Of a stretch of DNA of 64,000 bases, positions 1-64,000 are shown one piece after another (the stretch's first letter is position 1; the number at the start of each line of letters is the position of its first letter). The position numbers were made by a program, and so were the translations under genes. The stretch covers positions 384,001 through 448,000 of the forward strand of contig CAUVWX020000001.1 of NCBI GenBank assembly GCA_963555815.3, in the 5' to 3' direction. The DNA comes from a bacterium (GTDB lineage Bacteria > UBA8248 > JACPRG01 > G963555815). Under the pieces are notes generated by a model. That model ran no database searches and had not been told where the DNA came from. It saw only the letters and a list, made by a program, of their open reading frames with translations.

Positions 1-496
1 GCGACTGTTCGGGTGGGTGCCGGCACGATTTGGGAGTTTTACGGATACCACGACTTACTTCCAGTCCCTTCCTTCAGAGGTCACCTTTGGCGTGTTCGTC
101 CTTTTCCTGGGGGGTGTGGCGTGGGGTCTCTGGAGGCAGCTGGACGCTTGGACAGGCTATCTCCTCCTCTGGTTCATCTTTTTCTACGGGATCTTCACCA
201 GTTGGATCTACTTCCCCGATGTCCGCTTCCTGGCCTACTTTGTGCCACCGGTGGCAATGCTCGCGGCCCCGGTTTTTCGAGAGCTCCTGAAAAGGCTAAA
301 ATACCCTCTCGTTGCTGCAGGACTGGTGGTGGCATTGCTGGCGCACCTGGTCTATTCTAGCGCGTTCGTTGGGTTCCCCCCCCCAGGGAGGACGATTGAC
401 CGCCAAAAAGTCCCAGAGGCTGAGCGGCAGTTTACCCGTGAGGCTGGTGAGCGTCGGCTTCGCAGGCTAGATCGATGGCGCCCCAAGGGTCAGTAG
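1..496 (+). CDS. 3' part of a polytopic membrane protein, possibly a GT-C-type glycosyltransferase (5' end outside window)
   Basis: Several hydrophobic helices; 'DVRFLAYFVP' resembles late-loop motifs of ArnT/PMT-like proteins; overlaps the next gene. Confidence 0.5.
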   Translation, partial: RLFGWVPARFGSFTDTTTYFQSLPSEVTFGVFVLFLGGVAWGLWRQLDAWTGYLLLWFIFFYGIFTSWIYFPDVRFLAYFVPPVAMLAAPVFRELLKRLKYPLVAAGLVVALLAHLVYSSAFVGFPPPGRTIDRQKVPEAERQFTREAGERRLRRLDRWRPKGQ

Positions 497-1941
497 AGGA
501 ACGTATTGTGGAAAAGATCGCCGTCAGGGCCCACTTCAACAAGATGGCCCCTGACTACGACTACTGGAAGCGCAAGAACTGGTACTACCACTTTTTCATA
601 AAACGCTTCTTGAGGTCTCGGATCGCATCCCGTCGAGATGTGTTGGAACTCGGTTGCGGGACAGGGGAAATCCTGGCGAGTTTAGATCCTCGGCGCGGCC
701 TCGGGGTTGATATGAGCAAGGAGATGGTCCGGATCGCCAGGGCCAAGTTTCCAGACCTCGTCTTTGAAGTCGGCGACGCAGAACATCTCGGTGTCGAGGG
801 ACGGTTCGATTACGTCGTCATGGTGGACCTGATCGACCATCTCTCCGACATCTGGGCGGCCTTAGGCGCCGTCCAGCCGGTCTTTAAGCCCAGGGGTCGT
901 TTCCTCATCACGACCATCAATCCGTTCTGGGAACCCCTCTTCTCCTTGGCCGAATCCCTCCGGATGAAGATGCCCGAGGGGCCTCACAACTTCGTCCCTT
1001 TAGAGGATATCTGCAATCTACTCGTGTCGAGAGGTTTTAGCGTGGAGGAGAAGGGTTTTCACTTCTTTGTTCCAAAGCGGATCCCCCTTCTCACCGGCCT
1101 TCTGAACGCCATCCTCTCCCGCGTCCCAATCCTGAGGAGACTCGGGATGATCCAATATGTCGTTGCGAAGCCAAAAGAAGCGAAGAGAGAGGAGCTGACC
1201 GCCTCTGTCGTGATCCCCTGTCTGAATGAGGCCCAAGGCATCCGGGCCTGCCTTGAGCGGGTCCCCTTCGACCCAAAGATCCTGGAGATTATTGTCGTGG
1301 ACGACGGCTCGACAGACGGGACGGCCGACGTCGTCCGCGAGGTCCAGCAGACACATCCGAGGGTTCGCCTGATCTCCTACCAGCCGAACCGGGGCAAGTG
1401 CTTCGCAGTCCAGGAGGGGTTTCGAGCCGCCCGAGGGGATGTCCTGATCATCCTGGACGCCGATATGTCGGTCCCGCCGGAGGAGATACCGAGATTCCTG
1501 GAGCCCATCGCCGACGGCCATGCCCACTTCGTCAACGGGACGCGGATGACCTATCCGATGGAGGCGCAGTCCATGCGGTTTCTGAACCTCCTCGGCAACA
1601 AGTTCTTTGGGCTCATCCTGAGCGGGCTCATGGGCCAGCGGATCACAGACTGTCTTTGCGGGACGAAGGCCCTGCTGCGCGAGGATTTTGAGCGGATCCC
1701 GATGGGGCGAGACCCCTGGGGCGATTTTGACCTCCTCTTCGGCGCCGCCCGGCAAAAGCTCACCATTGTAGAGATGCCCGTCCACTACCGGTGTCGGGTG
1801 GCGGATCGCTCCAAGATGATGAGGCTGCGCCATGGCCTGAGCCTCCTAAAAATGTGTTTCGTTGGCCTATGGGAGCTCAGACTTCAGCCCTGGCTGCAGG
1901 AATGGCGGTGGGCTCATCGAGAGAGGACCCGTCCGAGCTGA
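475..1941 (+). CDS. Class I SAM methyltransferase fused to a GT2 (polyprenol-phosphate glycosyltransferase-like) domain
   Basis: N-half VLELGCGTG SAM motif; C-half VVIPCLNEA, VDDGSTD, ILDAD; start may be GTG at 508. Confidence 0.85.
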   Translation: MAPQGSVEERIVEKIAVRAHFNKMAPDYDYWKRKNWYYHFFIKRFLRSRIASRRDVLELGCGTGEILASLDPRRGLGVDMSKEMVRIARAKFPDLVFEVGDAEHLGVEGRFDYVVMVDLIDHLSDIWAALGAVQPVFKPRGRFLITTINPFWEPLFSLAESLRMKMPEGPHNFVPLEDICNLLVSRGFSVEEKGFHFFVPKRIPLLTGLLNAILSRVPILRRLGMIQYVVAKPKEAKREELTASVVIPCLNEAQGIRACLERVPFDPKILEIIVVDDGSTDGTADVVREVQQTHPRVRLISYQPNRGKCFAVQEGFRAARGDVLIILDADMSVPPEEIPRFLEPIADGHAHFVNGTRMTYPMEAQSMRFLNLLGNKFFGLILSGLMGQRITDCLCGTKALLREDFERIPMGRDPWGDFDLLFGAARQKLTIVEMPVHYRCRVADRSKMMRLRHGLSLLKMCFVGLWELRLQPWLQEWRWAHRERTRPS

Positions 1942-2112
1942 ATCCAGGGGCGGAAGACCTGAAACGCTCAGGGAGAAGGGAAGTGTCCTGGCCGAGGGAT
2001 CGCATCTGTCACGGATTTCCTGGGCGAGAGGCGCCGGGACAGCGTTGAAAATGTCCCGTATTTCTGGTATTGACTCGTATCGATGCATGGTGATGTAACA
2101 AAAGGGTTTGAC

Positions 2113-3135
2113 ATGTCGACGCCGGGAAATTTTGTGCTGGCCTTCGGGGAATATCTCCTGAAGCGAAACCTCAAGCACATGATCGTCCATGTGACGAATC
2201 GCTGTAATTTTCGCTGCGAGCATTGCTTCATCGATTTTTCGCCGAAACGCGACATGACGTTGGAGCAGTATCGGCAGCTGGGGCGTGAGGCGGGGAAGCT
2301 GTTCTGGTTGGACATCGGCGGCGGCGAGCCATTCCTGCGCCATGACCTGGCCGAGATCGTTGGGTGCTTCGAAGCCCGGGTCGTCCAAATCCCGTCCAAC
2401 GGCTCATTGCCGGACCCGATCATCGACAACCTGACCCGCATAAAGAAGAAGATGCGCGCTGAGATCACTTTCTCCCTCAGTCTGGATGGTCTGCCAGAAA
2501 CTCATGCCAAGATTCGCGGCCAGAAGGACAATTGGGATCAGGTGTGGTCGACCTTTGAGAAGGTTCGTTCCCTTGGTGGTGTATCGATTAAGATCAACAC
2601 GGTCATCACCAAGTCGAACTTCGATGAAATCATTCCGTTGATGAAGATGGTTCGCGGACACAAGCCGGACTTCCACTCAATCATCCTCTTGCGCGGCGAC
2701 CCCATGGACCCGGGTGTCGAACTGCCGTCACTCGACGAGTTGCGCCGCGTTGCGCCAGAGATATTTTCGATCCTGGGCACGTACGACTACGGGCAGAACT
2801 TCGCCACATCGCACATCCTGCGCAATTACCACAGGTTTCTGTGGAGGACGTCACTGCAGACCATCGAGGAACGCCGTCAGGTGATCCCCTGCCAGGCGGG
2901 CAAATTCCACATGGTAGTGCTCGGCAACGGGCGCGTCTCCTCGTGTGAGATGTTGGAACCCGTCGGTGATCTGAACCTCCAGACCTTTAAAGAGATAAAA
3001 TAAAGCACGGCTTTTCGGGATCAAGTGAGATCGATCGAAAATGGGGAATGTCACTGCACGCACAACTGCGCGATGGTGGGCAGCATCCTATTCAACCCAA
3101 CCCAGCTGATAAAGCTTGCACGACAAACCGTCTGA
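2113..3135 (+). pseudogene. Radical SAM/SPASM protein interrupted by an in-frame TAA at 3001-3003
   Basis: CNFRCEHC (CxxxCxxC), GGGEP, CQAG...SSCE. The frame continues past TAA as STAFRDQVRSIENGECHCTHNCAMVGSILFNP...QTV to TGA at 3133-3135. Confidence 0.8.
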
Positions 3136-4120
3136 GGTCTGGCGCGGCGACTCCGATCGCTGTGCGGTCATCATCCCCTTCCAGGATAACTTCGCCCTCC
3201 TTGCCAATTGCCTGAGCGCACTCCTCAACGCCCTGCCCCCAGGGGTGCGAATCGTCTTGGTCGACGATGCCAGCACCGCGCCACCGGAGCGAGAGGGCGT
3301 CCTCTCGTCCCTGCTGAGCCACCCGTCGCTGGTGCTGCTGCGGCACGCGGAAAATCGAGGCCCGGGGGCGGCTCGGAACACCGCCATCGCCTGGTGTTGG
3401 GACAACAGTATCGACACCGCCATTTTGCTAGACTCGGATTGCGTACCGCCCAGCGACTTCATCGAAGCGCATCTCGCTTTGCATCAACAACACAAAGACG
3501 TGATCTGCGCCGGCGGCGCGATCCGGGGCACGGGGGAGAGTTTATGGGCGCGGCTGGACGGTGTGATGTCCTGGTTCACCTCGATGCCTGATGCACCAAT
3601 GCGCGAGGTAAAGCCACCGCTGCACATCCCGACAACGAATATGAGCTTGAAGCTGCTTGCCTCGCGGCGAAGTCTCTTGGTCTTTAACGAGCGTTTGCGA
3701 ACTGGATAGGACGTCGCCTTCGTCAATTCGCTATACCGTGCCGGGGAGCGTTTAGTGTTTTCGCCGACGCCAGAGATCGTCCACCGTGATCGCACAGACT
3801 TCCGCGGCTTCATGCACCACCAGTACGGTTGGGGTCTGCACACCTACTTGGTGCAATGGGGCGAAAGGACGCACGGCCTGCCGATACGATTGGCCATCGC
3901 TACCATTTTTCTGCTGGCGGCACCGGGCTACGCGGCGTTGGCGACCTGGCTGAACATGCGACCCTGGCTTGCCGCACGGCCGCGTGATTGGTGGCCAATC
4001 CCGGCCGTTTACCTCTGCTATCTGTACAAGACCGTCGCCATCGTGCACGGGACCCTCAGGCCAACTGCCGCCAGTCGCGGCTGTGACGCCAGCACGGCCC
4101 CGGCCTTAAAAATTTCTTGA
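3116..4120 (+). pseudogene. GT2 glycosyltransferase interrupted by an in-frame TAG at 3707-3709
   Basis: VIIP, VDDAS, GPGAARN, LDSDC. ORFs 3116-3709 and 3755-4120 share a frame and read RTG*DVAF where GT2 enzymes have GED. Confidence 0.8.
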
Positions 4121-4145
4121 CACCCTTGGCGGAGAAAGGTAAGAA
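4117..4145 (+). promoter_or_regulatory. Sigma70-type promoter of the btu operon
   Basis: TTGACA-17 nt-TAAGAA directly upstream of the riboswitch. Confidence 0.55.
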
Positions 4146-4153
4146 AGAAACAT

Positions 4154-4335
4154 AGAGGCCGATAGTCCCAAGTGGGATCGGTGAGGGAACGCGGTGAGCC
4201 CGAAAGAGGGTGATTCCGCGGCTGCCCCGCAACTGTGAACGGGGACGAAATCTGCAAGTAGCCACTACCCCTTCGGGGGTGGGAAGGCGCAGAGAGTAGG
4301 ACGATCCGTAAGCCAGGATACCTCATACGGCCTCT
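4154..4335 (+). ncRNA. Cobalamin riboswitch
   Basis: AGGGAA..GGTG...TCC..GCTGCCCCGCAACTGT...GCCACT...GGGAAGG...AGCCAGGATACCT; AGAGGCCG (4154-61) pairs with CGGCCTCT (4328-35); precedes B12 uptake genes. Confidence 0.93.
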
Positions 4336-4387
4336 CCCAGTGGACCTTCCGAGGGGGAGGGAAAGCAGGTGGGTCGGTTTTTTCAGT

Positions 4388-4427
4388 GAGCCCGGCGCTC
4401 TTTCTCCTGAGGCCGGGTTTTTTCTTT
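4388..4427 (+). terminator. Intrinsic terminator, probable riboswitch expression platform
   Basis: GAGCCCGGC...GCCGGGTTT stem followed by a T-run. Confidence 0.7.
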
Positions 4428-4544
4428 CCCGCCTTTTCTGCCTCTCCTTGCTAGGTTTCTAGGCCTCGGAAGCGTCCGTGACCAAAGCCATCTGATGGGC
4501 CACTGCCCCTTCCGGGGCAGAATTCCGCCCAGGGGGTCACGCGC

Positions 4545-5450
4545 TTGAAGGCAAGTCGGGGATTTTCAGGAGGGAAAGCCCTCCTCCTGCTCATCGTTGG
4601 GGTGACGGCGTGGGCGGGGAGCGGGGTCTGGCGGACGGTTCAGTCGGGCCATGAGCTTTGCTCTCAACCCACGGCCGATCTCCGCCCGCGCCGGATTGTC
4701 AGTCTCGCCCTGGTCACGGACGAGATCCTCGTCCACCTGGTCTCGAAGGATCGGATCGCGGCACTCCACCCTATTTCGGCCGATCCCACCTTCTCCAACA
4801 TCGCCAACCAGGTGGCCAAGATTCCAAAGATCCAGCCTGACACCGAGGTCATCCTCCGCCTACGGCCGGATCTGGTTTTAGCGGCCTCCTTCAACGGCCC
4901 CCACCTTCTGGGAAACCTCCGGCGCCTGGGCTGTCAGGTGGTCGTCATGTCTCGTTTTGATTCCTTTGAGAGCATCCGCGAAAACGTGCTCCTGATAGCC
5001 CGTGCGGTGGGGGAGGAGGCCCGGGGACACGCTCTCCTGAAGGAGATGGACGAAAAACTCGAGACCATCGCACCCCTGGGAGCAAGAGGGGATCCTCCCC
5101 CACAAGTCCTCTTCATCGGCCCCTCGGGGTTTACCGCCGGACGGGGGACCACCGTGAGCGAGGTCATCCGTCTGGCGGGCGGGCATAACGTCGCCGGGGG
5201 GATCCTGAAAGGGATCGGGCGCCTTTCTCCTGAGGTCCTGTTGAAGCTCAAGCCCGACGTCCTCCTTCGAACTTCCTATGCCCCTCTGGACCCTGCCACA
5301 AAGTGGCTCTTCTCATTGCAGGCGCAGATGGGAGGAGGAGACCCCCGAGAGGTGGTTATTGATGCAAAGCGTCTCTTGTCCGTCTCTCCCTATCTTGCTT
5401 CGGCCGTTGAGGAGCTTGGGGTGGCCCTGAAAAAAGAGGAAATGAGATGA
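4545..5450 (+). CDS. btuF: Cobalamin ABC transporter substrate-binding protein
   Basis: RIVSL..TDEIL, EVILRLRPDLVL, TAGRGT; riboswitch context. Confidence 0.85.
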   Translation: MKASRGFSGGKALLLLIVGVTAWAGSGVWRTVQSGHELCSQPTADLRPRRIVSLALVTDEILVHLVSKDRIAALHPISADPTFSNIANQVAKIPKIQPDTEVILRLRPDLVLAASFNGPHLLGNLRRLGCQVVVMSRFDSFESIRENVLLIARAVGEEARGHALLKEMDEKLETIAPLGARGDPPPQVLFIGPSGFTAGRGTTVSEVIRLAGGHNVAGGILKGIGRLSPEVLLKLKPDVLLRTSYAPLDPATKWLFSLQAQMGGGDPREVVIDAKRLLSVSPYLASAVEELGVALKKEEMR

Positions 5451-6475
5451 AGAGACTGAGGCCCTCCTGGGTCCTTTCCCTCCTCGCCCTGGCATTTTTG
5501 GGCGCCGTCCTGCTTGGGTTCTCCATTGGCTCGGTCCACATCGGCCTTGGGACTACCTTCAAGGTGCTCCTGAAGACCCTGGGGTTTCCCTTCGAGACGG
5601 CCCCCGAGGACGAGGTCATTTTGCTCCTGCTGCGTCTTCCCCGCGTGGCGAAGGCAGCCCTCGTGGGAGGGGGTCTCGCCCTTTCTGGGGTCCTGATGCA
5701 GGCCGTCTTTCGAAACCCCCTGGCCGACCCAGCCCTTCTCGGCGTCTCCAGCGGGGGGGCCCTGGCTGCCGTGATCGCCCTAAGCCTGGGGGCCGCCTTT
5801 GCGGGGGCCTGGACCGTCCCCCTGGTGGCCTTTGTCGGGGCGGTGGCCGCCTCGGCAGCGGTCCTGGCCATAGGGGGGATCCGACGCAAGGCTCATCTCC
5901 TCACCCTACTCCTCGGTGGGCTTGCGGTGAATGCCATGGCCGCGGCGCTAATCTCCCTTATCCTCCTTCGCTCAGCCACATCTGACGAAGTCCGCACACT
6001 CCTCTTCTGGCTCATGGGAAGCGTGGAGTCCCAGGGATGGACCGAGGTGACGGTCCTCTTTTTCCTCATCCTTGCCGGTGGTATCCCAGCCTTCCTCAGC
6101 AGCAGGGCCTTGAATATCCTCCTCCTGGACGACGCCGAGGCCCAAAGCCTGGGCCTTGCCGTACGAAAATTCCGCCTCTGGATGCTCGTGATCAACGCCC
6201 TGGTGGCCGGTGCCGCGGTGGCCGTGAGCGGCGTCATCGGATTCATCGGCCTGATGGTCCCCCATATGGGACGGCGTCTCACCGGACCTGACCACCGCCT
6301 CCTCCTCCCAGTCAGCATCCTGGGGGGGGCGATCCTCCTCATCGGCGCTGATCTCATTTCCCGAAGCGTCGTTGGACCGGTGGAGATCCGCGTAGGCATC
6401 GTCATGGCCCTTCTCGGGGCTCCGGTGTTCCTCATCCTTCTCCTCAGCCGGAAGGGGACGAGGGAGCTCTTGTGA
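5447..6475 (+). CDS. btuC: Cobalamin ABC transporter permease (FecCD family)
   Basis: LRLPR, QAVFRNPLADPALLGVSSG, GVIGFIGLMVPH. Confidence 0.9.
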   Translation: MKRLRPSWVLSLLALAFLGAVLLGFSIGSVHIGLGTTFKVLLKTLGFPFETAPEDEVILLLLRLPRVAKAALVGGGLALSGVLMQAVFRNPLADPALLGVSSGGALAAVIALSLGAAFAGAWTVPLVAFVGAVAASAAVLAIGGIRRKAHLLTLLLGGLAVNAMAAALISLILLRSATSDEVRTLLFWLMGSVESQGWTEVTVLFFLILAGGIPAFLSSRALNILLLDDAEAQSLGLAVRKFRLWMLVINALVAGAAVAVSGVIGFIGLMVPHMGRRLTGPDHRLLLPVSILGGAILLIGADLISRSVVGPVEIRVGIVMALLGAPVFLILLLSRKGTRELL

Positions 6476-7287
6476 TGACTCAGGAAGGTCTCCACATCGA
6501 AGGGGTGAGCGCCACACTGGGTGGGAAGACCATCCTGAACGAGATCAGTTTCGATGTGCGCCCCGGAGAGATGGTCGGGGTCCTCGGGCCGAACGGCGCG
6601 GGGAAATCTTCCCTCCTTCACGTCCTGGCCGGCCTCCTTTCGCCTGAAGGTGGCCAAGTTCGACTCGACGGCATGGACCTTCAAAACCTTTCGGTCCGAC
6701 AGCGGGGGCGTCTTGTGGCCCTGGTCCCTCAACAGCCCGCCGTCGCCTTCGGGTTTCCTTGCCATCAGGTGGTCTTAATGGGGCGATATCCCCACCTGGG
6801 ATGGCTTGAACAGGAGAGCGCAACGGACCAAGAGATCACCCTTGAATCCATGGCAATGACCGAGTGTGCGAACCTTTCAGACCGACCCATCACCCAAGTG
6901 TCAGGTGGAGAACGCCGGCGCGTCTTTCTCGCCCGCGCCCTTGCCCAGCGCCCCCGCCTCCTTCTCCTGGATGAGCCGACGGCCGATCAGGACCTTCGCC
7001 ATCAGGTCCTGCTCCTCGAGCGCCTGAGCTCCTGGGTGGGCCAAAAGGCTTTTGGGGTCGCGACCTTTCACGACGTGAACCTGGCCGCTCGGTTCTCCGG
7101 GCGCCTTCTCCTTCTCTCACAAGGGGAGGCCGTTCGCTTTGGCCCCCCGGCTGAGGTCCTGACGCCCGCCAATATCGAGTCGGTCTACGGGATTTCCGTC
7201 TCTATCGTCGGCGGTCCCCCTCCTCAGCCCCACGCCATCATCCCCCTGCTACCCAGGGGGAGCCACCAAATGGATAAACCTTCATGA
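6472..7287 (+). CDS. btuD: Cobalamin ABC transporter ATP-binding protein
   Basis: GPNGAGKS, VSGGE, LLLDEPT. Confidence 0.9.
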   Translation: MMTQEGLHIEGVSATLGGKTILNEISFDVRPGEMVGVLGPNGAGKSSLLHVLAGLLSPEGGQVRLDGMDLQNLSVRQRGRLVALVPQQPAVAFGFPCHQVVLMGRYPHLGWLEQESATDQEITLESMAMTECANLSDRPITQVSGGERRRVFLARALAQRPRLLLLDEPTADQDLRHQVLLLERLSSWVGQKAFGVATFHDVNLAARFSGRLLLLSQGEAVRFGPPAEVLTPANIESVYGISVSIVGGPPPQPHAIIPLLPRGSHQMDKPS

Positions 7288-9245
7288 AACTTCCGAGAAA
7301 AGGAAAATGGATCCTGGCCCTCATGGCAGTCTCTGTCATCTCCCTGGCCCAGAGAGGAGAGTCACAGGAGACCACGTTCAGGGCGCTTGTGGTGACGGCG
7401 ACGCGAACGCCGGAGCCCCAGGAGAGACTCGGTACGCCGGTGACAATCCTCACCCAAGAGGACCTGCGCGCGGCCGGGGTGGACCTCCGCGACGCGCTTC
7501 GGACTGTACCCGGCCTCGCCGTCGTGGGACAGGGAGGCCGCAGCGCGACCACCTCTATCTTTTCGCGGGGTGGAGAATCCAACTTCAATCTGATCCTCAT
7601 TGACGGAGTGAAGGTCAACTCCGCCGGTGGCGATTTCGACTTCGGCGATCTGACGCTGGACAACATCGAGCGGATTGAAATCCTGCGCGGCCCGCAAAGT
7701 GCCCTGTACGGTTCCGAGGCCGTGGCCTCGGTTATTCAGATCATCACAAAAAAAGGGCAAGGCGCCCCAACGGCAGACCTTGACTTCCAGGGCGGTAGTT
7801 TTGCAACGCTTGAAGAGCGGGCCAGCTTCCAATTTGGGAGAGATGATTTCGGTTTTTCCGTCGGCGTCAGCCGGATAGACACCGACGGCCACCTGGCCGT
7901 GAACAATGAATTCCGAAACACCATCGTATCTTCGAGAGCCGATTACTCGATGGGGAACTGGCTCCAGACGCAATTGTCTCTGCGCTATTCTGACTCCAGA
8001 AACCATTTCCCCACCGGAAGCGCGGGAGACCGCTTCGACACGCCTGATCCCAACCAGTTCTTGGATCGTAAACGGCTGGTGCTGAGCCCCCGGATCGAGG
8101 CCCAGGCTTTTCCCTGGTGGAACCACGTTCTCCAGCTCGGCTATTCTCACGAAAATCGGTTTTTCGACGACCCGGCGGATGCCGGTGTGGACTTCTTCGG
8201 AGCCTTCCAATCCGACACCGATGAAGACAGGATTTCGGCCGACTATCTCTGGCACTTCGGACCCTGGGCGGCCATGGAGCTGAACGCTCGGCCGACCTTC
8301 GGTTTCGCGGCGGAAGAGGAATCCATCGACCGAACCTCCATCAGCGCCGGCACGCAAACCATCCTGGATGTGTCCCGAACCAACTACGCCTTCTTCACCC
8401 AACTTCAGCTTTCCTTCCAAGACCGGCTGTTCTTCACCCCAGGCTTCCGGTTCGACGACAACGGCAACTTCGGCACTGCGGTCAGCCCTAAGTTTCCCCT
8501 GGCATACCTGATCCCGACGTGGGGGACCAAGCTGCGGGGCTCCTATGCTGAGGGAATCAAGGCACCCACCTTCATTGAGGTCTTCGGCATAAGCACCCTG
8601 ATAGGGAATCGAAACCTGGGTCCCGAAGAAGCAAGAAGCTGGGAGATTGGATTCGACCAGGACCTGTGGAAAAACCGGGTCCACTTCGGCTTCACGTATT
8701 TTCACAACCGCTTCAAGAACCTTATCGCCTTTGTCTCCGGTCCGGGGCCGAATTTCCTCAACATCCAGGAGGCAGAAACCAAAGGGGCGGAGATCACCCT
8801 TTCCGCTTCCCCCGGCTTCGGCTTCACCCTCCGCGGGAGCTACACCCTGACCGATACCGAGGTGGTGGACAATGGGGGTGTGGGGGGGCTATCTTTCATC
8901 GAAGGGCAGGAACTCCTTAGGCGTGCGAAACACAGGGGATCCTTCCAGGCTGGATATCAAGGAAAGCACCTTCAAGGAATGCTCACCCTTCTGGTGGTCG
9001 GCGACGCGAGCGATCTGAACTTCTCGCAATTTCCCTCTCGTCGGATCACGTTAGGCGGGTACGAGCATGTCGACCTCTACTTGTCTTATCCACTTCCATG
9101 GAAGTTACCTGGAGTCCGAACCGCAAGGCTGCAGGTACAGGTGAAAAACCTATTGGATGAGAATTACGAGGAGGTGTTCGGATTCAGCACGCCTGGGGTG
9201 TCCGCTATAGGAGGGCTCAAGTTGGAGTTCGGAGGGAGTTCCTAA
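7284..9245 (+). CDS. btuB: TonB-dependent cobalamin receptor
   Basis: Signal peptide, TonB box LVVTATRT, plug IERIEILRGPQSALYGS, late NLLDENY. Confidence 0.88.
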   Translation: MKLPRKGKWILALMAVSVISLAQRGESQETTFRALVVTATRTPEPQERLGTPVTILTQEDLRAAGVDLRDALRTVPGLAVVGQGGRSATTSIFSRGGESNFNLILIDGVKVNSAGGDFDFGDLTLDNIERIEILRGPQSALYGSEAVASVIQIITKKGQGAPTADLDFQGGSFATLEERASFQFGRDDFGFSVGVSRIDTDGHLAVNNEFRNTIVSSRADYSMGNWLQTQLSLRYSDSRNHFPTGSAGDRFDTPDPNQFLDRKRLVLSPRIEAQAFPWWNHVLQLGYSHENRFFDDPADAGVDFFGAFQSDTDEDRISADYLWHFGPWAAMELNARPTFGFAAEEESIDRTSISAGTQTILDVSRTNYAFFTQLQLSFQDRLFFTPGFRFDDNGNFGTAVSPKFPLAYLIPTWGTKLRGSYAEGIKAPTFIEVFGISTLIGNRNLGPEEARSWEIGFDQDLWKNRVHFGFTYFHNRFKNLIAFVSGPGPNFLNIQEAETKGAEITLSASPGFGFTLRGSYTLTDTEVVDNGGVGGLSFIEGQELLRRAKHRGSFQAGYQGKHLQGMLTLLVVGDASDLNFSQFPSRRITLGGYEHVDLYLSYPLPWKLPGVRTARLQVQVKNLLDENYEEVFGFSTPGVSAIGGLKLEFGGSS

Positions 9246-9259
9246 GGAGTACCGACACC

Positions 9260-10261
9260 GTGAGAGACACACCCCAGCCCGCCGCCCCTGCCAAGAAAGG
9301 CCCGAGCCACGGGAGGACAATGGGCCCGCCGGGAGGTTTCTTGCGACGGGCACTCGCCCTCTCGATTTTCATCCACCTCGCAGGGGCCGTCGGGGTCATG
9401 TCACTTCTACTCTATCAGGGAAATCCTGACGAAAAGGCCCTGGGACGCGGTCCCATCCGAGTCTCGCCCTATCCCGCAGAGCCTACGCCAAACCTCCAGA
9501 AAAGTGAGGAAGCGGATCTCCTAAAAACTTCAGAGGGTGCTGGTCAAAACGAACAGGCTGTTCTCCATCGGTCTTCCCTTGCCGCCCCTCAAGAGGAACC
9601 TGAAGAGACCGACAGCCCGGCTTCAAGACCCACGCTACGGTTCGAAAGGACGTCGGAAGACTCCTTCTTCCCTGAGGAGACACTTCCCTCCCTTGTCTTA
9701 TCGGCGATGGAGGAAAACACCGAAGATATCCAGCCCTCATTCCCAACAGAGGCGCCCCGTCCCCTAACCCGGCAGATTCGGAAGCGAGAAACAGCTGTCG
9801 TCTCTTTGCCACCTCCCCACCTTCCCGATGTGGAAGACACTGAGGGCGCTCCGGTTGAGGTTCCGGAAGAGGAAGCGGGGGACCATCCGCCAGAACTTCA
9901 GCCCGCCGCTGAAACGGCACTGGGACCTGAGGAGGAATCCAATCCACTCAGAGATGGGGTGGCACGAGAAGAGAAGGCGCGGGGCACTCCTGTTCGGGTC
10001 TTCGCCGACCATCGGGTTCTTCCCCGTTATCCACTCATCGCCCGGCGCCAGGGGCTTCAAGGGACCACCCTTCTTCGGATTCAGATCAAACCCGACGGGC
10101 GGGTGGCAAAAATTCTCCTCCTTCAATCCTCGGGCCATTCCTCTTTGGATGAATCGGCCACCGAGGCGGTCCACCTCTGGAGATTTGGGTTCGAAGGGGA
10201 CCCTCCCCCTTCGGGAATGTGGGCAATCCTTCCGGTCCGCTTCGAGCTCAGGGGGCAGTAG
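9260..10261 (+). CDS. tonB: Energy transducer TonB
   Basis: TM with SIFIH (SxxxH), long Pro/Glu linker, C-terminal YPLIARRQGLQG..SSGHSSLD..PVRFEL. Confidence 0.88.
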   Translation: MRDTPQPAAPAKKGPSHGRTMGPPGGFLRRALALSIFIHLAGAVGVMSLLLYQGNPDEKALGRGPIRVSPYPAEPTPNLQKSEEADLLKTSEGAGQNEQAVLHRSSLAAPQEEPEETDSPASRPTLRFERTSEDSFFPEETLPSLVLSAMEENTEDIQPSFPTEAPRPLTRQIRKRETAVVSLPPPHLPDVEDTEGAPVEVPEEEAGDHPPELQPAAETALGPEEESNPLRDGVAREEKARGTPVRVFADHRVLPRYPLIARRQGLQGTTLLRIQIKPDGRVAKILLLQSSGHSSLDESATEAVHLWRFGFEGDPPPSGMWAILPVRFELRGQ

Positions 10262-11048
10262 CGTCCAGCCGGGGGGGTCCCGCCGGTGTTTTTCTCATCA
10301 CGTTTGTGTCACCCGATTCCTGTGTATCTCTGAATTCGTAGGTGGACACTATCTGCGATGGATCCACGGGCGAGAGATCCACGGGCAGCAGGTCGGCGAA
10401 GTACCTGGTGTCGCGCGAGACCACCTCGCCGACGGTGATGCCGACGGGCCGGTTGAAGATCGGTCCGTCGTAGACGTATGAGTGAAACTCGCCATTTTCA
10501 CCGCATGGATCGACACCTTCGGGAAGGTCGCGGATCAGATCGGCGTCGATCGCACGGCCGGCGAATCCCTCTCCAAGTTTCTTTCCGTCTACACAACAGA
10601 GACGCGCCTTGAAGCCCAGATCAATGAACGCATGCACCAATTCCGTCGTGTCACGGCGCCAGATCGGGAAAATCCCTTTCATGTCGACCTTTGCCAGGTT
10701 GCGCTCGCGGTATTCACGCAGATCCTGAAGGAAGATGTCTCCGAACGCGACCGTCAGGACGCCGGCGTCCTTGTAATCGAGCATCACCTTCTTCATCGCC
10801 GCTTCGTAGTCTGTGTTGGTGCAAACGTACGAGGGCAGATACAACTTGTGTAGTCGTACACCCAGGGCCGCAGCCTGCTGTTCCAACAGCTCCGTACGCA
10901 CGCCGTGGTGACTGATGCGCTCATACTGCTTGGCGACCGTTGCGAGGAGTGACACGACCTCGTAACGGTCACTCCTGAGCAACTCATAGAGCGCTAACGC
11001 ACTGTCCTTGCCGCCGCTCCATGAAAGCACAATCTTTTCTTTTCCCAT
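10248..11048 (-). CDS. Dph6/DUF71-like PP-loop ATP pyrophosphatase
   Basis: SWSGGKDS, FGDIFL, DPCGENGEFHS. Confidence 0.88.
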   Translation of the reverse strand: MGKEKIVLSWSGGKDSALALYELLRSDRYEVVSLLATVAKQYERISHHGVRTELLEQQAAALGVRLHKLYLPSYVCTNTDYEAAMKKVMLDYKDAGVLTVAFGDIFLQDLREYRERNLAKVDMKGIFPIWRRDTTELVHAFIDLGFKARLCCVDGKKLGEGFAGRAIDADLIRDLPEGVDPCGENGEFHSYVYDGPIFNRPVGITVGEVVSRDTRYFADLLPVDLSPVDPSQIVSTYEFRDTQESGDTNVMRKTPAGPPRLDATAP

Positions 11049-11211
11049 GCGCCTTTATATCCCCCGGCTTAAACGGCTCTCGGCCTCGGATGGGCGGTCC
11101 GCGAGACGAACACGGCCGCCCTCTCTACGGATGCCTCTCAAGCGTGGCGGGCGTTTGGTGAGCGAATGATACTGGCAGGTGAAATTGTGAAGGGGGCCTC
11201 TTTGCCCCTCC

Positions 11212-13794
11212 TTAAAATCCCTCATCTTCCTCATCGGGGATGATGGCGGGGAGATCCGGTTCATCTTCGGGGAAGTCTTCCGAACGGGCGGCCGCCTCTT
11301 CCTCTTCCTCCTGAGCGTGCGGCGCCGGCGCTCCCGCCCGTCCAAATTCCCGAAGGCCCTCGGCGAGCTCCTGGAAGCGGCGGTTCACGCGATCATGGAC
11401 AGACCCCTCGGTGAAGTTCCCGTCGGGCTCCATCTTTCCGGCCGGAGTGCCCGTGAGGACCTCGATCCCACCGTCCACCGTCGAGACCGGATAGACGTGG
11501 AACTGTCCAGCCGCCACGGCCTCGACGACATCGTCTCGGAGCATGAGGTGAGGGATATTCTGATGGGGGATGAGCACCCCCTGATCCCCCGTCAGACCCT
11601 TGGCCTTGCAGACATCGAAGAAGCCTTCGACCTTCTCATTGACGCCGCCGATGGGCTGGATCTCCCCCTTCTGATTGACGGAGCCGGTCACCGCGATCCC
11701 CTGCCGCATGGGCAGGCCCGAGAGGCTGGAAAGGAGGGCGTAGAGTTCTGTGGAGGAAGCGCTGTCCCCCTCGATACCCTCATAGGACTGCTCGAAGCAG
11801 AGGCTTGCCGACACGGACATGGGCCGCCCAGAGCCGTACTTGCCCCCTAGATAGCCACTGAGGATGAGAACCCCCTTGTCGTGAATGCGGCCGCTCAGCT
11901 TCGACTCCCGCTCGATGTTGATAACTCCCTCTTCTCCCATATAGGTCTCGATTGTAATCCGCGAGGGCTTGCCGAAGCGATAGTCGCCGAGGTCATAGAC
12001 GGCCAGGCCGTTGATCTGGCCAACCTTTTCCCCTTCGATGTCCACCAGGATGATGCCGTCGGTGATGAACTCTTGGAGGCGCTCCTCTGTCAGATTGGAT
12101 CGGATGCGCCTCTCGTCGATGGCCCGCTGGACATCTTCTGCCCGGACGACAGAACTGCTGGCCTGCTCTGCCCAATAGTGGGACTCCCAGAGGAGATCCA
12201 GGATCTCGCTGAAGCGCGTCGAGAGCTTCTTCTGATCGTCCACCGTCCTGGCGGCGTATTCCACGATCCGAGCGACCGCCTCCCGGTGGAAGCCACAGAG
12301 CCCCTTCTCATCGCACTGGGCGGCGATGAAGGCGGCGTAGCCGTTGAGGTGTGCCTGGGAGCGCTCCATGCGGGTATCGAAGTCCGCCTTGACTTTGAAG
12401 ATCTTCCGAAAGTCATCCTCATACTGATAGAGAAGCTGATAGATGTCAGGGTTCCCCACCATGACCACTTTGAGCTGCGTCGGGATGGGCGTCGGCTTGG
12501 GCCCCCCGAGGGAGAAGAGGCCCATGGTCTCCCCAAGCTCCTCGATGGTCACCTGCTCGGTCTTGAGGGTCCGCTTCAGGGCGTTCCACACCCCCGGGTT
12601 GATGAGGACATCGAGCGCGTTGAGGATGAGATAGCCCCCGTTGGCCCGGCTGACGGAGCCCGCCTTGATCATCGTCACATCGGTGACATAGGTCCCGAAG
12701 ACGGCCTTCTTCTCAATGTTGCCAAAGAGGTTCTGAAAGGTCGGGTTCGTCTCCACGATGACCGGTGCGTGGTCCAGCCCCGAGTTATCGACAAAGAGGT
12801 TCACCTCGTAGCGGACAAAGGGATCCGCAGCCGGCCCCCGGGGGATCATGAAGGGGAACTGGGGGGCGTCCGGTCCGGAGTCTGAATCCCCTTCTGGCGC
12901 CTGGGGGGGTGCCCCCTCGGGCGCCTCCCGGCGAAAATCCTCAAGGTGAGAGAGCATGCTCTCTTGGATGTCCTTGAGATGGTTCAGAATCTCGGGAAAC
13001 TCCTGGTAGGCCTCTCGGATCTCCTCCATCCGGGTGCCCACGGCCATGAGCCCGACTTCCCGCTGGAGTCCCCGGGCCTTTTCCCGCATCTTCTTCTCCA
13101 ACTGCTTCATCTGCTTCACGAACTCGGCCAGCCGGCTGTTGAAAGCCATCCGCTTCTTCTCGATGGCCTCTCGAACCTCGGGGTCGAGGGCGTTATACTG
13201 CTCCTCACTGAGGATCAAGTCATTGAGCATGGGGACGAGGAGGAGGCCCTGCTGGGAACCCTGGATGGCAAAGCCCTCCGCCTTGGCGTCTTTCTCCAGC
13301 TCCTGATAGAGGGTCTGCTGGCGGGTCTGTCTCTCCTCTACGATCTGGGTACGACGCTTCTCGAACTCCTCTCCTTCAAAGGCCTTGGGGATTTCGATCC
13401 TGAGGTCCTGCAGGAGTTCCGCCATATCCTCACGAAACTTTTTGCCCCGGCCTGCCGGGAGCCTCAGGGCGACGGGGCGATCGGAGTCAGAGAAGTTGTG
13501 GACATAGCACCAGTCGTCGGGGACCGGACGATCCCGCACCTGCTCCAGACAGAAATTACGGCAGATGGAGGTCTTCCCCGTCCCGGCCAAACCCGCCACG
13601 TAGATGTTGTAACCCGGGTGGTTGATGGTAAGACCGAATTGAAGGGCGCGAGCCGCCCTGTCCTGACCCAGGATCCCTTGAACGGGCGCGATCTCCGAGG
13701 TGGTCTCAAAGGAAAAAACGGCGGGATCGCAGCGCCAACGAAGGGCCTCAGGAGGAAGCTCTCTTGCCTTCAGGCTGGTTGTCTCTTTATTCAC
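11212..13794 (-). CDS. LonC/YcbZ-type Lon-family protease
   Basis: GQDRA, GLAGTGKT, coiled-coil insert, GDSASS Ser and GGVNEK Lys dyad; Walker B degenerate (YLILNA). Confidence 0.9.
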   Translation of the reverse strand: MNKETTSLKARELPPEALRWRCDPAVFSFETTSEIAPVQGILGQDRAARALQFGLTINHPGYNIYVAGLAGTGKTSICRNFCLEQVRDRPVPDDWCYVHNFSDSDRPVALRLPAGRGKKFREDMAELLQDLRIEIPKAFEGEEFEKRRTQIVEERQTRQQTLYQELEKDAKAEGFAIQGSQQGLLLVPMLNDLILSEEQYNALDPEVREAIEKKRMAFNSRLAEFVKQMKQLEKKMREKARGLQREVGLMAVGTRMEEIREAYQEFPEILNHLKDIQESMLSHLEDFRREAPEGAPPQAPEGDSDSGPDAPQFPFMIPRGPAADPFVRYEVNLFVDNSGLDHAPVIVETNPTFQNLFGNIEKKAVFGTYVTDVTMIKAGSVSRANGGYLILNALDVLINPGVWNALKRTLKTEQVTIEELGETMGLFSLGGPKPTPIPTQLKVVMVGNPDIYQLLYQYEDDFRKIFKVKADFDTRMERSQAHLNGYAAFIAAQCDEKGLCGFHREAVARIVEYAARTVDDQKKLSTRFSEILDLLWESHYWAEQASSSVVRAEDVQRAIDERRIRSNLTEERLQEFITDGIILVDIEGEKVGQINGLAVYDLGDYRFGKPSRITIETYMGEEGVINIERESKLSGRIHDKGVLILSGYLGGKYGSGRPMSVSASLCFEQSYEGIEGDSASSTELYALLSSLSGLPMRQGIAVTGSVNQKGEIQPIGGVNEKVEGFFDVCKAKGLTGDQGVLIPHQNIPHLMLRDDVVEAVAAGQFHVYPVSTVDGGIEVLTGTPAGKMEPDGNFTEGSVHDRVNRRFQELAEGLREFGRAGAPAPHAQEEEEEAAARSEDFPEDEPDLPAIIPDEEDEGF

Positions 13795-14186
13795 CGGTTT
13801 TCTCCACCTGTCCGCTTCCCTTTGTCCTGTTCTTCCATCAAGCCCGTCGGTGACCCACGATGGAATTCAAGATGAGAGAGGGAATCCGAAGAACTCCGCC
13901 TTGTCCTAAAACCATTGGATTCGGGAGAAGAGATATTCTCCTTTCCAGAATCTATATGTCCTTCAGTGGGTAAAATCAAGAATGACCTCGGAAAGTCCCT
14001 AAGTCGGGGTCTCCCCGAACAAACTTCAGGAAAATTAGGGGGATCGACGGCTTTGGGTGCAAAAAATATCGCAAACAAAACAAATTTTTTGCGAAAGATA
14101 GCCCCTTATTTCCAGCCTTGCGTAACGCGGAACATATGGCTCGGATTTTTAGGGCTCACGCCCAGGCGTCATATACCCCCTGCCCT

Positions 14187-14801
14187 CTACTTCAGGACGA
14201 GGAGCTGGATAACCCCACAGGCGATGCGGGCCCCGGCATTTCCGCTGGGGTTGCTCTTTTCGTCATCAGGGCCGGCGTGAATGACCAAGGCCGTGCCGTC
14301 GGGATGAAAGGGATCGAAGAGCGAATGCTTCCCTGAGCCGAGGGTGACAAACGGGGCGTCCGACTCCACAACGGCGGTGCCGTCGTCCCCTACCGTGATA
14401 TTCGGCAGATCCCCGGCATGCGGTCCCTCTGGGTTTTTCAACCCGTGCCCCTTCTCATGGGGGTTGAAGTGACCGCCGGCCGATTTGAAGTCCGGTGGAT
14501 CGCACTGACCGATCGAGTGGATGTGGAAGGCGTGGGTCCCCGGCGGGAGATTAGAAATTTGGAGGGCGATCTTGGCGCCTTGTCGAGTCGCCGCCGTGAT
14601 GGTCGCAGTTCCCACCGTCTCTCCCTCTGCGTTAATCAACTCCACCCTCCCCTCGATGGCCTTTGGGGTTGTACCCATGGCTATCTGCGTCTCTGTCCCT
14701 GAATTGCGCAGCTCGGCCTTCGCTGTGTCGGCGCCCGCCTGACCGTAGACGACAGTGCTGAACACGAGCAACCCCCCGGCGACAAGCGTTGTGTGCTTCA
14801 T
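14187..14801 (-). CDS. sodC: Periplasmic Cu/Zn superoxide dismutase
   Basis: Signal peptide, [32 protein letters not shown]. Confidence 0.93.
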
Positions 14802-14839
14802 GTGTGTCCCCTCCTCTTAGCAGTATGGTCTCTCGCGGC

Positions 14840-14932
14840 TCACGGGAGCTGTTGCTTCAACATCATGAAACAATCCGTGATGCCGTTCGCCTGGTCCACC
14901 GAATTGATGATGTCGTACTCCCATCGATTCAC
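14840..14932 (-). CDS. Small 30-aa ORF MNRWEYDIINSVDQANGITDCFMMLKQQLP, possibly a DUF4177-like remnant
   Basis: GGGAGGA RBS 7 nt before GTG; N-terminal WEY motif; lies between a promoter and sodC. Confidence 0.35.
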   Translation of the reverse strand: MNRWEYDIINSVDQANGITDCFMMLKQQLP

Positions 14933-15031
14933 CCCCTGGTCCTCCCGATGGAAACACCCACCCTCGGGAACTCAATTGAAATCCTCGGCTCACCTCCTCG
15001 TGGCTGACTCCTGAACAAGATTGTGATGTTC

Positions 15032-15061
15032 ATTATACTTTTTTGTCTTATTCGGTCTCAA
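15032..15061 (-). promoter_or_regulatory. Sigma70-type promoter towards sodC
   Basis: Minus strand TTGAGA-18 nt-TATAAT. Confidence 0.5.
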
Positions 15062-15133
15062 GACGATTCGCTAGAACAGGGCCACAATCCATGATGGACA
15101 CGCACACCAGGGTCTATCTCGATCTCCACCGAC

Positions 15134-15153
15134 ACCCCCCCCTACCCCCCCCT
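15134..15153. repeat. Tandem (ACCCCCCCCT)x2 in the divergent promoter region
   Basis: Two C8 runs directly visible. Confidence 0.8.
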
Positions 15154-15166
15154 GAAGGGTCCCTCC

Positions 15167-15195
15167 TTGCGGGCCCAGGAGCATTTTGCTAGAAT
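15167..15195 (+). promoter_or_regulatory. Sigma70-type promoter of dcyD
   Basis: TTGCGG-17 nt-TAGAAT with extended -10 TG. Confidence 0.5.
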
Positions 15196-15213
15196 TTTCC
15201 CCTCAGGGGAGGA

Positions 15214-16308
15214 GTGCTCCAAAGAGGAATCCGTTTTCTTCTACCAGGCCTCCCGTCTCGCCCTCTGGACTCTTTGACGAGCGTGAAGATATCTCTTCCG
15301 CCTAAGCTGAATCTTGCCCTTCTGCCGACCCGCATCGAGCGCCTGGCAAGGGTGAGTGAACGAGTCAGCCGGGAGATCTACATCAAGCGGGATGACCTGA
15401 CCGAAGCCGCCGGAAGCGGAAACAAGATCAGAAAGCTCGAATTCCTCCTCAAGGCGGCCTTGGAGGCGGGAGCCGATACCCTCGTCACCTGCGGGGGTCT
15501 TCAGTCTAACCACTGCCGCGCCACCGCCCTTCTGGGCAGACGACTCGGACTCTCAAGCGTCCTCATCCTAAGAGGTTCGCCCCAAGAACCATTGGATGGA
15601 AATTTTTTGCTCGACCGGCTCCTGGGGGCAGAGGTGGTCTACGTGACGGCCGAGGAGTACGAGCGGCGGGCAGAAATCTTCGAGGAGATCGCCTCCCGGC
15701 TAAGGGCAGAGGGCAAAAAGCCCTACCTCATCCCAGAAGGAGGGAGCAACGCCCTCGGGGCCTCTGGTTACGTTGCCATGGTCGAGGAACTCCTCGAACA
15801 GATGTCACAGCAGAATCTTTCTTTCGATTCCATCCTCTGCCCCGTTGGGTCCGGAGGGACGCTGGCGGGGCTTCTGATAGGCAAATATCTCTATGGCCTC
15901 TCGGCCGAGATCTTTGGCGTCGACGTCGAGGGGGATACCCCCTACCTCGTGAGTCAGGTGGACGCCATCATCCGGGAGGCGAGAGAGACCCTGGGGTTTC
16001 CGGTGGAGGTGCCTGCGGAAGCAATCCACATCCTGGAGGGATACGAGGGTCTTGGCTATGCGAAGAGCACCCCCCAGGAGATGTCCCTCATCGCCGAGGT
16101 GGCCCAGCAGGAGGGAATTGTCCTGGACCCCGTCTACACGGCAAAAACCTTTCGAGGGCTGATGGAAGAGGTCTCGGGAAAGGGGGAGAGGGCTGGGCGT
16201 CTTGGCCGCCGAATCCTCTTCCTCCACACAGGGGGGATCTTCGGCCTTTTCCCCCAGCGGAGACTTCTCGAGACGGTCCTTCTTGGGGAGGTGGCTCGAA
16301 AATCTTGA
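15214..16308 (+). CDS. dcyD: D-cysteine desulfhydrase / ACC deaminase family PLP enzyme
   Basis: KRDD..GNKIRKLE, QSNHCR, GSGGT, LDPVYT, LHTGG; start may be GTG at 15283. Confidence 0.85.
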   Translation: MLQRGIRFLLPGLPSRPLDSLTSVKISLPPKLNLALLPTRIERLARVSERVSREIYIKRDDLTEAAGSGNKIRKLEFLLKAALEAGADTLVTCGGLQSNHCRATALLGRRLGLSSVLILRGSPQEPLDGNFLLDRLLGAEVVYVTAEEYERRAEIFEEIASRLRAEGKKPYLIPEGGSNALGASGYVAMVEELLEQMSQQNLSFDSILCPVGSGGTLAGLLIGKYLYGLSAEIFGVDVEGDTPYLVSQVDAIIREARETLGFPVEVPAEAIHILEGYEGLGYAKSTPQEMSLIAEVAQQEGIVLDPVYTAKTFRGLMEEVSGKGERAGRLGRRILFLHTGGIFGLFPQRRLLETVLLGEVARKS

Positions 16309-17282
16309 GCGCAACGTGCACCCTTGGCCAGGGTTCTTGTCTCACCTTCGGCGTCAGCCTGGGAGGGCCCTTTATTTATGGGGTCCCAGAACCCGCTTGG
16401 TTCTATTCCGCCGTCGAGGAGATCGAGGATCTCGGTTATGACGCCGTCTGGGTCAGCGACCACATCGTCACGCCGGACCCCATTCAGGACAGCCTCATCC
16501 TCCTTGCCGCCTTTGCGGCCAGAACCCGGCGAATCCTCCTCGGGACCGGAGTCTTCCTGCTCGCCCTTCGGCATCCCACGCTCGCCGCGAAATCCCTCTC
16601 CATCCTGGATCTATTGTCAGAGGGGCGAGTCATCCTGGGGGTCGGGGTGGGGGGCGAGTTCCCAAAGGAGTTTGAGGCTTGTGGGGTCTCCATGCGAGAA
16701 CGGGGCCGTCGCACAAACGAAGCCCTGGACGTCATCCGACAGCTCTGGCGCGAGGAGCATGTGACCCACCGGGGGCGCTTTTTTTCCTTCGAGGACGTGT
16801 CCTTGAAACCCCCGCCCGCCCAGCAGGGGGGTCCCCCGATTTGGATCGGCGGCCGCACGGAGGCGGCCCTTCGCCGGGCGGTCGAGCGGGGGGACGGCTG
16901 GATGAGCTACCTCGTCACTCCGGAACGCTTTCGCCGAAGCCTAGAATCACTTGGAGAGCTGGCCCGGAAGAATGGGAGAAGCCTTGAAGGTTTTTCGACC
17001 TCCCATCTGCACTTCCTTTTCGTCTCGGACTCTCTAGAGAAGGCGAGAAAGATCGCCGTCGACAACCTAACCCGAACTTATCACCAACCCTTTGACTCCC
17101 TTGTGGACAAATACTGCGCCCTGGGCCCTCCTGAAGCCTGCGTGGAGGATCTTTGGCGATATCACGAGGCAGGGGTGCGCCATATTGTCCTGCGCCCCAC
17201 CTGCCCCACGGAGGAGTTTTTGCCCCAGCTCAGGCGCCTTGCCCGGGAAGTGATCCCAGAGCTAAAAAAACGGGCGTCTTAA
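16305..17282 (+). CDS. LLM-class flavin/F420-dependent oxidoreductase
   Basis: GYDAVWVSDH, DLLSEGRVILGVGVG, PPIWIGG. Confidence 0.88.
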   Translation: MSATCTLGQGSCLTFGVSLGGPFIYGVPEPAWFYSAVEEIEDLGYDAVWVSDHIVTPDPIQDSLILLAAFAARTRRILLGTGVFLLALRHPTLAAKSLSILDLLSEGRVILGVGVGGEFPKEFEACGVSMRERGRRTNEALDVIRQLWREEHVTHRGRFFSFEDVSLKPPPAQQGGPPIWIGGRTEAALRRAVERGDGWMSYLVTPERFRRSLESLGELARKNGRSLEGFSTSHLHFLFVSDSLEKARKIAVDNLTRTYHQPFDSLVDKYCALGPPEACVEDLWRYHEAGVRHIVLRPTCPTEEFLPQLRRLAREVIPELKKRAS

Positions 17283-17311
17283 GAAAAACACCGCTCAAAG
17301 GGTCAGGACAT

Positions 17312-19213
17312 ATGCCGATGAAAAGACTTCGGCTCGGCTTGAAGACGTGGCAAGGGGTGGGGTGGCTATGGGTCTCCATGGGCCTTGGAGTCCTCGAGGC
17401 GGCCCGGCTCATCCTGTGGAAATTTGGTCATTCTCACTTTACGAAGGTGGACGCCTTAAACCTTTTTATCTCTTCGACGGTCCTCAATCTCTCCCTCGTC
17501 ATCGGGGTCTCCCTCATCGTTTTCTGGACGCTCCGCTACCGACACAGGAAAAAGGGGACGACCTTGACGCGGCGACACCTGCTGTGCGCCCAGGTGGCCA
17601 TTTTTGTCTCCCTCGGCTTTCTCATCTGGGTGGGACGCCTCCTCATCGTCACGGTCCCGGTCTCCATTGCCCTCTTGATTGGACTCTATCTCCTCTTCCT
17701 CAGGGTCCCGGCGAGGAGGCTCTGGGTCCTCCCGTCAGGCCTGGTGGCCGGCTTGGTCCTTCTGGCGGGCGTCGGGACCAGCCTCCTCGGCCGAGTGCCG
17801 AACGATTTCGGGGATTCCCTGGAGGCGAAGCAGCTGCGGGTCCTCCCGGCTAAATCCTCTCCGAACCTCATCCTCATCGTCCTCGACACACTTCAGGCCC
17901 ATCACCTCTCTGCGTACGGCTACTCCCGGGAAACCTCTCCCTTTCTATCCAAGCTGGCGACCGAGGGGGTGCGTTTCTCTCGTTTCTATGCTAATTCGGC
18001 CGACACCTCTCAGACCATGGCCTCCCTCTTCACAGGCCTCTATCCCTCGGTCCACGGCGTGAAGGAGCTGGGGGTGTCCCTGCCCCAGGAAAATCTCACC
18101 CTGATGGAAATCCTCAGGGACCGTGGATATAACACCTCCTTCTTTACCACCCACTGGTTCATTGACCCGAACTATCACTTCGACCAGGGAAGCGATTACG
18201 TCTATCAGGCTTGGCAGGAGAACGGCCTGAACCACGCCCCCGGGGAGCACCTCTTCCTCTGGCTGAAGGCGGGGGCCGTCTCTCCCTCCGCCTACCAGTT
18301 CCTCCGGACTGCCAACGACTGGAAGAACCGGGGACTGGCGGCCCTCTTCGGTAGGAAGAACATGGGGGAAGCGAAATGGCTCACGGAGAAGGTCGTGGCC
18401 TACGCGGACTACATCACCCGGCGCCCGGATTACGATCCCGAACGAAACCGTTTCTCCCTCTTCGTCTTCTATCACGACCTTCATGAGCCCCGCTGTGTGC
18501 GCCCCCCCTATGACCGTATCTTTGACCCCGGGTACGCTGGACGGCCCCTTTGCCGCAAGCTTGACAAGACCGACTGGACGGACGAAATGCGCCAGAACGA
18601 GGTCGCCCGCTATGACGGCGCCATTCGGATGATAGATGACGAGCTAAGAAGGCTCTTCGCTTCTCTGGGGGAGAGGGGCTTGCTGAGGGATACCCTCGTG
18701 GCCGTGACCGCCGACCACGGAGAGGCCCTCAATGAGCACGGGGCGTATGGCCACGGGGGGACCTTCTATCAAGAGCTGATTCATATCCCCCTCATCCTCT
18801 GGGACCCCCGGCGGCTCCCTCAGGGAAAGGACGTGAGCGCTCTCGCCTCTCAGGTGGATTTCTTGCCCACCCTCCTGGAGGCCTTAGAGGTTCCGGTCCC
18901 CGAGGAGATGCAGGGACAAAGCCTCATGCCCTCCATTTTGGGGACGGGAAAAAGTCGCACGGTTTACGGAGAGAACCATCACGGGGCGGAAATATCTCAG
19001 TTTGTGATCGACGGACGCTGGAAGCTCGTCTCCCGCACAGGGGGACGCACCTCGCAAAAGCTTCTCTTTGACCTTTCCTCGGACCCACAAGAGCAGAAAA
19101 ATCTCTACGAGCAAGAGACGGAAGTGGCAAAGAAGATGGAGGCCCTCCTTGAGGTGGAGTCCAACCGAGCCGCCCCCAAAGAATCCCCAGGAGGGGAGCC
19201 CGGAGAAGATTAA
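17312..19213 (+). CDS. Membrane-anchored sulfatase-like (alkaline phosphatase superfamily) hydrolase/transferase
   Basis: N-terminal TMs, PNLILIVLDT, ASLFTGLYP, DLHEP, TADHGE, HG. Confidence 0.85.
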   Translation: MPMKRLRLGLKTWQGVGWLWVSMGLGVLEAARLILWKFGHSHFTKVDALNLFISSTVLNLSLVIGVSLIVFWTLRYRHRKKGTTLTRRHLLCAQVAIFVSLGFLIWVGRLLIVTVPVSIALLIGLYLLFLRVPARRLWVLPSGLVAGLVLLAGVGTSLLGRVPNDFGDSLEAKQLRVLPAKSSPNLILIVLDTLQAHHLSAYGYSRETSPFLSKLATEGVRFSRFYANSADTSQTMASLFTGLYPSVHGVKELGVSLPQENLTLMEILRDRGYNTSFFTTHWFIDPNYHFDQGSDYVYQAWQENGLNHAPGEHLFLWLKAGAVSPSAYQFLRTANDWKNRGLAALFGRKNMGEAKWLTEKVVAYADYITRRPDYDPERNRFSLFVFYHDLHEPRCVRPPYDRIFDPGYAGRPLCRKLDKTDWTDEMRQNEVARYDGAIRMIDDELRRLFASLGERGLLRDTLVAVTADHGEALNEHGAYGHGGTFYQELIHIPLILWDPRRLPQGKDVSALASQVDFLPTLLEALEVPVPEEMQGQSLMPSILGTGKSRTVYGENHHGAEISQFVIDGRWKLVSRTGGRTSQKLLFDLSSDPQEQKNLYEQETEVAKKMEALLEVESNRAAPKESPGGEPGED

Positions 19214-19279
19214 ACAACTGATTTTCCGGGATATCGGGCCCGGCGAGATATGGGAAGAGTGCCTCGATGAAATGGAATA

Positions 19280-19975
19280 CTATCTATACTGCCGGAGGTC
19301 AAAATTGAACGAGAGGTCCGACCCCTCGTCTCGGCGGATCACGATCTGGGCCTCCCGCCGAAGGTCCAGCCTTTCGTAGAGAAAGTCAATCCGCAGGGTT
19401 CCCTCATAAATTTTTTGTTCCTCTCGATCAGTAGTCAGGTGGGGGGGCTCGGCCTGAACCTCAGCAGGATAGATCTGCGAGCCCCGCTGCACGAAGAAGA
19501 TGTCCGTCCCGGCGAGGATACCTTGATGATAACCCTGTAAGGTGAGCTCAATGGTCAGGTGCGGGGAGGCTGCAAGGGACTCCACGATCTCTCGGTCAAT
19601 GGGTTTTTTGGCCAAGGCCTGGGCCGCGGCGTGACGGGCCAGATGGGTCCACTTGGTGTGAAGGATCGCACTTTGTATCACGGGTCCGCTCAGGGAGACC
19701 TGTCGATAGTAGGCGTTGATGAGTGTTTCCACCTGCTCGGCGTTGGCCTGACCCCACTCCAAGGCCGTCACCAGAGACTCTGAGGCGGGATCCACCAGGG
19801 GCCCCTCGCTGTGCCTCTCACCTCCCCAGGGTGGGGAGGGCGAGCTGGACCCGAGGCATCCGGCGAGGAGAAACAAAAACCCGCCACAGACCAGCCTCCA
19901 CATCCGGGCGCGCCCTCGCTGCCGGAAAGGCAGACACAAAGGGGGATCTGGGATGAGAGCCGCCTCATCTACCAA
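19280..19975 (-). CDS. Hypothetical lipoprotein
   Basis: FLFLLAGC lipobox; true start probably downstream of the track start. Confidence 0.6.
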   Translation of the reverse strand: MVDEAALIPDPPLCLPFRQRGRARMWRLVCGGFLFLLAGCLGSSSPSPPWGGERHSEGPLVDPASESLVTALEWGQANAEQVETLINAYYRQVSLSGPVIQSAILHTKWTHLARHAAAQALAKKPIDREIVESLAASPHLTIELTLQGYHQGILAGTDIFFVQRGSQIYPAEVQAEPPHLTTDREEQKIYEGTLRIDFLYERLDLRREAQIVIRRDEGSDLSFNFDLRQYR

Positions 19976-20147
19976 TGTTTATCCTCCCATCCTCTCCGCT
20001 TCATTCCCATGAAAAAAGAGGAGAGCTCGAGCCTCATCAGGCAGTTTCACTCAGGCTACCAATCCCCTGGGAAGGGGATCAACCCTTTCAATTTCGCGCA
20101 GGACGGTTTGATGAACAGACAGTGGGAAGCCTCCAGGGTCGTTAACG

Positions 20148-20897
20148 TCATGTCGCAAGCTTTGAAGGGTTGGAGATGGAATGTGCGAGGACGATGAGGG
20201 AAGCGCCGAAGGGGAGATCGACCCTGCGGAGCCAGCGCGCCTCAACCCCTGAAAGGGCGATGAGCAGGCGGTTCATCGGCTCTGGGACGCTTAAGAAATC
20301 ATCTCCCAGGATGTCCTGGCCCTGACGGGGACGCCGTCGCACAGGTCGCAACGCCGTCATCACGGGATAAAGGAAAGAGAAAGTATAGCTCAGGCGCTCA
20401 ATCCAAAACCCCGCCTCCCGCAGCTTTTCTCCGAGCTCCACCCTCCGGTAGCGGCGGACATGGTGACAGAGCTCGTCGTGCCGGCCCCACAGATGCGGAT
20501 GAGCCGGGGTCGTCAGGACAAGCTTTCCGCCGGGTTTGAGGATCCTGTGCCACTCCAAAAGGGCACTCCTGTCGTCGCAAATATGCTCCAGGACCTCGGA
20601 AGCAACGAGGGCGTCAAAGGCGGCGTTTTGAAAAGGAAGGTGCGTCACGGAAGCCCGACAGAGCCCGGCCCCGGGCACCCTCTTGTGTGTCTGCACCATG
20701 GCCACGGGGGAGGAGTCGACCCCATAGAGGGCATCAGACTGCCCGGCGACGGCCTCAAAGAGGGCCCCTGTCCCACAACCCAGGTCCAGCACGCGGCCAC
20801 AGCGACCCAGCCACTGTCGAACCAGCCGGTTCTTGGCCACGTACCACCAGTAAGAGTCTTCGATGTCGGCGAACTTCTGCTCGAGTCGCGGGTCCAT
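20148..20897 (-). CDS. Class I SAM-dependent methyltransferase
   Basis: VLDLGCGTG, EVLEHI, LKPGG, WGRHD..HVRRY, LPFG. Confidence 0.85.
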   Translation of the reverse strand: MDPRLEQKFADIEDSYWWYVAKNRLVRQWLGRCGRVLDLGCGTGALFEAVAGQSDALYGVDSSPVAMVQTHKRVPGAGLCRASVTHLPFQNAAFDALVASEVLEHICDDRSALLEWHRILKPGGKLVLTTPAHPHLWGRHDELCHHVRRYRRVELGEKLREAGFWIERLSYTFSFLYPVMTALRPVRRRPRQGQDILGDDFLSVPEPMNRLLIALSGVEARWLRRVDLPFGASLIVLAHSISNPSKLAT

Positions 20898-21040
20898 ACG
20901 CCCTTCGTCGTTACGGGGGGGGCGTCTCGATGCGCCCCGTATATAGCCTGACGGCAACCGTCTTTGCAAAGCGATTCTCGTTGGATCCCTATGAGTTGTC
21001 CAGTGGGCTTGTGAGAAGTCCACCGGTCGCTGAATTTCCC

Positions 21041-21069
21041 TTGACAACCGGAAAGGGGAAGCATAAAAA
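21041..21069 (+). promoter_or_regulatory. Sigma70-type promoter of the aroF leader
   Basis: TTGACA-17 nt-TAAAAA. Confidence 0.5.
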
Positions 21070-21093
21070 GTTTCAACAAGATAGGAGAAGATT

Positions 21094-21147
21094 GTGCGTC
21101 AGGTTCGCCCCTCAGACCGAGCCGAATACTTTTTAAGCTTTCGTTAG
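21094..21147 (+). CDS. Putative attenuator leader peptide MRQVRPSDRAEYFLSFR
   Basis: AGGAG RBS, GTG start, Tyr-Phe-x-x-Phe codons, terminator downstream, directly before DAHP synthase. Confidence 0.6.
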   Translation: MRQVRPSDRAEYFLSFR

Positions 21148-21235
21148 GTCTGCCTGCCGCCACTTTCTCTTCTGAGGCTGGCCGCGGGCGGACTGGCGGT
21201 TCCCCGTAGCCTTCCTGAGCCGCTTTCGCCAGATT

Positions 21236-21270
21236 AGCCGCGGGGACGCCTGCGGTTTTTTATTTTTTCT
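21236..21270 (+). terminator. Attenuator terminator upstream of aroF
   Basis: AGCCGCGGG-GACG-CCTGCGGTT hairpin followed by TTTATTTTTT. Confidence 0.75.
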
Positions 21271-21290
21271 TTTGGGAGAGTGCCCCAACC

Positions 21291-22307
21291 ATGATCATCG
21301 TGATGAAGGCCGGTGCGACGGAAGAAGAGCTTTCAGCCGTCGTGGCCCGGGTGAAGGAGCTGGGCTATCAGCCCCACGTGATCCAGGGCGTTGAACGCTC
21401 GGTCGTCGGCGCGGTGGGCGACGAGCGGGAAAAGGCGAGACTTCAGGCCCTGGAGGTCCTGGCGGGGGTGGAGAGCGTCGTCCCCATCCTTCGGCCCTAC
21501 AAGCTCGCAAGCAGTCAAGTCCACCCCGACCGGACGATGGTGAGGGTGGATGGAGTTTCAGTGGGTGGAGAGAAGCTCGCCGTCATTGCGGGTCCCTGTT
21601 CGGTGGAAAGCAGGGAGCAGATCCTGGAAGTGGCGCGGACCGTCAAGGAGGCTGGGGCCAACCTCCTCCGGGGCGGGGCCTTCAAACCCAGGACGTCTCC
21701 CTATAGCTTCCAGGGGCTGGCCGAGGAGGGGCTCAAATTTCTGGCCGAGGCCAAAGCGGAGACGGGTCTTCCCATCGTTACAGAGGTCATGAACCCGGGC
21801 GATGTGGACCTCGTGGAGCGTTACGCCGATGTTCTTCAGATCGGGGCCCGAAACATCCAGAACTTCCCGCTCCTTCGTCAGACAGGCCAAGCCAAGAAAC
21901 CCATCTTCCTCAAGCGCGGCATGATGACCACCATTGAGGAGTTTCTGATGTCGGCGGAATACATCCTCTCGGAGGGAAACCCCAATGTGATCCTCTGCGA
22001 ACGGGGGATTCGGACCTTCGAGACGGCCACCCGAAACACCCTGGACCTCAGCGCCATCCCCATCCTCAAGGCGGAGTCCCATCTGCCTGTCATCGTGGAC
22101 CCCAGCCATGCGACGGGGACCTGGCATCTGGTGAACCCCATGGCCAAGGCCGCCATTGCCGCCGGGGCCGACGGTCTGATGATCGAGGTCCACCCGAAGC
22201 CCGCTGAGGCTCTTTCGGACGGCGCCCAGTCCCTCACCCCTGAAAACTTTGCCCTCCTCATGAAGGAGCTCATCCCGTTCGTGGCCGCGGCGGGTCGATC
22301 TCTCTGA
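21291..22307 (+). CDS. aroF: DAHP synthase class I-beta with N-terminal ACT-like domain
   Basis: [39 protein letters not shown]. Confidence 0.95.
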
Positions 22308-22316
22308 GGCCGATGC

Positions 22317-24311
22317 GTGACTGATGCTCCTCGGCCCTCCCCGGGTCAAGAGAGCGTGTGGGAGGAGATCTTCGGTCCGGGGGGCCGGCTCTCGGCCGTT
22401 CTGCCTGGATACGAGGAACGCCCGGGCCAGGCCGAGATGGCCGCTGCCGTGGCAGAGACCCTTGGGGAAGGGGGCGAACTCCTCGTCGAGGCGGGGACCG
22501 GGACCGGTAAGACCCTGGCCTATCTGGCCCCGGCAGCCCTCTGCGGAACCCGCGTCATCATCTCCACAGGCACAAAGACCCTCCAGGACCAGATCCTTCA
22601 CAAAGACCTTCCCTTGTTAGAGACCCTCCTTGGGAAATCCCTTCGAGCTTGCGTCATGAAGGGGCGGCCGAACTACCTCTGCCGACGTCGATACCAGGCC
22701 TTCCTGAACGCGCCCACCTTCCGGACCCAGAAGGAGGGTCGTCTCTTTGAGGAGATTAATAAATGGGTGGAGACCTCCGAGGCGGGCGACATCGCGGAGC
22801 TCGACCAGATCCCGGAAGACTACGGCCCCTGGCGCGAGGTAAGCTCCACCAGCGAGACCTGCCAGGGCTCGAAATGCCCCCTTTATGAAACCTCCTTTAC
22901 GACCAAGATGCGAGCCGTTGCGGCGGCCTCAGACATTATCATCGTCAACCACCACCTCTTCTTCTCGGACCTCTCCCTTCGTCTCCGGGGAAGAGGAGAG
23001 CATTTCCCCGGCCGTGTCCTGCCCCGCTATCACGCCGTCATCTTCGACGAGGCCCATATCCTGGAGGACGTGGCGACGGAGTATTTTGGCGTGACCATCA
23101 GCCGGGGACGATTCGAGGAGGTGGCCCGAGACATGCTGCGGGAGCTGGCGGGAAGACGCGATAACCGGCTCACAGGGAATCTGGCCCGCCTCGCCCGGGC
23201 GACCGACGCCTTCTTTGAGACCCTCCCCCCGGAGGTGGTCGAGCCACTCCGAGAGGCCGAGACGGGGGGACGTCGAAGGCTCCGCCCCGAAAATGTCTCC
23301 CCTTCTCTTCAGGAGGCCAAAGAGGGGCTGAACGGGGTTTTAATCACCCTCTCCAATCAGCTTTCCCGAAAGCAGGAGGAGGGTTTTTTGGCCGGGGCCA
23401 GACGGTGCCGTGAGATCTCCGATGATCTCTCCTTCATCCTGGAGATGAAAGATCCGGAATACATTTCGTGGGTCCAATCCAGGGGCAAAAGTTTTGCGCT
23501 CAGCGCTTCCCCCATCCACGTGGCGGGCCTCCTTCAGACCGAGCTTTTCGACCGCCTAAAAAGCGTCGTCCTCACCTCGGCTACCCTGAGCTCAGGGGAA
23601 AGTTTTGACTATATTAGAGGACGACTGGGGCTCCGCCAGCCTACAAATCTCCTCATCCACTCCCCTTTTGACCACCCCCGCCAGGGAGTCCTCTTTCTTC
23701 CCCAGGGTCTCCCCTATCCTGATTCACCTCGTTTCGTTGAGGCCATCTGTCCGGTGATCGAGTCGGTGCTGAAAATTTCAGGGGGAAGGGCCTTTGTCCT
23801 CTTCACCAGTTACCGCAACATGCGGGCGGCCCACGCTCGCCTCAAACAAAAACTCCCCTACCGGGTTTTCCTTCAGGGGGAGCGGCCGAAATCTTTGCTC
23901 CTTGAGGATTTTCGGTCGGGAGCCTCGTCTGTCCTCTTTGGCACCTCAAGCTTCTGGCAGGGGGTGGACGTCCAGGGGGAGGCCCTAAGCTGCGTCATCA
24001 TTGATAAGTTGCCCTTCGCAAGCCCGGCCGACCCCCTGGTCGAGGCGAGAGTGGAAGCGCTTTCGGCCGCCGGGGAAGACCCCTTCCTTTCCTATCAGGT
24101 GCCTCAGGCCGTCATCTCCCTCAAACAGGGCCTCGGTCGCCTCATAAGGAGCCGGAAGGACCGGGGGATCCTGGCTGTCCTGGACGGTCGGATCACCTCC
24201 CGGCCCTACGGGCAACTTTTTCTGAAGAACCTTCCCCCCTGGCCTGTCGTCAGGACCCTTGAGAAGTTAAGGGAACAAGAAACTCTGTCGAAAGCGGGCT
24301 CATCGGCCTAG
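22317..24311 (+). CDS. DinG/YoaA family helicase
   Basis: EAGTGTGKT, NYLC, VNHHL, DEAH, TSATL, QGLGRLIR. Confidence 0.92.
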   Translation: MTDAPRPSPGQESVWEEIFGPGGRLSAVLPGYEERPGQAEMAAAVAETLGEGGELLVEAGTGTGKTLAYLAPAALCGTRVIISTGTKTLQDQILHKDLPLLETLLGKSLRACVMKGRPNYLCRRRYQAFLNAPTFRTQKEGRLFEEINKWVETSEAGDIAELDQIPEDYGPWREVSSTSETCQGSKCPLYETSFTTKMRAVAAASDIIIVNHHLFFSDLSLRLRGRGEHFPGRVLPRYHAVIFDEAHILEDVATEYFGVTISRGRFEEVARDMLRELAGRRDNRLTGNLARLARATDAFFETLPPEVVEPLREAETGGRRRLRPENVSPSLQEAKEGLNGVLITLSNQLSRKQEEGFLAGARRCREISDDLSFILEMKDPEYISWVQSRGKSFALSASPIHVAGLLQTELFDRLKSVVLTSATLSSGESFDYIRGRLGLRQPTNLLIHSPFDHPRQGVLFLPQGLPYPDSPRFVEAICPVIESVLKISGGRAFVLFTSYRNMRAAHARLKQKLPYRVFLQGERPKSLLLEDFRSGASSVLFGTSSFWQGVDVQGEALSCVIIDKLPFASPADPLVEARVEALSAAGEDPFLSYQVPQAVISLKQGLGRLIRSRKDRGILAVLDGRITSRPYGQLFLKNLPPWPVVRTLEKLREQETLSKAGSSA

Positions 24312-24480
24312 AAGTGCAAGTTGCGTCCAGGGCCTGAAAGCCCTATTATCGTCATTAAAGAGCTCTTCCTGTTTTCCTAACAGAAGGGCCCTAAAACTCT
24401 TCCCGAGCGGCCTGGAGACCCGGGCGAAAAAACCGGGAAGGTTTGAGCAGTTTTCTATCTCATCCCCAGGGAGATCCACA

Positions 24481-25596
24481 ATGAGCGCACCCCCCCTGAC
24501 CGAAACGCAGATCCTCGACGCCCTTCGGCGCATCCAGGACCCGGACCTCCACCGGGACATCGTCAGCCTGGACTTTATCAAGGATCTCAAGGTGGAGGAC
24601 GGGAGCGTCGCCTTCACCATCGAGCTCACGACCCCCGCCTGCCCGGTCAAGGCCCAGATGGAGGCTCAGGCCAAGGAGTTCGTCGGCGCCCTTCCAGGTG
24701 TCAAGGAGGTAGACGTCACCATGTCGGCCCGGGTGACCAGAGGCCGCGCCGCCACTGACAAACAGTCTATCTCCGGGGTCCGAAACATTATCGCCGTCGC
24801 CAGCGGGAAGGGGGGCGTGGGGAAATCCACCGTAGCGGTCAACCTAGCCATGGCCCTCGCTGAGTCGGGTGCCCGGGTGGGGTTGATGGACTCGGACATC
24901 TATGGCCCGAGCATTCCCCTCATGATGAACGTCTCTGGCTCGCCCACAGCAGGCGCCGGAAACCGCATGGTCCCTATGGAGAACTACGGCGTCAAGCTCA
25001 TGTCCATTGGCTTTATGACCCCTGGCGATGACAGCCCTGTCATCTGGCGGGGGCCCATGGTGATGCAGGCCGTGACCCAATTCCTCTACAACGTGGAATG
25101 GGGAGAGCTTGACTACCTCATCGTGGACATGCCCCCCGGGACCGGGGACGCCGTGCTCACGCTGGTCCAAAAGGTCCCCCTGAGCGGGGCCGTGATCGTC
25201 ACGACCCCCCAGGACATCGCCCTCATCGACGCCAAAAAGGGCCTGATGATGTTCACCAAGGTGGAGACGCCCATCCTGGGAATCGTCGAGAATATGAGCT
25301 CCTTTGTCTGCCCCCACTGCGGCGAGCGAACAGAGATCTTCAGCTCCGGCGGAGGGAGGAAGATGTCCGAGAAGTATGAAGTCCCCCTCCTGGGGGAGAT
25401 CCCCCTCGATCCGGAGATCCGGGAATGGGGGGACCAGGGAAAGCCCATCGTCATCGCCAAGCCCGAATCCCCTGTGGCCGAGGCCTTTAGAACATTCGCC
25501 TCCGCCGTGGCCGCTCGGGTCAGCGTGGTCAACATCGGGACGGGAACGGCCGACCGGCCCGCTTCCGGATCCTACATCCCCCTCAAGGTGGGTTGA
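24481..25596 (+). CDS. mrp: Mrp/ApbC/NBP35 Fe-S cluster carrier ATPase
   Basis: LTTPACP, GKGGVGKST, IWRGP, DMPPGTGD, CPHC. Confidence 0.95.
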   Translation: MSAPPLTETQILDALRRIQDPDLHRDIVSLDFIKDLKVEDGSVAFTIELTTPACPVKAQMEAQAKEFVGALPGVKEVDVTMSARVTRGRAATDKQSISGVRNIIAVASGKGGVGKSTVAVNLAMALAESGARVGLMDSDIYGPSIPLMMNVSGSPTAGAGNRMVPMENYGVKLMSIGFMTPGDDSPVIWRGPMVMQAVTQFLYNVEWGELDYLIVDMPPGTGDAVLTLVQKVPLSGAVIVTTPQDIALIDAKKGLMMFTKVETPILGIVENMSSFVCPHCGERTEIFSSGGGRKMSEKYEVPLLGEIPLDPEIREWGDQGKPIVIAKPESPVAEAFRTFASAVAARVSVVNIGTGTADRPASGSYIPLKVG

Positions 25597-25677
25597 GATA
25601 AGCCCCCCAAAGAGCCTCTGGTTTTTGAGATCGCCCGGGAGTTTATTTTTGTCTTAGCCCGGTGTCTTCCCACCTCG

Positions 25678-27063
25678 ATGGGAAAGGGGATGCCTTTAAC
25701 CTGGCTTCAAAAGCTCACCCATAGTTTCAAAAGCGTCGTCCCTTTCCCAGGCTTCCTTTTGCTCCCCTTCTTCGTGGTCGCCTGCGAGGGATTTCAGGAT
25801 GCCAGACTGACCACGACCCCGCCGCCCCGGGCTTTCATCAAGGTTTTTATCTCCCAGGATCTGGAACTCGACAAAAGTCCTCCCCCCGCAGCCGACGCCG
25901 TCGACGAGGCCGCCGAAACCGTCTCGCCCAATCCTGATCCCGATGCGGACTCCTCTCACCTTCCCCTCCTGACAGCGGCCCGGACCCAAGCAAACGCCCT
26001 TCAACTCTTCTTCAGCCAACTCAACGACCCCAGTCTCATCAAGGGCCTCTCCATTCAAGCGGAGGTGAGAAACCCCCTGGGGGAGGAACAGGCCCGGTCT
26101 AAAAGGGCCACCCGGAAGAAGGCACCGGAGATCAAGTCTGGCCCCCCTAACAAACCAAAACCCCCGGTGAAACCCAGTGTTGCCACCCTCTATTTCGCCA
26201 GCGCCGAGGCCCGAGACCGAGAGGCCCTCCTGAAGGCCCTCGGACCGAACGAGATAGGCGCGCTCACCTGCGGCCCTCCCGCCGGGGAGAGAAGAATCCT
26301 CTCCCTCTTCGGCTTTCTCTCGGCAGCGGCAAAGCGGACAGCCATATTCCTGAAGGAGCGGGGAGATGAGCAAGTTGTCCTGCTGGTCGACCCGACACCC
26401 TACGGAGAAAGGGGAAGGATAGTTTTTGGGCAGGCGGCCAGAGAGTCAGGCCTTCAGATCCTGTCCGAGGGTGTTCTCGAGGAGGACGCCCTTAAAATTC
26501 CTCTCCCTGACAGGAGGGATGTGCCTCTTGTGATCTGGACAGAAGATATCAGGGCGATCTCCATCCTGCAGTCCCTGCGACAGATGGGCTACGAAGATTT
26601 CGTCTTCGGCCCCGCCGTGCCTCATCCGGATTTGACCTTTGACACCACCCACCCCTGGACCCCCAACCTCTTCCTGAAAGAGGCGGAGGGAGTCCTGGCG
26701 GTAGCCCACAAACTCCTCGTCGCGGACACCCTGCCTAAAACCGACCCTCACGGACCTCGGTTGAGAAAGTTCCGGGAAGAATACGAGATAGCGTTCGAGT
26801 CCCCCCCCTCCTTGCTGGGCGCTTGCACCTACGATGCCCTCGTCTTTGCCGCCGAGAACCTGCGGGCCCTGGCTCACCCCCTGGACCTGGCGACGCTGCC
26901 CCCCCGCACTCTTCAGCGCCTGTTGAGCGCCCCGTCCTGGTCAGGGGTATCGGGCATCTATGTCTTTCAAACGGCAGCCTCAGGGGACCGGGTAGGCCTT
27001 CTCGACCTGGACGCCTTTGTGATGGTGAAGGCAGAGGGGGGTCGCTGGCAGCTTGTCCAGTGA
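25678..27063 (+). CDS. Lipoprotein with a type I periplasmic-binding (LivJ-like) fold
   Basis: VVAC lipobox, PYGERG, YDAL, GVSGIYVF; divergent. Confidence 0.55.
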   Translation: MGKGMPLTWLQKLTHSFKSVVPFPGFLLLPFFVVACEGFQDARLTTTPPPRAFIKVFISQDLELDKSPPPAADAVDEAAETVSPNPDPDADSSHLPLLTAARTQANALQLFFSQLNDPSLIKGLSIQAEVRNPLGEEQARSKRATRKKAPEIKSGPPNKPKPPVKPSVATLYFASAEARDREALLKALGPNEIGALTCGPPAGERRILSLFGFLSAAAKRTAIFLKERGDEQVVLLVDPTPYGERGRIVFGQAARESGLQILSEGVLEEDALKIPLPDRRDVPLVIWTEDIRAISILQSLRQMGYEDFVFGPAVPHPDLTFDTTHPWTPNLFLKEAEGVLAVAHKLLVADTLPKTDPHGPRLRKFREEYEIAFESPPSLLGACTYDALVFAAENLRALAHPLDLATLPPRTLQRLLSAPSWSGVSGIYVFQTAASGDRVGLLDLDAFVMVKAEGGRWQLVQ

Positions 27064-27114
27064 GGCAATAGAGGGCCTTGTCGGCCGCGAAAAATCTGCT
27101 AAAATAGCTTCATC

Positions 27115-27462
27115 ATGCGCCAAAAGTTGAAAAGGCTTTATGCCGCGTGGCGAGTCGCCACTGCGGGCAGTCTGGCGGCGGGCTTTTTGCTCACCTACCT
27201 GGTCGCCCTTCCTCCGCACCTGGTCCACCACATCTTCGAAGCGGAGCCGAGCGACCCCTTCAAGGTAGACCTGAGCCAATCGGGCTGCTCTCACCTCGCC
27301 CAGAGCCAGACGACCACACCACATCAGACAGATGCGCCGAGCCTGATCCCTCCCATCCCCGCCGAAATCCTTCACGCTCTCTTTTCTGGAACGTCTCTTC
27401 CATCGCCCAAATTCAGGATCAACCATCCTCGCGCCCCACCCTGCTTCACACTCTCCACGTAG
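27115..27462 (+). CDS. DUF2946/CruR-like leader protein with C-terminal RAPP motif
   Basis: N-terminal TM, HLVHH, CSH, Pro-rich linker, HPRAPP near the C-terminus; upstream of copper genes. Confidence 0.7.
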   Translation: MRQKLKRLYAAWRVATAGSLAAGFLLTYLVALPPHLVHHIFEAEPSDPFKVDLSQSGCSHLAQSQTTTPHQTDAPSLIPPIPAEILHALFSGTSLPSPKFRINHPRAPPCFTLST

Positions 27463-27567
27463 CTTCGTCAATTCTCATAATTTACTGAACTGAGCGGACT
27501 CTTTGGGTGTCCGGGGGCATGCACCTTGTCCATCCGGGGGAGAGTGTCCGCTCAGAGGAGAACATAT

Positions 27568-28521
27568 ATGAAAATTCGGATGACGGGTTTTATCTGTCTT
27601 GTGATCCTAGCGATCGGAGCTGGGCCCGCCTTAGGCCACGGGCTGGTGGGAAAGCGGTTCTTTCCGTCCACGCTCGCGATTGAGGACCCTTTTGCTTCCG
27701 ACGAGCTGACGCTCCCGGCGTTCATCATCATCAAAGAGCCCCCGGAGGGGGATGAGCCAGCCACGGTCGAGACAGAGATAGAGGCGGAGTACTCAAAACG
27801 CATCACGCCGCATTTGGCGGTCTTCTTCGAGGGCGAGTGGGCCCATCTGAGCCCTGACAGCGGATCCGACGAGACTGGGTTCGGTAATCCCGAGGTGGGC
27901 CTCAAGTATCAGCTCTTCGAGAACGACGTCCACGAAACCGTTATCTCCCTGGCGCTGGGTTGGGCGATTGGCGGCGTGGGGAGCAAGGACGTTGAGGCCG
28001 TTTCCTTCAGCGAGCTCAACCCGAATCTCACTTTCGGAAAAGGGTTCGGCGACCTGCCCAATTCTCTTTCCTACCTCAAGCCTTTCGCTCTTACCGGGGT
28101 CTTCGGGGCAAAGATTCCGACCCGCAGCAGCTCAAAAAAAGTCGAGACCCACGAGAGCGAGGTGGAGATTGAGATCGAGCAGCACCCGAACAAACTTCAG
28201 TGGGGGTTCGTGGTCGAGTACAGCATCCCGTACCTTCAATCGTTCGTGAAGGACATCGGCCTTCCCTTCCCTTTCAACCGGATGATCCCCGTCGTCGAGC
28301 TGGCTCTTGAAACCCCGCTCGACCGCGGATCGGCCGGAGACACGACGGGGGCCATCAATCCCGGGGTCATCTGGACCAAAAAATCATTCCAGTTCGCGTT
28401 GGAGGCCGTTATTCCCATTAACGATCGGACAGGCGAAAACATAGGAGTGCGGGGAATGTTCCACCTCTTCCTGGACGACCTGTTCCCTAAAAGTCTAGGT
28501 CGGCCGATCTTCGGCGGATGA
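27568..28521 (+). CDS. Putative outer-membrane beta-barrel, copper-associated
   Basis: GAGGAG RBS; signal ALG|HGLVGKRFFP gives a mature N-terminal His; amphipathic strands; overlaps copC. Confidence 0.6.
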   Translation: MKIRMTGFICLVILAIGAGPALGHGLVGKRFFPSTLAIEDPFASDELTLPAFIIIKEPPEGDEPATVETEIEAEYSKRITPHLAVFFEGEWAHLSPDSGSDETGFGNPEVGLKYQLFENDVHETVISLALGWAIGGVGSKDVEAVSFSELNPNLTFGKGFGDLPNSLSYLKPFALTGVFGAKIPTRSSSKKVETHESEVEIEIEQHPNKLQWGFVVEYSIPYLQSFVKDIGLPFPFNRMIPVVELALETPLDRGSAGDTTGAINPGVIWTKKSFQFALEAVIPINDRTGENIGVRGMFHLFLDDLFPKSLGRPIFGG

Positions 28522-28889
28522 CTATGAACCGTCTCAGCGCCATCGGGCTTGCCTTGGCCGTCCTGCTCTTGGGGGCAACTGGGTTAGAGGCCCATACGTT
28601 CCTTGAGCGCGCCGAGCCCCGGGTCGGGAACACAGTAAAAACTTCACCGACCGAGGTCAGGCTGTGGTTCTCCGATCACCTCGATCCTGCCTACAGTAAT
28701 GTCCAAGTGGTCAACGAGGCCGGCGAGCAGGTGGACAAGGGAGACGGTCAGGTGGACTCCTCCAACCCTGTGCTGCTCCGAGTTTCTCTCCCCTCACTTC
28801 CATCCGGGGCCTATCAGGTGATTTGGAGCGTGCTCTCGGTAGATGGTCATGCCGTTCGGGAAGACTTCACCTTCCGAGTGACCCCTTGA
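28518..28889 (+). CDS. copC: Periplasmic copper chaperone CopC
   Basis: LEA|HTFL (His1), P..VRLWFS, YQVIWSVLSVDGH, FTFRV. Confidence 0.92.
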   Translation: MTMNRLSAIGLALAVLLLGATGLEAHTFLERAEPRVGNTVKTSPTEVRLWFSDHLDPAYSNVQVVNEAGEQVDKGDGQVDSSNPVLLRVSLPSLPSGAYQVIWSVLSVDGHAVREDFTFRVTP

Positions 28890-28905
28890 GAAGGAAGCCT
28901 TTATA

Positions 28906-28995
28906 TCACCCGTTCACGAGGCGGACGAGGGGGGTGTCGGGCAGGAAATCAATGACGTTCAGGGATCCATAACCCTGGTTAATGCGAAAGACGTA
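28906..28995 (-). repeat. Direct-repeat copy of the cobC-like gene 3' end (partner at 30355-30444)
   Basis: 28906-28964 differs from 30355-30413 at one base; translates YVFRINQGYGSLNVIDFLPDTPLVRLVNG*. Confidence 0.92.
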
Positions 28996-29086
28996 GAATT
29001 CGTCAACATCCATTTTCCCAAATCTGGAAAAGCATCTTTTCTCGAAAGGAGTTGCTTCAAGAACTTACGGAGAGACTATTTCTATT

Positions 29087-30313
29087 ATGGCTCGTGAAAT
29101 GGAAGCGCTCGAGAGAAACATTCGGCTCTATCCTTGGTACGCTAGCGCTTTTAACACGTTCTTCTGGATGCCGGTTTTCTTTTTGTATTTCAACGAGCGG
29201 TTTCCCCTCGAAAGCGTGTTGCGGCTCGAAGTCATCTACTATATAGCGGTCGTCTTCTTTGAGGTTCCATCCGGTTACTTTTCTGATTCATTCGGGCGGC
29301 GTATCACGCTGATAGCTTCGTCGGCAGCACTCGTAACAGCTTATTCATTATTCTTTTTTGGAGGCAGATTTGTGCTCTTTGCCGCGGCCCAGATATGTCT
29401 GGCCGTTGGTATCTCTTTCAATTCAGGCACCGATACTTCCTTCCATTTTGATTCATTAGCCGCCCTTGGCAGGGAAAAAGAATTCGCCGACCGAGAGGCA
29501 GGTATAGCAAGAAACATCTTTCTGGCAGGGGCCGGAGCGGCAATTGTCGGTGGTTCCGTTGCAATGCTTCAGCTCCGCTTGGCCTACGGTCTCTCACTCC
29601 CGGCAGCCCTCACAGCCTTTTTCATCGCCCTTTACGCCACTGAACCCACTACACATGAGCGAAAGAATGTGCTTGGTTTCGGGTTCTTCGGGCAACTCAA
29701 AGAATGCCTTCAGTCCCTCCGAACTCCCTCTTTAAGATGGCTGTTCGGCTATGCCGTGATCATGACTGTGCTTAACCACGTGCCCTACGAGTTCTATCAA
29801 GCCTATCTAGGTCTGCTCACTCTCGATCTGAACCTATGGACAAAGAGTACGCCCGTTGTAACTGGACTTCACATGGGTGTCGCAATGCTGTTGGGATCAT
29901 GGTTCGCTTCACAAAGCATTCATTTTCGAGACTGGCTGGGCAATGTTCCCTTGCTCCTTGTAAGCACTTTGGTTCAGACAGCTATCATCACGTTGATGGC
30001 ATTCCTACTCCACCCCATTCTTGCCGTTTTGCTTCTTTTCCGAACTCTTCCTCGCGCCCTGATGACCGCCCCACTCAACGCCGCCGTTGCGCCCCAGGTG
30101 CCCCAGGCACAGCGGGCAACGTATCTCTCCCTCCAAAGCCTAGCTGGAAGGCTCTCATTCGCTGGCGTTCTCTTTATGCTCTCCTTAGTCGCCGGATCTG
30201 ACAAGCCGACCGATTGGCCGTCACTGTCTCTAATACTACGGCTCTGCTCCGGAATCAGCCTGGTGGGTTTGCTCGCTCTGGCGGTGACGGCATCCATCCG
30301 ACGGGCAACATAA
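29087..30313 (+). CDS. MFS transporter
   Basis: About 12 TMs, EVPSGYFSDSFGRR motif A, SGTD, RATYLS; visibly lower GC than its flanks. Confidence 0.9.
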   Translation: MAREMEALERNIRLYPWYASAFNTFFWMPVFFLYFNERFPLESVLRLEVIYYIAVVFFEVPSGYFSDSFGRRITLIASSAALVTAYSLFFFGGRFVLFAAAQICLAVGISFNSGTDTSFHFDSLAALGREKEFADREAGIARNIFLAGAGAAIVGGSVAMLQLRLAYGLSLPAALTAFFIALYATEPTTHERKNVLGFGFFGQLKECLQSLRTPSLRWLFGYAVIMTVLNHVPYEFYQAYLGLLTLDLNLWTKSTPVVTGLHMGVAMLLGSWFASQSIHFRDWLGNVPLLLVSTLVQTAIITLMAFLLHPILAVLLLFRTLPRALMTAPLNAAVAPQVPQAQRATYLSLQSLAGRLSFAGVLFMLSLVAGSDKPTDWPSLSLILRLCSGISLVGLLALAVTASIRRAT

Positions 30314-30354
30314 TAGTTTGAAAAGCTCGACCAGGCCTCCACGAAGTTTTTATT

Positions 30355-30981
30355 TCACCTGTTCACGAGGCGGACGAGGGGGGTGTCGGGCAGGAAATCA
30401 ATGACGTTCAGGGCCCCGTAATGCTGGTCAATGCGGAAAACGTGAGTGAGGGGGATGTCGAGGGTGTCGCAGAGGATCGCCCGGATAGGCCCCGCGTGGG
30501 CCACAACGGCGACGGCCTCCCCCCGGTGTCGTTCCACGAGCTCCCGGACTGTGCCGCGGGCCCGGTCGGAAAGCTCAGCCAGGGTCTCCCCTCCTGGAAT
30601 GCGAAAATTGACAATATCTTGAAACCGCGCCTCCCAATCCTCCGGAAATTTCTGGGCCACCTCCTCAAAGCGAAGTCCCTGCCACCTGCCGAAGTGAATC
30701 TCCCGAAGGCCATCGAGCTTGACCACTTTGCCCTGGAGGCCCAGGCGCTCGGCCAGGAGAAGGGCTCCCTGGTGGCTGCGCCGAAGGCCGCTCGAATAAA
30801 GACGGATCACCTCCTGACCCCCGAGCAACTTCGCCGCCCGCTCCATCTGTCGAAGACCCTCCGGGCTTAAGCCCGGGTCCCCTTGGCCGCCATAATAAAT
30901 TCCCTGGTAAGCCTCCTCCACCTCCCCGTGGCGAAGGAGAAAGAGGCGGGCCGTCTTCTCGTCCAGACTGGGAAGGTTCAA
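30355..30981 (-). CDS. cobC: Histidine phosphatase, alpha-ribazole-phosphatase-like
   Basis: LLRHGE, LREIHFGRWQG, PGGE, AHAGPIR; exact substrate unproven. Confidence 0.7.
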   Translation of the reverse strand: MNLPSLDEKTARLFLLRHGEVEEAYQGIYYGGQGDPGLSPEGLRQMERAAKLLGGQEVIRLYSSGLRRSHQGALLLAERLGLQGKVVKLDGLREIHFGRWQGLRFEEVAQKFPEDWEARFQDIVNFRIPGGETLAELSDRARGTVRELVERHRGEAVAVVAHAGPIRAILCDTLDIPLTHVFRIDQHYGALNVIDFLPDTPLVRLVNR

Positions 30982-31440
30982 AACAGGTGTCCCCCTTTCT
31001 TTGAAGCCAGCTTAGCAGAGAAGGGGCAGACCGGGCGAGGGCGGCCGCCTCCACGGGGTCTACTACGGCGTCCCCATCCGGTTCGCCACGGGCCTTCTTG
31101 TAGGCCCTAAAAAGATCTCTCCTGCAGGCTTCCAAGGACTCAAAGAGAGTGTCCGGGGTCTCAAAGGGCTTTCTCCAAAAGCCGTCTCAAGCGCCTTTCG
31201 CCCAGTCAGCACCTAAACATCTTCTCTCCTCCGAAAAATCCAATCCTTTTCACCCCACAGCGGGCCAGAAATCCGAGTCTTGCAAGGCATCCACCTCGAC
31301 GGGGAGCCCAAACTCTCCTCAGAAAGCAGTGTGTCGCCCACGATTTCCTGGATCGCACCCCGAGTGGAACAATTGACAGGAAAGAGGGGGTTTTGATTAA
31401 ATCGAGCCCTCTCGGATTGGGTGGCGACAGAGGATTCAGA

Positions 31441-32388
31441 TTGTCAAAAAGGTCTCGCAAAAAAAAGGGGGCATTTCGTCGCCTCCGGTATGCCCTGGAA
31501 GGCGGTTTCCTTTGGGCGGTCTGCGGACTGCTGAGGGTGATTCCCCGAAAATCCGTGGACCTCATCGCCAGGGGGGCCTCCGTCCTCCTTTTTCATTTGG
31601 CCAGGCGAAGACGCCAGGTCACCCTGGAGAACCTTCGGGTCGCTTTTGGACACCAGATGAGGGAGACAGAGCTGTTGCAGCTTGCCCGGGAGAGCTACCG
31701 CCACTGGCTAAAATCCTTTTTGGAGTTAGGCCAGCTCTTGGGGCGCGATGGGGATCGCCTACTGGAAGAGGTCGATGGGGAGGGAGCGAATTTCCTTCAG
31801 GAAGCCCAGGCGAGGGGCAAAGGGGTCATCGTGATCACGGGTCACTTCGGGAACTTTGAGCTGATGCCCCTTTGGTGGTCTCGCCATTACTCGCCCCTCA
31901 ACCTGGTGATCCGGCCTCTGGACAACCCCTGGCTTGAGACCCGTCTGGCGAGGGTCCGCGGGCGCTTTGGAAATCGGCTTCTGACGCGTCGTCACGTCAT
32001 GACCGAGGCCCTGCGTTGCCTTCGCCGGGGGGAGACGGTGGGGCTCCTCATCGATCAGAATATGGCCCATCGGCAGGGGCTCTTCGTCCAGTTCTTCGGG
32101 AAATGGGCCTGCACGACACGGCTCCCCGCCCTCCTCGCCCTGAGGACGGGGTCGCCCGTTATCCCGGTCTTCATCCGGCGTCTGGGCGGCGGGAAACACC
32201 GGGTGAGCATCGGAGAGGAGGTCCCTCTTGTGCGAACGGGCGTTGTGAGCCAGGACCTGCAGAACAACACGGCGCGTTTCACTCAGATCCTCGAAGAGAT
32301 GGTCAAGAGGTATCCAGCGCAATGGTTTTGGATCCATCGCCGCTGGAAGAATCAGCCTCCTTCGTCCATCTCCTCCAGCAGGGTGTGA
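31441..32388 (+). CDS. lpxL: Lipid A lauroyl/myristoyl acyltransferase
   Basis: GHFGNFE, RPLDNP, LIDQ, FFG, QWFWIHRRWK; AGAGGA RBS before TTG. Confidence 0.9.
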   Translation: MSKRSRKKKGAFRRLRYALEGGFLWAVCGLLRVIPRKSVDLIARGASVLLFHLARRRRQVTLENLRVAFGHQMRETELLQLARESYRHWLKSFLELGQLLGRDGDRLLEEVDGEGANFLQEAQARGKGVIVITGHFGNFELMPLWWSRHYSPLNLVIRPLDNPWLETRLARVRGRFGNRLLTRRHVMTEALRCLRRGETVGLLIDQNMAHRQGLFVQFFGKWACTTRLPALLALRTGSPVIPVFIRRLGGGKHRVSIGEEVPLVRTGVVSQDLQNNTARFTQILEEMVKRYPAQWFWIHRRWKNQPPSSISSSRV

Positions 32389-32398
32389 GGAGAACAGG

Positions 32399-33418
32399 GT
32401 GGAGATCTGGGTGATTGGGCCCACCTGGGTGGGCGACGCGGTGATGGCCACGCCGATCCTGGCAAACCTCAAGGCCGCGCACCCGGAGGCCAGGCTGGGC
32501 CTCTTGGCAAGCGTCGAGACGGGGGCCCTGCTGAGGGATCACCCCCACGTGGACGTCCTAGAGGTGAGGGAGAGGGGCACCATGGGGTGGTGGCGGGCGG
32601 CGAGAGCCCTCAGGCGGCGGCACATCGACTGGGCCCTCATCCTGCCCAATTCTTTTCAAAGTGCTATGGTGGCCTATCTCAGCGGCGCAAGACGTCGAAC
32701 TGGATACGCCCGGGATGGCCGCTCCGCTCTCCTCACAGAACCCATTGCCTTTTCACCGGAGCGAAGACTCCACCAGGTGGAGGAGTACCTGGCCCTTCTA
32801 GAGGGGGCCGGGGTTCCCGTCGTCGAGCGCCAGCCCTTCCTTCCCTTGGTCCCCGAGGAGGAGGCCTTTGTCGACAGGGTTTGGCAGGCCAAGGGGATCG
32901 GCCCTGGAGAGCCGGTCCTGGGACTGAACCCGGGGGCACATTTTGGGGAGACAAAGCTTTGGGATCCTCTGCGCCACGCCGCTGTGGCGGACCGGCTGGC
33001 CCAGGAGGAAGGGGTCCGCATCGTGATCTTCGGGGACCGGAAGGAAATGTCTCTGGCGGCTCGGATTGAGGAAAACCTGAAGGCGCCTTCGGTCAATATG
33101 GCGGGCGGGGATGACCTCCCCAAGCTGGCGGCGATGCTTCGGCGCTGTTCAGTCCTCCTGACGGCCGATACGGGCCCCATGCACATGGCGGCCGCTCTGG
33201 GGACACCTGTGGTGGCCCTCTTTGGCCCAACGGACCCCCGGCACACCGCCCCCTATGGGGAAGGCCACACGGTCCTTCGCCGGGACCTCTTCTGCTCTCC
33301 TTGTTTTCTGAAACGCTGTCCCTACGGCCACGAGTGCATGGAGGAACTGGAGGTGGAGGAGGTCGTCGATGCCGTCCGATCAAAGCTCAAGCTTCCTCGC
33401 GGGATAAATTCCAGCTGA
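32399..33418 (+). CDS. waaF: LPS heptosyltransferase II (GT9)
   Basis: PTWVGDAVM, LPNSFQSA, LNPGA, DTGPMH, LFGPT. Confidence 0.9.
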   Translation: MEIWVIGPTWVGDAVMATPILANLKAAHPEARLGLLASVETGALLRDHPHVDVLEVRERGTMGWWRAARALRRRHIDWALILPNSFQSAMVAYLSGARRRTGYARDGRSALLTEPIAFSPERRLHQVEEYLALLEGAGVPVVERQPFLPLVPEEEAFVDRVWQAKGIGPGEPVLGLNPGAHFGETKLWDPLRHAAVADRLAQEEGVRIVIFGDRKEMSLAARIEENLKAPSVNMAGGDDLPKLAAMLRRCSVLLTADTGPMHMAAALGTPVVALFGPTDPRHTAPYGEGHTVLRRDLFCSPCFLKRCPYGHECMEELEVEEVVDAVRSKLKLPRGINSS

Positions 33419-33450
33419 AAGGAACCTTTCTAAGAACGGGAGACAAAAGG

Positions 33451-34449
33451 GTGGGTCTAAAGGAGCGAGCCCGGGACTTTTCCGGCCGGCGCATCACCGT
33501 TCTTGGCGACATCATCGCCGATGAATACCTCCTTGCCCAAACGGACCGAATCTCCCGCGAGGCCCCCGTCCCGATCTTGAAATATCGTTCGCGGGAGCTC
33601 TCCCTTGGAGGGGCCGCCAACGCAGCCCATAATGTAAAAGCCCTCGGGGGAGACGTTTCCCTCGTCGGCATTGTGGGGGAGGATCACCTCGGGAAGGAGA
33701 TATTGAAACTTCTTGAGACCGAGGGGGTCGACACCCAACGGGTCATCCGCGCCCAGGAGGCCGCGACCACCTGTAAGACGCGCATCCTGGCGGGAGGCTT
33801 CCATACCACCAAACATCAGATCCTTCGGATCGATCGGGAATCGGAGGGGGAATATGCAAAAACCACCACAGAGAGGCTCTTGGCCTCTTTGGAGGAGGCC
33901 TTGCAGGGCGCAGAGGCCCTGGTGGTCTCAGACTATGGCCTGGGTGTGGTGAAGGAGCCTGTGGTGGCAGCGGTCAACCGCCTGGCCGAGAGGGCCCTTG
34001 CAGCTTCTTCCAATCCCCGATCGCCCCTTGTGACCGTGGACTCCCGCCATAACCTCCTCGCCTTTCGGGGGATTACCGCCCTGACTCCAAACGAGCTTGA
34101 GCTCCAGGAGGTGATCGACAATCACCTCCCTGAAGATAGGATTTTCCAGGAGGGCGAGGCCCTTCGCCGCCGTCTGGGGGCGCGGGGGCTCTTGCTCACC
34201 CGGGGGAGTCGTGGGATGGTCCTCTTTGAAGCGGGGGAAGAGCCCCGGCCTATTGGCATCTTCGGCCTCGATAAGGCGGCGGACGGGACGGGCGCCGGAG
34301 ACACCGTCATCAGCGCCTTCACCCTGGCCCAGGCGGCCGGGGCCTCTATGTGGGAGGCGGCCCAGCTGGCCAACATCGCGGGAGGCCTCGTCGTGATGAA
34401 GCGTGGGACGGCCACCGTGAGCGCCCGAGAGCTTCTAGAGGCCCTATGA
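33451..34449 (+). CDS. rfaE1: D-glycero-beta-D-manno-heptose-7-phosphate kinase
   Basis: RISREAPVP, GGAAN, SDYG, TPN, GAGDTV. Confidence 0.9.
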   Translation: MGLKERARDFSGRRITVLGDIIADEYLLAQTDRISREAPVPILKYRSRELSLGGAANAAHNVKALGGDVSLVGIVGEDHLGKEILKLLETEGVDTQRVIRAQEAATTCKTRILAGGFHTTKHQILRIDRESEGEYAKTTTERLLASLEEALQGAEALVVSDYGLGVVKEPVVAAVNRLAERALAASSNPRSPLVTVDSRHNLLAFRGITALTPNELELQEVIDNHLPEDRIFQEGEALRRRLGARGLLLTRGSRGMVLFEAGEEPRPIGIFGLDKAADGTGAGDTVISAFTLAQAAGASMWEAAQLANIAGGLVVMKRGTATVSARELLEAL

Positions 34450-34940
34450 ACTCCAGAGTCCCGCCCACAGCGCCCATCAAGAATCTTGAGGAGCTTCAGA
34501 CCATCGTGGAGGAGCAGAAGGGGAAAGGACGTCGCGTCATCTTTGCCAATGGCTGCTTTGACCTGCTCCACGTGGGCCACATCCGGTATCTCACGCAGGC
34601 CCGGGCCCTGAGGGATCTCCTGATCGTTGGGGTCAATGACGACGCCTCGACCCGCACCCTGAAAGGGGAAGGGAGGCCCCTGATGGGCCAGGAGGATCGG
34701 CTGAAAATTCTCTCGGCCCTGAGATGCGTGGACTACCTTCTCCTCTTCGGGGAGCAAGACGTCAGCCGCATCCTGAAGGTCCTGAAGCCTCACGTCCACG
34801 CCAAGGGGACGGACTATGCGGAAGAGACGGTTCCGGAGCGTGAAACAGTCCGGGCCTATGGGGGCGAGGTCGCCATCACTGGAGACCCAAAGACCCGCTC
34901 CTCATCCGATTTCATTCGCCAACTGACGAATGATGACTGA
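34446..34940 (+). CDS. rfaE2: Heptose-1-phosphate adenylyltransferase
   Basis: ANGCFDLLHVGH, KGEGRP, KGTDY, SSS. Confidence 0.9.
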   Translation: MNSRVPPTAPIKNLEELQTIVEEQKGKGRRVIFANGCFDLLHVGHIRYLTQARALRDLLIVGVNDDASTRTLKGEGRPLMGQEDRLKILSALRCVDYLLLFGEQDVSRILKVLKPHVHAKGTDYAEETVPERETVRAYGGEVAITGDPKTRSSSDFIRQLTNDD

Positions 34941-35991
34941 ACGGATCGGAATCATTAAGCTGGGGTCCCTCGGAGACATCGTCCACACCTTGCCAGCCCT
35001 AGCAACTCTTCGGCGCCACTACCCGAAGGCTTACATTGGCTGGATGGTCGAAGCGCCTAACCGGGATCTCCTAAAGGACCATCCCCTCGTGGATGAGGTC
35101 TTCCTCGTCGACACCGCCAAGTGGCGACGGCTTCGTTGGAGCGGAGCCCTCCCCGCCCTTCGCCGGATCCGCCGGGCAGGCTTTGAGGTGGTCATCGATT
35201 TTCAAGGGTTGCTGAAGAGTGCGCTCCTCGGCCGGTGGACGGGCGCCAGAACTCGAATCGGTTTTGAGGCCGCCCTCTGCCGAGAGCCTGTCAGCGCCAA
35301 TTTCTCCACGGTACAGGTCCGCCCCCCACCCGGGGCTCGCCATGTGGTCGATCTCAACCTCTCTCTTCTCTCTTCTCTGGTGGCCCACCCGGAGAAGGAA
35401 AGAATTGAGTTTCCCCTCGGATTGACGCCAGCGGAGCAACGCCGAGCCGAGACCTATTTCTCTCAACTGGGATGGGGTCCCGAGACGCCTGTCCTGGCCC
35501 TTCATCCCGGCGCGGGATGGGCCACCAAGCGGTGGGAGACCGCCCGGTACGCCGCCCTTGGAGACCGCCTGGCCAAGGAGACGGGGGCCCGGCTTCTCCT
35601 CACTTGGGGCCCCGGGGATAAAGCCAGCGTCGAAGCCCTTCGCCTGACCCTGCGGGCCCCGGCTGAACTCGCCCCCCCCACCCGTATCAAGGAGCTCGCC
35701 GCCATCCTAGAACGATGCCAGCTCTTCATCGGCGGCGACACCGGCCCACTTCATCTCGCAACAGCCCTGGGGGTCCCAACGGTCGCCATCTTCGGGCCCA
35801 CGACGCCCGAGCGAAACGGCCCCTACGGGTCTCTGGGGCGGGTGGTCCACCATGAACTCCCCTGCAGCCACTGCTACAAAAGGGTCTGCCCGGGCTACGG
35901 CACCCGTTGCCTCACCTCGATGACCGTCGAGGAGGTGGCAGAGGTCGCCTTGGAGCGGTGGTCACCAGCGACCTCGCCAGGCCGCTGGTGA
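34930..35991 (+). CDS. waaC: LPS heptosyltransferase I (GT9)
   Basis: SLGDIVHTLP, DFQGLLKS, KRW, DTGPLH. Confidence 0.9.
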   Translation: MMTERIGIIKLGSLGDIVHTLPALATLRRHYPKAYIGWMVEAPNRDLLKDHPLVDEVFLVDTAKWRRLRWSGALPALRRIRRAGFEVVIDFQGLLKSALLGRWTGARTRIGFEAALCREPVSANFSTVQVRPPPGARHVVDLNLSLLSSLVAHPEKERIEFPLGLTPAEQRRAETYFSQLGWGPETPVLALHPGAGWATKRWETARYAALGDRLAKETGARLLLTWGPGDKASVEALRLTLRAPAELAPPTRIKELAAILERCQLFIGGDTGPLHLATALGVPTVAIFGPTTPERNGPYGSLGRVVHHELPCSHCYKRVCPGYGTRCLTSMTVEEVAEVALERWSPATSPGRW

Positions 35992-36008
35992 GAGTGCATA
36001 ACGGACGG

Positions 36009-36962
36009 ATGCGCTGCCTTGTGACAGGGGCCGCCGGCTTCATCGGCTCCCACCTCTGCGAGGCCCTGACGGCTGAGGGCCACTCCGTGCGCGGTGTGGA
36101 CTCCTTCACGGACCTCTACCCCCGAGCTTGCAAGGAAAAAAACCTTGCCTCCCTGCAGCGAGAGACTCATTTCGAGCTCAAGGAAGCGGATCTGGTCGAG
36201 GCAGATTGTGAAAACCTTCTTCGAGAAGTGGACTGGGTGTTTCACCAGGCTGCCCATGCGGGTGTGCGCCAGAGCTGGGGCAAAAAATTTCGAAGCTACA
36301 CAGAATATAACGTCTTAGCAACGCAACGGTTGCTGGAGGCCTGCCGGCAAAAAAACCTTAAGAAATTCCTCTACGCCTCTTCTTCCTCCATCTACGGAGA
36401 GGCCGAGCTCTGCCAGACGTCCGAAGACGCCCCGCCGAAACCTCTCTCCCCCTATGGGGTCAGCAAACTGGCGGGCGAGCATCTGTGTTACCTCTACATG
36501 CAGCAATTCGCCGTTCCCACGGTGGCCCTTCGGTATTTCACCGTGTACGGCCCAAGGCAACGCCCCGACATGGCCTTCCACCGGTTCATCGCAGCCCTCC
36601 TAGACAGCCAGACCCTGGAGATCTATGGGGACGGCGAACAGACGCGGGATTTTACCTATGTCAGCGACGTGGTGAAGGCCAACCTGGCGGCGACCGTTTC
36701 CGGACAGGCAGGAGGGGTCTACAATATCGGGGGCGGGGAGCGGGCCTCCGTGAACCAGATCATTCAAATGCTGGAAACCCTCGCAGGGCGACCTGCGAAG
36801 GTGCACTCCCTCCAACGCGAGGCAGGAGACGTCCGTCACACCTGGGCGGATGTTTCCCGTGCCCGCCAGGAGATAGGATTTTCGCCGCAGGTGGGGCTCC
36901 AGGAGGGGCTCAAGCGACAGTTTGATTGGCAAGCAGGGAGGAAAAGAGATGCCCATCGATAA
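36009..36962 (+). CDS. NAD-dependent epimerase (UDP-glucuronate 4-epimerase-like)
   Basis: TGAAGFIGS, SSSSIYG, YGVSK, FTVYGPRQRPDMA. Confidence 0.9.
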   Translation: MRCLVTGAAGFIGSHLCEALTAEGHSVRGVDSFTDLYPRACKEKNLASLQRETHFELKEADLVEADCENLLREVDWVFHQAAHAGVRQSWGKKFRSYTEYNVLATQRLLEACRQKNLKKFLYASSSSIYGEAELCQTSEDAPPKPLSPYGVSKLAGEHLCYLYMQQFAVPTVALRYFTVYGPRQRPDMAFHRFIAALLDSQTLEIYGDGEQTRDFTYVSDVVKANLAATVSGQAGGVYNIGGGERASVNQIIQMLETLAGRPAKVHSLQREAGDVRHTWADVSRARQEIGFSPQVGLQEGLKRQFDWQAGRKRDAHR

Positions 36963-37134
36963 AGAACTTTTGGATATCTTGGCCTGTCCCAAATGCAAAG
37001 GAGATATCCATCTCACCGAGGCAAAGGACGGTCTCGTCTGCGACGCCTGCCAACTCCTCTACCCCATCAAGGACGAGATCCCGGTTATGCTCATCGAGGA
37101 GGCCATTCCCCTTGGGGGAGAGAAGAAGGATTAG
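36949..37134 (+). CDS. Trm112/YcaR family protein
   Basis: LLDILACPKCKG...C..C..YPIKDEIPVML. Confidence 0.9.
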   Translation: MPIDKELLDILACPKCKGDIHLTEAKDGLVCDACQLLYPIKDEIPVMLIEEAIPLGGEKKD

Positions 37135-37164
37135 CCCAGCCATGGGTCAAGGAGGAACCAGGCG

Positions 37165-37959
37165 ATGGGGCAAAAGGTAGCCCTTTCGGCCGCGGTGGTG
37201 GCCCAGAACGAGGCGGAGCGGATCGGCCCCTGCCTGGACAGCCTGAGCTGGGTGGACGAGATCATCGTGGTGGACGGGGGGAGCGCCGATGGGACCCAAA
37301 ACCTTTGCCGTCAGCACGGGGCCCGGGTCATCGAACATCCCTGGGAAGGATACTCTATCCAGAAGAATCGAGCCCTCGGAGAGGCCAGCCACCCCTGGGT
37401 CCTTTCTGTCGACGCCGATGAGAGGGTCACTGAGGATCTGCGACAAGAGATCGAGGACCTCTTGAGCGGCGAGCCCGCCTGCAACGGGTACTATATCCCC
37501 CGAAAGAATATTTTTTGGGGACACTGGATGCGCGGCCGGCAGTTCTACCCCGACTATCAGATGCGTCTCATTCGCCGCGAAAAGGCGGGGTTTGTCGAAC
37601 GGAAGGTCCACGAGTCGGCCTTCGTCGCGGGCCCCACGGGAAAACTCCGAGGGGCTCTTGAGCACTATAGCTACAGCGACTTAAGAGACTATCTGCAACG
37701 CCAGCACCACTATGCCAGCCTGGCTGCCGAGGAGCTGAGAGAAAGAGGAGTGCGCCCCAGATGGCACCACCTCCTCCTTCGCCCGCCCGCCCGGTTCCTC
37801 AAGGGCTATGTGCTGAGGGGGGGCTTTGTGGACGGGCTGGATGGCCTCCTCGTGGCGGGCATGGACGCCCTCTACGTCCTGGCCAAATATGGGAGGCTGA
37901 GGGAGCTCTGGGAGCGAAATTCTGAAGGCCCCTCCCCGCCCCTTGACCCACAGCGCTAA
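37165..37959 (+). CDS. GT2 LPS beta-1,4-glucosyltransferase-like protein
   Basis: NEAERI, DGGSAD, DADE, YPDYQ.RL, VHE, GFVDG. Confidence 0.88.
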   Translation: MGQKVALSAAVVAQNEAERIGPCLDSLSWVDEIIVVDGGSADGTQNLCRQHGARVIEHPWEGYSIQKNRALGEASHPWVLSVDADERVTEDLRQEIEDLLSGEPACNGYYIPRKNIFWGHWMRGRQFYPDYQMRLIRREKAGFVERKVHESAFVAGPTGKLRGALEHYSYSDLRDYLQRQHHYASLAAEELRERGVRPRWHHLLLRPPARFLKGYVLRGGFVDGLDGLLVAGMDALYVLAKYGRLRELWERNSEGPSPPLDPQR

Positions 37960-37962
37960 AAA

Positions 37963-39096
37963 ATGACGCCTCCTCTCACCATCCTCCAAGTCATTAGCAG
38001 TCCCTGGTGGACGGGGGCCGCCCTCTCTGTCCTGGATCTCAGCCGGGGGCTGGCCGCGCGGGGTCACCGTGTCTTCCTGGCCCTCATCCCAGGGGGCGCC
38101 CTGGAAGATCGGGCCCGCCTGGCAGAGGTTCCCCTGGTCACGAACCTGCGGCTGAACCGACGAGGGAATCCGCTCTGGTTCTTCTCTGACTGGATCCGCC
38201 TGAGGAAACTTCTAAAGAGGCATGACATCGACGTCGTTCACACCCATCTCTCCCATGACCACTGGGCCGCGGCACTGGCCCAACGGCGGATGCAAGACCG
38301 GCCTATCTCTTTGCGAACCTTTCACTCCCAACGGGCGGTCAAGGGAGATCCCGTCTCCCGCCGCCTCTACGTCCGCATGACAGACGGGGCGGTGGCGGTC
38401 TCAGACCCCATCTGTCAGGCCTGCCTCGGGCGGGCAGGTTTTCAGTCGGAATTGGTGCGGACCATCCCGGGGGCTGTTGATCTAGAGCGGTTCCTTCCGC
38501 GTTCCCCCAGATCGGGGTTGGCGCAAAGACTCGGGCTGAACGGCACGGGTTCTTTGGTTGGGATCGTATCTCGCCTGGCGCCGGACCGCGGTCACGCCGC
38601 CCTTCTGGAGGCCTTCGCCCACGTCCGAAGAGAGATCCCCGGGACGAAACTCCTGATTGTAGGAAAGGGGGAGCACACATCTGAAATCCGCCTCAAGCTC
38701 AGAATGCTCGGCCTCCTTGGGGATGTCATCATGACAGGCTATTGGGAGGAGGACATCCGGGACGTTCTCGCCCTCATGGACATCTTCGTCCTCCTGTCCC
38801 CAGGCTCTGGGGGAGCGGGCAGGGCGCTCCTAGAGGCCATGGCCATGGGGCTGCCCAGCGTGGTGGCCGATTGTGGGGGGCTCGGTGAGATCGTGGTGGA
38901 GGGGGAGTCGGGCGTCGTCGTCCCGCCCGGGGAAGTTTCCGCCCTGGCCAAGGCCATCATCGAACTTCTACGGGACCCGGAGCGGGCCAAGCGGATGGGA
39001 GCCGCGGCCCGGCAAAGGGTGAAGGAAAGCTACCCCCTGGACCTCTTGGTCGAGCGGACAGAGAGATGGTATCTGGAGCTGATGGAGAGAAGATGA
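37963..39096 (+). CDS. GT4 glycosyltransferase
   Basis: GVD-like GAVDLERF, LEAMAMGLP, GT-B C-terminus. Confidence 0.88.
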   Translation: MTPPLTILQVISSPWWTGAALSVLDLSRGLAARGHRVFLALIPGGALEDRARLAEVPLVTNLRLNRRGNPLWFFSDWIRLRKLLKRHDIDVVHTHLSHDHWAAALAQRRMQDRPISLRTFHSQRAVKGDPVSRRLYVRMTDGAVAVSDPICQACLGRAGFQSELVRTIPGAVDLERFLPRSPRSGLAQRLGLNGTGSLVGIVSRLAPDRGHAALLEAFAHVRREIPGTKLLIVGKGEHTSEIRLKLRMLGLLGDVIMTGYWEEDIRDVLALMDIFVLLSPGSGGAGRALLEAMAMGLPSVVADCGGLGEIVVEGESGVVVPPGEVSALAKAIIELLRDPERAKRMGAAARQRVKESYPLDLLVERTERWYLELMERR

Positions 39097-39172
39097 AGAG
39101 AGGATCCCTTTTGTTTACACTACAGGGGCCATTCGCAACGTCGCCGCGGGCTTTCTTGGACACCCGGATCTC

Positions 39173-40921
39173 ATGAAGACTTACATCAGACTCCTTCGGT
39201 ACATGACAGCCTATTGGCGGCGCTTCGTCGTGGCCGTGATCTGCATGGCCTTTGTGGGAGCCCTCTCGACCGTCCCCGCCTTCTTCATGAAACAGGTCGT
39301 GGACGACCTCTTCATCGCCCAAAACGCATGGATGCTCGTTTTCCTCCCTCTGGTTATCCTCGTGACCTATCTGGCCAGGGGCATCTTCCTCTACGGCCAG
39401 ACCTATCTCATGTACTGGATCGGCCAGCGGGTCGTGATGGATGTGCGAAACGCCCTCTACCGCCACCTCCACAAATTGCCCCTCGCCTTCTTCGAACGAA
39501 AGGCGACGGGGGAGTTGATGTCGAAGCTCACCTACGACATCACCCTCATGCAGAAGGCCTCCTCCTCAGCCGTCCGGGACATGGGAAGACAGGGCTTCAC
39601 CCTCCTCTTCCTCCTCGGTCTTGCCTTCCACCGGGACCCCATCCTGGCAGGGGTCTTCATCCTTGTCCTTCCTCCCCTTGGCTTTCTCGTCGCGCGGATG
39701 GGAGCGAAGATCCGGCGGATCACGAGACAAAGTCAGCAACGGATGGGCGACATGAGCGCGATCATGAAGGAGGCCTTTAGCGGGGTCCGGGTGGTCAAGG
39801 CCTTCAACGCCGAAGATTACGAGATAGAACGCTTTCGCCGTTCCAACAAGCGGTTCTTCAACATCATCATGAAGGCCCAGCGGGTCCGGGCACTCTCCCA
39901 CCCCCTGGTGGAAGTCCTGGGAGGAATAGGGGCTGCACTCGTCTTGTGGTACGGCGGAACCCAGGTGATCAACGGCCTGAGGACCCCCGGAGAATTCGCC
40001 TCATTCCTGGTGGCCATTGGTCTCATCTACAGCCCCATTAAAAGCCTAACCCGGGTCTATCACACCCTTCAGGAGGGGATGGCGGCGTCGGACGAGGTCT
40101 TTGGCCTGATGGACGAGACCACCCACCTGCAACGGCCTGCCGGGGGTCGCCCTGCGCCCAAGCTAACCCGCGCCATCACCTTCGAAGGAGTCTCCTTCCA
40201 GTACCAGGACGCGCCGGTCCTGGAGGACATTAATCTGGAGATCCGGGCCGGAGAGACGGTGGGCCTGGTCGGAGAGAGCGGGGCCGGAAAGACCACCTTC
40301 CTGGACCTTCTCTTAGGCTTCTATCACCCAATCCGCGGGCGAATCCTGTGGGACGGGATCGACCTGAGGGAGCTCGACCCCATCTCACTGCGCAGCCAGA
40401 TAGGGGTCGTCACCCAACAGACGATCCTCTTCAATGAATCGATGGCGGGTAATATCGCCTACAATCTCCCCGACGTTTCCCCCGACCAGATAGAGGCGGC
40501 CGCCCGCGCCGCAAACGCCCACGGCTTCATCTCCGCCTTGCCCAGGGGATACGACACCGTCATCGGGGAGGACGGCGCGCTCATGTCCGGGGGAGAACGC
40601 CAGCGCGTGGCCATCGCCCGGACCCTTCTGAGAGACCCACCCCTTCTCCTCCTCGACGAGGCCACCTCGGCCCTGGATTCCAAGTCTGAGCGTGAGATCC
40701 AGGAAGCCCTGAACCACCTCATGGAGGGGCGAACGAGCGTCGTGGTGGCACACCGCCTCTCGACGATCCGACGGGCGGACCGCATCCTGGTCCTTCACCG
40801 GGGAAGGCTGGTCGAGGAAGGACCCCACGACTCCCTCATGGCCAAAGACGGGGTGTACCGAAAACTCTACGACCTTCAACGGCTGGAGGGGCCCCTTCAG
40901 CCCGCCGAGACGGGCCCCTGA
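39173..40921 (+). CDS. msbA: Lipid A export ABC transporter
   Basis: Six-TM domain plus GESGAGKT, MSGGERQR, DEATSALD, AHRLST; inside the LPS operon. Confidence 0.88.
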   Translation: MKTYIRLLRYMTAYWRRFVVAVICMAFVGALSTVPAFFMKQVVDDLFIAQNAWMLVFLPLVILVTYLARGIFLYGQTYLMYWIGQRVVMDVRNALYRHLHKLPLAFFERKATGELMSKLTYDITLMQKASSSAVRDMGRQGFTLLFLLGLAFHRDPILAGVFILVLPPLGFLVARMGAKIRRITRQSQQRMGDMSAIMKEAFSGVRVVKAFNAEDYEIERFRRSNKRFFNIIMKAQRVRALSHPLVEVLGGIGAALVLWYGGTQVINGLRTPGEFASFLVAIGLIYSPIKSLTRVYHTLQEGMAASDEVFGLMDETTHLQRPAGGRPAPKLTRAITFEGVSFQYQDAPVLEDINLEIRAGETVGLVGESGAGKTTFLDLLLGFYHPIRGRILWDGIDLRELDPISLRSQIGVVTQQTILFNESMAGNIAYNLPDVSPDQIEAAARAANAHGFISALPRGYDTVIGEDGALMSGGERQRVAIARTLLRDPPLLLLDEATSALDSKSEREIQEALNHLMEGRTSVVVAHRLSTIRRADRILVLHRGRLVEEGPHDSLMAKDGVYRKLYDLQRLEGPLQPAETGP

Positions 40922-41002
40922 CGTGGAAGCCTCCCCAGAAAGGGGCCGGAGAGATCGCCCCGTCGACATTCTCCCATCAGAACCCGACACCGCGAGGTAT
41001 CA

Positions 41003-42223
41003 ATGTGCCCCGAAGGGGGGACTCTCTCCATCGTCCAGCTCCTGAGCTGCCGTGGCTGGAGCTCGGACGCCTGGAACGCCCTTTCCCTGACCCGAGGGCT
41101 TCAGGATCGGGGCCACCGGGTCCTTCTGGTCTGCCGTCAGGGGAAGGGGGAGAACATTATCCGAAGGGCCTCCGCCGCCGGGATCCAGCGCATCCGCACC
41201 CTTTCCTTTAAGACCGGGTTTCGGCCCGGAGCTTGGTGGATGGACATCCGGGATCTCAGGCGCCTTTGTCTGGACGAAAGGGTCGAGATCATTCACGCCC
41301 ACCGGGGTCAGGAACACTGGCTCTCTGCGGCTGCCCTAAAACTCCCCGGCTATTCGGCCCCCTTTCGGCCCCGTCTCTTTCGAAGCCGCCACATCCTCCG
41401 ACCCGTCCAGGCCCACCTCCTGAACCGTTGGCTTTACAACGGCCCGACGGATCGAACCATCGCCGTCACGGATGAGATCCGAAGGCGATATCTCCGTTTC
41501 GGGGCGTTTCAGTCGGAGCGTTTCAGCGTCATCCCGGGAGGAGTGGATGGTCACGCCTTTCGCCCAGATCTCGACGGCAATACCCTCAGGAGATCTCTGG
41601 GGATTGGACCACAAGATGTGGCTGTAGGCATGGCGGCCAGCTTCATCCCCATCAAGGGCCATCTCCTGGCCCTGGAGGCCTTGGCCCTCGTCAGGCGCCG
41701 CGGCCTTCCGGTGGTCTACCTCCTTGCGTCCTCCGGGGGGGACGAGGAGAAGATCAAGAAGCGGGCCCAGGAGATGGATCTCTCCAAGTGGGTCCACTTC
41801 CTAGGCTACCAGGAGGACCTGCCCTCGGCCCTGGCGGCCACTGACGTGGGCCTTTTTGCCTCTCATCAGTCCGAGGGCACCAGCCGGGCCCTCCTGGAGT
41901 TCATGGCCATGGGAAGGCCCGTCGTGGCCACTGACGTCGGGTGCGTGCGGGAGCTCCTCGCCGACGGGGAGGAGGGGATTATTGTGCCGCCGAAAGACCC
42001 CGAGGCCATGGCCATGGCCCTTGAAAAACTCGCCCTGGACCTGGAGGGCCGCCGCCAGATGGGATCAGCCGCCCGAAGACGGGCCGAGCAGGATTATTCG
42101 CGGGACGTGATGGTGGATCGAATGGAGGCCCTCTACCGCCAGGTCCTCTCTCAGGGACGAGATCCCTCCTCGAGAACAGACAGATCCGCTTTCTCAGGCT
42201 TCGCCGGAGGATCTTCTCCGTGA
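41003..42223 (+). CDS. GT4 glycosyltransferase
   Basis: KGH, EGTSRALLE (EX7E), PVVATDVG. Confidence 0.88.
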   Translation: MCPEGGTLSIVQLLSCRGWSSDAWNALSLTRGLQDRGHRVLLVCRQGKGENIIRRASAAGIQRIRTLSFKTGFRPGAWWMDIRDLRRLCLDERVEIIHAHRGQEHWLSAAALKLPGYSAPFRPRLFRSRHILRPVQAHLLNRWLYNGPTDRTIAVTDEIRRRYLRFGAFQSERFSVIPGGVDGHAFRPDLDGNTLRRSLGIGPQDVAVGMAASFIPIKGHLLALEALALVRRRGLPVVYLLASSGGDEEKIKKRAQEMDLSKWVHFLGYQEDLPSALAATDVGLFASHQSEGTSRALLEFMAMGRPVVATDVGCVRELLADGEEGIIVPPKDPEAMAMALEKLALDLEGRRQMGSAARRRAEQDYSRDVMVDRMEALYRQVLSQGRDPSSRTDRSAFSGFAGGSSP

Positions 42224-43989
42224 GGGCCATCCTGGGGATCAACGACTCTCACTGTGCCACGGCCGCCCTACTGGTGGACGGACGCATTCTGGCCTGCGTC
42301 AGCGAGGAGCGCTTTACGAGAAAGAAAAATCAGGCGGGCTACCCCAAGCGGTCGGTCGAATATTGCCTTCGCTTTCTGTCTGGCGGGGCGAGCGGTCTCG
42401 ACGCCGTCGCCCTGGCGGGGCGTGAGGCCCTGGACCCAGGTTGGTACGAACGTTTCCTGAGAGACGAGACCTTCATGGACGACTACCTGGGGGTCCACGA
42501 CTCTGGGCCTTTTCACGCCGTGTCCCGAAAGGTTCGGCGCTTTGCGCATCGGGTGGGACTCGCCGATGCCCACAGGGAAAAACGGTCCCTTTCCCCCGAA
42601 ACCCGCGTTCAGGGTGTCTGCGCCCATCTCGAGATACCGCCTCAACGGGTCCACTTCGTCGAGCATCACCTCTGCCATGCCGCCGCCGCCTATTTCGCCT
42701 CCCCTTTTAACCGGGAGCCCGCCTTAGTCTTCACCAATGACAACGCCGGGGACGGGGTCTGCGCCTCCGTCAACGAGGCGGGACCGGAGGGCCTCCGCCG
42801 CCTCTCGGCCTCCAGGAGCGCCGAGGGCTCTCTGGGGAGTTTTTATTCTCTCGTGACGTCCTACCTCGGGATGCGTCAGCTGGAGCATGAGTACAAGGTG
42901 ATGGGACTCGCCCCTTACGCCCCAGAATGGGGCCGCCGAAAATCCTACGCCGTCTTCAAGGAGATGATGGAATTGGTCGAGGCGGGGGCCCCTCAGTTTC
43001 GATGGAGGGTCCGTGGACGCCGATTCCGCCACCTCATGGAACACCTGGCTCGGCACCGTTTCGACTGGGTGGCGGCAGGGGCTCAAGAGTTCCTTGAGGA
43101 GACGCTCGTGGCCTGGGTCCAATCCGCCCTAAGAGGAGAGACCCGGATCGCCCTGGGGGGTGGCGTCTTCATGAACGTGAAGGCGAACAAGCGGCTCAGT
43201 GAGCTACCCGAGGTGGCGGATCTCTTCGCAATGCCGAGTTGCGGGGATGAGTCAAACGCCATCGGGGCTGCCTACGAGCTCTACCATGAAGGCCGGCTGG
43301 CGTCCCCCGCCGACGAGAAACCCCCACCCATCGATCCGCTGGGTTCGCTCTATCTCGGCCCAGAGTCTTCCGACGAGGAGGTCGAGAATTTTTGTCGTCA
43401 GGGGCGTCTCGAACAGAGGTATCGGATCCGGCTCTGTGAGGACATCGAGGCGGTCGCCGCTGAGCTGCTTGAGCGGGACGGCGTGGTGGCGCGGGTTGCG
43501 GGTCGGATGGAGTTTGGCGCTCGCGCCCTCGGAAACCGCTCTATCCTGGCCGACCCGCGCGATGTCCGCCTCACCCGCCAGATTAACCGCATGATCAAGA
43601 GACGGGATTTTTGGCTCCCCTTCGCCCCAACTATCCTGCGGGAAAGGGCAGAGGACTACCTGGAAAACCCGAAGGGCCTGGGCTCACCCCACATGATGTT
43701 GACCTTTGACAGTCGTCCCCTGGGGCAGACGGCCCTGGCGGCGGCCATCCACCCTGAAGACGGGACCCTACGACCCCAGATTCTCGACCCAGGGATAAAC
43801 CCCCGCCTTGAGCGTCTCATCCACGCTTTTCAGTCGCGGACGGGCGTGGGAGCCGTTCTGAACACCTCGTTCAATCTCTCTGGGGAACCTATTGTGAACT
43901 CGCCCCAGGACGCCCTGGACGCCTTCGACCGCTCGCACCTGCCCCATCTCATTTTGGAGAACCTTCTCATCAGTAAAAAGGGTGTTTGA
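42220..43989 (+). CDS. NodU/CmcH-family O-carbamoyltransferase
   Basis: EERFTRKK, HHLCHA, EYKVMGLA, GGVFMNVK, EFGARALGNRSI, LNTSFN. Confidence 0.93.
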   Translation: MRAILGINDSHCATAALLVDGRILACVSEERFTRKKNQAGYPKRSVEYCLRFLSGGASGLDAVALAGREALDPGWYERFLRDETFMDDYLGVHDSGPFHAVSRKVRRFAHRVGLADAHREKRSLSPETRVQGVCAHLEIPPQRVHFVEHHLCHAAAAYFASPFNREPALVFTNDNAGDGVCASVNEAGPEGLRRLSASRSAEGSLGSFYSLVTSYLGMRQLEHEYKVMGLAPYAPEWGRRKSYAVFKEMMELVEAGAPQFRWRVRGRRFRHLMEHLARHRFDWVAAGAQEFLEETLVAWVQSALRGETRIALGGGVFMNVKANKRLSELPEVADLFAMPSCGDESNAIGAAYELYHEGRLASPADEKPPPIDPLGSLYLGPESSDEEVENFCRQGRLEQRYRIRLCEDIEAVAAELLERDGVVARVAGRMEFGARALGNRSILADPRDVRLTRQINRMIKRRDFWLPFAPTILRERAEDYLENPKGLGSPHMMLTFDSRPLGQTALAAAIHPEDGTLRPQILDPGINPRLERLIHAFQSRTGVGAVLNTSFNLSGEPIVNSPQDALDAFDRSHLPHLILENLLISKKGV

Positions 43990-44001
43990 GAGACAAAAAG
44001 A

Positions 44002-45252
44002 ATGACTTCTTCTGTCCCTGACCTCCCCCTGAAGATCGCCCTCATTCGGGCGAACGTCCACCGGCGAGGGGGCGTGGAGCGCTACGTCCTGAGTCTCGCC
44101 AATGACCTCTCGCGGCGGGGCCATGAGGTCCACGTCTTCGCCAGAAACTGGGAAGATCTTTTGCCGACCGTCATCTGCCATCCAGTCCCGCGCATCGGCG
44201 GCCTCTCCTCCCTCAAGGTCTTGTCTTTCGCGTGGGGGGTCCGACGCGCCCTCCGCGGGGAGTCCTTTGATATCGTCCATGGCTTCGACCGGACCCTCGT
44301 TCAGGACATCTACCGGGCCGGTGAGGGCTGCCATCGGCAGTGGCTTCGGGTCTCGGGACAATATTTAGGCCCTCTCAGGGGATGGCTGAGACGCCTGAAC
44401 CCTCTTCACTTCCTCCACCTCTTTATCGAGAGACGGATCTTTGGTGGCTGCCGAAAGATCGTCGCCATCTCCCGCCGGGGCCAAGAAGAGATCCTGAATC
44501 TCTACAAGGTCCCCCCTGAGGATGTGATCCTGATTTACAACGGCGTGGACGGGCAAGAATTCTCTCCTCCACAAGGAGAGGACGAGAAGGCCTCCCTTCG
44601 CCGGTCTCTTGGCATCTCCCCACACGACCTCGTTCTCCTCTTCGTGGGAACCGGCTTTTTCCGAAAGGGTTTTTCGGCCCTCCTCGCGGCGCTCCGGGCC
44701 CTTCAAAGAGAACGCCCGGAGATAAAACTCCTGGTGGCCGGCCGGGGGGGAAGGGGTTACAACGGGACGGTCCGACGCCTTGGGCTAAAGGGGGCTGTCC
44801 TCTTCCTTGGGGACACCGTGCGAACGGCCGACCTCTACCGGGCGGCTGACCTTTTCGTCCTCCCGACCCTGTACGAGCCTTTCGGGACGGCGTGCCTGGA
44901 AGCCCTGGCGAGTGGTCTTCCGGTCATCGTGAGCGCAATGAGCGGGGCCAGCGAGATCCTGACGGACAGTGTGGACGGCCTCATCCTGGAAGACCCAAAC
45001 GACCCGGAGGCCATCGCGGCCAAGGTACAGCTTCTCTTTGACCCCGAAGTGAGAAGGAAGATGGGGACCGCCGCGAGAAGACTGTCGGAGAATTTTAGTG
45101 TCACCGCCAACACGGATCGCACCATAGCGGTCTACCGGACCGTATTGGAAAGCCTGAAGGGGGGGATCTCGGGCGCCCCAAAAGAGCCACGAGGAGGGGA
45201 GTCACCATGGGAAGAGTCGTCCATGTCCCGAAGCGGAACCTCAAGTGCTTAG
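44002..45252 (+). CDS. GT4 glycosyltransferase (WaaG-like)
   Basis: GGVERY, DIYRAGEGCH, RKG, YEPFGTACLEA. Confidence 0.88.
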   Translation: MTSSVPDLPLKIALIRANVHRRGGVERYVLSLANDLSRRGHEVHVFARNWEDLLPTVICHPVPRIGGLSSLKVLSFAWGVRRALRGESFDIVHGFDRTLVQDIYRAGEGCHRQWLRVSGQYLGPLRGWLRRLNPLHFLHLFIERRIFGGCRKIVAISRRGQEEILNLYKVPPEDVILIYNGVDGQEFSPPQGEDEKASLRRSLGISPHDLVLLFVGTGFFRKGFSALLAALRALQRERPEIKLLVAGRGGRGYNGTVRRLGLKGAVLFLGDTVRTADLYRAADLFVLPTLYEPFGTACLEALASGLPVIVSAMSGASEILTDSVDGLILEDPNDPEAIAAKVQLLFDPEVRRKMGTAARRLSENFSVTANTDRTIAVYRTVLESLKGGISGAPKEPRGGESPWEESSMSRSGTSSA

Positions 45253-45384
45253 GGAGAAGCAGAGGTTGAAACGGATCTTTGGGCCCTCTTTTTCATCCTC
45301 GCCCTCGTCGTTCTGGCTTTCCTTGTCTACGATCGAGGGGATCGACGAGGCCTTCTCGAGCAGGCCCTTCGGGGCGAGGCAGAG

Positions 45385-46077
45385 ATGATCGACCTCACCC
45401 ATCCGCTCAGCGAAGAAACGGTCTATTGGCCCGGCGGGATCCCCTTCCGGAAAGAGATGCTGGCCGACTACTCCCAGGGCTTTCGGATGTTCAAATTCGA
45501 GATGGGAGAAAATGTGGGGACCCACGTGGACGCCCCCGCCCATTTCGTTCCAGGGGCACCGACGATTGACCAGATCCCCCTCCGCCACCTGGTGGCCCCC
45601 GCCGCCGTCGTGGACGTCAGTACTAAAGTGGAGAAAGATGCCGACTATCGCCTCACCGTGGATGACCTTCGGGCCTGGGAGGAGAGAAACGGGGCAATCC
45701 CCTCAGGCACCCTCGTCCTCATGCGGACAGGATGGGGGAAACGGGCGGGAGACCTGGCGCAATACCGGAACATGGACGAGGGGAAGACGATGCATTTCCC
45801 GGGATTCTCTGGAGAAGCGGCGGAGTTTCTGACAAAGGAGAGGGACATCGTCGGGATCGGGATCGACACCCTGAGTTTGGACTACGGTCCCTCGAAGAAT
45901 TTTATCGTCCATCAGGTCATGCTGGGGGCCACCAAGTACCAAATCGAGAACCTGGCCAACCTGGAGCGGCTTCCCGAAAAGGGCGCGGTCCTCATCGTGA
46001 TGCCCCTCAAGGTCAAGGACGGAACCCAGGCCGAGGGCCGCCTGATCGCCTTGGTCCCAAAGCGCAGGCGGTTCTGA
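45385..46077 (+). CDS. Cyclase / kynurenine-formamidase family metal hydrolase; N-terminal anchor probably detached by a frameshift
   Basis: IDLTHP, GTHVDAPAHF, FPG, GIDTLSLD, IENL. Confidence 0.88.
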   Translation: MIDLTHPLSEETVYWPGGIPFRKEMLADYSQGFRMFKFEMGENVGTHVDAPAHFVPGAPTIDQIPLRHLVAPAAVVDVSTKVEKDADYRLTVDDLRAWEERNGAIPSGTLVLMRTGWGKRAGDLAQYRNMDEGKTMHFPGFSGEAAEFLTKERDIVGIGIDTLSLDYGPSKNFIVHQVMLGATKYQIENLANLERLPEKGAVLIVMPLKVKDGTQAEGRLIALVPKRRRF

Positions 46078-46107
46078 AGAGACACCGTCCCCTGAGCGTT
46101 TTTTGCC

Positions 46108-47235
46108 ATGCGAACTCTCCTTTGCGCTAACGCCTATCCCCCAAGCCCTGGAGGAATCCAGACCTACGCCTATGAGATGGCGCGCCACCTCTCCCGCCTG
46201 GGAGAGGAGGTCAATGTCCTGGCCCGCTCCAGGGTCAAGAGGTGGGAGGGGGACAAGACAACGGGGGTGAATGGGATCGTTCGATGTCGAACAAAGCCGG
46301 GCCTTTGCGCGAGGTTCTTCGACTCCCTGTGGCGTCACGACACCGAGCTCATTTTCATCACCCACCGGGCGAACTTTCTGTCATGGGCCCTCGCGGCAAA
46401 GCGCGGAAGGCCGAGACTTCGGGTCGTTGTCACCCTTCACGGGAACGAGGTCTATGGCCGCCCTGATCTCCCCCGCCTGATCTCTCAGGTCAACCGGGCG
46501 GACGGCGTCTTGACGGTGAGCCAATATGCAGCCGAGCGTCTCTCCCGGCTCGGGGTCCACCGCGAAATCCTCCACGTCGTCCCGAACGGGGTGGACCCCC
46601 AAAGATTCTCACCAAAGACAGAGGGGGGGTCCACACGGGCCCGCCTCGGGCTCAACGACCGCCCCATCCTCCTCTCGATGGGCCGTCTGGTCCCCTTCAA
46701 GGCCTATGACCAGGTCCTGCGGGCCCTTCCCGCCATCCTGGCCGAGGTGCCAGACGCGATATACCTCGTCGTCGGCGAAGGTCCCCAGGCCGCACCCCTT
46801 CGCCGGCTGGCCGAGGAACTCCAGGTGGAAAATCATGTTCGCTGGCATCCGGCGGTCCCCTACGACGCCCTGGGCCATCCGCCGCACGCCTATTACAATG
46901 CAAGCCACCTCCTGGTGGGCCCAAGCCGCATCGACCCCAAGACGGAGGATATCGAGGCTTTTGGGATCGTCTTTCTGGAAGCCGCCGCCTGTGGAAAGCC
47001 CGTCGTGGCCGGGCGCTACGGGGGTGGGGCGGAGGCCGTCGTCGACGGAGAGACCGGCTTCGTCGTGGAATCAGAAGATCCCCAGGCCATCGCCCGGGCC
47101 GTCATCCGGCTCTTGAAAGATGAGGACCTCGCCCGCAAGATGGGGGAGGCGGGCCGAAGAAGAGTCGAGACTTCCATGAACTGGGGAGCCTGCGCCGAAA
47201 GGACGTTGAAGATTGTGAAGCAAGTGAAAGGATGA
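46108..47235 (+). CDS. GT4 glycosyltransferase (PimB'-like)
   Basis: PP..GGIQTY, NGVD, EAFGIVFLEA. Confidence 0.88.
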   Translation: MRTLLCANAYPPSPGGIQTYAYEMARHLSRLGEEVNVLARSRVKRWEGDKTTGVNGIVRCRTKPGLCARFFDSLWRHDTELIFITHRANFLSWALAAKRGRPRLRVVVTLHGNEVYGRPDLPRLISQVNRADGVLTVSQYAAERLSRLGVHREILHVVPNGVDPQRFSPKTEGGSTRARLGLNDRPILLSMGRLVPFKAYDQVLRALPAILAEVPDAIYLVVGEGPQAAPLRRLAEELQVENHVRWHPAVPYDALGHPPHAYYNASHLLVGPSRIDPKTEDIEAFGIVFLEAAACGKPVVAGRYGGGAEAVVDGETGFVVESEDPQAIARAVIRLLKDEDLARKMGEAGRRRVETSMNWGACAERTLKIVKQVKG

Positions 47236-48470
47236 AAAAAAGATTTAAGGCGGTCTTTCTTGGCCAGGGGGAGCGTCTACCCCTTCGGGTGAGCCAGGGA
47301 GCCCTGGTGGGGTTTCTCGTCCTGGACCCTTTCTCCATCAGCCTCGCCCAAATCTGCGTCACCATCGGGGTCTTGGCCGCTGCGGCCGATCTCATCCTCT
47401 CCCGCCGCGAGAACGCAAAATTTTCGCCTCAGTGGCCCCTCTGGCTTCCCTTCTCAGTCTTCGTGGTGATTACCGTTCTCTCAGCCCTCCTTTCACAGGA
47501 TGTCGTTAGAAGTTTCATGGACACAAAGCAGCTCCTTGAGATCTTGATTCTTTACTGGGCCCTTCGGGCCATCCCGGCATTCGGACGGGCGCGCCTCCTG
47601 GTCCAGCTCCTCATTCTCGCGGCTGGGGTGATGGTCATCGTGGGCCTCTTTCAGTTCGCTCTCTCGGAAGGCCGCCCCCTGGCGCGGCGGCCTTCTGGGA
47701 CATTGAGCATCTATCAGACCTTCTCCGGCATCCTGGTCATCGTGACCCTCCTCTCCCTCTCCCAAGCCCTCAGCCGGACTGCGTCCCCTCGGGAGAGGTG
47801 GTTCGCAGGGGGGGCGACCCTTCTCCTGATCCTGGGTCTCCTCTTCAGTCTCACCCGAGGGGCATGGGTGGGGTTTGGGGCAGGCGTCATCCTCCTCCTC
47901 ATCCTTCAGCGGAGGGCCCGCTGGCTCTGGGTCCTCCCGGCCATCATTGCCCTCCTCTTGCTGGCGGGACCCCGGGAGCTTCGGGTGAGACTCCAGCACA
48001 CGGTCCTCTTTAACGAGGAGGCCTCGGGGGAGAGGGTCCTCATGTGGAAGGCCGGGCTGCAGATGGCGAGAGAATTTCCCGTCTTGGGGGTGGGGACAGA
48101 TATGGTGAAACCCCTCTACCCGGACTACCGGCTTCCCGGGGCTAAGCGGCCAACCGTAGGCCACCTCCATAACAGCCCCCTTCAGGTGACCGTCGAGCGG
48201 GGAACCCTCGGCCTCGCCGCCTGGATCTGGATCTGGGTTTCCTTCTTCGCCCTGGGGACAAAAACTCTCAAAAATCTTCCGAAAGGCCCTGAATACGAGA
48301 TGGGGACCGCGAGCCTGTCGGCAGTGGCGGCCTTCCTGACGGCAGGCCTCTTTGAATACAACTTTGGGGACTCCGAGGTGGTGATGCTCATTTACTTCGT
48401 GATGGCCCTTCCCTTCATCGCTCAAAGGCACACGCCCGCCAAGCCGGGGCAGAGGGTGCCTCTCTCCTGA
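47232..48470 (+). CDS. waaL: O-antigen ligase family protein
   Basis: Many TMs, TRGAW, R..MW..G, GVG, HLHN, FGDSE. Confidence 0.85.
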   Translation: MKKRFKAVFLGQGERLPLRVSQGALVGFLVLDPFSISLAQICVTIGVLAAAADLILSRRENAKFSPQWPLWLPFSVFVVITVLSALLSQDVVRSFMDTKQLLEILILYWALRAIPAFGRARLLVQLLILAAGVMVIVGLFQFALSEGRPLARRPSGTLSIYQTFSGILVIVTLLSLSQALSRTASPRERWFAGGATLLLILGLLFSLTRGAWVGFGAGVILLLILQRRARWLWVLPAIIALLLLAGPRELRVRLQHTVLFNEEASGERVLMWKAGLQMAREFPVLGVGTDMVKPLYPDYRLPGAKRPTVGHLHNSPLQVTVERGTLGLAAWIWIWVSFFALGTKTLKNLPKGPEYEMGTASLSAVAAFLTAGLFEYNFGDSEVVMLIYFVMALPFIAQRHTPAKPGQRVPLS

Positions 48471-48640
48471 GCCAGCGCTTGCAGATTTGTGCTGTTTCTT
48501 ATATATTTACCAGTAACACTAACGGAGGGATTGTGGCAGTGGAAGGCAACCACCGAGGGCCCGCACGCACACAGGGGTCGAACTCGGATTTGCCAAGCCC
48601 CGACCAAATTCCACCGAATTTCCTGGCTTCATCCTGAAAT

Positions 48641-48668
48641 TTGTTTGACACGATTTTTTTGGTATAAT
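48641..48668 (+). promoter_or_regulatory. Promoter with extended -10 for the multicopper oxidase operon
   Basis: TG-G-TATAAT at 48660-68; TTGTTT 16 nt upstream of the -10. Confidence 0.6.
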
Positions 48669-48838
48669 CATACCCTTTTCAGGAGAGTTGACAGCTGCTT
48701 TCGAGGAGCTCACGGACAGTGGGAGGCCACCGCCACATTTCCCTCTTGCCGTCCCGGCGTCGAGTCGGTGATTGTGGCTCGATTGCATGGCTGCGAAGCC
48801 ATTGAGACCGGTCTAGTCTGAGGAGTGAGAGGAAAACC

Positions 48839-51800
48839 ATGAAACCTGTCCGCAAGATTCTGCCGTTACTGGGCGTCGCTGTCTGGTTGGGCATTATTCT
48901 GGCCGTTTCGATAGGCATCATCGGGTCAAAGAAGCAACTCGACGAAGCCCTCGCCGCTAGGGGGCTCACTCTAGCGCAGCCGCTCGAGAGGAAACTCGAG
49001 CGGATCATTGCCGAGGAAACAGGATACGAGATCAGCAGTCACGAGAGGTCAGAGGGGCCGAGCCTGATGGCCAGCTTTGATGAGCACGAGAGTGTCCTCT
49101 TTTCGCCCGTGTCCTGCCCCGCCAACGCCCCTGTCAAAACCTATGATCTTGCGTCCATCAACGTCACCATTATCCTGAACCGCTGGGGCGATCGGGATCC
49201 CCTGGGCTACATGTACGCCGTCCGCGATCATCTCCCGGCCATCCGGGCCCAAGAGACCACGGGGGAGGATGGGAACTTCGGACTGGGCCTCGGGGTTGGG
49301 GGAGATGCCATTCAGCCCCTCACGATCCGCGGCAACGTGGGTGACTGTGTCCGAATTTCCCTCATCAACGAACTGGACGAGCCGGCGAGCTTCCATGTCC
49401 ATGGTGCCGATTTGATCCTGGCGGCCACGGGCGAACCGGCCCTTTCTACGAACTCCGACTCAATGGCGATGCCAGGCGAGAAGATTATTTACGAGTGGTA
49501 CATCGATCCTGAGCACTACACCGAGAACACCCACTACGTTCACTCCCACGGTGCCAAGGCCCGGTTCCAGGCGGGCCATGGGCTTTTTGGCGCGTTCATC
49601 GTCGAGCCGGCCGGGTCAGAGTACCTTGACAACCAGACGGGCCAGCCCCTTTGCAACCGGAACGGGAATGGCGACGCTCTGGAGTGTGGGAACTCGTGGG
49701 ACGCGATGATCTCGCCGGGCGACGGCAGTTCTGATTTCCGCGAGTTCACGATGTTCTACCACGAGATTGGCAACGCGCAGTTCGCTGCTGCAGACAAGGA
49801 GGGGGTCCCGCTCCCGAGCATCGATCCGGTCCTGAACTCCTACAAGCCCAGCGGCCGCGCCATCAACTACCGGAGCGAGTCCTTTTTCCGGCGGATGGGC
49901 GAGATCGACGAGCAGGTGCCCTTCTATAAGGAATGGAAGCACGACGAAGCTGAGGCCTACTCTTCATATGTTTTTGGCGATCCGGCCATGCCCGTCCCCC
50001 AGTCCTACGTAGGGGACCCCGTCAAGTACCGCCTCCTGCACGGCGGCAGCGAGACCTTCCACGTCCCCCACCTTCACGGGGGCGGTATCCAGTGGCAGCG
50101 CCAGTCGGACGTCGGCAAGGAGGACGGTGCCTCGGACTTTGTGCCCATCGACGAAGGCCTCCGGAAGCATTTCGAGAACACGATGGCCAGCTCTGGCAAC
50201 GACTCGCAGACCATTGGCCCTTCTGAGAGCTACGAGCTCGAGATAGGCTGCGGGAGCGGTGGCTGCCAGCAGACCGTCGGCGACTTCTTGTTCCACTGCC
50301 ACGTTGCCTCCCATTACATCTCCGGCATGTGGCACTTTTGGCGGGTCTACAATACCCTTCAAGACGACGTAGGCAAGACGGACGAGCTGGCTGTGGTCGC
50401 CGAGCTCCCCGACCGCCAGGGCGGCATGGAGCACGCGGTTACCTCAACGGAGCTTATCGGCCAGACGGTGACCTTCTCCGGTCGCGATATGACCGTCAAC
50501 GAGTCGCTCCTTCACACCCTGGTCCAGTTGCAGTTGCCCCCCCAGGGCATCACGACCCACGAGCAGGACGCGTCGGTGATGGACTGGGCCGTGGACGAAA
50601 CTCTTTATCTCAACGAGCCGGAGACCAGGTACAGCTGGCCGAACTTCACCTCGCCGAATCCTGGGGAGCGGTTCGCCTTGAAGTTCAACCCGGCCACCGC
50701 CAAGCTGGCATTCCCATTCCTTCGGCCTCACCTTGGCAAGCGGCCCCCCTTCGCCCCGCATCACGGGCCCGCTCCCTTCCTGGAGCCCTTTAATCACCCA
50801 GAAACCATCCCAGAGGTTGTCGCTGGCGATACCCCGAAACTGGCTGGCGACACAGCGGAACTAGTGGAGCTCGTCTCTGACGACAGCTCAACTGACGACA
50901 GCGCATTCGAGGTTGCTCAGACTAGAAACAGAGAGGTTCTCCACCCTCTTCTCACCGGGCACTCTGAGCCAGCTCATCCGGGGTTGAATGGAGAGTACAG
51001 TCTCTGTCCGCAAGGCGCGCCACTCCGCTTTTACAATATCCACGCTATCCAGACCCCAATCCCCGTGAATGCCGTCACGTTGGATTCGGACGGGATGATC
51101 ATGGTCCTCAAGGAGAACGAAGAACGGGCCAGAAACAACCCGGATTTCAAAGTGCCGATCGCCATTCGAGCCAACCAGGGCGACTGCGTGGACATCTTCT
51201 TCACCAACGAGCTCGACGGGACGGATAAGGACCACAAAGGACTCCCGAACTTGATGAAGACAAACATCCACATCCACTTCGTTCAGTTCGACACCCAGGC
51301 GTCTGACGGCGTTATCACGGGTCAAAGCTATGAGCAGGCGCCGCGGCCCTTCACAGCACCGGGAATGAGCGCCAAGATCCAGGAGGTGGCGACGCGGGGG
51401 TCCGTCCGATTGAGCGTCAACGATGCCTCCTTATTCCACCCGGGATCGACCGTAGCAGTTGGCATCGACGAGCAGACCGATATCCTCGAGACAGCGGTTA
51501 TTGAAGCCATCTCGGGGAATGAGCTCATCTTCAGACGCCCGCTCCGCAACGACCACGTACCCGGCGAGCTGGTGAGCAACGAGTTCGTCCGCTACCGGTG
51601 GTACGTGGCACGTCAGAACGGCGCCATCTATTTCCACGACCATGTGGATGCCCTGAACCGGTGGGGCCACGGGCTCTTCGGGGCCCTCATCGCGGAGCCC
51701 ACCGGCTCGACATATCACGATCCCAAGACCGGCGAGGAGATCCTCAGCGGGCCCATTGCGGACATCCGCCTGGACCCCAACCGAGGGGTGCTCCCGGGCC

Positions 51801-53449
51801 TGGAAGGGAGCTTCCGCGAATACGTACTATTCATGAACGACCGCAACCAGATGACCGGGAGCACGTTCAACCTTCGAGCCGAGCCGCTGCGCGCCGACAC
51901 CAAGCGCGGCCAGGGCCCAACCCACCTGGCGCTCAGCAGCGTCATGCACGGCGACCCGGCGACCCCGGTGCTCCGGTCCTACGTGGGCGACCCCATCCTG
52001 TTCAGGTTGCTCACTTCGGCGACCGAGGAGATTCACCCGTTCCACATCACCGGACACCATTTCCGGCAAGAACGTTTTCAGGGGAACTCGCCCCCGCTGA
52101 CCGTCTTCGGGGTGGGGATTTCGGAGCGGTTCAACGCCTACGTCGAGGCGGCCGGAGGCGCGGCCCGAAAGGCCGGCGACTACCTCTATTACAACGGTTC
52201 AGAGCGCCACTTCCGGGAGGGGAGCTGGGGGATCCTCAGGGTGCACGACACCCTGCAGGCTAACCTGCAGCCGCTGCCGGGTCGGGAGCCGCCATCCGGA
52301 CAGGGCTTCCCCCTCCTCACCTTTACAGGAGAGGCGCCACCGAGGGCTACGGACCCGGGCAACCCGTGTGTCGCCGGAGCCCCCCACCAGACCTTTAACG
52401 TATCCGCCATCGATCAGAGGCTCGTGTTCAACGCCGACGCGGGGTTGGGGATACCCACGGGCCGCATCTACGTACTCGATCAGGACCTAGAGGCCGTTCA
52501 AAGCGGCGCTAGGCGGCCTGAGCCCCTCGTGATCAGGGCCAACGCCGGCGACTGCATCACCGTGAGCTTCACCAACCGTTCCAGCCAGCCGGCTTCCTTC
52601 CACGTGGACAGCCCCACCTTCGATCCGCAAGGGTCCCTGGGGATCACCCTGGGCTACAACCCCGATCAGGTGGCCCTCCCCGGTGAGCACATCAACTACA
52701 CCTTCTACGCCGAAGACGAGCTTGGGGTTGTGCTCGCCCGAGACTTCGGCAACCTCTTCCGAAACGCTCGGGAAGGGCTCTACGGGGCGCTCGTCGTGGA
52801 GCCCGAGGGCTCGACCTATCACGATCCCTACACTGGCGAACCCCTCGAGAGCGGGGTCGCGGCGGTGATCCAGAATCCGAACACGCCCGACTTCCGGGAG
52901 TTTGTCACCGTGTTTCAGGACAACGACCCGGACATCGGCCTGTTCCTCATGCCCTACGACCAGGACGTGAACAAGCTGGTGGGGATCAACTACCGAGCCG
53001 AGCCTCTCACCCTGCGCCTCGCCCTGATGGGGATGCTCCTCGACGCAGACCCGCTGAGGCCTGAAGACTTCAAGATGGCCTCATCGCTCTACGACAGCAG
53101 CGTGTTCGGAGAGCCGGCGACCAACGTCTTTGAGACGTTTGGTGGTGATCCCGTGCGCTTCCGAGTGGTCAGCGGATACAGCGAACAGTCCCAAGTGTTC
53201 TCTGTGGAGGGGCACCAGTGGCAGCTCACGCCGCAGATCAAGGGCTCCGACGTCGTCAGTTCGCGTTATCTTCCGCCGACCGGCGTACTCAACGCTAACC
53301 TGATGGCCACGGGTGGCCCGCAGGGCCGTCCGGGCGACTACAAGTGGGGCAACCACCGACTTCCCTTTGAGAAGGCGGGCCAGTGGGGGCTCATGCGAGT
53401 TTATGGGCCGGGGACCGACACCCGGCTGAGACCTTTATCGGACCGATGA
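48839..53449 (+). CDS. Large six-domain multicopper oxidase (MnxG-like), membrane anchored
   Basis: Cupredoxin repeats (PLTIRGNVGDC, IAIRANQGDC, PLVIRANAGDC); HVPHLH plus HCHVASHYISGM (T1 site); HIH and FHDH; extra HVH/HSH. Confidence 0.88.
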   Translation: MKPVRKILPLLGVAVWLGIILAVSIGIIGSKKQLDEALAARGLTLAQPLERKLERIIAEETGYEISSHERSEGPSLMASFDEHESVLFSPVSCPANAPVKTYDLASINVTIILNRWGDRDPLGYMYAVRDHLPAIRAQETTGEDGNFGLGLGVGGDAIQPLTIRGNVGDCVRISLINELDEPASFHVHGADLILAATGEPALSTNSDSMAMPGEKIIYEWYIDPEHYTENTHYVHSHGAKARFQAGHGLFGAFIVEPAGSEYLDNQTGQPLCNRNGNGDALECGNSWDAMISPGDGSSDFREFTMFYHEIGNAQFAAADKEGVPLPSIDPVLNSYKPSGRAINYRSESFFRRMGEIDEQVPFYKEWKHDEAEAYSSYVFGDPAMPVPQSYVGDPVKYRLLHGGSETFHVPHLHGGGIQWQRQSDVGKEDGASDFVPIDEGLRKHFENTMASSGNDSQTIGPSESYELEIGCGSGGCQQTVGDFLFHCHVASHYISGMWHFWRVYNTLQDDVGKTDELAVVAELPDRQGGMEHAVTSTELIGQTVTFSGRDMTVNESLLHTLVQLQLPPQGITTHEQDASVMDWAVDETLYLNEPETRYSWPNFTSPNPGERFALKFNPATAKLAFPFLRPHLGKRPPFAPHHGPAPFLEPFNHPETIPEVVAGDTPKLAGDTAELVELVSDDSSTDDSAFEVAQTRNREVLHPLLTGHSEPAHPGLNGEYSLCPQGAPLRFYNIHAIQTPIPVNAVTLDSDGMIMVLKENEERARNNPDFKVPIAIRANQGDCVDIFFTNELDGTDKDHKGLPNLMKTNIHIHFVQFDTQASDGVITGQSYEQAPRPFTAPGMSAKIQEVATRGSVRLSVNDASLFHPGSTVAVGIDEQTDILETAVIEAISGNELIFRRPLRNDHVPGELVSNEFVRYRWYVARQNGAIYFHDHVDALNRWGHGLFGALIAEPTGSTYHDPKTGEEILSGPIADIRLDPNRGVLPGLEGSFREYVLFMNDRNQMTGSTFNLRAEPLRADTKRGQGPTHLALSSVMHGDPATPVLRSYVGDPILFRLLTSATEEIHPFHITGHHFRQERFQGNSPPLTVFGVGISERFNAYVEAAGGAARKAGDYLYYNGSERHFREGSWGILRVHDTLQANLQPLPGREPPSGQGFPLLTFTGEAPPRATDPGNPCVAGAPHQTFNVSAIDQRLVFNADAGLGIPTGRIYVLDQDLEAVQSGARRPEPLVIRANAGDCITVSFTNRSSQPASFHVDSPTFDPQGSLGITLGYNPDQVALPGEHINYTFYAEDELGVVLARDFGNLFRNAREGLYGALVVEPEGSTYHDPYTGEPLESGVAAVIQNPNTPDFREFVTVFQDNDPDIGLFLMPYDQDVNKLVGINYRAEPLTLRLALMGMLLDADPLRPEDFKMASSLYDSSVFGEPATNVFETFGGDPVRFRVVSGYSEQSQVFSVEGHQWQLTPQIKGSDVVSSRYLPPTGVLNANLMATGGPQGRPGDYKWGNHRLPFEKAGQWGLMRVYGPGTDTRLRPLSDR

Positions 53450-53486
53450 TCCACTGGCGCCATCGAGTGTGCCAAAGGGGGCGATA

Positions 53487-55595
53487 ATGAGGACATTGCG
53501 TGGGCATTTCAAGGGTGGCGGGGTGTGGAAGTCCTGGGGGGTGTTGTTGTTATTGACCCTGACGGCTTGTGCGCCCACCTTATTGCCGGACTCAGTGGAC
53601 CCGGTTTTGAGTCACAAGATGGGCAGGGAGATTCGGGTCCCTCACACGACGCCGGCCTATGAAGGGAAGCCCATGCTTCACGCCAGCGAGCTGACGATGA
53701 CGCCGCTGTTGGAGACGGATAGTGCCACGGGGTGGGAAATCGAGGGTCTTCGCGATCCCCTTCAGGACATTGAGTTGGCCATGACGCGTCTTCTCGTGGT
53801 GGCTCGGGCGTCCGGTGACCAGCCGGTTGAGGATCTGAGCGCTGCCGAGGAGATGCTGGCCATCCTCCTTGGCACGACCGAGGGCCGGGTCTACGACGGT
53901 TTTCCTCTCTTGAACTATAACCCGGGCGCCCTTGTGGCCGACCAGGTCCCGGACGAGTACAAGATGAAGCGTCTGGTGGACACGGGCGAGACCGTTCGCA
54001 GCCAGATCGATGGTGAGCTCCACAAGGTGTGGGAGGTGACCATCAACATGCTCTGGTACGGCCACAACTTCGACTCAGACACCTTCCTCCTTCGCGTCCC
54101 CTATGAGGCTCAACTCTACGACGAGTTCCGCATCAACTGGCGGATATACTCGCTCATTCAGGAGGATATCGCCCCGACCACGATTCTCAACGACGGCTTT
54201 GGCCGGATCTTTCACGGTCTGGACAGCACCTTCACGAGCGTTCCGGCAGAGACCCTTGCTGAGATGACGATCAAATACCCCTCTCTCATCCACTTCAAGG
54301 GCATGTACACCTGGGGCTGGGGCGTGCACCCGCCTCGGGTCCAGTTCCTTCAGCCGGTCTTTGAGGATTCCCCTGACGGCGAGCTGAACCCGGCGGGTGA
54401 GTCCTTCGCGACGCGGACCCGAGAGAATCTGACCATTGAGAACATCGGCGAGGCGGCCCCCGAGAAGAAGGCCTACCGGGTCGCCACGGCGGCCATGGAG
54501 GGCGCCACCGGCAGCGAGATCGCCGCCATGCTCATGGACCCCGACGTGGCCCCTTCTGGGACCTTTCGGGAGTGGACCCGGCTCGCGGCCGATCTTCGTC
54601 AGCTGCCCCCTGAGGCATGGGAAGTCCTTCAGGAGGAGGAGGGGATAGGTCGCGACGAATACGGGGACTACGACATCATCCTGGCCTACCTAAACAACGA
54701 GATCTACGGCGTGACCCCTTACGCCCAGGTCGGGACCGAGGCCAAGGGCGCCGTGGTCCGTGACTGGGAGCAAGGGGGGTCCTTTAAGGTCAAGATCATC
54801 AACCTGGACAACATGGTCCACTACTACCGAAACGTGGACTTCGGCGACCAGCTCCCCAACGAGGCGGCCAGGACCTTTGGCAACGGCAGCTTCAGCTTCG
54901 GGAAGTTCAACGCCAAGCCCACCTATGGGGTGCCCAAGGTGGCCGAGATGCAGTGGCGAACCGGTTGGGGGTTTGTCCCCCACGCCGGGATCAATGCCCA
55001 AGCGGGGGTCTTCCCACGGGAAGAGGACCAGGCACTCCTGACCCCCTTCACTGATCAGCTCGGTAAGACTCACCCGGGCTACATCTTCAAGCGCGTGAGC
55101 GGTTACTGGCGTTTCAATCCGCCGGCGAAGATCAGAGAGGGTGCGAACATCCCCGCGGGCGATCCCCTTCGGGACGCCGACGGAGAGGACGGGGTCCTCA
55201 TCAGCTTTGACGCAGAGGCCTTTGGCGTCGCCAAGATGCCCAAAGGGGCCATCATCACCCACCCCTACTCCGACACCTTCCCCGAGCTTCGCTTCCCGGG
55301 CTTCTTGAGGAACCCAAACGGGGGCGGGGACATCATCCCCCCGACCCGCATCTGGGCCCCCTTCCTCACCATGAACCCAGAGACCGGAACCCTGAAGGCG
55401 CCCGACGGACGCTACTGGGTCGACTACACCTACTTCCACGGAAGGCCCGTCGACGGCAACAGCTCCATCACCGCCAACGTAGAGGCACCCAGAGCGGGGG
55501 CACAACTCTTCTACCAGTTCGACCCCCTCTTCCACGACAACATGATCTTCTCCTACCACCCACGCTCTGACGCAGTCTCTACCAACCTGAGATAA
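53487..55595 (+). CDS. Uncharacterised ~700-aa lipoprotein co-transcribed with the oxidase
   Basis: LLLTLTAC lipobox, long ORF, 37-nt gap after the oxidase, strong hairpin after its stop. Confidence 0.8.
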   Translation: MRTLRGHFKGGGVWKSWGVLLLLTLTACAPTLLPDSVDPVLSHKMGREIRVPHTTPAYEGKPMLHASELTMTPLLETDSATGWEIEGLRDPLQDIELAMTRLLVVARASGDQPVEDLSAAEEMLAILLGTTEGRVYDGFPLLNYNPGALVADQVPDEYKMKRLVDTGETVRSQIDGELHKVWEVTINMLWYGHNFDSDTFLLRVPYEAQLYDEFRINWRIYSLIQEDIAPTTILNDGFGRIFHGLDSTFTSVPAETLAEMTIKYPSLIHFKGMYTWGWGVHPPRVQFLQPVFEDSPDGELNPAGESFATRTRENLTIENIGEAAPEKKAYRVATAAMEGATGSEIAAMLMDPDVAPSGTFREWTRLAADLRQLPPEAWEVLQEEEGIGRDEYGDYDIILAYLNNEIYGVTPYAQVGTEAKGAVVRDWEQGGSFKVKIINLDNMVHYYRNVDFGDQLPNEAARTFGNGSFSFGKFNAKPTYGVPKVAEMQWRTGWGFVPHAGINAQAGVFPREEDQALLTPFTDQLGKTHPGYIFKRVSGYWRFNPPAKIREGANIPAGDPLRDADGEDGVLISFDAEAFGVAKMPKGAIITHPYSDTFPELRFPGFLRNPNGGGDIIPPTRIWAPFLTMNPETGTLKAPDGRYWVDYTYFHGRPVDGNSSITANVEAPRAGAQLFYQFDPLFHDNMIFSYHPRSDAVSTNLR

Positions 55596-55610
55596 TCAAC
55601 CTACACACAC

Positions 55611-55644
55611 GAGGGCCCGAAAGGTTTTATCCTTTCGGGCCCTC
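55611..55644. terminator. Perfect 14-bp hairpin between convergent genes
   Basis: GAGGGCCCGAAAGG-TTTTAT-CCTTTCGGGCCCTC; no clear T-tail. Confidence 0.65.
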
Positions 55645-55849
55645 TGCACCCCCTGACTGCTCCTTATAGAAAACATAAAAACGGTTCTGGATCTGTGCGA
55701 AAGGGTTGAAGACGCTCGCGATTTCGCCTGGCGGGGAGAACGCACTACCCGGGGCTGAGGCCACGAGGAAAAAAACTCCTCGGGGCGATGTCTTTAACGT
55801 CGGGATTCTCAAGGACTGATCAAAAAAGGGGTCTGCCCTGCGGTCGCCT

Positions 55850-56983
55850 CTATTGCCGTTGGGGCTGCGGTAGCTCGGCCAACGTCACATCGACATCCCC
55901 CCGCTGGACGTCCCCCTGCCCGTCGCCCCGGACGATCTCAAGGGTGACGGTCTCGCCGACGTCTCTGTCTGCCACCCACCGCGGAAACACCCTGGGGTCC
56001 TCAAGGAGATCCTGGTTCATGCTCAAGATCACGTCGCCGCAACGAAGGCCCGCCTGGTCAGCGGGGCTATTTCGGATGACCTCTCTGATGAGGGCTCCTT
56101 GAGACCCTTCTTCGAGGCCAAGGGACGTCGCCAGGCCCGGGGTCAAGCTCTCGATCTGAACGCCGAGAAAGGCCCTGACCACCCGGCCATGGGTCCGAAG
56201 CTGTTCCACCACATTTCTGGCGAGATTGATGGGGATGGCAAACCCGATCCCCTCTCCTAGGCCCTTGATCGTGTTAATGCCGACCACCTCCCCTTCGGCA
56301 TTGAATAGGGGACCGCCGCTATTTCCAGGGTTGATAGAGGCGTCGGTCTGGATGAAGTCGTCGTAGGGGCCTGCACCGATGACCCTCCCCTTGGCGCTGA
56401 CGATGCCCGCCGTCACTGTGTGGCCAAGCCCGAAGGGGTTTCCGATGGCGATGACCCATTCGCCGACCTTGAGGACGTCAGAATCTCCCAGGGCCGCAGG
56501 GGTTAGGGACTGGTCAGGCCGGATTCGAAGGAGGGCGAGATCTGTTCGAGGGTCTGTCCCCACCACCTCGGCGTCAACAAAGGATCCATCAGCAAGGCGG
56601 ACCCCCACCTGAGAGGCCCCCTCGATGACGTGATGATTGGTGATGATCTCCCCATCAGAGCTAATGATAAAGCCGGACCCACGGCTCTGCCCCTCAAGAA
56701 TCCGTGGGGGGAGCGCACGCCCTCCCTCCTGGAAAAATCGCTCGAAGAATTCAAAGGGGTCTCCCGGCGGGGGCTCTTGGATTTGGTAAGTGGCAGTGAT
56801 GTTGACCACGCTCGGTTGAAGCGCCTCGGCAAGCTCTACAAATCCAGGCAGGGCCAGGACCGCTCCCTCCACCCCCCTGGTCAGCCAAGCCCCCCCGGCG
56901 AGCACCCAGAAGGCTGCCAATAGACAGACCACGCGGATCGCGGGCCGTCTACCCAGCTGCCTTGCCCTCTCTCTCCTCCACAC
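55850..56983 (-). CDS. htrA: HtrA/DegP-family serine protease with one PDZ domain
   Basis: TNHHV, DLAL, TDASINPGNSGGPL, SPADQAGL. Confidence 0.93.
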   Translation of the reverse strand: MWRRERARQLGRRPAIRVVCLLAAFWVLAGGAWLTRGVEGAVLALPGFVELAEALQPSVVNITATYQIQEPPPGDPFEFFERFFQEGGRALPPRILEGQSRGSGFIISSDGEIITNHHVIEGASQVGVRLADGSFVDAEVVGTDPRTDLALLRIRPDQSLTPAALGDSDVLKVGEWVIAIGNPFGLGHTVTAGIVSAKGRVIGAGPYDDFIQTDASINPGNSGGPLFNAEGEVVGINTIKGLGEGIGFAIPINLARNVVEQLRTHGRVVRAFLGVQIESLTPGLATSLGLEEGSQGALIREVIRNSPADQAGLRCGDVILSMNQDLLEDPRVFPRWVADRDVGETVTLEIVRGDGQGDVQRGDVDVTLAELPQPQRQ

Positions 56984-57239
56984 GCCTTCAGGATCATTAC
57001 ACCCCCCTTGGGCTCACTGCCTCTACCGCAAGAAAGAAAACTGAACCTGTCCCAAGACTGATAGACTTTATGGTCCATCATAGAGAGACGGTCCAATAAA
57101 TTAAGACCTCTGCTCTTCTCTTGATAACAAGATACCGACCATGCTAATTTCCTAGGGGGGGTGTCTGGACGGCCAGCCGTGGTAGACCCTGTCGGGTTGC
57201 AAGCTTCCCTTTGGAGAAAGGTGGATTTACATCCAACCG

Positions 57240-57908
57240 ATGACCCCGCGGTCCCGAAGGGCAGTGCCGCAAGGGACCCCTTCTCACCATACGGTCAGGG
57301 AGAGGGGACGCCGATTGGGCCTTGGCGAATCCACCCAAGGAAGGCTTCCGGCCGCCCGTCTCTCTAAGGCAGCCCAGCCAGTTTCCATCCTCGGCATCGA
57401 CCCCGGCCTTTCCATCACTGGCTACGGGTTCATCCGGCCCTCCTCGGTGGGGGCGAAGCCCCTCAGGGGGAGTCCCGAGGCACAGTGCGTTGAGGCGGGG
57501 GTCATCAAGAGCAAACCGGGCCAACCCTTGGAGGCGAGGCTCGTCGAGATCTACCGGGGTCTTGAAGAAGTTCTTTCTGATCTCAAACCCTCTGTCGTCG
57601 CCGTAGAGGCCCTCTATTCCCATGGAGTCCACCCCCGGACAGCCATCCAAATGGGTCACGTGAGAGGGGTCATTTTTTGCCTGGCGGGGCTCTTTGGGAT
57701 CCCCATCACCGGCTACGGGGCCACCCAGGTGAAGAAATCCCTCACCGGGAGCGGGCACGCCAGCAAATCCCGAATACAGCGAGCAGTCCAGATGGCCCTG
57801 GCCCTTCGGGCCACACCCGAGCCCCCGGACGTGGCCGACGCCCTTGCCGTCGCCCTGTGCCACCTGGATACCCTGAAAGGGCCCCCTGGCCTTTCCGGAA
57901 ACTCATGA
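57240..57908 (+). CDS. ruvC: Holliday junction resolvase (start probably later, e.g. TTG near 57315)
   Basis: ILGIDPG, AVE, RG, VKKSLTGSGHASK, DVADALAVA. Confidence 0.92.
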   Translation: MTPRSRRAVPQGTPSHHTVRERGRRLGLGESTQGRLPAARLSKAAQPVSILGIDPGLSITGYGFIRPSSVGAKPLRGSPEAQCVEAGVIKSKPGQPLEARLVEIYRGLEEVLSDLKPSVVAVEALYSHGVHPRTAIQMGHVRGVIFCLAGLFGIPITGYGATQVKKSLTGSGHASKSRIQRAVQMALALRATPEPPDVADALAVALCHLDTLKGPPGLSGNS

Positions 57909-58573
57909 TCGCCCAAGTCACCGGCGTCATTGATCAGGTTGAGGACCGATCGGTCCTCCTTCGGGTTGCCGGGCTCTCTTATGAGATCCTCGTCCCGGCC
58001 TCTCTCGTGGAATATCTGCGAAGACACCAGATGAACCACCCGGGAGGCTCCATCACACTCCACACCATTTACTACCTTGAGGGTGGGGTGGGGATGGGGA
58101 ACCTTTTCCCCCGTCTGCTTGGCTTTCTCAACCCAAAGGATCGGGACTTCTTCGAGCTATTTACGCGGGTACCAGGGATCGGGATAAAGCGAGCCCTTCG
58201 GTGCCTGGCCCTACCCATCCGTCGGATCGCCTGTGCGATTGAAGAGGGAGATGTAGGGAGCCTGATCAGCCTGCCCGAGGTCGGTCGCCGGACGGCCGAG
58301 AAGATCATCGCTGAGCTGAAGGGAAAGATGTATGAGTTCGCCCTGAGAAAGGACGAGACCGCCCTGGGGATCTCAGAGACCCTTCCCGACCTTCGGGCCG
58401 AGGCCATTGAGATCTTTCTCCAACTGGGCTATAAAAAATCCGAGGCAGAGATGATCGTCCAGGGCGCCCTAGGGAGGAACCCAAAGTTGGACTCCGTAGA
58501 CGCCCTAGTCCAAGAAGTCTTCAGAGGAGAGAAGCGATCTGAGCCTCCCCAGAACTCCGTCAGCGGGAGTTGA
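57905..58573 (+). CDS. ruvA: Holliday junction DNA-binding subunit
   Basis: MIAQVTG, HhH motifs VPGIG and LPEVGRRTAEKI, LQLGY. Confidence 0.9.
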   Translation: MIAQVTGVIDQVEDRSVLLRVAGLSYEILVPASLVEYLRRHQMNHPGGSITLHTIYYLEGGVGMGNLFPRLLGFLNPKDRDFFELFTRVPGIGIKRALRCLALPIRRIACAIEEGDVGSLISLPEVGRRTAEKIIAELKGKMYEFALRKDETALGISETLPDLRAEAIEIFLQLGYKKSEAEMIVQGALGRNPKLDSVDALVQEVFRGEKRSEPPQNSVSGS

Positions 58574-58621
58574 TTGGAAGCATCACTTGGCCCACCCCAG
58601 CCCCTTAAGGGGCTTTTCACC

Positions 58622-59668
58622 ATGAGTCGTCAGCGGATCGTCACGGGGGAGGCCCTCTCGACAGAAGAGGAGGTCTTCCATTACACTCTGCGTCCGAAGA
58701 CTCTCGACGAATTCATCGGCCACCGCCCCCTCGTCGAAAAACTTCGAATCGCCTTAGAGGCAGCCCGCCAGCGAGAAGAGCCCATCGAGCACATCATCTT
58801 CTATGGGCCGCCGGGCTTAGGGAAGACAACCCTCGCCTACATCGCCGCCCACGAGATGAGGGCAGCTCTCGTCACGGCGTCTGCCCCCGCCATCACCCGG
58901 CCTGCGGACCTGATGGGCCTTTTAACAAATCTGGAGACCGGCGGGGTCCTTTTCCTAGACGAGATCCACCGCCTGCCCGTTACCGTCGAGGAATTCCTCT
59001 ACCCGGTCATGGAGGAATTCAAGGTGGATTTCCTCATCGACAAGGGCCCTTTCGCGAAGAAAATCCATATCCCGCTTAAGCCGTTCACCCTGATTGGGGC
59101 CACCACGCGAGCGGGCCTCCTGTCGGCGCCCCTTCGAGCGCGCTTCGGTATCCTTCACCATCTGGACTTTTACCCCCCGGAGGACCTCGCCCAGATCATC
59201 CGTCGCTCGGCAGCCATCCTGAAGATCCGCCTCGACCCCGATGCGGCGACTCTGCTCTCGGAGCGTGCCAGGGGGACCCCCCGGGTGGCCAACCGGCTCC
59301 TTCGCCGCGTTCGGGACTACGCCGAGGTCAAGGGGGACGGGCGGGTCACGCCCGAGGTGGCCGAGAAGGCCCTGGGTCTGGAGGGGATCGACATGGCGGG
59401 GCTTGATGAGCTCGATCGTAAGTTCCTCCGCACGATCCTCGACACTTACCGCGGGGGGCCTGTCGGAATCGAGGCCGTGGCCGCCTCACTGAATGAGGAA
59501 TCAGACACGCTCTGCGAACTGGTGGAACCTTTTCTCCTGAAGTCCGGTCTGCTCTCCCGGACCCGAAACGGTCGTTGCCTCACCGAGGCCGCCCACCACC
59601 ATCTGGGCCAATCGCCTCCACCAGCGGCTCAACCGGACCTCTGGACCCAGGGGAAGAGTTCCGGATAA
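58622..59668 (+). CDS. ruvB: Holliday junction helicase
   Basis: LRP, GPPGLGKTT, DEIHR, ATTR, RGTPRVANRLLRR. Confidence 0.96.
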   Translation: MSRQRIVTGEALSTEEEVFHYTLRPKTLDEFIGHRPLVEKLRIALEAARQREEPIEHIIFYGPPGLGKTTLAYIAAHEMRAALVTASAPAITRPADLMGLLTNLETGGVLFLDEIHRLPVTVEEFLYPVMEEFKVDFLIDKGPFAKKIHIPLKPFTLIGATTRAGLLSAPLRARFGILHHLDFYPPEDLAQIIRRSAAILKIRLDPDAATLLSERARGTPRVANRLLRRVRDYAEVKGDGRVTPEVAEKALGLEGIDMAGLDELDRKFLRTILDTYRGGPVGIEAVAASLNEESDTLCELVEPFLLKSGLLSRTRNGRCLTEAAHHHLGQSPPPAAQPDLWTQGKSSG

Positions 59669-59678
59669 TGGAAGGGGC

Positions 59679-59921
59679 TTGAGGATGTGGCCTCTTGGGA
59701 CACTTGGAAAAGCCCTCATGTTCCTTGGGGCCTTGATCTTCGTCCTGGGTGGTCTGCTGATCCTGGGGGGTAAACTCTCGTCCATTGGAAGGCTGCCGGG
59801 AGATTTCCTCATCCAACGGAAAAATTTTTCCCTCTACTTCCCGCTGGGAACATCCATCCTTCTGAGCATTCTCCTGACCTTTGTCTTATCCCTCCTAGCC
59901 AACTTTTTCCTCAGGAAGTGA
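59679..59921 (+). CDS. DUF2905 small membrane protein
   Basis: GRLPGD...YFPLGTSILLS; usual position after ruvB. Confidence 0.88.
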   Translation: MRMWPLGTLGKALMFLGALIFVLGGLLILGGKLSSIGRLPGDFLIQRKNFSLYFPLGTSILLSILLTFVLSLLANFFLRK

Positions 59922-61156
59922 TCCCCACGGAAGGCCTTCGGACGGTCGCTAACCGCTTGAACCGTCTCTCTTCACGTATCGCCCTGGTGAGTCTCCTCCT
60001 GTTTTCTTGGGCAGGGACTGCCCAGGGCCTTGTCCGGCTGCGGGTGGCGTTGCTTCGTGGGGCGTCTACATTTGAGGTGACCTCCCAGGAGACCCTCCGG
60101 GTCTACGCGATCCAGCAGACACGTCTCATGAGGGAGATCAGGGGGGGTGAAAAACTCTCCTTCCGATGGTCACGGGGGAAAATATTCTTGAACGGCAAAG
60201 GCCTTCCCGTGGACACCATCCGGCTAAAAACCCTCGGCGCCCCGATTCGGCTAAATGGCGTCCCCTATCGGGGAGGGCTCGACCTCCTCCCGGACGGCGA
60301 CCGGGGTCTCGTGGTAGTGAACGAAGTGGCGCTCGAAGATTATCTGCGGGGAGTAGTGGGTCGTGAGATGCCCGCCACCTGGCCTCCCGAGGCCCTTCGG
60401 GCCCAGGCAGTGGCGGCCCGGACCTTCGCTCTCCTCCTTCGGGCCCGGTCGACCCCAAGGCCCTACGATCTGACCGCCGGGACCGGGGATCAGGTCTACA
60501 GCGGGATTGAGGCCGAACACCCCTCCGTGGATGAAGCTGTTCAGGCCACAGCAGGCCTGGTCTTGACGTTTCGGGGAGTCCTGGCCAGGACCTTCTTTCA
60601 CGCTTCAGCAGCCGGCCATACGGAGGACGTCAGCGTCGTCTGGCCAGGCATTGATGAACCCTATCTCAAAGGGCTCAGACTTCCCTTTGACGACGCCGGC
60701 CCCCGGCATCGCTGGGAATCCGTCTTAAGTCTTCAGGGGTTGGAGGGTCTCCTCCAAAGAGCGGGCTATGAAATTCGGGATGTCCGCCAACTGAAGATTC
60801 GGGGGGAAACGCCCTCTGGGCGAGTGGCTCAGGTGGTCATTCAACACCAAGGGGGCTCCCTAAAACTCTCCGCCCACCGGTTTCGCCACCTGGTTGGGCC
60901 ATCGCGCATCCGCTCCACCTTCTTCCGCCTGGAGGCCGGGGGGAGGCGGATTCGGTTCCTCGGCGTTGGCAATGGCCATGGAGTTGGGATGTCCCAGTGG
61001 GGGGCGTATCAGATGGCGAAGGAGGGGAAGAGCTTTGAGGAGATCCTCGCTTTTTTCTATCCGGGGACACGACCTAGGCGAGCAGAGGAGGAGACGATGC
61101 CCACCGGGCCCCCTTTGCCTGAGGAATTCGAGGATCTGGGAACCCTCTTGCGCTGA
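59918..61156 (+). CDS. SpoIID/LytB domain protein
   Basis: YRG, LEDYLRGVV..EM, EALRAQAVAART, GHGVGMSQWGA. Confidence 0.92.
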   Translation: MIPTEGLRTVANRLNRLSSRIALVSLLLFSWAGTAQGLVRLRVALLRGASTFEVTSQETLRVYAIQQTRLMREIRGGEKLSFRWSRGKIFLNGKGLPVDTIRLKTLGAPIRLNGVPYRGGLDLLPDGDRGLVVVNEVALEDYLRGVVGREMPATWPPEALRAQAVAARTFALLLRARSTPRPYDLTAGTGDQVYSGIEAEHPSVDEAVQATAGLVLTFRGVLARTFFHASAAGHTEDVSVVWPGIDEPYLKGLRLPFDDAGPRHRWESVLSLQGLEGLLQRAGYEIRDVRQLKIRGETPSGRVAQVVIQHQGGSLKLSAHRFRHLVGPSRIRSTFFRLEAGGRRIRFLGVGNGHGVGMSQWGAYQMAKEGKSFEEILAFFYPGTRPRRAEEETMPTGPPLPEEFEDLGTLLR

Positions 61157-61238
61157 ACTTCTCCCTTTTCAGGCTGACCAGGGAGTGTGCCGCCTGAGGT
61201 CTCCGGCTTTGCGGCTAAGCGGAGGGGGTGTGAATAGT

Positions 61239-61568
61239 TTAAGCTGGGACGGAAGGCTTCGCGGCGTTTAGACCGGAGCCCCATTCAAGGCCTTCATTGA
61301 CGGCCTTGCGGAAATGCTTTCCCGACTTGAATCGGACCACCTTGCGAGCCGAAATGTCGGCCTCCTGCCCGGTCTTCGGGTTTCGCCCAATGCGGGCGGA
61401 CTTGTGGCGCACCCGGAAGGACCCAAACCGTCTGATGATGACGGGCTGACCTTCCCGCAAGGCCTCTTTCACCATACTGATAATGGTCTCCACCGCCAGC
61501 TCTGCCTTGACCTTGGTAAGACCTGTGTCCTGGGCCACTCGGTTGATGATCTCGATCTTGGTCATCAC
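61239..61568 (-). CDS. HU/IHF family DNA-binding protein
   Basis: MTK, FGSF, GRNPKTG, VRFKSGK. Confidence 0.93.
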   Translation of the reverse strand: MMTKIEIINRVAQDTGLTKVKAELAVETIISMVKEALREGQPVIIRRFGSFRVRHKSARIGRNPKTGQEADISARKVVRFKSGKHFRKAVNEGLEWGSGLNAAKPSVPA

Positions 61569-61795
61569 TCCCCACCGCGCACACCGAGGATTCGCGATCT
61601 AGAGGGACGAAAAACAGAAATCTATACCCTACTGATATAACACAGGACTGAAATAAATTCAAAGGGTTTCCCTGGCCCCAAGCAGAGAAAAAGCCCCCTT
61701 CTGGCGAACGCCTCCGTCCAAGAAAAGTGGGCTTCGCCGACACCCAAAGGCTTCTCCCCTGGACCTCCTCTAAAGTGCCCCTGGGGATCCGGAGG

Positions 61796-62059
61796 TTATT
61801 TCCCCTTGGCGGCCTTTGTTTTACCGCCCTTTGCCCTTTTTTTCCCTCCTTCGGGAGCGCTCGGTTCCCCTACCTCCCACTTCAGTTTTCCATCGATGAT
61901 CTCCGTGAGGGCGATGGCCTCGTGGTCGGCATTCTCAATATCCACCAAGGGTTCAGCGCCCTTGCGCAGTTGAGAAATCCGTTGGGCTAGAATGTTGGTA
62001 AACAGGAATCGATTCTTGACACGGGCCAACGCCTGCGTGAAGAGCTCCCTTTCCGCCAT
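61796..62059 (-). CDS. rpoZ: RNA polymerase omega subunit
   Basis: NRF...AQRISQL..GAEPLV...IALTEI..GK; GGGAGG RBS. Confidence 0.88.
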   Translation of the reverse strand: MAERELFTQALARVKNRFLFTNILAQRISQLRKGAEPLVDIENADHEAIALTEIIDGKLKWEVGEPSAPEGGKKRAKGGKTKAAKGK

Positions 62060-62160
62060 GGAGTACAATCCCTCCCTAGAGAGACCCTCTTCCTGGTAGG
62101 AACCCAGATTGGCAATTCCCCTCGTCAATCCACTTCCTCCCCTTTTGAGATCAGGACTGA

Positions 62161-62562
62161 TTAGGGACCAGGGTGGGGTCCTTGGGCCTTGGTCTTTTCC
62201 ACATAACAAAGACGGAGGTCTGACAGTAGCGACACGAGGAGGTGGTCTTCCTCTGGGGTCAGGTTTCCACGGGTCTTCTCCTGGAGGACCCCCAGGATAT
62301 CGATCATATGCTTGGCCCCCTCCAGGTTGACGTAGTCAGTCTTGCCTGAAGGGTCTGGGATTGCGCCCAGACTGAGGAGGACCGAATTTCCAAGGGAGAA
62401 AACGAAGCCTGAGAAGTCCGCCTCCACAGCGGGAGCTTCCATTGGGCCGGTCGCCTCCTGAGCCGCAGGGGCTTCAACCCTTTCCTCTTTCCCTTCCTTC
62501 GAAAAGCGACGGTCCGTGACCGTAAAAGCCTTCTCCTGCTTCTCCTGTTCCTCTTGCGACAT
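62161..62562 (-). CDS. DUF1844 domain protein
   Basis: VTDRR, AKHMIDIL..LQEKTRGNLT.EE...DLRL.YV. Confidence 0.88.
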   Translation of the reverse strand: MSQEEQEKQEKAFTVTDRRFSKEGKEERVEAPAAQEATGPMEAPAVEADFSGFVFSLGNSVLLSLGAIPDPSGKTDYVNLEGAKHMIDILGVLQEKTRGNLTPEEDHLLVSLLSDLRLCYVEKTKAQGPHPGP

Positions 62563-62602
62563 CTCCTCTCCCCCTCGCAAGGCCTTTTGACAGGCCTCTG
62601 CC

Positions 62603-63250
62603 TTACTGACGGGTGCGCCAGCGACGGAGATCGAAGATCTTCGTCTCATCCACCCCCTGGGCTTCGGAGGGGATAGCTCTCAAGGTCCGCCAGGTGTAAT
62701 GGATACGTTGGGCCACTGTCAAGTAAATAAGAGGGGTCGTAATCCACAGCACAAGGGGCATCACCCGGAAGATCCCTCCCACCCCCAGGAGTATAACCCG
62801 CTCTGGACGCTCCATAATCCCCACATTGCACTGCCCGATGAGGCCTTCGGCCCGGGCCCGCACATAGGGGACAAGGAGACCCCCCAGGAGGGATAGCCCC
62901 ACCAGGACCACGAGGGCAATTGCCCCCCTCTGGGCATAGAGGACCAGCAGCCCCACCAAGGGGGCCCCGTCGGAGCAACGATCCAGACAGGAGTCATAAA
63001 AGGCCCCAAAATCACTCACCTTCCCAGCCGCCCGCGCCACCGCCCCGTCCAGGAGATCGAAGCCCCCCCCCGCCAGCATGAGGGCCCCTCCCAGGGGGAG
63101 CCTCCCAAAGGCGAAGGCCAGAGCCGCCCCAATGCTGATGAGGAGACCCACAGTCGAGAGGAAAAATGGATCAACGCCCCTTCGGGCAATGAGGCCGATG
63201 AGGCCATCCAAAAACCTCTCCACCCGCTTGGCGAAGAGGGCGGTCAACAT
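62603..63250 (-). CDS. pgsA: CDP-alcohol phosphatidyltransferase
   Basis: DLLDGAVAR..G....GAFYDSCLDR, YVRARAE, ERPER. Confidence 0.8.
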   Translation of the reverse strand: MLTALFAKRVERFLDGLIGLIARRGVDPFFLSTVGLLISIGAALAFAFGRLPLGGALMLAGGGFDLLDGAVARAAGKVSDFGAFYDSCLDRCSDGAPLVGLLVLYAQRGAIALVVLVGLSLLGGLLVPYVRARAEGLIGQCNVGIMERPERVILLGVGGIFRVMPLVLWITTPLIYLTVAQRIHYTWRTLRAIPSEAQGVDETKIFDLRRWRTRQ

Positions 63251-63268
63251 CCTCGCTTGACTCCCTTC

Positions 63269-64000
63269 CTACCCGAAGAAACCTTTTTTCTTTTTCTTCT
63301 CTGCCCCTGCCCCCTGCTCACCCTCCATCGCGTTGAGCTCCTCAAAAAGGGCCCGCTCGCTTGGGGAGAGTTTCGTCGGGGTCTTCACCTGAACCTCGAC
63401 CACCAGGTTCCCCGCCCTTCCTCCCCGCAGGTCTGGAAAACCAGCGCCCCGGATGGTGAATCGGTCTCCCGTCTGCGTTCCCTCGGGGAGCGTGATCTGA
63501 CGGGTTCCGTTCAGGGAGGTGACCTCGGTCTTCCCCCCCAGGGCGGCCCGGGCGAAAGAGATGGGGATCCGGCAGTAGATGTCCTTGCCAACCCGCTGGA
63601 AGAAGGGATGGGGCTGGACCTGAATATAAACGTAGAGATCCCCGGGAGGCCTCCCCCAAGGGCCGTCCTCACCCTCGTCTGTCAGTCTAAGCCTGGAGTC
63701 CGTGTCCACTCCCGCAGGAACCTGGATGGTGAGCTTCTTGACCTCGTCCCTGTGGCCAGCCCCCTTGCACTCTAGGCAAGGAGTCTCGATGACCTCGCCG
63801 GCTCCCTTGCACTGAGGACAAATAACGCTCAAGGATAAGAAGCCCTGTCTTCGGTGGATCTGGCCTCGGCCCCCGCATGTTCGGCAGTCTTTGGGGGTTG
63901 TCCCGGGCTTCGCCCCAGAGCCATGGCAGGTGGGACAAGTCTTGAGCCGGGAGAACTCGATGACGACCTCCTTTCCGGAGGCCGCCTCCTCGAAAGTAAG
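63269..64000 (-). CDS. dnaJ: Chaperone DnaJ (5' end outside window)
   Basis: Open frame to the window edge with four CxxCxGxG repeats, PAGVD, GDLY. Confidence 0.95.
   Translation of the reverse strand, partial: LTFEEAASGKEVVIEFSRLKTCPTCHGSGAKPGTTPKDCRTCGGRGQIHRRQGFLSLSVICPQCKGAGEVIETPCLECKGAGHRDEVKKLTIQVPAGVDTDSRLRLTDEGEDGPWGRPPGDLYVYIQVQPHPFFQRVGKDIYCRIPISFARAALGGKTEVTSLNGTRQITLPEGTQTGDRFTIRGAGFPDLRGGRAGNLVVEVQVKTPTKLSPSERALFEELNAMEGEQGAGAEKKKKKGFFG

Follow-up and report, generated by a model that had tools for sequence, protein, structure and literature searches.

A near-leaderless RAPP leader ORF with an HxxHH motif and one cysteine at the CruR register, ahead of an outer-membrane barrel gene and copC: a candidate copper-responsive arrest peptide

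Three genes follow one another on the forward strand of the window (i.e. the whole stretch of 64,000 nucleotides that was analysed): a leader ORF of 115 aa (27115..27462), a gene for an outer-membrane protein of 317 aa (27568..28521), separated from the leader by an intergenic gap of 105 nt, and copC (28518..28889), the start of which overlaps the stop of the preceding gene (ATGA). CopC (PF04234, 78.4 bits) carries the His1...Asp-x-His site for Cu(II), a His-Asp-His arrangement as described for YobA (PMC8689200), and these three residues are invariant in 24 aligned sequences, which were themselves picked by these motifs. Here, as in nearly all loci with this type of outer-membrane protein, copC is the next gene. 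An earlier note on this DNA had stated that CopD, a TonB receptor and a regulator are absent; this is true of the locus, but the absence of CopD is local, as CopD follows CopC in 25 of the 51 downstream ORFs scanned in relatives. In this 96%-complete genome no CopD was found above the cut-off. A small membrane protein that matches CopD only weakly (L040:1264-1782, 23.7 bits, cut-off 32.1) is a possible stand-in for the missing CopD.

The outer-membrane protein is predicted (AF2, pLDDT 90.6, and structure comparison) to form a 12-stranded barrel with an N-terminal plug and the FapF/COG4313 fold. The closest structures are FapF (5o65; Z 21.9, rmsd 3.2 over 241 aligned) and, from Pseudomonas putida, the COG4313 channel (4rl8; Z 20.6, rmsd 3.2 over 232 aligned); PcoB, a copper barrel, is more distant (Z 12.2). 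With FapF and 4rl8 it shares the 12 strands and the plug, but identity is 9-11%, and the window barrel adds a His1, further conserved histidines and a copper gene context. Searches of Pfam/NCBIfam with the barrel gave no match at E<=1, and its profile A1, run against the sequences of the PDB, gave nothing significant. The predicted mature protein begins with His1 (H24, codon 27637-27639), which bears out the earlier description of a His1-bearing outer-membrane protein and then CopC behind the leader; a mature His1 is predicted in 72 of 74 barrel pattern matches, of which the remaining two are mis-picks, and H276 and H99 are kept in 63/65 and 55/65, respectively. At E<=0.001 the barrel has 3094 homologous proteins. 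It occurs in 82/251 genomes of the phylum to which a Rokubacteria record belongs, which we take to be Methylomirabilota, and in 3/51 of the window's own phylum, and 10 plasmid records carry it as well. In a quick tree of 72 rows, from which 9 of the 81 loci analysed below were excluded for want of a full match, the window barrel groups among Methylomirabilota rows (support 81-86); a horizontal origin, i.e. transfer of the window barrel, is suggested. A complex of barrel and CopC was predicted with a score of 0.46 (best control 0.00), with runs agreeing in at least 92% of contacts and a partner pLDDT of at least 87, on a scale where the calibration mark was reached by 116/157 solved pairs and 2/215 mismatched pairs, and where the scores up to 0.60 that reached it comprise only 18 solved pairs plus both mismatched ones; such a complex is thereby given weak support.

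Upstream of the leader lies a sigma-70-type promoter-like site (27078..27105, + strand), in which a -35-like TTGTCG beginning at 27078 is separated by 16 nt from a TG-extended -10 TAAAAT (TGCTAAAAT, 27097-27105) located 9 nt 5' of the ATG at 27115, and no purine-rich SD occurs in these 9 nt. The site scores 9/12 matches and is the sole promoter-like site within 26000-30000, where shuffles expect 1.4; taken alone, this match is at chance level. The same arrangement of -10, 9 nt and ATG is also present in L001, L002, L011 and L012. The encoded protein consists of a predicted membrane helix (residues 14-32, 27154..27210), H35-x-x-H38-H39 (HLVHH, 27217..27231) directly C-terminal to it, Cys58 (27286..27288) in the context G-C58-S-H60, a Pro-rich spacer, and the RAPP arrest motif R106-P109 (H-P-R106-A-P-P109, 27430..27441) 6 codons ahead of the stop. 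The anatomy reported in the earlier note (a 115-aa ORF with TM, HLVHH, Pro-rich spacer and HPRAPP) agrees with the sequence, except that its single cysteine has to be corrected to two, C58 and, C-terminal to RAPP, C110. The closest leader homologs retain PPHLVHH, the Cys and PRAPP, and the leader in L001, identical in length and frame, differs at 13 codons synonymously and at 17 non-synonymously. In the AF2 model a helix is followed by disorder (pTM 0.29), and ligand geometry is not readable from it. Pfam/NCBIfam searches with the leader protein gave no match. By itself the RAPP motif is weak evidence; near a stop it occurs in 6 six-frame ORFs of the genome.

Conservation of the arrangement was assessed in 81 loci: Methylomirabilota contribute 70, the plasmid records 8 (of 10) and the window's own phylum 3, after removal of 3 duplicates. 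The 70 Methylomirabilota loci are a subset of the listed matches, with partial matches mostly excluded. In 76/81 loci an ORF with R[AGS]PP ends upstream of the barrel gene at a distance of at most 450 nt, against 2/81 on the opposite strand and 1/73 downstream, counts that are not independent trials, as the genomes are mutually related. The near-leaderless RAPP ORF that the earlier note places at the head of a copper module is supported, as a conserved, CruR-like leader. The leaders end in RAPP (57), RSPP (13) or RGPP (6), and in 76/76 the motif lies within 8 codons of the stop; the loci without a leader are L005, L007, L008, L063 and the truncated L019. A pattern scan of genomes with a single barrel protein as query yielded just 2 loci.

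In CruR of Bordetella pertussis (Bp2923, DUF2946/PF11162; cruR-bfrG-bp2921), C90 and C93 lie at -49 and -46 from R139, a spacing that is needed for control (PMC9426467). Cys58 of the window leader lies 48 residues N-terminal to the RAPP arginine, i.e. in the register of the first CruR cysteine, and is followed by S-H-L, so that CxxC is absent. The same holds for most of its relatives: in 56/70 non-proteobacterial leaders the helix is followed by an HxxHH motif, and every one of these 56 has a Cys at -50..-48 from the Arg and lacks CxxC. A Cys at -50..-48 occurs in 57/70, compared with 16 Cys per 3080 spacer positions. (The alignment of these leaders, A2 with 54 rows, was picked from HxxHH leaders, and its invariant columns are partly a selection effect.) Likewise, RAPP/RGPP, HxxHH and Cys were found in 48/48 database proteins checked, and CxxC in 0/48. 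CxxC is limited to 1/70 non-proteobacterial leaders (L064) and to 2 of 77 further copies away from barrel loci (L174, L182), whereas all 6 proteobacterial leaders have it at -49/-46, 4 of these being annotated as DUF2946 before the same barrel gene. The remaining non-proteobacterial leaders are 12 of a third type and L070, which fits no type. This third type (L071-L082, e.g. L082:1062-1364; 12 genomes, same barrel) has RSPP and, in the spacer, a Cys only at -46, the second-Cys register; its helix ends in a Cys and a His, and its intergenic gap is longer.

The proposal of a His in place of CxxC therefore holds in part: HxxHH is conserved (56/70) and the second Cys is lost, but the first Cys is retained at the CruR register (56/56). 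Of the conservation expected in orthologs, that of the RAPP-like motif (76/81) and of HxxHH was found, but not that of the GCSH histidine, which sits 2 residues past the Cys in the window's subgroup, amounting to 7/70 leaders, and was rejected as the ligand replacing CxxC. A His 8 residues past the first Cys is shared by the canonical leaders and 42/56 HxxHH leaders, and is absent in the window's subgroup.

A search against DUF2946, suggested as a check, gave no match for the window leader at the PF11162 cut-off (23.7 bits), nor for anything in the whole genome, with L085 as positive control at 64.3 bits. Weak PF11162 matches (E<=1) were obtained for 9/54 leader homologs (best 0.0013), a profile-profile comparison of HxxHH leaders with the 6 canonical leaders gave a probability of 70 (E 3.9e-5) spanning C..H..RAPP, and in the Atlas the nearest clusters to homolog P0004 are unnamed (0.95-0.96), with a DUF2946 cluster at 0.94. 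The bridge leaders L174:281-610 and L182:1366-1773 combine HxxHH and CxxC and are likely intermediates; L182 comes from the window's own family and lies on a contig that differs from the barrel-gene contig of that genome. Taken together, the leader reads as a remote, single-Cys DUF2946 relative that has lost the second Cys and gained HxxHH. By analogy we infer that it may work like CruR, although two features of DUF2946/CruR membership, a score above the PF11162 cut-off and CxxC, are absent from it.

The short distance between -10 and start codon is a family trait. A TA...T hexamer 4-12 nt before an in-frame start is present in 31/56 HxxHH leaders, most commonly at 7 nt, where ~1.9 are expected (control: 11/1630 starts), which argues that the HxxHH family is largely leaderless; the box also adjoins the start in 21/74 other leader copies and in 1/6 proteobacterial leaders. 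As for topology, the helix of the window leader is flanked by 5 K/R before and 0 after it, and in 55/55 leader homologs basic residues are more numerous before the helix than after. By the positive-inside rule the basic flank stays cytoplasmic and the opposite flank outside. The helix is therefore predicted to be N-in/C-out, which would place HxxHH outside the cytoplasm. A longer N-terminus with a signal peptide, and two helices ahead of HxxHH, often with a His at the predicted mature start, is seen in many members of the leader family (L025, P0125-P0157).

Following these results, the ORF is very probably a regulatory arrest leader. That the ORF instead encodes a small copper-binding membrane protein with a function in trans, or is a chance frame, RAPP having no role in cis, is very improbable: the recurrence of RAPP near stops in the genome and the freely diverging spacer would be compatible with it, whereas the first position in operons, the fixed spacing, the constant proximity of RAPP to the stop, the disorder past the helix and the leaderless start all argue against it. 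An arrest peptide need not sense metal, however. SecM/ApdP-type RAPP peptides answer translocon pulling (PMC12992588), and since the helix is universal in the leader family, the peptide could monitor membrane insertion or just couple translation to transcription, with the His and Cys being structural and no metal switch present. This seems improbable as well, though less so, given that the Cys-to-Arg distance is fixed and equal to that of CruR, that the His are invariant and that the downstream genes are metal genes rather than sec genes.

The leader family extends well beyond the barrel loci. In a survey covering Methylomirabilota, the window's own phylum and plasmid records, the leader profile matched in 151/251 Methylomirabilota genomes and 3/51 genomes of the own phylum, and 77 copies away from barrel loci (a subset of ~200 matches, obtained with a profile that itself holds the motifs) have a RAPP-like end in 75, HxxHH in 74 and Cys in 73 cases. 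Downstream of these 77 copies lie TonB or a TonB receptor (42), a BBP2 porin (5), ZnuA-like genes (2) or unrecognised genes (13), and a recognised copper family is within the fetched DNA of 15 (CopC 11, CopD 4, SCO 3, CtaG 1, multicopper oxidase 1). CxxxM and HxM were absent from the TonB receptors checked (11 sequences, 9 of them partial). With 42/77 copies heading TonB or TonB-receptor operons, the leader is not tied to TonB-independent uptake; of what the earlier note proposed here, it is the barrel without a TonB-receptor fold that is supported. In L124 and L154, tandem leaders occur in one operon, one ahead of tonB and the other ahead of the TonB receptor, while in L127:893-1804 and L144:685-1647 an HxxHH leader precedes a ZnuA-like ABC metal transporter, so that these loci lend themselves to testing metal specificity.

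The sensed metal is probably copper. A leader for another metal or several metals (Zn, Ni, Co), its specificity shifted by the His-rich site, is decidedly unlikely, but has several points in its favour: His3-Cys is also a zinc-type ligand set, two copies head ZnuA-like ABC genes, the 42 TonB systems have three conserved His and no known cargo, and His-only CutF-like clusters precede HupE/UreJ nickel/cobalt genes (PMC9973294). The position of copC directly behind the barrel, here and at nearly all barrel loci, speaks for copper instead, as do the SCO, CtaG, CopD and multicopper oxidase genes behind other leader copies.

Elsewhere the genome encodes Rho, a heme-copper oxidase subunit, CsoR-family genes and Cu-ATPases; one CsoR-family gene adjoins a Cu-ATPase, away from the leader locus, and copper efflux would be handled there. 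These efflux genes and the many TonB systems behind other copies favour the uptake direction, and we give an even chance to the reading that the leader is a CruR-type copper sensor keeping barrel and copC on at low copper; that copper turns the operon off is, as such, somewhat favoured. Direction, metal and compartment are all drawn from gene context only. In this CruR-type scheme, the ribosome would initiate on an mRNA with hardly any leader, at its 5' end or close to it, and the helix would insert N-in, bringing HxxHH and Cys58 to the periplasmic face. Translation would stall at RAPP, with stalled or queued ribosomes covering the C-rich tract, so that transcription goes on and the barrel SD is free. 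Copper on the three His and the single Cys would fold the nascent chain and relieve the stall, whereupon the ribosome would terminate and Rho (or SD pairing) would silence barrel and CopC. The barrel, in turn, would admit copper through the outer membrane independently of TonB and deliver it to CopC. Against such a scheme stands the absence of the second Cys of the motif that is needed in CruR copper control, as do the opposite direction of control in CutF, a relative, the modest share of other copies with a recognised copper family (15/77), the two that head ZnuA-like genes, and the lack of CxxxM and HxM in the TonB receptors checked. Without a CopD above the cut-off, moreover, the inner-membrane copper step is missing for an uptake reading, and the export signal of CruR is dispensable (PMC9426467), which makes periplasmic sensing less certain.

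The RNA between leader and barrel gives limited guidance on the last steps. A C-rich, G-poor tract (27314..27479, + strand) is a possible, weakly supported Rho loading site: C minus G reaches 41 within 150 nt, matched by 0.05% of genome tiles. At fourfold sites, C amounts to 0.448 in the leader spacer versus 0.483 in the barrel gene, and the C>G skew is therefore mostly codon content; a Rho site selected at synonymous positions was rejected, as C is not enriched there and T is raised (0.13 vs 0.055). In the synonymous-position test the pyrimidine share exceeds that of the barrel gene in 39/64 loci. A hairpin (27490..27555, z -2.5) is predicted to end at the SD (AGGAG, 27556-27560), while the segment 27380-27600, folded as a whole, does not exceed shuffles in stability (z -0.03); over the family the median intergenic z is -1.17, with 11/40 below -2, and the consensus fold of the intergenic regions of 7 relatives is weak (-3.9 kcal/mol), with no clear shared structure. 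A pyrimidine run inside the C-rich tract (27376-27385) is predicted to pair with the barrel SD in naked RNA and to be freed only under queued ribosomes. One stalled footprint opened the SD in 18/55 loci and closed it in 10/55, with slight closing here (0.39 to 0.29), so that a conserved RNA switch at the SD is not supported by the 55 loci.

These features bear on the opposite direction, in which copper on His3-Cys would prolong the stall and switch on barrel and CopC, either for defence or to buffer copper in the periplasm. In Rhodobacter capsulatus, CutF (cutFOG) is co-translationally exported; it senses copper in the periplasm and opens a stem at the SD, and it resembles the window leader in its Cys ligand, Pro-rich stall tail and hairpin near the SD (PMC9973294; bioRxiv 10.1101/2025.02.05.636593); it differs by CxxxC, PPP, a cleaved signal and copper induction of a detoxifying oxidase. 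The conserved N-in helix, the intergenic hairpin reaching the SD, the genome's lack of CopD above the cut-off, and the description of CopC/CopD as copper-sequestering too (PMC6769254) would fit this direction. It is nevertheless unlikely, as most other leader copies head TonB import systems, the hairpin begins ~50 nt past the stall codon, outside one footprint and not opened by it, and the motif is RAPP as in CruR; neither a CutF-type CxxxC nor a C-terminal PPP occurs in the window leader.

The likeness to CruR comprises the place as first gene of a metal-uptake operon, an export signal, the Cys at -49, the C-terminal RAPP, a long intergenic gap, the C>G tract and Rho. The window leader differs in the lost second Cys, the added HxxHH, the uncleaved helix and a score under the Pfam cut-off; it is near-leaderless, whereas CruR transcription starts 45 nt upstream of its start codon (PMC9426467), and it precedes a 12-stranded barrel and CopC rather than a TonB receptor. 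Arrest has been shown in vitro for CruR, and RAPP arrests in varied contexts, but it is not sufficient alone (PMC12992588). Gene order is as here in Burkholderiaceae and Methylocystis plasmid operons (DUF2946 - hypothetical protein - copC(-copD)), with a homologous barrel of 35-43% identity, but their leaders have canonical CxxC, a -10 next to the start in 1/6, and usually copD. Streptomyces lividans SLIV_16130 and SLIV_18480 likewise precede metal genes and combine RAPP/RGPP with conserved His/Cys; as far as their description in PMC12992588 allows comparison, they are actinobacterial with other motifs and topology. One HxxHH family member, MBI1893022.1, is included without name in the source list of that paper, and the HxxHH family may be among the CutF-like proteins of PMC9973294, which fall into 29 clusters whose sites consist of Cys, of His or of both. 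In the supplement searched of PMC9426467, neither the leader motifs nor the phylum names gave a match. A literature search, in which few subscription papers were covered, named neither the HxxHH leader family nor its leaderless start nor the barrel. The control is thus of the CruR/CutF type and not a new kind of regulation; what was not met in the literature searched is HxxHH with one Cys at a fixed register, the leaderless start and a His1 barrel as target.

The leader family bears on a question shared by CruR and CutF: how a stalled ribosome is freed or kept in place once its nascent chain binds metal. It provides a natural series at one register (CxxC; HxxHH with CxxC; HxxHH with one Cys; RSPP with the second Cys only), which makes ligand chemistry, compartment and direction comparable by swaps in one reporter. 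Since the family escapes Pfam, such regulation would be under-counted in uncultured phyla, and the barrel family, which is without a family name, offers candidate channels through which copper could enter independently of TonB, ahead of CopC/CopD. The widest reading would be that phylum-wide leaderless, membrane-anchored arrest peptides read periplasmic metal by His3-Cys at the translocon exit and form the main metal-uptake switch in Methylomirabilota, here gating His1-plugged 12-stranded channels that pass copper to CopC without TonB; we regard this as conceivable but doubtful.

Some further genes deserve mention. The window also encodes a Cu/Zn superoxide dismutase homolog (14187-14801, - strand) and a 1536-aa protein with multicopper-oxidase-like stretches (48839-53449, + strand), both possible copper clients. 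At 4545-10261, genes for an ABC binding protein with its permease and ATPase, a TonB receptor and TonB resemble, by sequence, an uptake operon of the B12 type; of these, the receptor family was tested. In a Rokubacteria locus (L002:1185-7673), a CopD-cytochrome c-thioredoxin fusion, CusF, leader-barrel-CopC, a beta-propeller and SodC occur together. Behind copC in the window (28890-30313), G+C falls to ~0.49-0.51 over an MFS gene, versus 0.60 for the genome, and L001 is arranged likewise.

Follow-up and report, generated by a model that had tools for sequence, protein, structure and literature searches.

An apparently exported six-domain MnxG-like multicopper oxidase encoded beside a distant relative of the probable IoxC: a likely metal-oxidising complex

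A two-gene unit in the window (the whole 64,000-nucleotide stretch of DNA analysed here, to which positions refer) encodes an exported six-domain multicopper oxidase and an exported relative of what is probably the iodide oxidase protein IoxC, and we conclude that the two likely form one cell-surface complex, with O2-driven oxidation of Mn(II) as its most probable activity, a reading to which we give a probability of roughly 0.45. The unit is laid out as follows:

48660..48668, + strand: extended -10 promoter-like element, TG-G-TATAAT (TG-N-TATAAT type), about 170 bp before the oxidase start
48839..53449, + strand: gene for the six-domain MnxG-like multicopper oxidase, 1536 aa, 168.6 kDa (open reading frame, profile and PDB searches)
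53487..55595, + strand: gene for the IoxC-like exported partner, 702 aa from its ATG, 78.3 kDa
55611..55644, + strand: 14-bp hairpin that closes the unit (folding compared with shuffles)
53449..55654, + strand: 2206-bp block holding the partner gene and hairpin, repeated at 100% identity at G000:C1:780007-777802

Both genes are genuine. The partner could also start at GTG 53469 (708 aa), but the better ribosome-binding site belongs to the ATG at 53487. An earlier note on this DNA had described a two-gene unit with its own promoter, a structured leader and a closing hairpin, lying between an LPS operon and htrA, and the open reading frames and both flanks (a Wzy_C/O-antigen ligase gene and an HtrA gene on the opposite strand) confirm that position. 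The promoter stands only in part: the extended -10 element is preserved in the sister genome, but the TTGACA just 12 bp upstream of it is not preserved there, and a consensus scan did not list the site. The hairpin is borne out by its stability (z -6.98, equalled by 0 of 200 shuffles), though no T-run follows it and it is absent from the terminator scan's list. The structured leader had to be given up, as the region folds no better than chance (z +0.50, with 139 of 200 shuffles as stable) and its single Rfam match, at E 0.36, is a chance one. Upstream of the oxidase there is one frame, of 110 codons, which runs across the promoter region and is broken by indels in the sister genome. Neither mnxE- or mnxF-like small genes nor a SCO1/SenC gene were found among the reading frames of the locus; five SCO matches lie elsewhere in the host genome. 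A search for a plasmid match found none. Of 31 genomes, 2 carry each gene, and these belong to the host's own genus. The second partner copy is remote from the oxidase gene, and an assembly artefact was rejected as its cause. Sister strains likewise keep the two copies identical. RNA contigs from two studies span both genes but leave the LPS flank almost uncovered, which is a weak indication of expression; the bare flank was not counted as proof of silence.

The oxidase is an (A-B)x3 internal repeat of six cupredoxin domains: in profile-profile comparison odd-odd and even-even domain pairs reach 99.9-100% probability and odd-even pairs 0.3-61% (14 of the 15 pairs gave a result), and six stretches are matched against the MnxG structure 9BXA, in agreement with the domain count of the earlier note. 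Its N-terminal segment and copper ligands are:

48857..48922, + strand: N-terminal hydrophobic segment (signal or anchor) without a twin-Arg motif, from hydropathy
50060..50077, + strand: domain 2 motif with type-1 His408 and trinuclear His411 and His413
50294..50329, + strand: domain 2 His-Cys-His motif with type-1 Cys487, His492 and Met497
51269..51277, + strand: domain 3 HxH, His811 and His813
51635..51643, + strand: domain 3 HxH, His933 and His935

All type-1 ligands (H408/C487/H492/M497) and trinuclear ligands (H411, H413, H486, H488, H811, H813, H933 and H935) are present and, M497 excepted, are invariant in 31 of 31 aligned oxidase relatives; in sequence terms, domain 2 holds the ligands of the type-1 copper, and those of the trinuclear cluster are shared between domains 2 and 3. 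The complete type-1 site, the HxH motifs of domain 3 and the single N-terminal anchor (one hydrophobic stretch by hydropathy) were thus correctly described before, as was the partner's lack of a heme CxxCH; a sequence scan found none in either protein.

The sole strong PDB match of the oxidase is MnxG 9BXA (E 4e-133, 448 bits; the next best has 34 bits), with the domain-2 motifs of the two proteins aligned, and the MnxG-like ligand layout proposed earlier is upheld. The best NCBIfam match is NF041487, the MnxG of Pseudomonas putida GB-1 (E 4.7e-51, six stretches), at 173 bits against an equivalog cut-off of 3100 bits and therefore below it; that MnxG also has Sec-type export (PMC13689576). The strongest 9BXA stretch pairs oxidase domains 5-6 with MnxG domains 1-2, which raised the idea that the two proteins are circularly permuted; it was abandoned, since their second domains pair with each other and the internal repeats account for such cross-matches. 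In haloarchaea, an oxidase whose gene has partner genes on its flanks aligns colinearly with Bacillus MnxG (646 bits). Mn(II) would be the likeliest substrate. The Mnx complex of Bacillus sp. PL-12 (MnxG plus MnxE3F3, 9BXA) resembles the window's unit in its six cupredoxin domains, its domain-2 His-Cys-His motif, its co-encoded accessory protein and its export. The window's oxidase differs from PL-12 MnxG in its N-terminal hydrophobic segment and insertions (1536 versus 1227 aa) and in extra His motifs in domains 1, 4, 5 and 6 of its subclade, and it is accompanied by one 78-kDa IoxC-like protein instead of two 12-kDa proteins (PMC5622069). The published P. putida GB-1 operon, as described in PMC8218464, holds genes for SCO, lactonase-fold, SurA and ABC proteins, and none like IoxC is named in that description.

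The partner carries these features:

53559..53570, + strand: lipobox LTAC, residues 25-28, ending in Cys28 (pattern)
53952..54365, + strand: predicted cupredoxin-like domain 1, residues 156-293, with invariant Trp276, Trp278 and His281
54666..55565, + strand: predicted cupredoxin-like domain 2, residues 394-693, with a large insertion and with His445, Asp679, His683 and His691

Signal and lipobox follow the pattern of an exported bacterial lipoprotein, as had been claimed for this copy, but the family as a whole does not share the lipobox: Tat-like leaders take its place in 16 of the 58 closest relatives, and by these leader patterns lipid anchoring is lineage-specific. The lipobox Cys is the partner's sole Cys, and 44 of 120 family members have none after residue 45; the partner lacks the Cys ligand that marks a type-1 (blue) copper protein. 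The earlier description of it as unrecognised is right as far as Pfam, NCBIfam and PDB sequence searches go, in which neither the partner nor its distant clade has a match (ESM Atlas likewise gave no usable match for the partner), but a relative can be recognised and a fold predicted, and the idea of an unrelated new protein fails: its clade profile matches protein BAM15880 of Iodidimonas sp. Q-1 at E 4.6e-17 (reverse search E 2e-34; database size 5.8e9). The two proteins are 26% identical over 486 columns, phmmer with the partner directly matches Iodidimonas muriae protein P0216 (E 8.6e-05), and profile-profile comparison gives 100% probability (E 1.5e-48). The partner thus appears to be a distant member of the IoxC family in the wide sense, homologous over most of its length; it shares with the likely IoxC the motifs YxWGWxxHP, a His/VDFG strand and a C-terminal YQFDPxxH...H, and differs in an insertion of about 150 residues and in belonging to a separate deep clade.

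BAM15880 is most likely IoxC itself, to judge from its organism, its mass of 71.1 kDa and the gene order of its clade; no search output names it so, and a literature search with the accession numbers found no paper. IoxC has the same mass and was found with IoxA in purified iodide oxidase from two genera (PMC9415286). In 47 of the 49 loci with enough flank, the IoxC-type gene closely follows that of a three-domain oxidase with an HCHxxxH motif, and a SCO1/SenC-like gene stands between the two in 3 of 3 loci tested, an arrangement that matches the published ioxA-B-C order. A term search of PMC9415286, PMC12335899 and PMC10556733 returned no IoxC fold and no link to MnxG, and literature searches did not find a pairing of an IoxC-like protein with an MnxG-like oxidase. 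Among characterised proteins, the partner's nearest relative is part of an enzyme that oxidises iodide and phenols, an observation that runs against the Mn(II) reading.

The complex could instead act like IOX (IoxA plus IoxC, as in Iodidimonas sp. Q-1 and Roseovarius sp. A-2), turning iodide into iodine outside the cell and acting on phenolics too, with the partner conferring iodide specificity on whichever oxidase it accompanies. That the partner's only characterised relative is part of an iodide oxidase (PMC9415286) speaks for this. In both systems the gene follows that of a multicopper oxidase. A single member of the partner clade found in the window (L024) adjoins a three-domain oxidase and a SCO gene instead of a six-domain enzyme. 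RNA from a run labelled sponge metagenome matches at 99% or better (6 of 10 records), and sponges are rich in iodine. We nevertheless hold this alternative to be unlikely: the oxidase is a six-domain, MnxG-like protein of 168.6 kDa and not a three-domain one like IoxA (about 62 kDa), a three-domain oxidase profile has no match in the host genome at E 1e-20, a long branch of 2.19 substitutions per site parts the partner clade from the IoxC clade, and many IoxC-type record names suggest soil or freshwater, so that even the latter clade may not be iodide-specific. The unit also differs from IOX in having no SCO genes and in the lipobox of its partner copy.

The functional link between oxidase and partner genes appears to be real, because the partner clade adjoins six-domain oxidases in 34 of 78 loci, in bacteria and haloarchaea, and four partner subclades match four oxidase subclades. 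Pairwise identities of the two proteins correlate (rho 0.55, 33 pairs), as would the divergence of any co-inherited genes. The co-occurrence anticipated in the earlier note is nonetheless incomplete: in 42 of the 78 loci no six-domain oxidase lies in the DNA fetched around the partner gene (21 of 40 where at least 3 kb is available on both sides), which goes half way towards the mostly unlinked homologs that the note had named as counting against a complex. Among 40 genomes with an unlinked partner, of unspecified completeness, 17 have an MnxG-like match elsewhere, 9 more have only a three-domain-type match and 14 have neither. A single origin of the unlinked members is unsupported (FastTree 0.54; an unfinished IQ-TREE run, which carried no support values, did not recover them as monophyletic). 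Genes for SCO1/SenC and PCu(A)C chaperones are often neighbours of the partner family, and formylglycine-enzyme-like genes adjoin the acidobacterial copies.

Loose linkage is what one would expect if the partner were an enzyme itself, with a metal or a Trp/His-derived cofactor, and the oxidase its maturase or electron sink with no stable association between them. Relatives keep 41-70% identity across many phyla and haloarchaea, the motifs quoted in the earlier note as constrained are indeed conserved among them, and Trp276, Trp278, His281, His445, Asp679, His683 and His691 are invariant in both clades; the Tat-like leaders, a second gene copy under separate control and the formylglycine-enzyme-like neighbours would also suit an enzyme. 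We judge this improbable, as IoxA purified from two genera brought IoxC with it (PMC9415286), genes of the IoxC clade are almost always linked to an oxidase, and the partner has no known catalytic motif or family match. A heme or TTQ-type signature was rejected (there is no CxxCH), a Trp-derived cofactor being retained only for such an enzyme.

The predicted structure of the partner (pLDDT 92) consists of two cupredoxin-like sandwiches and a four-helix bundle. Every match listed by Foldseek for two independent models is a multicopper-oxidase-fold protein, and a wide fold search with an IoxC-clade model listed only four-helix bundles. Both domains match many cupredoxins at Z 5.6-7.3, which is below 8; scores of 6-7 can also be reached by common arrangements, and global TM-scores are low (0.09-0.17). 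Profile comparison of partner domains with oxidase domains gave a best probability of 4.5% and no cupredoxin signal, so the cupredoxin assignment is one made from predicted structure. In the model, Asp or Trp would occupy the positions expected for the copper Cys. The top matches of domain 2 are FtrB (Z 7.3, rmsd 2.4, 86 aligned) and the EfeO cupredoxin domain (Z 7.2); the C-terminal part of the partner has the Asp-x(2-3)-His pattern of Cys-less cupredoxins, matched by fold and not residue by residue, and FtrB provides the precedent of a Cys-less Asp/His cupredoxin that binds Cu and Mn (PMC11966278). Unlike the partner, the FtrB and EfeO cupredoxins are single small domains of iron-uptake systems, and no sequence similarity to them was detected.

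A predicted cupredoxin fold without a redox Cys could also belong to a factor that handles copper or assists folding, loading or stabilising large exported oxidases while having no catalytic role itself. Such a role would fit the frequent SCO1/SenC and PCu(A)C neighbours, the lack of a SCO gene in the window's unit and the accessory proteins required for expression of Bacillus MnxG (PMC5622069), but IoxC remains with the purified enzyme (PMC9415286). Moreover, SCO genes accompany the partner elsewhere and do not substitute for it, the host carries its own SCO genes outside the unit, and a protein of 70-80 kDa conserved over its full length would be large for a chaperone, so we regard this as unlikely.

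The reading we prefer is a complex that oxidises Mn(II). In multicopper oxidases electrons enter at the type-1 copper and pass along the His-Cys-His path to the trinuclear cluster, where O2 is reduced to water, and electrons from the substrate would take this route here. In the partner, His445, Asp679 and His683 (plus Met686 in this subclade) would replace the type-1 ligands, Asp for Cys, giving a candidate non-blue site that could take Mn, Zn, Fe or Cu. The partner would dock on the oxidase and bind or hold the metal substrate or its one-electron product, with its lipid anchor tying the complex to a membrane, and would so serve the role ascribed to MnxE3F3 in Bacillus by means of an unrelated protein. 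Its place as a putative subunit is plausible because its likely homologue IoxC co-purifies with its oxidase (PMC9415286). A bolder version, which we offer as possible but doubtful, is that the IoxC family supplies multicopper oxidases of inorganic substrates in general with a swappable front-end subunit built of two cupredoxins; its natural Cys-to-Asp site would bind the ion to be oxidised and its Trp-x-Trp-x-x-His motif would relay electrons, the subunit docking on three-domain iodide oxidases and six-domain manganese oxidases alike; the window would then hold a third bacterial Mn oxidase architecture, widespread in uncultured bacteria and haloarchaea, with two identical partner copies setting the stoichiometry.

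What IoxC does in iodide oxidase is described as unclear (PMC9415286), and a 2026 review names the accessory-protein need of manganese oxidases outside Bacillus as open (PMC13689576). The locus joins both questions, in that one conserved protein family accompanies both oxidase types, and the oxidase-partner pair is likely a metal-oxidising complex that links two enzyme systems so far studied apart. The partner model offers a predicted fold and specific residues for IoxC and a candidate location for the zinc that IOX is reported to contain, and the two-gene unit is small enough for expression and assay. If Mn(II) is oxidised, many uncultured lineages and haloarchaea would become candidate Mn oxidisers, and the partner would be a marker gene more specific than multicopper-oxidase motifs.

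The oxidase and its partner are encoded between an O-antigen ligase gene and a convergent HtrA gene, and their GC and GC3 contents are similar to those of the neighbouring genes. The elements of the unit are as follows:

48660-48668: extended -10 element
48839-53449, + strand: oxidase ORF, 1536 aa
53487-55595, + strand: partner ORF, 702 aa (708 aa if the GTG at 53469 is the start)

The earlier note gave this unit its own promoter, a structured leader and a closing hairpin. The extended -10 element is kept in the sister genome, but the TTGACA lies 12 bp from it and is not kept there. The leader folds no better than shuffled sequences (z +0.50) and has no Rfam family match above chance, so that claim falls; the hairpin at the 3' end, 14 bp long, is strong (z -6.98) but is not followed by a T-run. 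A putative cyclase gene (PF04199, 45385-46077) sits within the glycosyltransferase run of the LPS operon.

The assignment of an MnxG-like ligand layout to the oxidase stands. Pfam detects multicopper-oxidase domains, comparison of six slices by profile gives an internal (A-B)x3 repeat, and Bacillus MnxG (9BXA) is the sole strong PDB match (448 bits, E 4e-133; the next best of 53 matches has 34 bits). The type-1 ligands H408, C487 and H492 and the trinuclear ligands of domain 2 (H411, H413, H486, H488) and domain 3 (H811, H813, H933, H935) are invariant in all 31 aligned oxidases, and M497 is nearly so (the motif tables used 34 sequences). Judged by sequence, the oxidase is MnxG-like in layout; it scores 173 bits against the NCBIfam MnxG model, whose cut-off is 3100, and five other six-domain oxidases are likewise far below it (63-255 bits). 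Extra His motifs at 49385-49560 and 52025-52230, which comprise two motifs in domain 1 and, in domain 4, a set resembling type-1 ligands but having Asn at the Cys position, are conserved within the window's oxidase subclade and are possible additional metal sites. Six-domain oxidases of four loci (L062, L064, L068, L070) carry another His-Cys motif in domain 6, accompanied by His and Met, and may hold a second type-1 copper there.

The partner has no sequence match in Pfam, NCBIfam or PDB, and was described earlier as unrecognised; beyond those sequence searches that description does not hold. Searching for homologues brought up 167 proteins, of which the listed 120 are 41-70% identical (the window's own excepted), and a genome scan gave 78 loci (from the best 80 of 106 matches) with titles from Chloroflexota, Acidobacteriota, Planctomycetota, Nitrospirota, cyanobacteria, proteobacteria and haloarchaea. 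The 58 closest relatives do not share one type of export signal (16 have Tat-like leaders; elsewhere there is a Cys as in a lipobox, or an ordinary signal), so "lipoprotein" fits the window copy and not the family. Exhaustive searching reached a second, distant clade of at least 1062 members, about 31-36% identical over matched stretches, whose profile aligns with that of the window's clade at 100% probability (E 1.5e-48). It includes the 644-aa protein AQ1_01292 (BAM15880.1) of Iodidimonas strain Q-1, which has orthologues in I. muriae and I. gelatinilytica; the window partner is 26% identical to it over 486 columns, and profile searches give E-values of 4.6e-17 one way and 2e-34 the other. 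The Q-1 protein has a calculated mass of 71.1 kDa. According to a review (PMC9415286), IoxA (62 kDa) and IoxC (71 kDa) are both present in the copper- and zinc-containing iodide oxidase purified from Q-1 and Roseovarius A-2, ioxB, D and F are SCO1/SenC genes, and the function of IoxC is given as unclear. Among the best 80 of 381 metagenome loci of the distant clade, 54 have an HCHxxxH oxidase upstream; where the flank reaches 1.7 kb the count is 47 of 49. The seven such oxidases tested are CueO/PhsA-like, under cut-off, and the intervening gene is SCO1/SenC in three of three tested (one just below cut-off). This is the published ioxA-ioxB-ioxC order, and we infer with some force that BAM15880.1 is IoxC. 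That the window pair is itself an iodide oxidase whose catalytic subunit differs from IoxA would suit this kinship, but we think it unlikely beside the MnxG likeness of the oxidase. One IoxC-clade protein (P0180) has a fused N-terminal SCO1/SenC domain, and two clusters of this clade (L080:10376-12133, L100:10491-12209) continue with a second SCO-like gene and also carry a cytochrome c fused to a periplasmic-binding-like domain.

An AlphaFold2 model of the partner (120-sequence alignment; mean pLDDT 92.2, pTM 0.91) predicts a cupredoxin-related fold. The Foldseek matches listed are without exception multicopper oxidases or proteins related to them (best E 1.1e-05, TM about 0.12), as are those shown for an independent IoxC-clade model (pLDDT 86.2). 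A wide structural search divides the model into residues 156-293 (matching rusticyanin, CupA and cytochrome oxidase subunit II; Z 5.6-6.3), residues 394-693 (FtrB, Z 7.3; EfeO, 7.2; Cupredoxin_1, 6.8; also nitrite reductase, nitrous-oxide reductase and azurin) and a four-helix bundle. Such Z-scores are only moderate; what persuades is that the matches agree. By strand order in the model, His445 begins the strand after a G-x-x-x-x-V-x-x-x-N pattern, Asp679 closes the penultimate strand, His683 falls within the loop and Met686 comes before the final strand, as His, Cys, His and Met are arranged in type-1 sites; Asp227, Trp278 and His281 occupy corresponding places in domain 1. Both clades conserve His281, His445, Asp679, His683, His691, Trp276 and Trp278 at 97-100%. 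There is a precedent in FtrB, a Cys-less Asp/His cupredoxin that is able to bind Cu as well as Mn and to oxidise Fe(II) (PMC11966278). The freely accessible literature searched contains no report of an IoxC fold; subscription papers and supplements may bear on this claim.

How closely is the partner tied to the oxidase? Within the window's clade a six-domain oxidase is present in 36 of 78 loci (19 of the 40 with at least 3 kb on both sides) and adjacent on the same strand in 34; the remaining 42 loci count against obligate pairing. Linkage is seen at 11 of the 13 tips in the subclade closest to the window's copy, the exceptions being the sister genome's duplicate and a 3-kb contig. Partner and oxidase trees have four groups in common (window-like, acidobacterial, a second mostly acidobacterial, and haloarchaeal), and identities correlate (rho 0.55, 33 pairs, 0 of 999 permutations, kin not being independent). 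One haloarchaeal oxidase with a partner gene on each side is colinear with Bacillus MnxG (646 bits). Two of the 42 unlinked loci share a genome with another locus; in the 40 genomes searched, whose completeness is not stated, an MnxG-like match lies elsewhere in 17, and the other 23 have a three-domain-type match in 9 and neither type in 14. An independent enzyme served by the oxidase would accommodate the unlinked genes; near-total linkage in the IoxC clade counts against it, and we regard it as an unlikely account of the partner.

In acidobacterial loci SCO, PCu(A)C and formylglycine-enzyme-like genes are present as well. A maturation factor might be expected in such company, and the presence of IoxC in purified enzyme speaks for a subunit; we hold a maturation role to be quite improbable. 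The recurring acidobacterial cluster (L021, L033, L035, L039, L041, L046 and others) comprises SCO1/SenC, PCu(A)C, a one-CxxCH membrane protein, the giant oxidase, the partner and formylglycine-generating-enzyme-like genes. In a planctomycete member of the window's clade (L024) a three-domain-type oxidase and SCO follow. Four related genomes (L027, L030, L031, L061) have unlinked partner genes between rpsG and the elongation factor G gene. Some genomes hold large MnxG-like open frames (G037, at least four of 2013-2181 codons on C14, C48, C66 and C93; G004, 2661 and 2810 codons on C13 and C88), and in G016, G025 and G035 the matches are spread over several frames of 540-1135 codons, suggesting split genes or contig breaks.

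The host genome (G000) carries a second, 100% identical copy of 53449-55654, lacking the oxidase, at G000:C1:780007-777802 (L079:9803-12008). It is preceded by two genes:

L079:12200-14022, - strand: genes for a 151-aa exported protein and a 456-aa membrane protein; paralogue at G000:C1:661436-663273

The former has a faint likeness to the cytochrome oxidase subunit II domain (E 0.96) and the latter no family match. In cyanobacterial loci L011 and L048 a relative of the membrane gene comes immediately ahead of oxidase and partner, and in one of them a weakly matching relative of the small gene does too, so the window genome holds two halves of a four-gene cluster with the partner in each. The sister genome has the same two copies, mutually identical and 93.3% identical to the window genome's (6.7% difference). 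In all four short-read runs examined, which come from four different studies and one of which could be the source of the window, assembly yields the block as a separate 2206-bp contig with unchanged ends, and in two of these it has six strain differences with no second version among the pieces shown. Identity within each sister genome and the single assembled version therefore indicate that the copies are kept identical, likely by gene conversion; the pattern resembles concerted evolution acting on one dispersed gene.

Oxidase and partner are each found in two of 31 related genomes, in the host's genus only, a distribution that suggests they were acquired by transfer. In four runs belonging to two studies (one labelled sponge metagenome), RNA contigs match stretches of both genes at no less than 99% and leave 44000-48600 nearly bare; the runs were chosen by match to the window stretch, and contigs carry no level, strand or co-transcription information.

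We put at roughly 45% the reading that oxidase and partner would form a surface complex in which the partner binds a metal substrate or intermediate at its predicted His/Asp/His site and anchors the oxidase; Mn(II) would be the likeliest substrate because the oxidase is MnxG-like. Bacillus MnxG requires MnxE and MnxF (PMC5622069), and a review names the accessory need of other MnxG proteins as open (PMC13689576). The freely accessible literature searched contains no report of an IoxC-family/MnxG-type pairing; subscription articles, among them the primary ones on IOX and on the Mnx structure, may bear on this as well. Relatives of both halves are already known, so this is a variant pairing and not one of unprecedented components; what is new is an IoxC-family protein paired with an MnxG-type oxidase.
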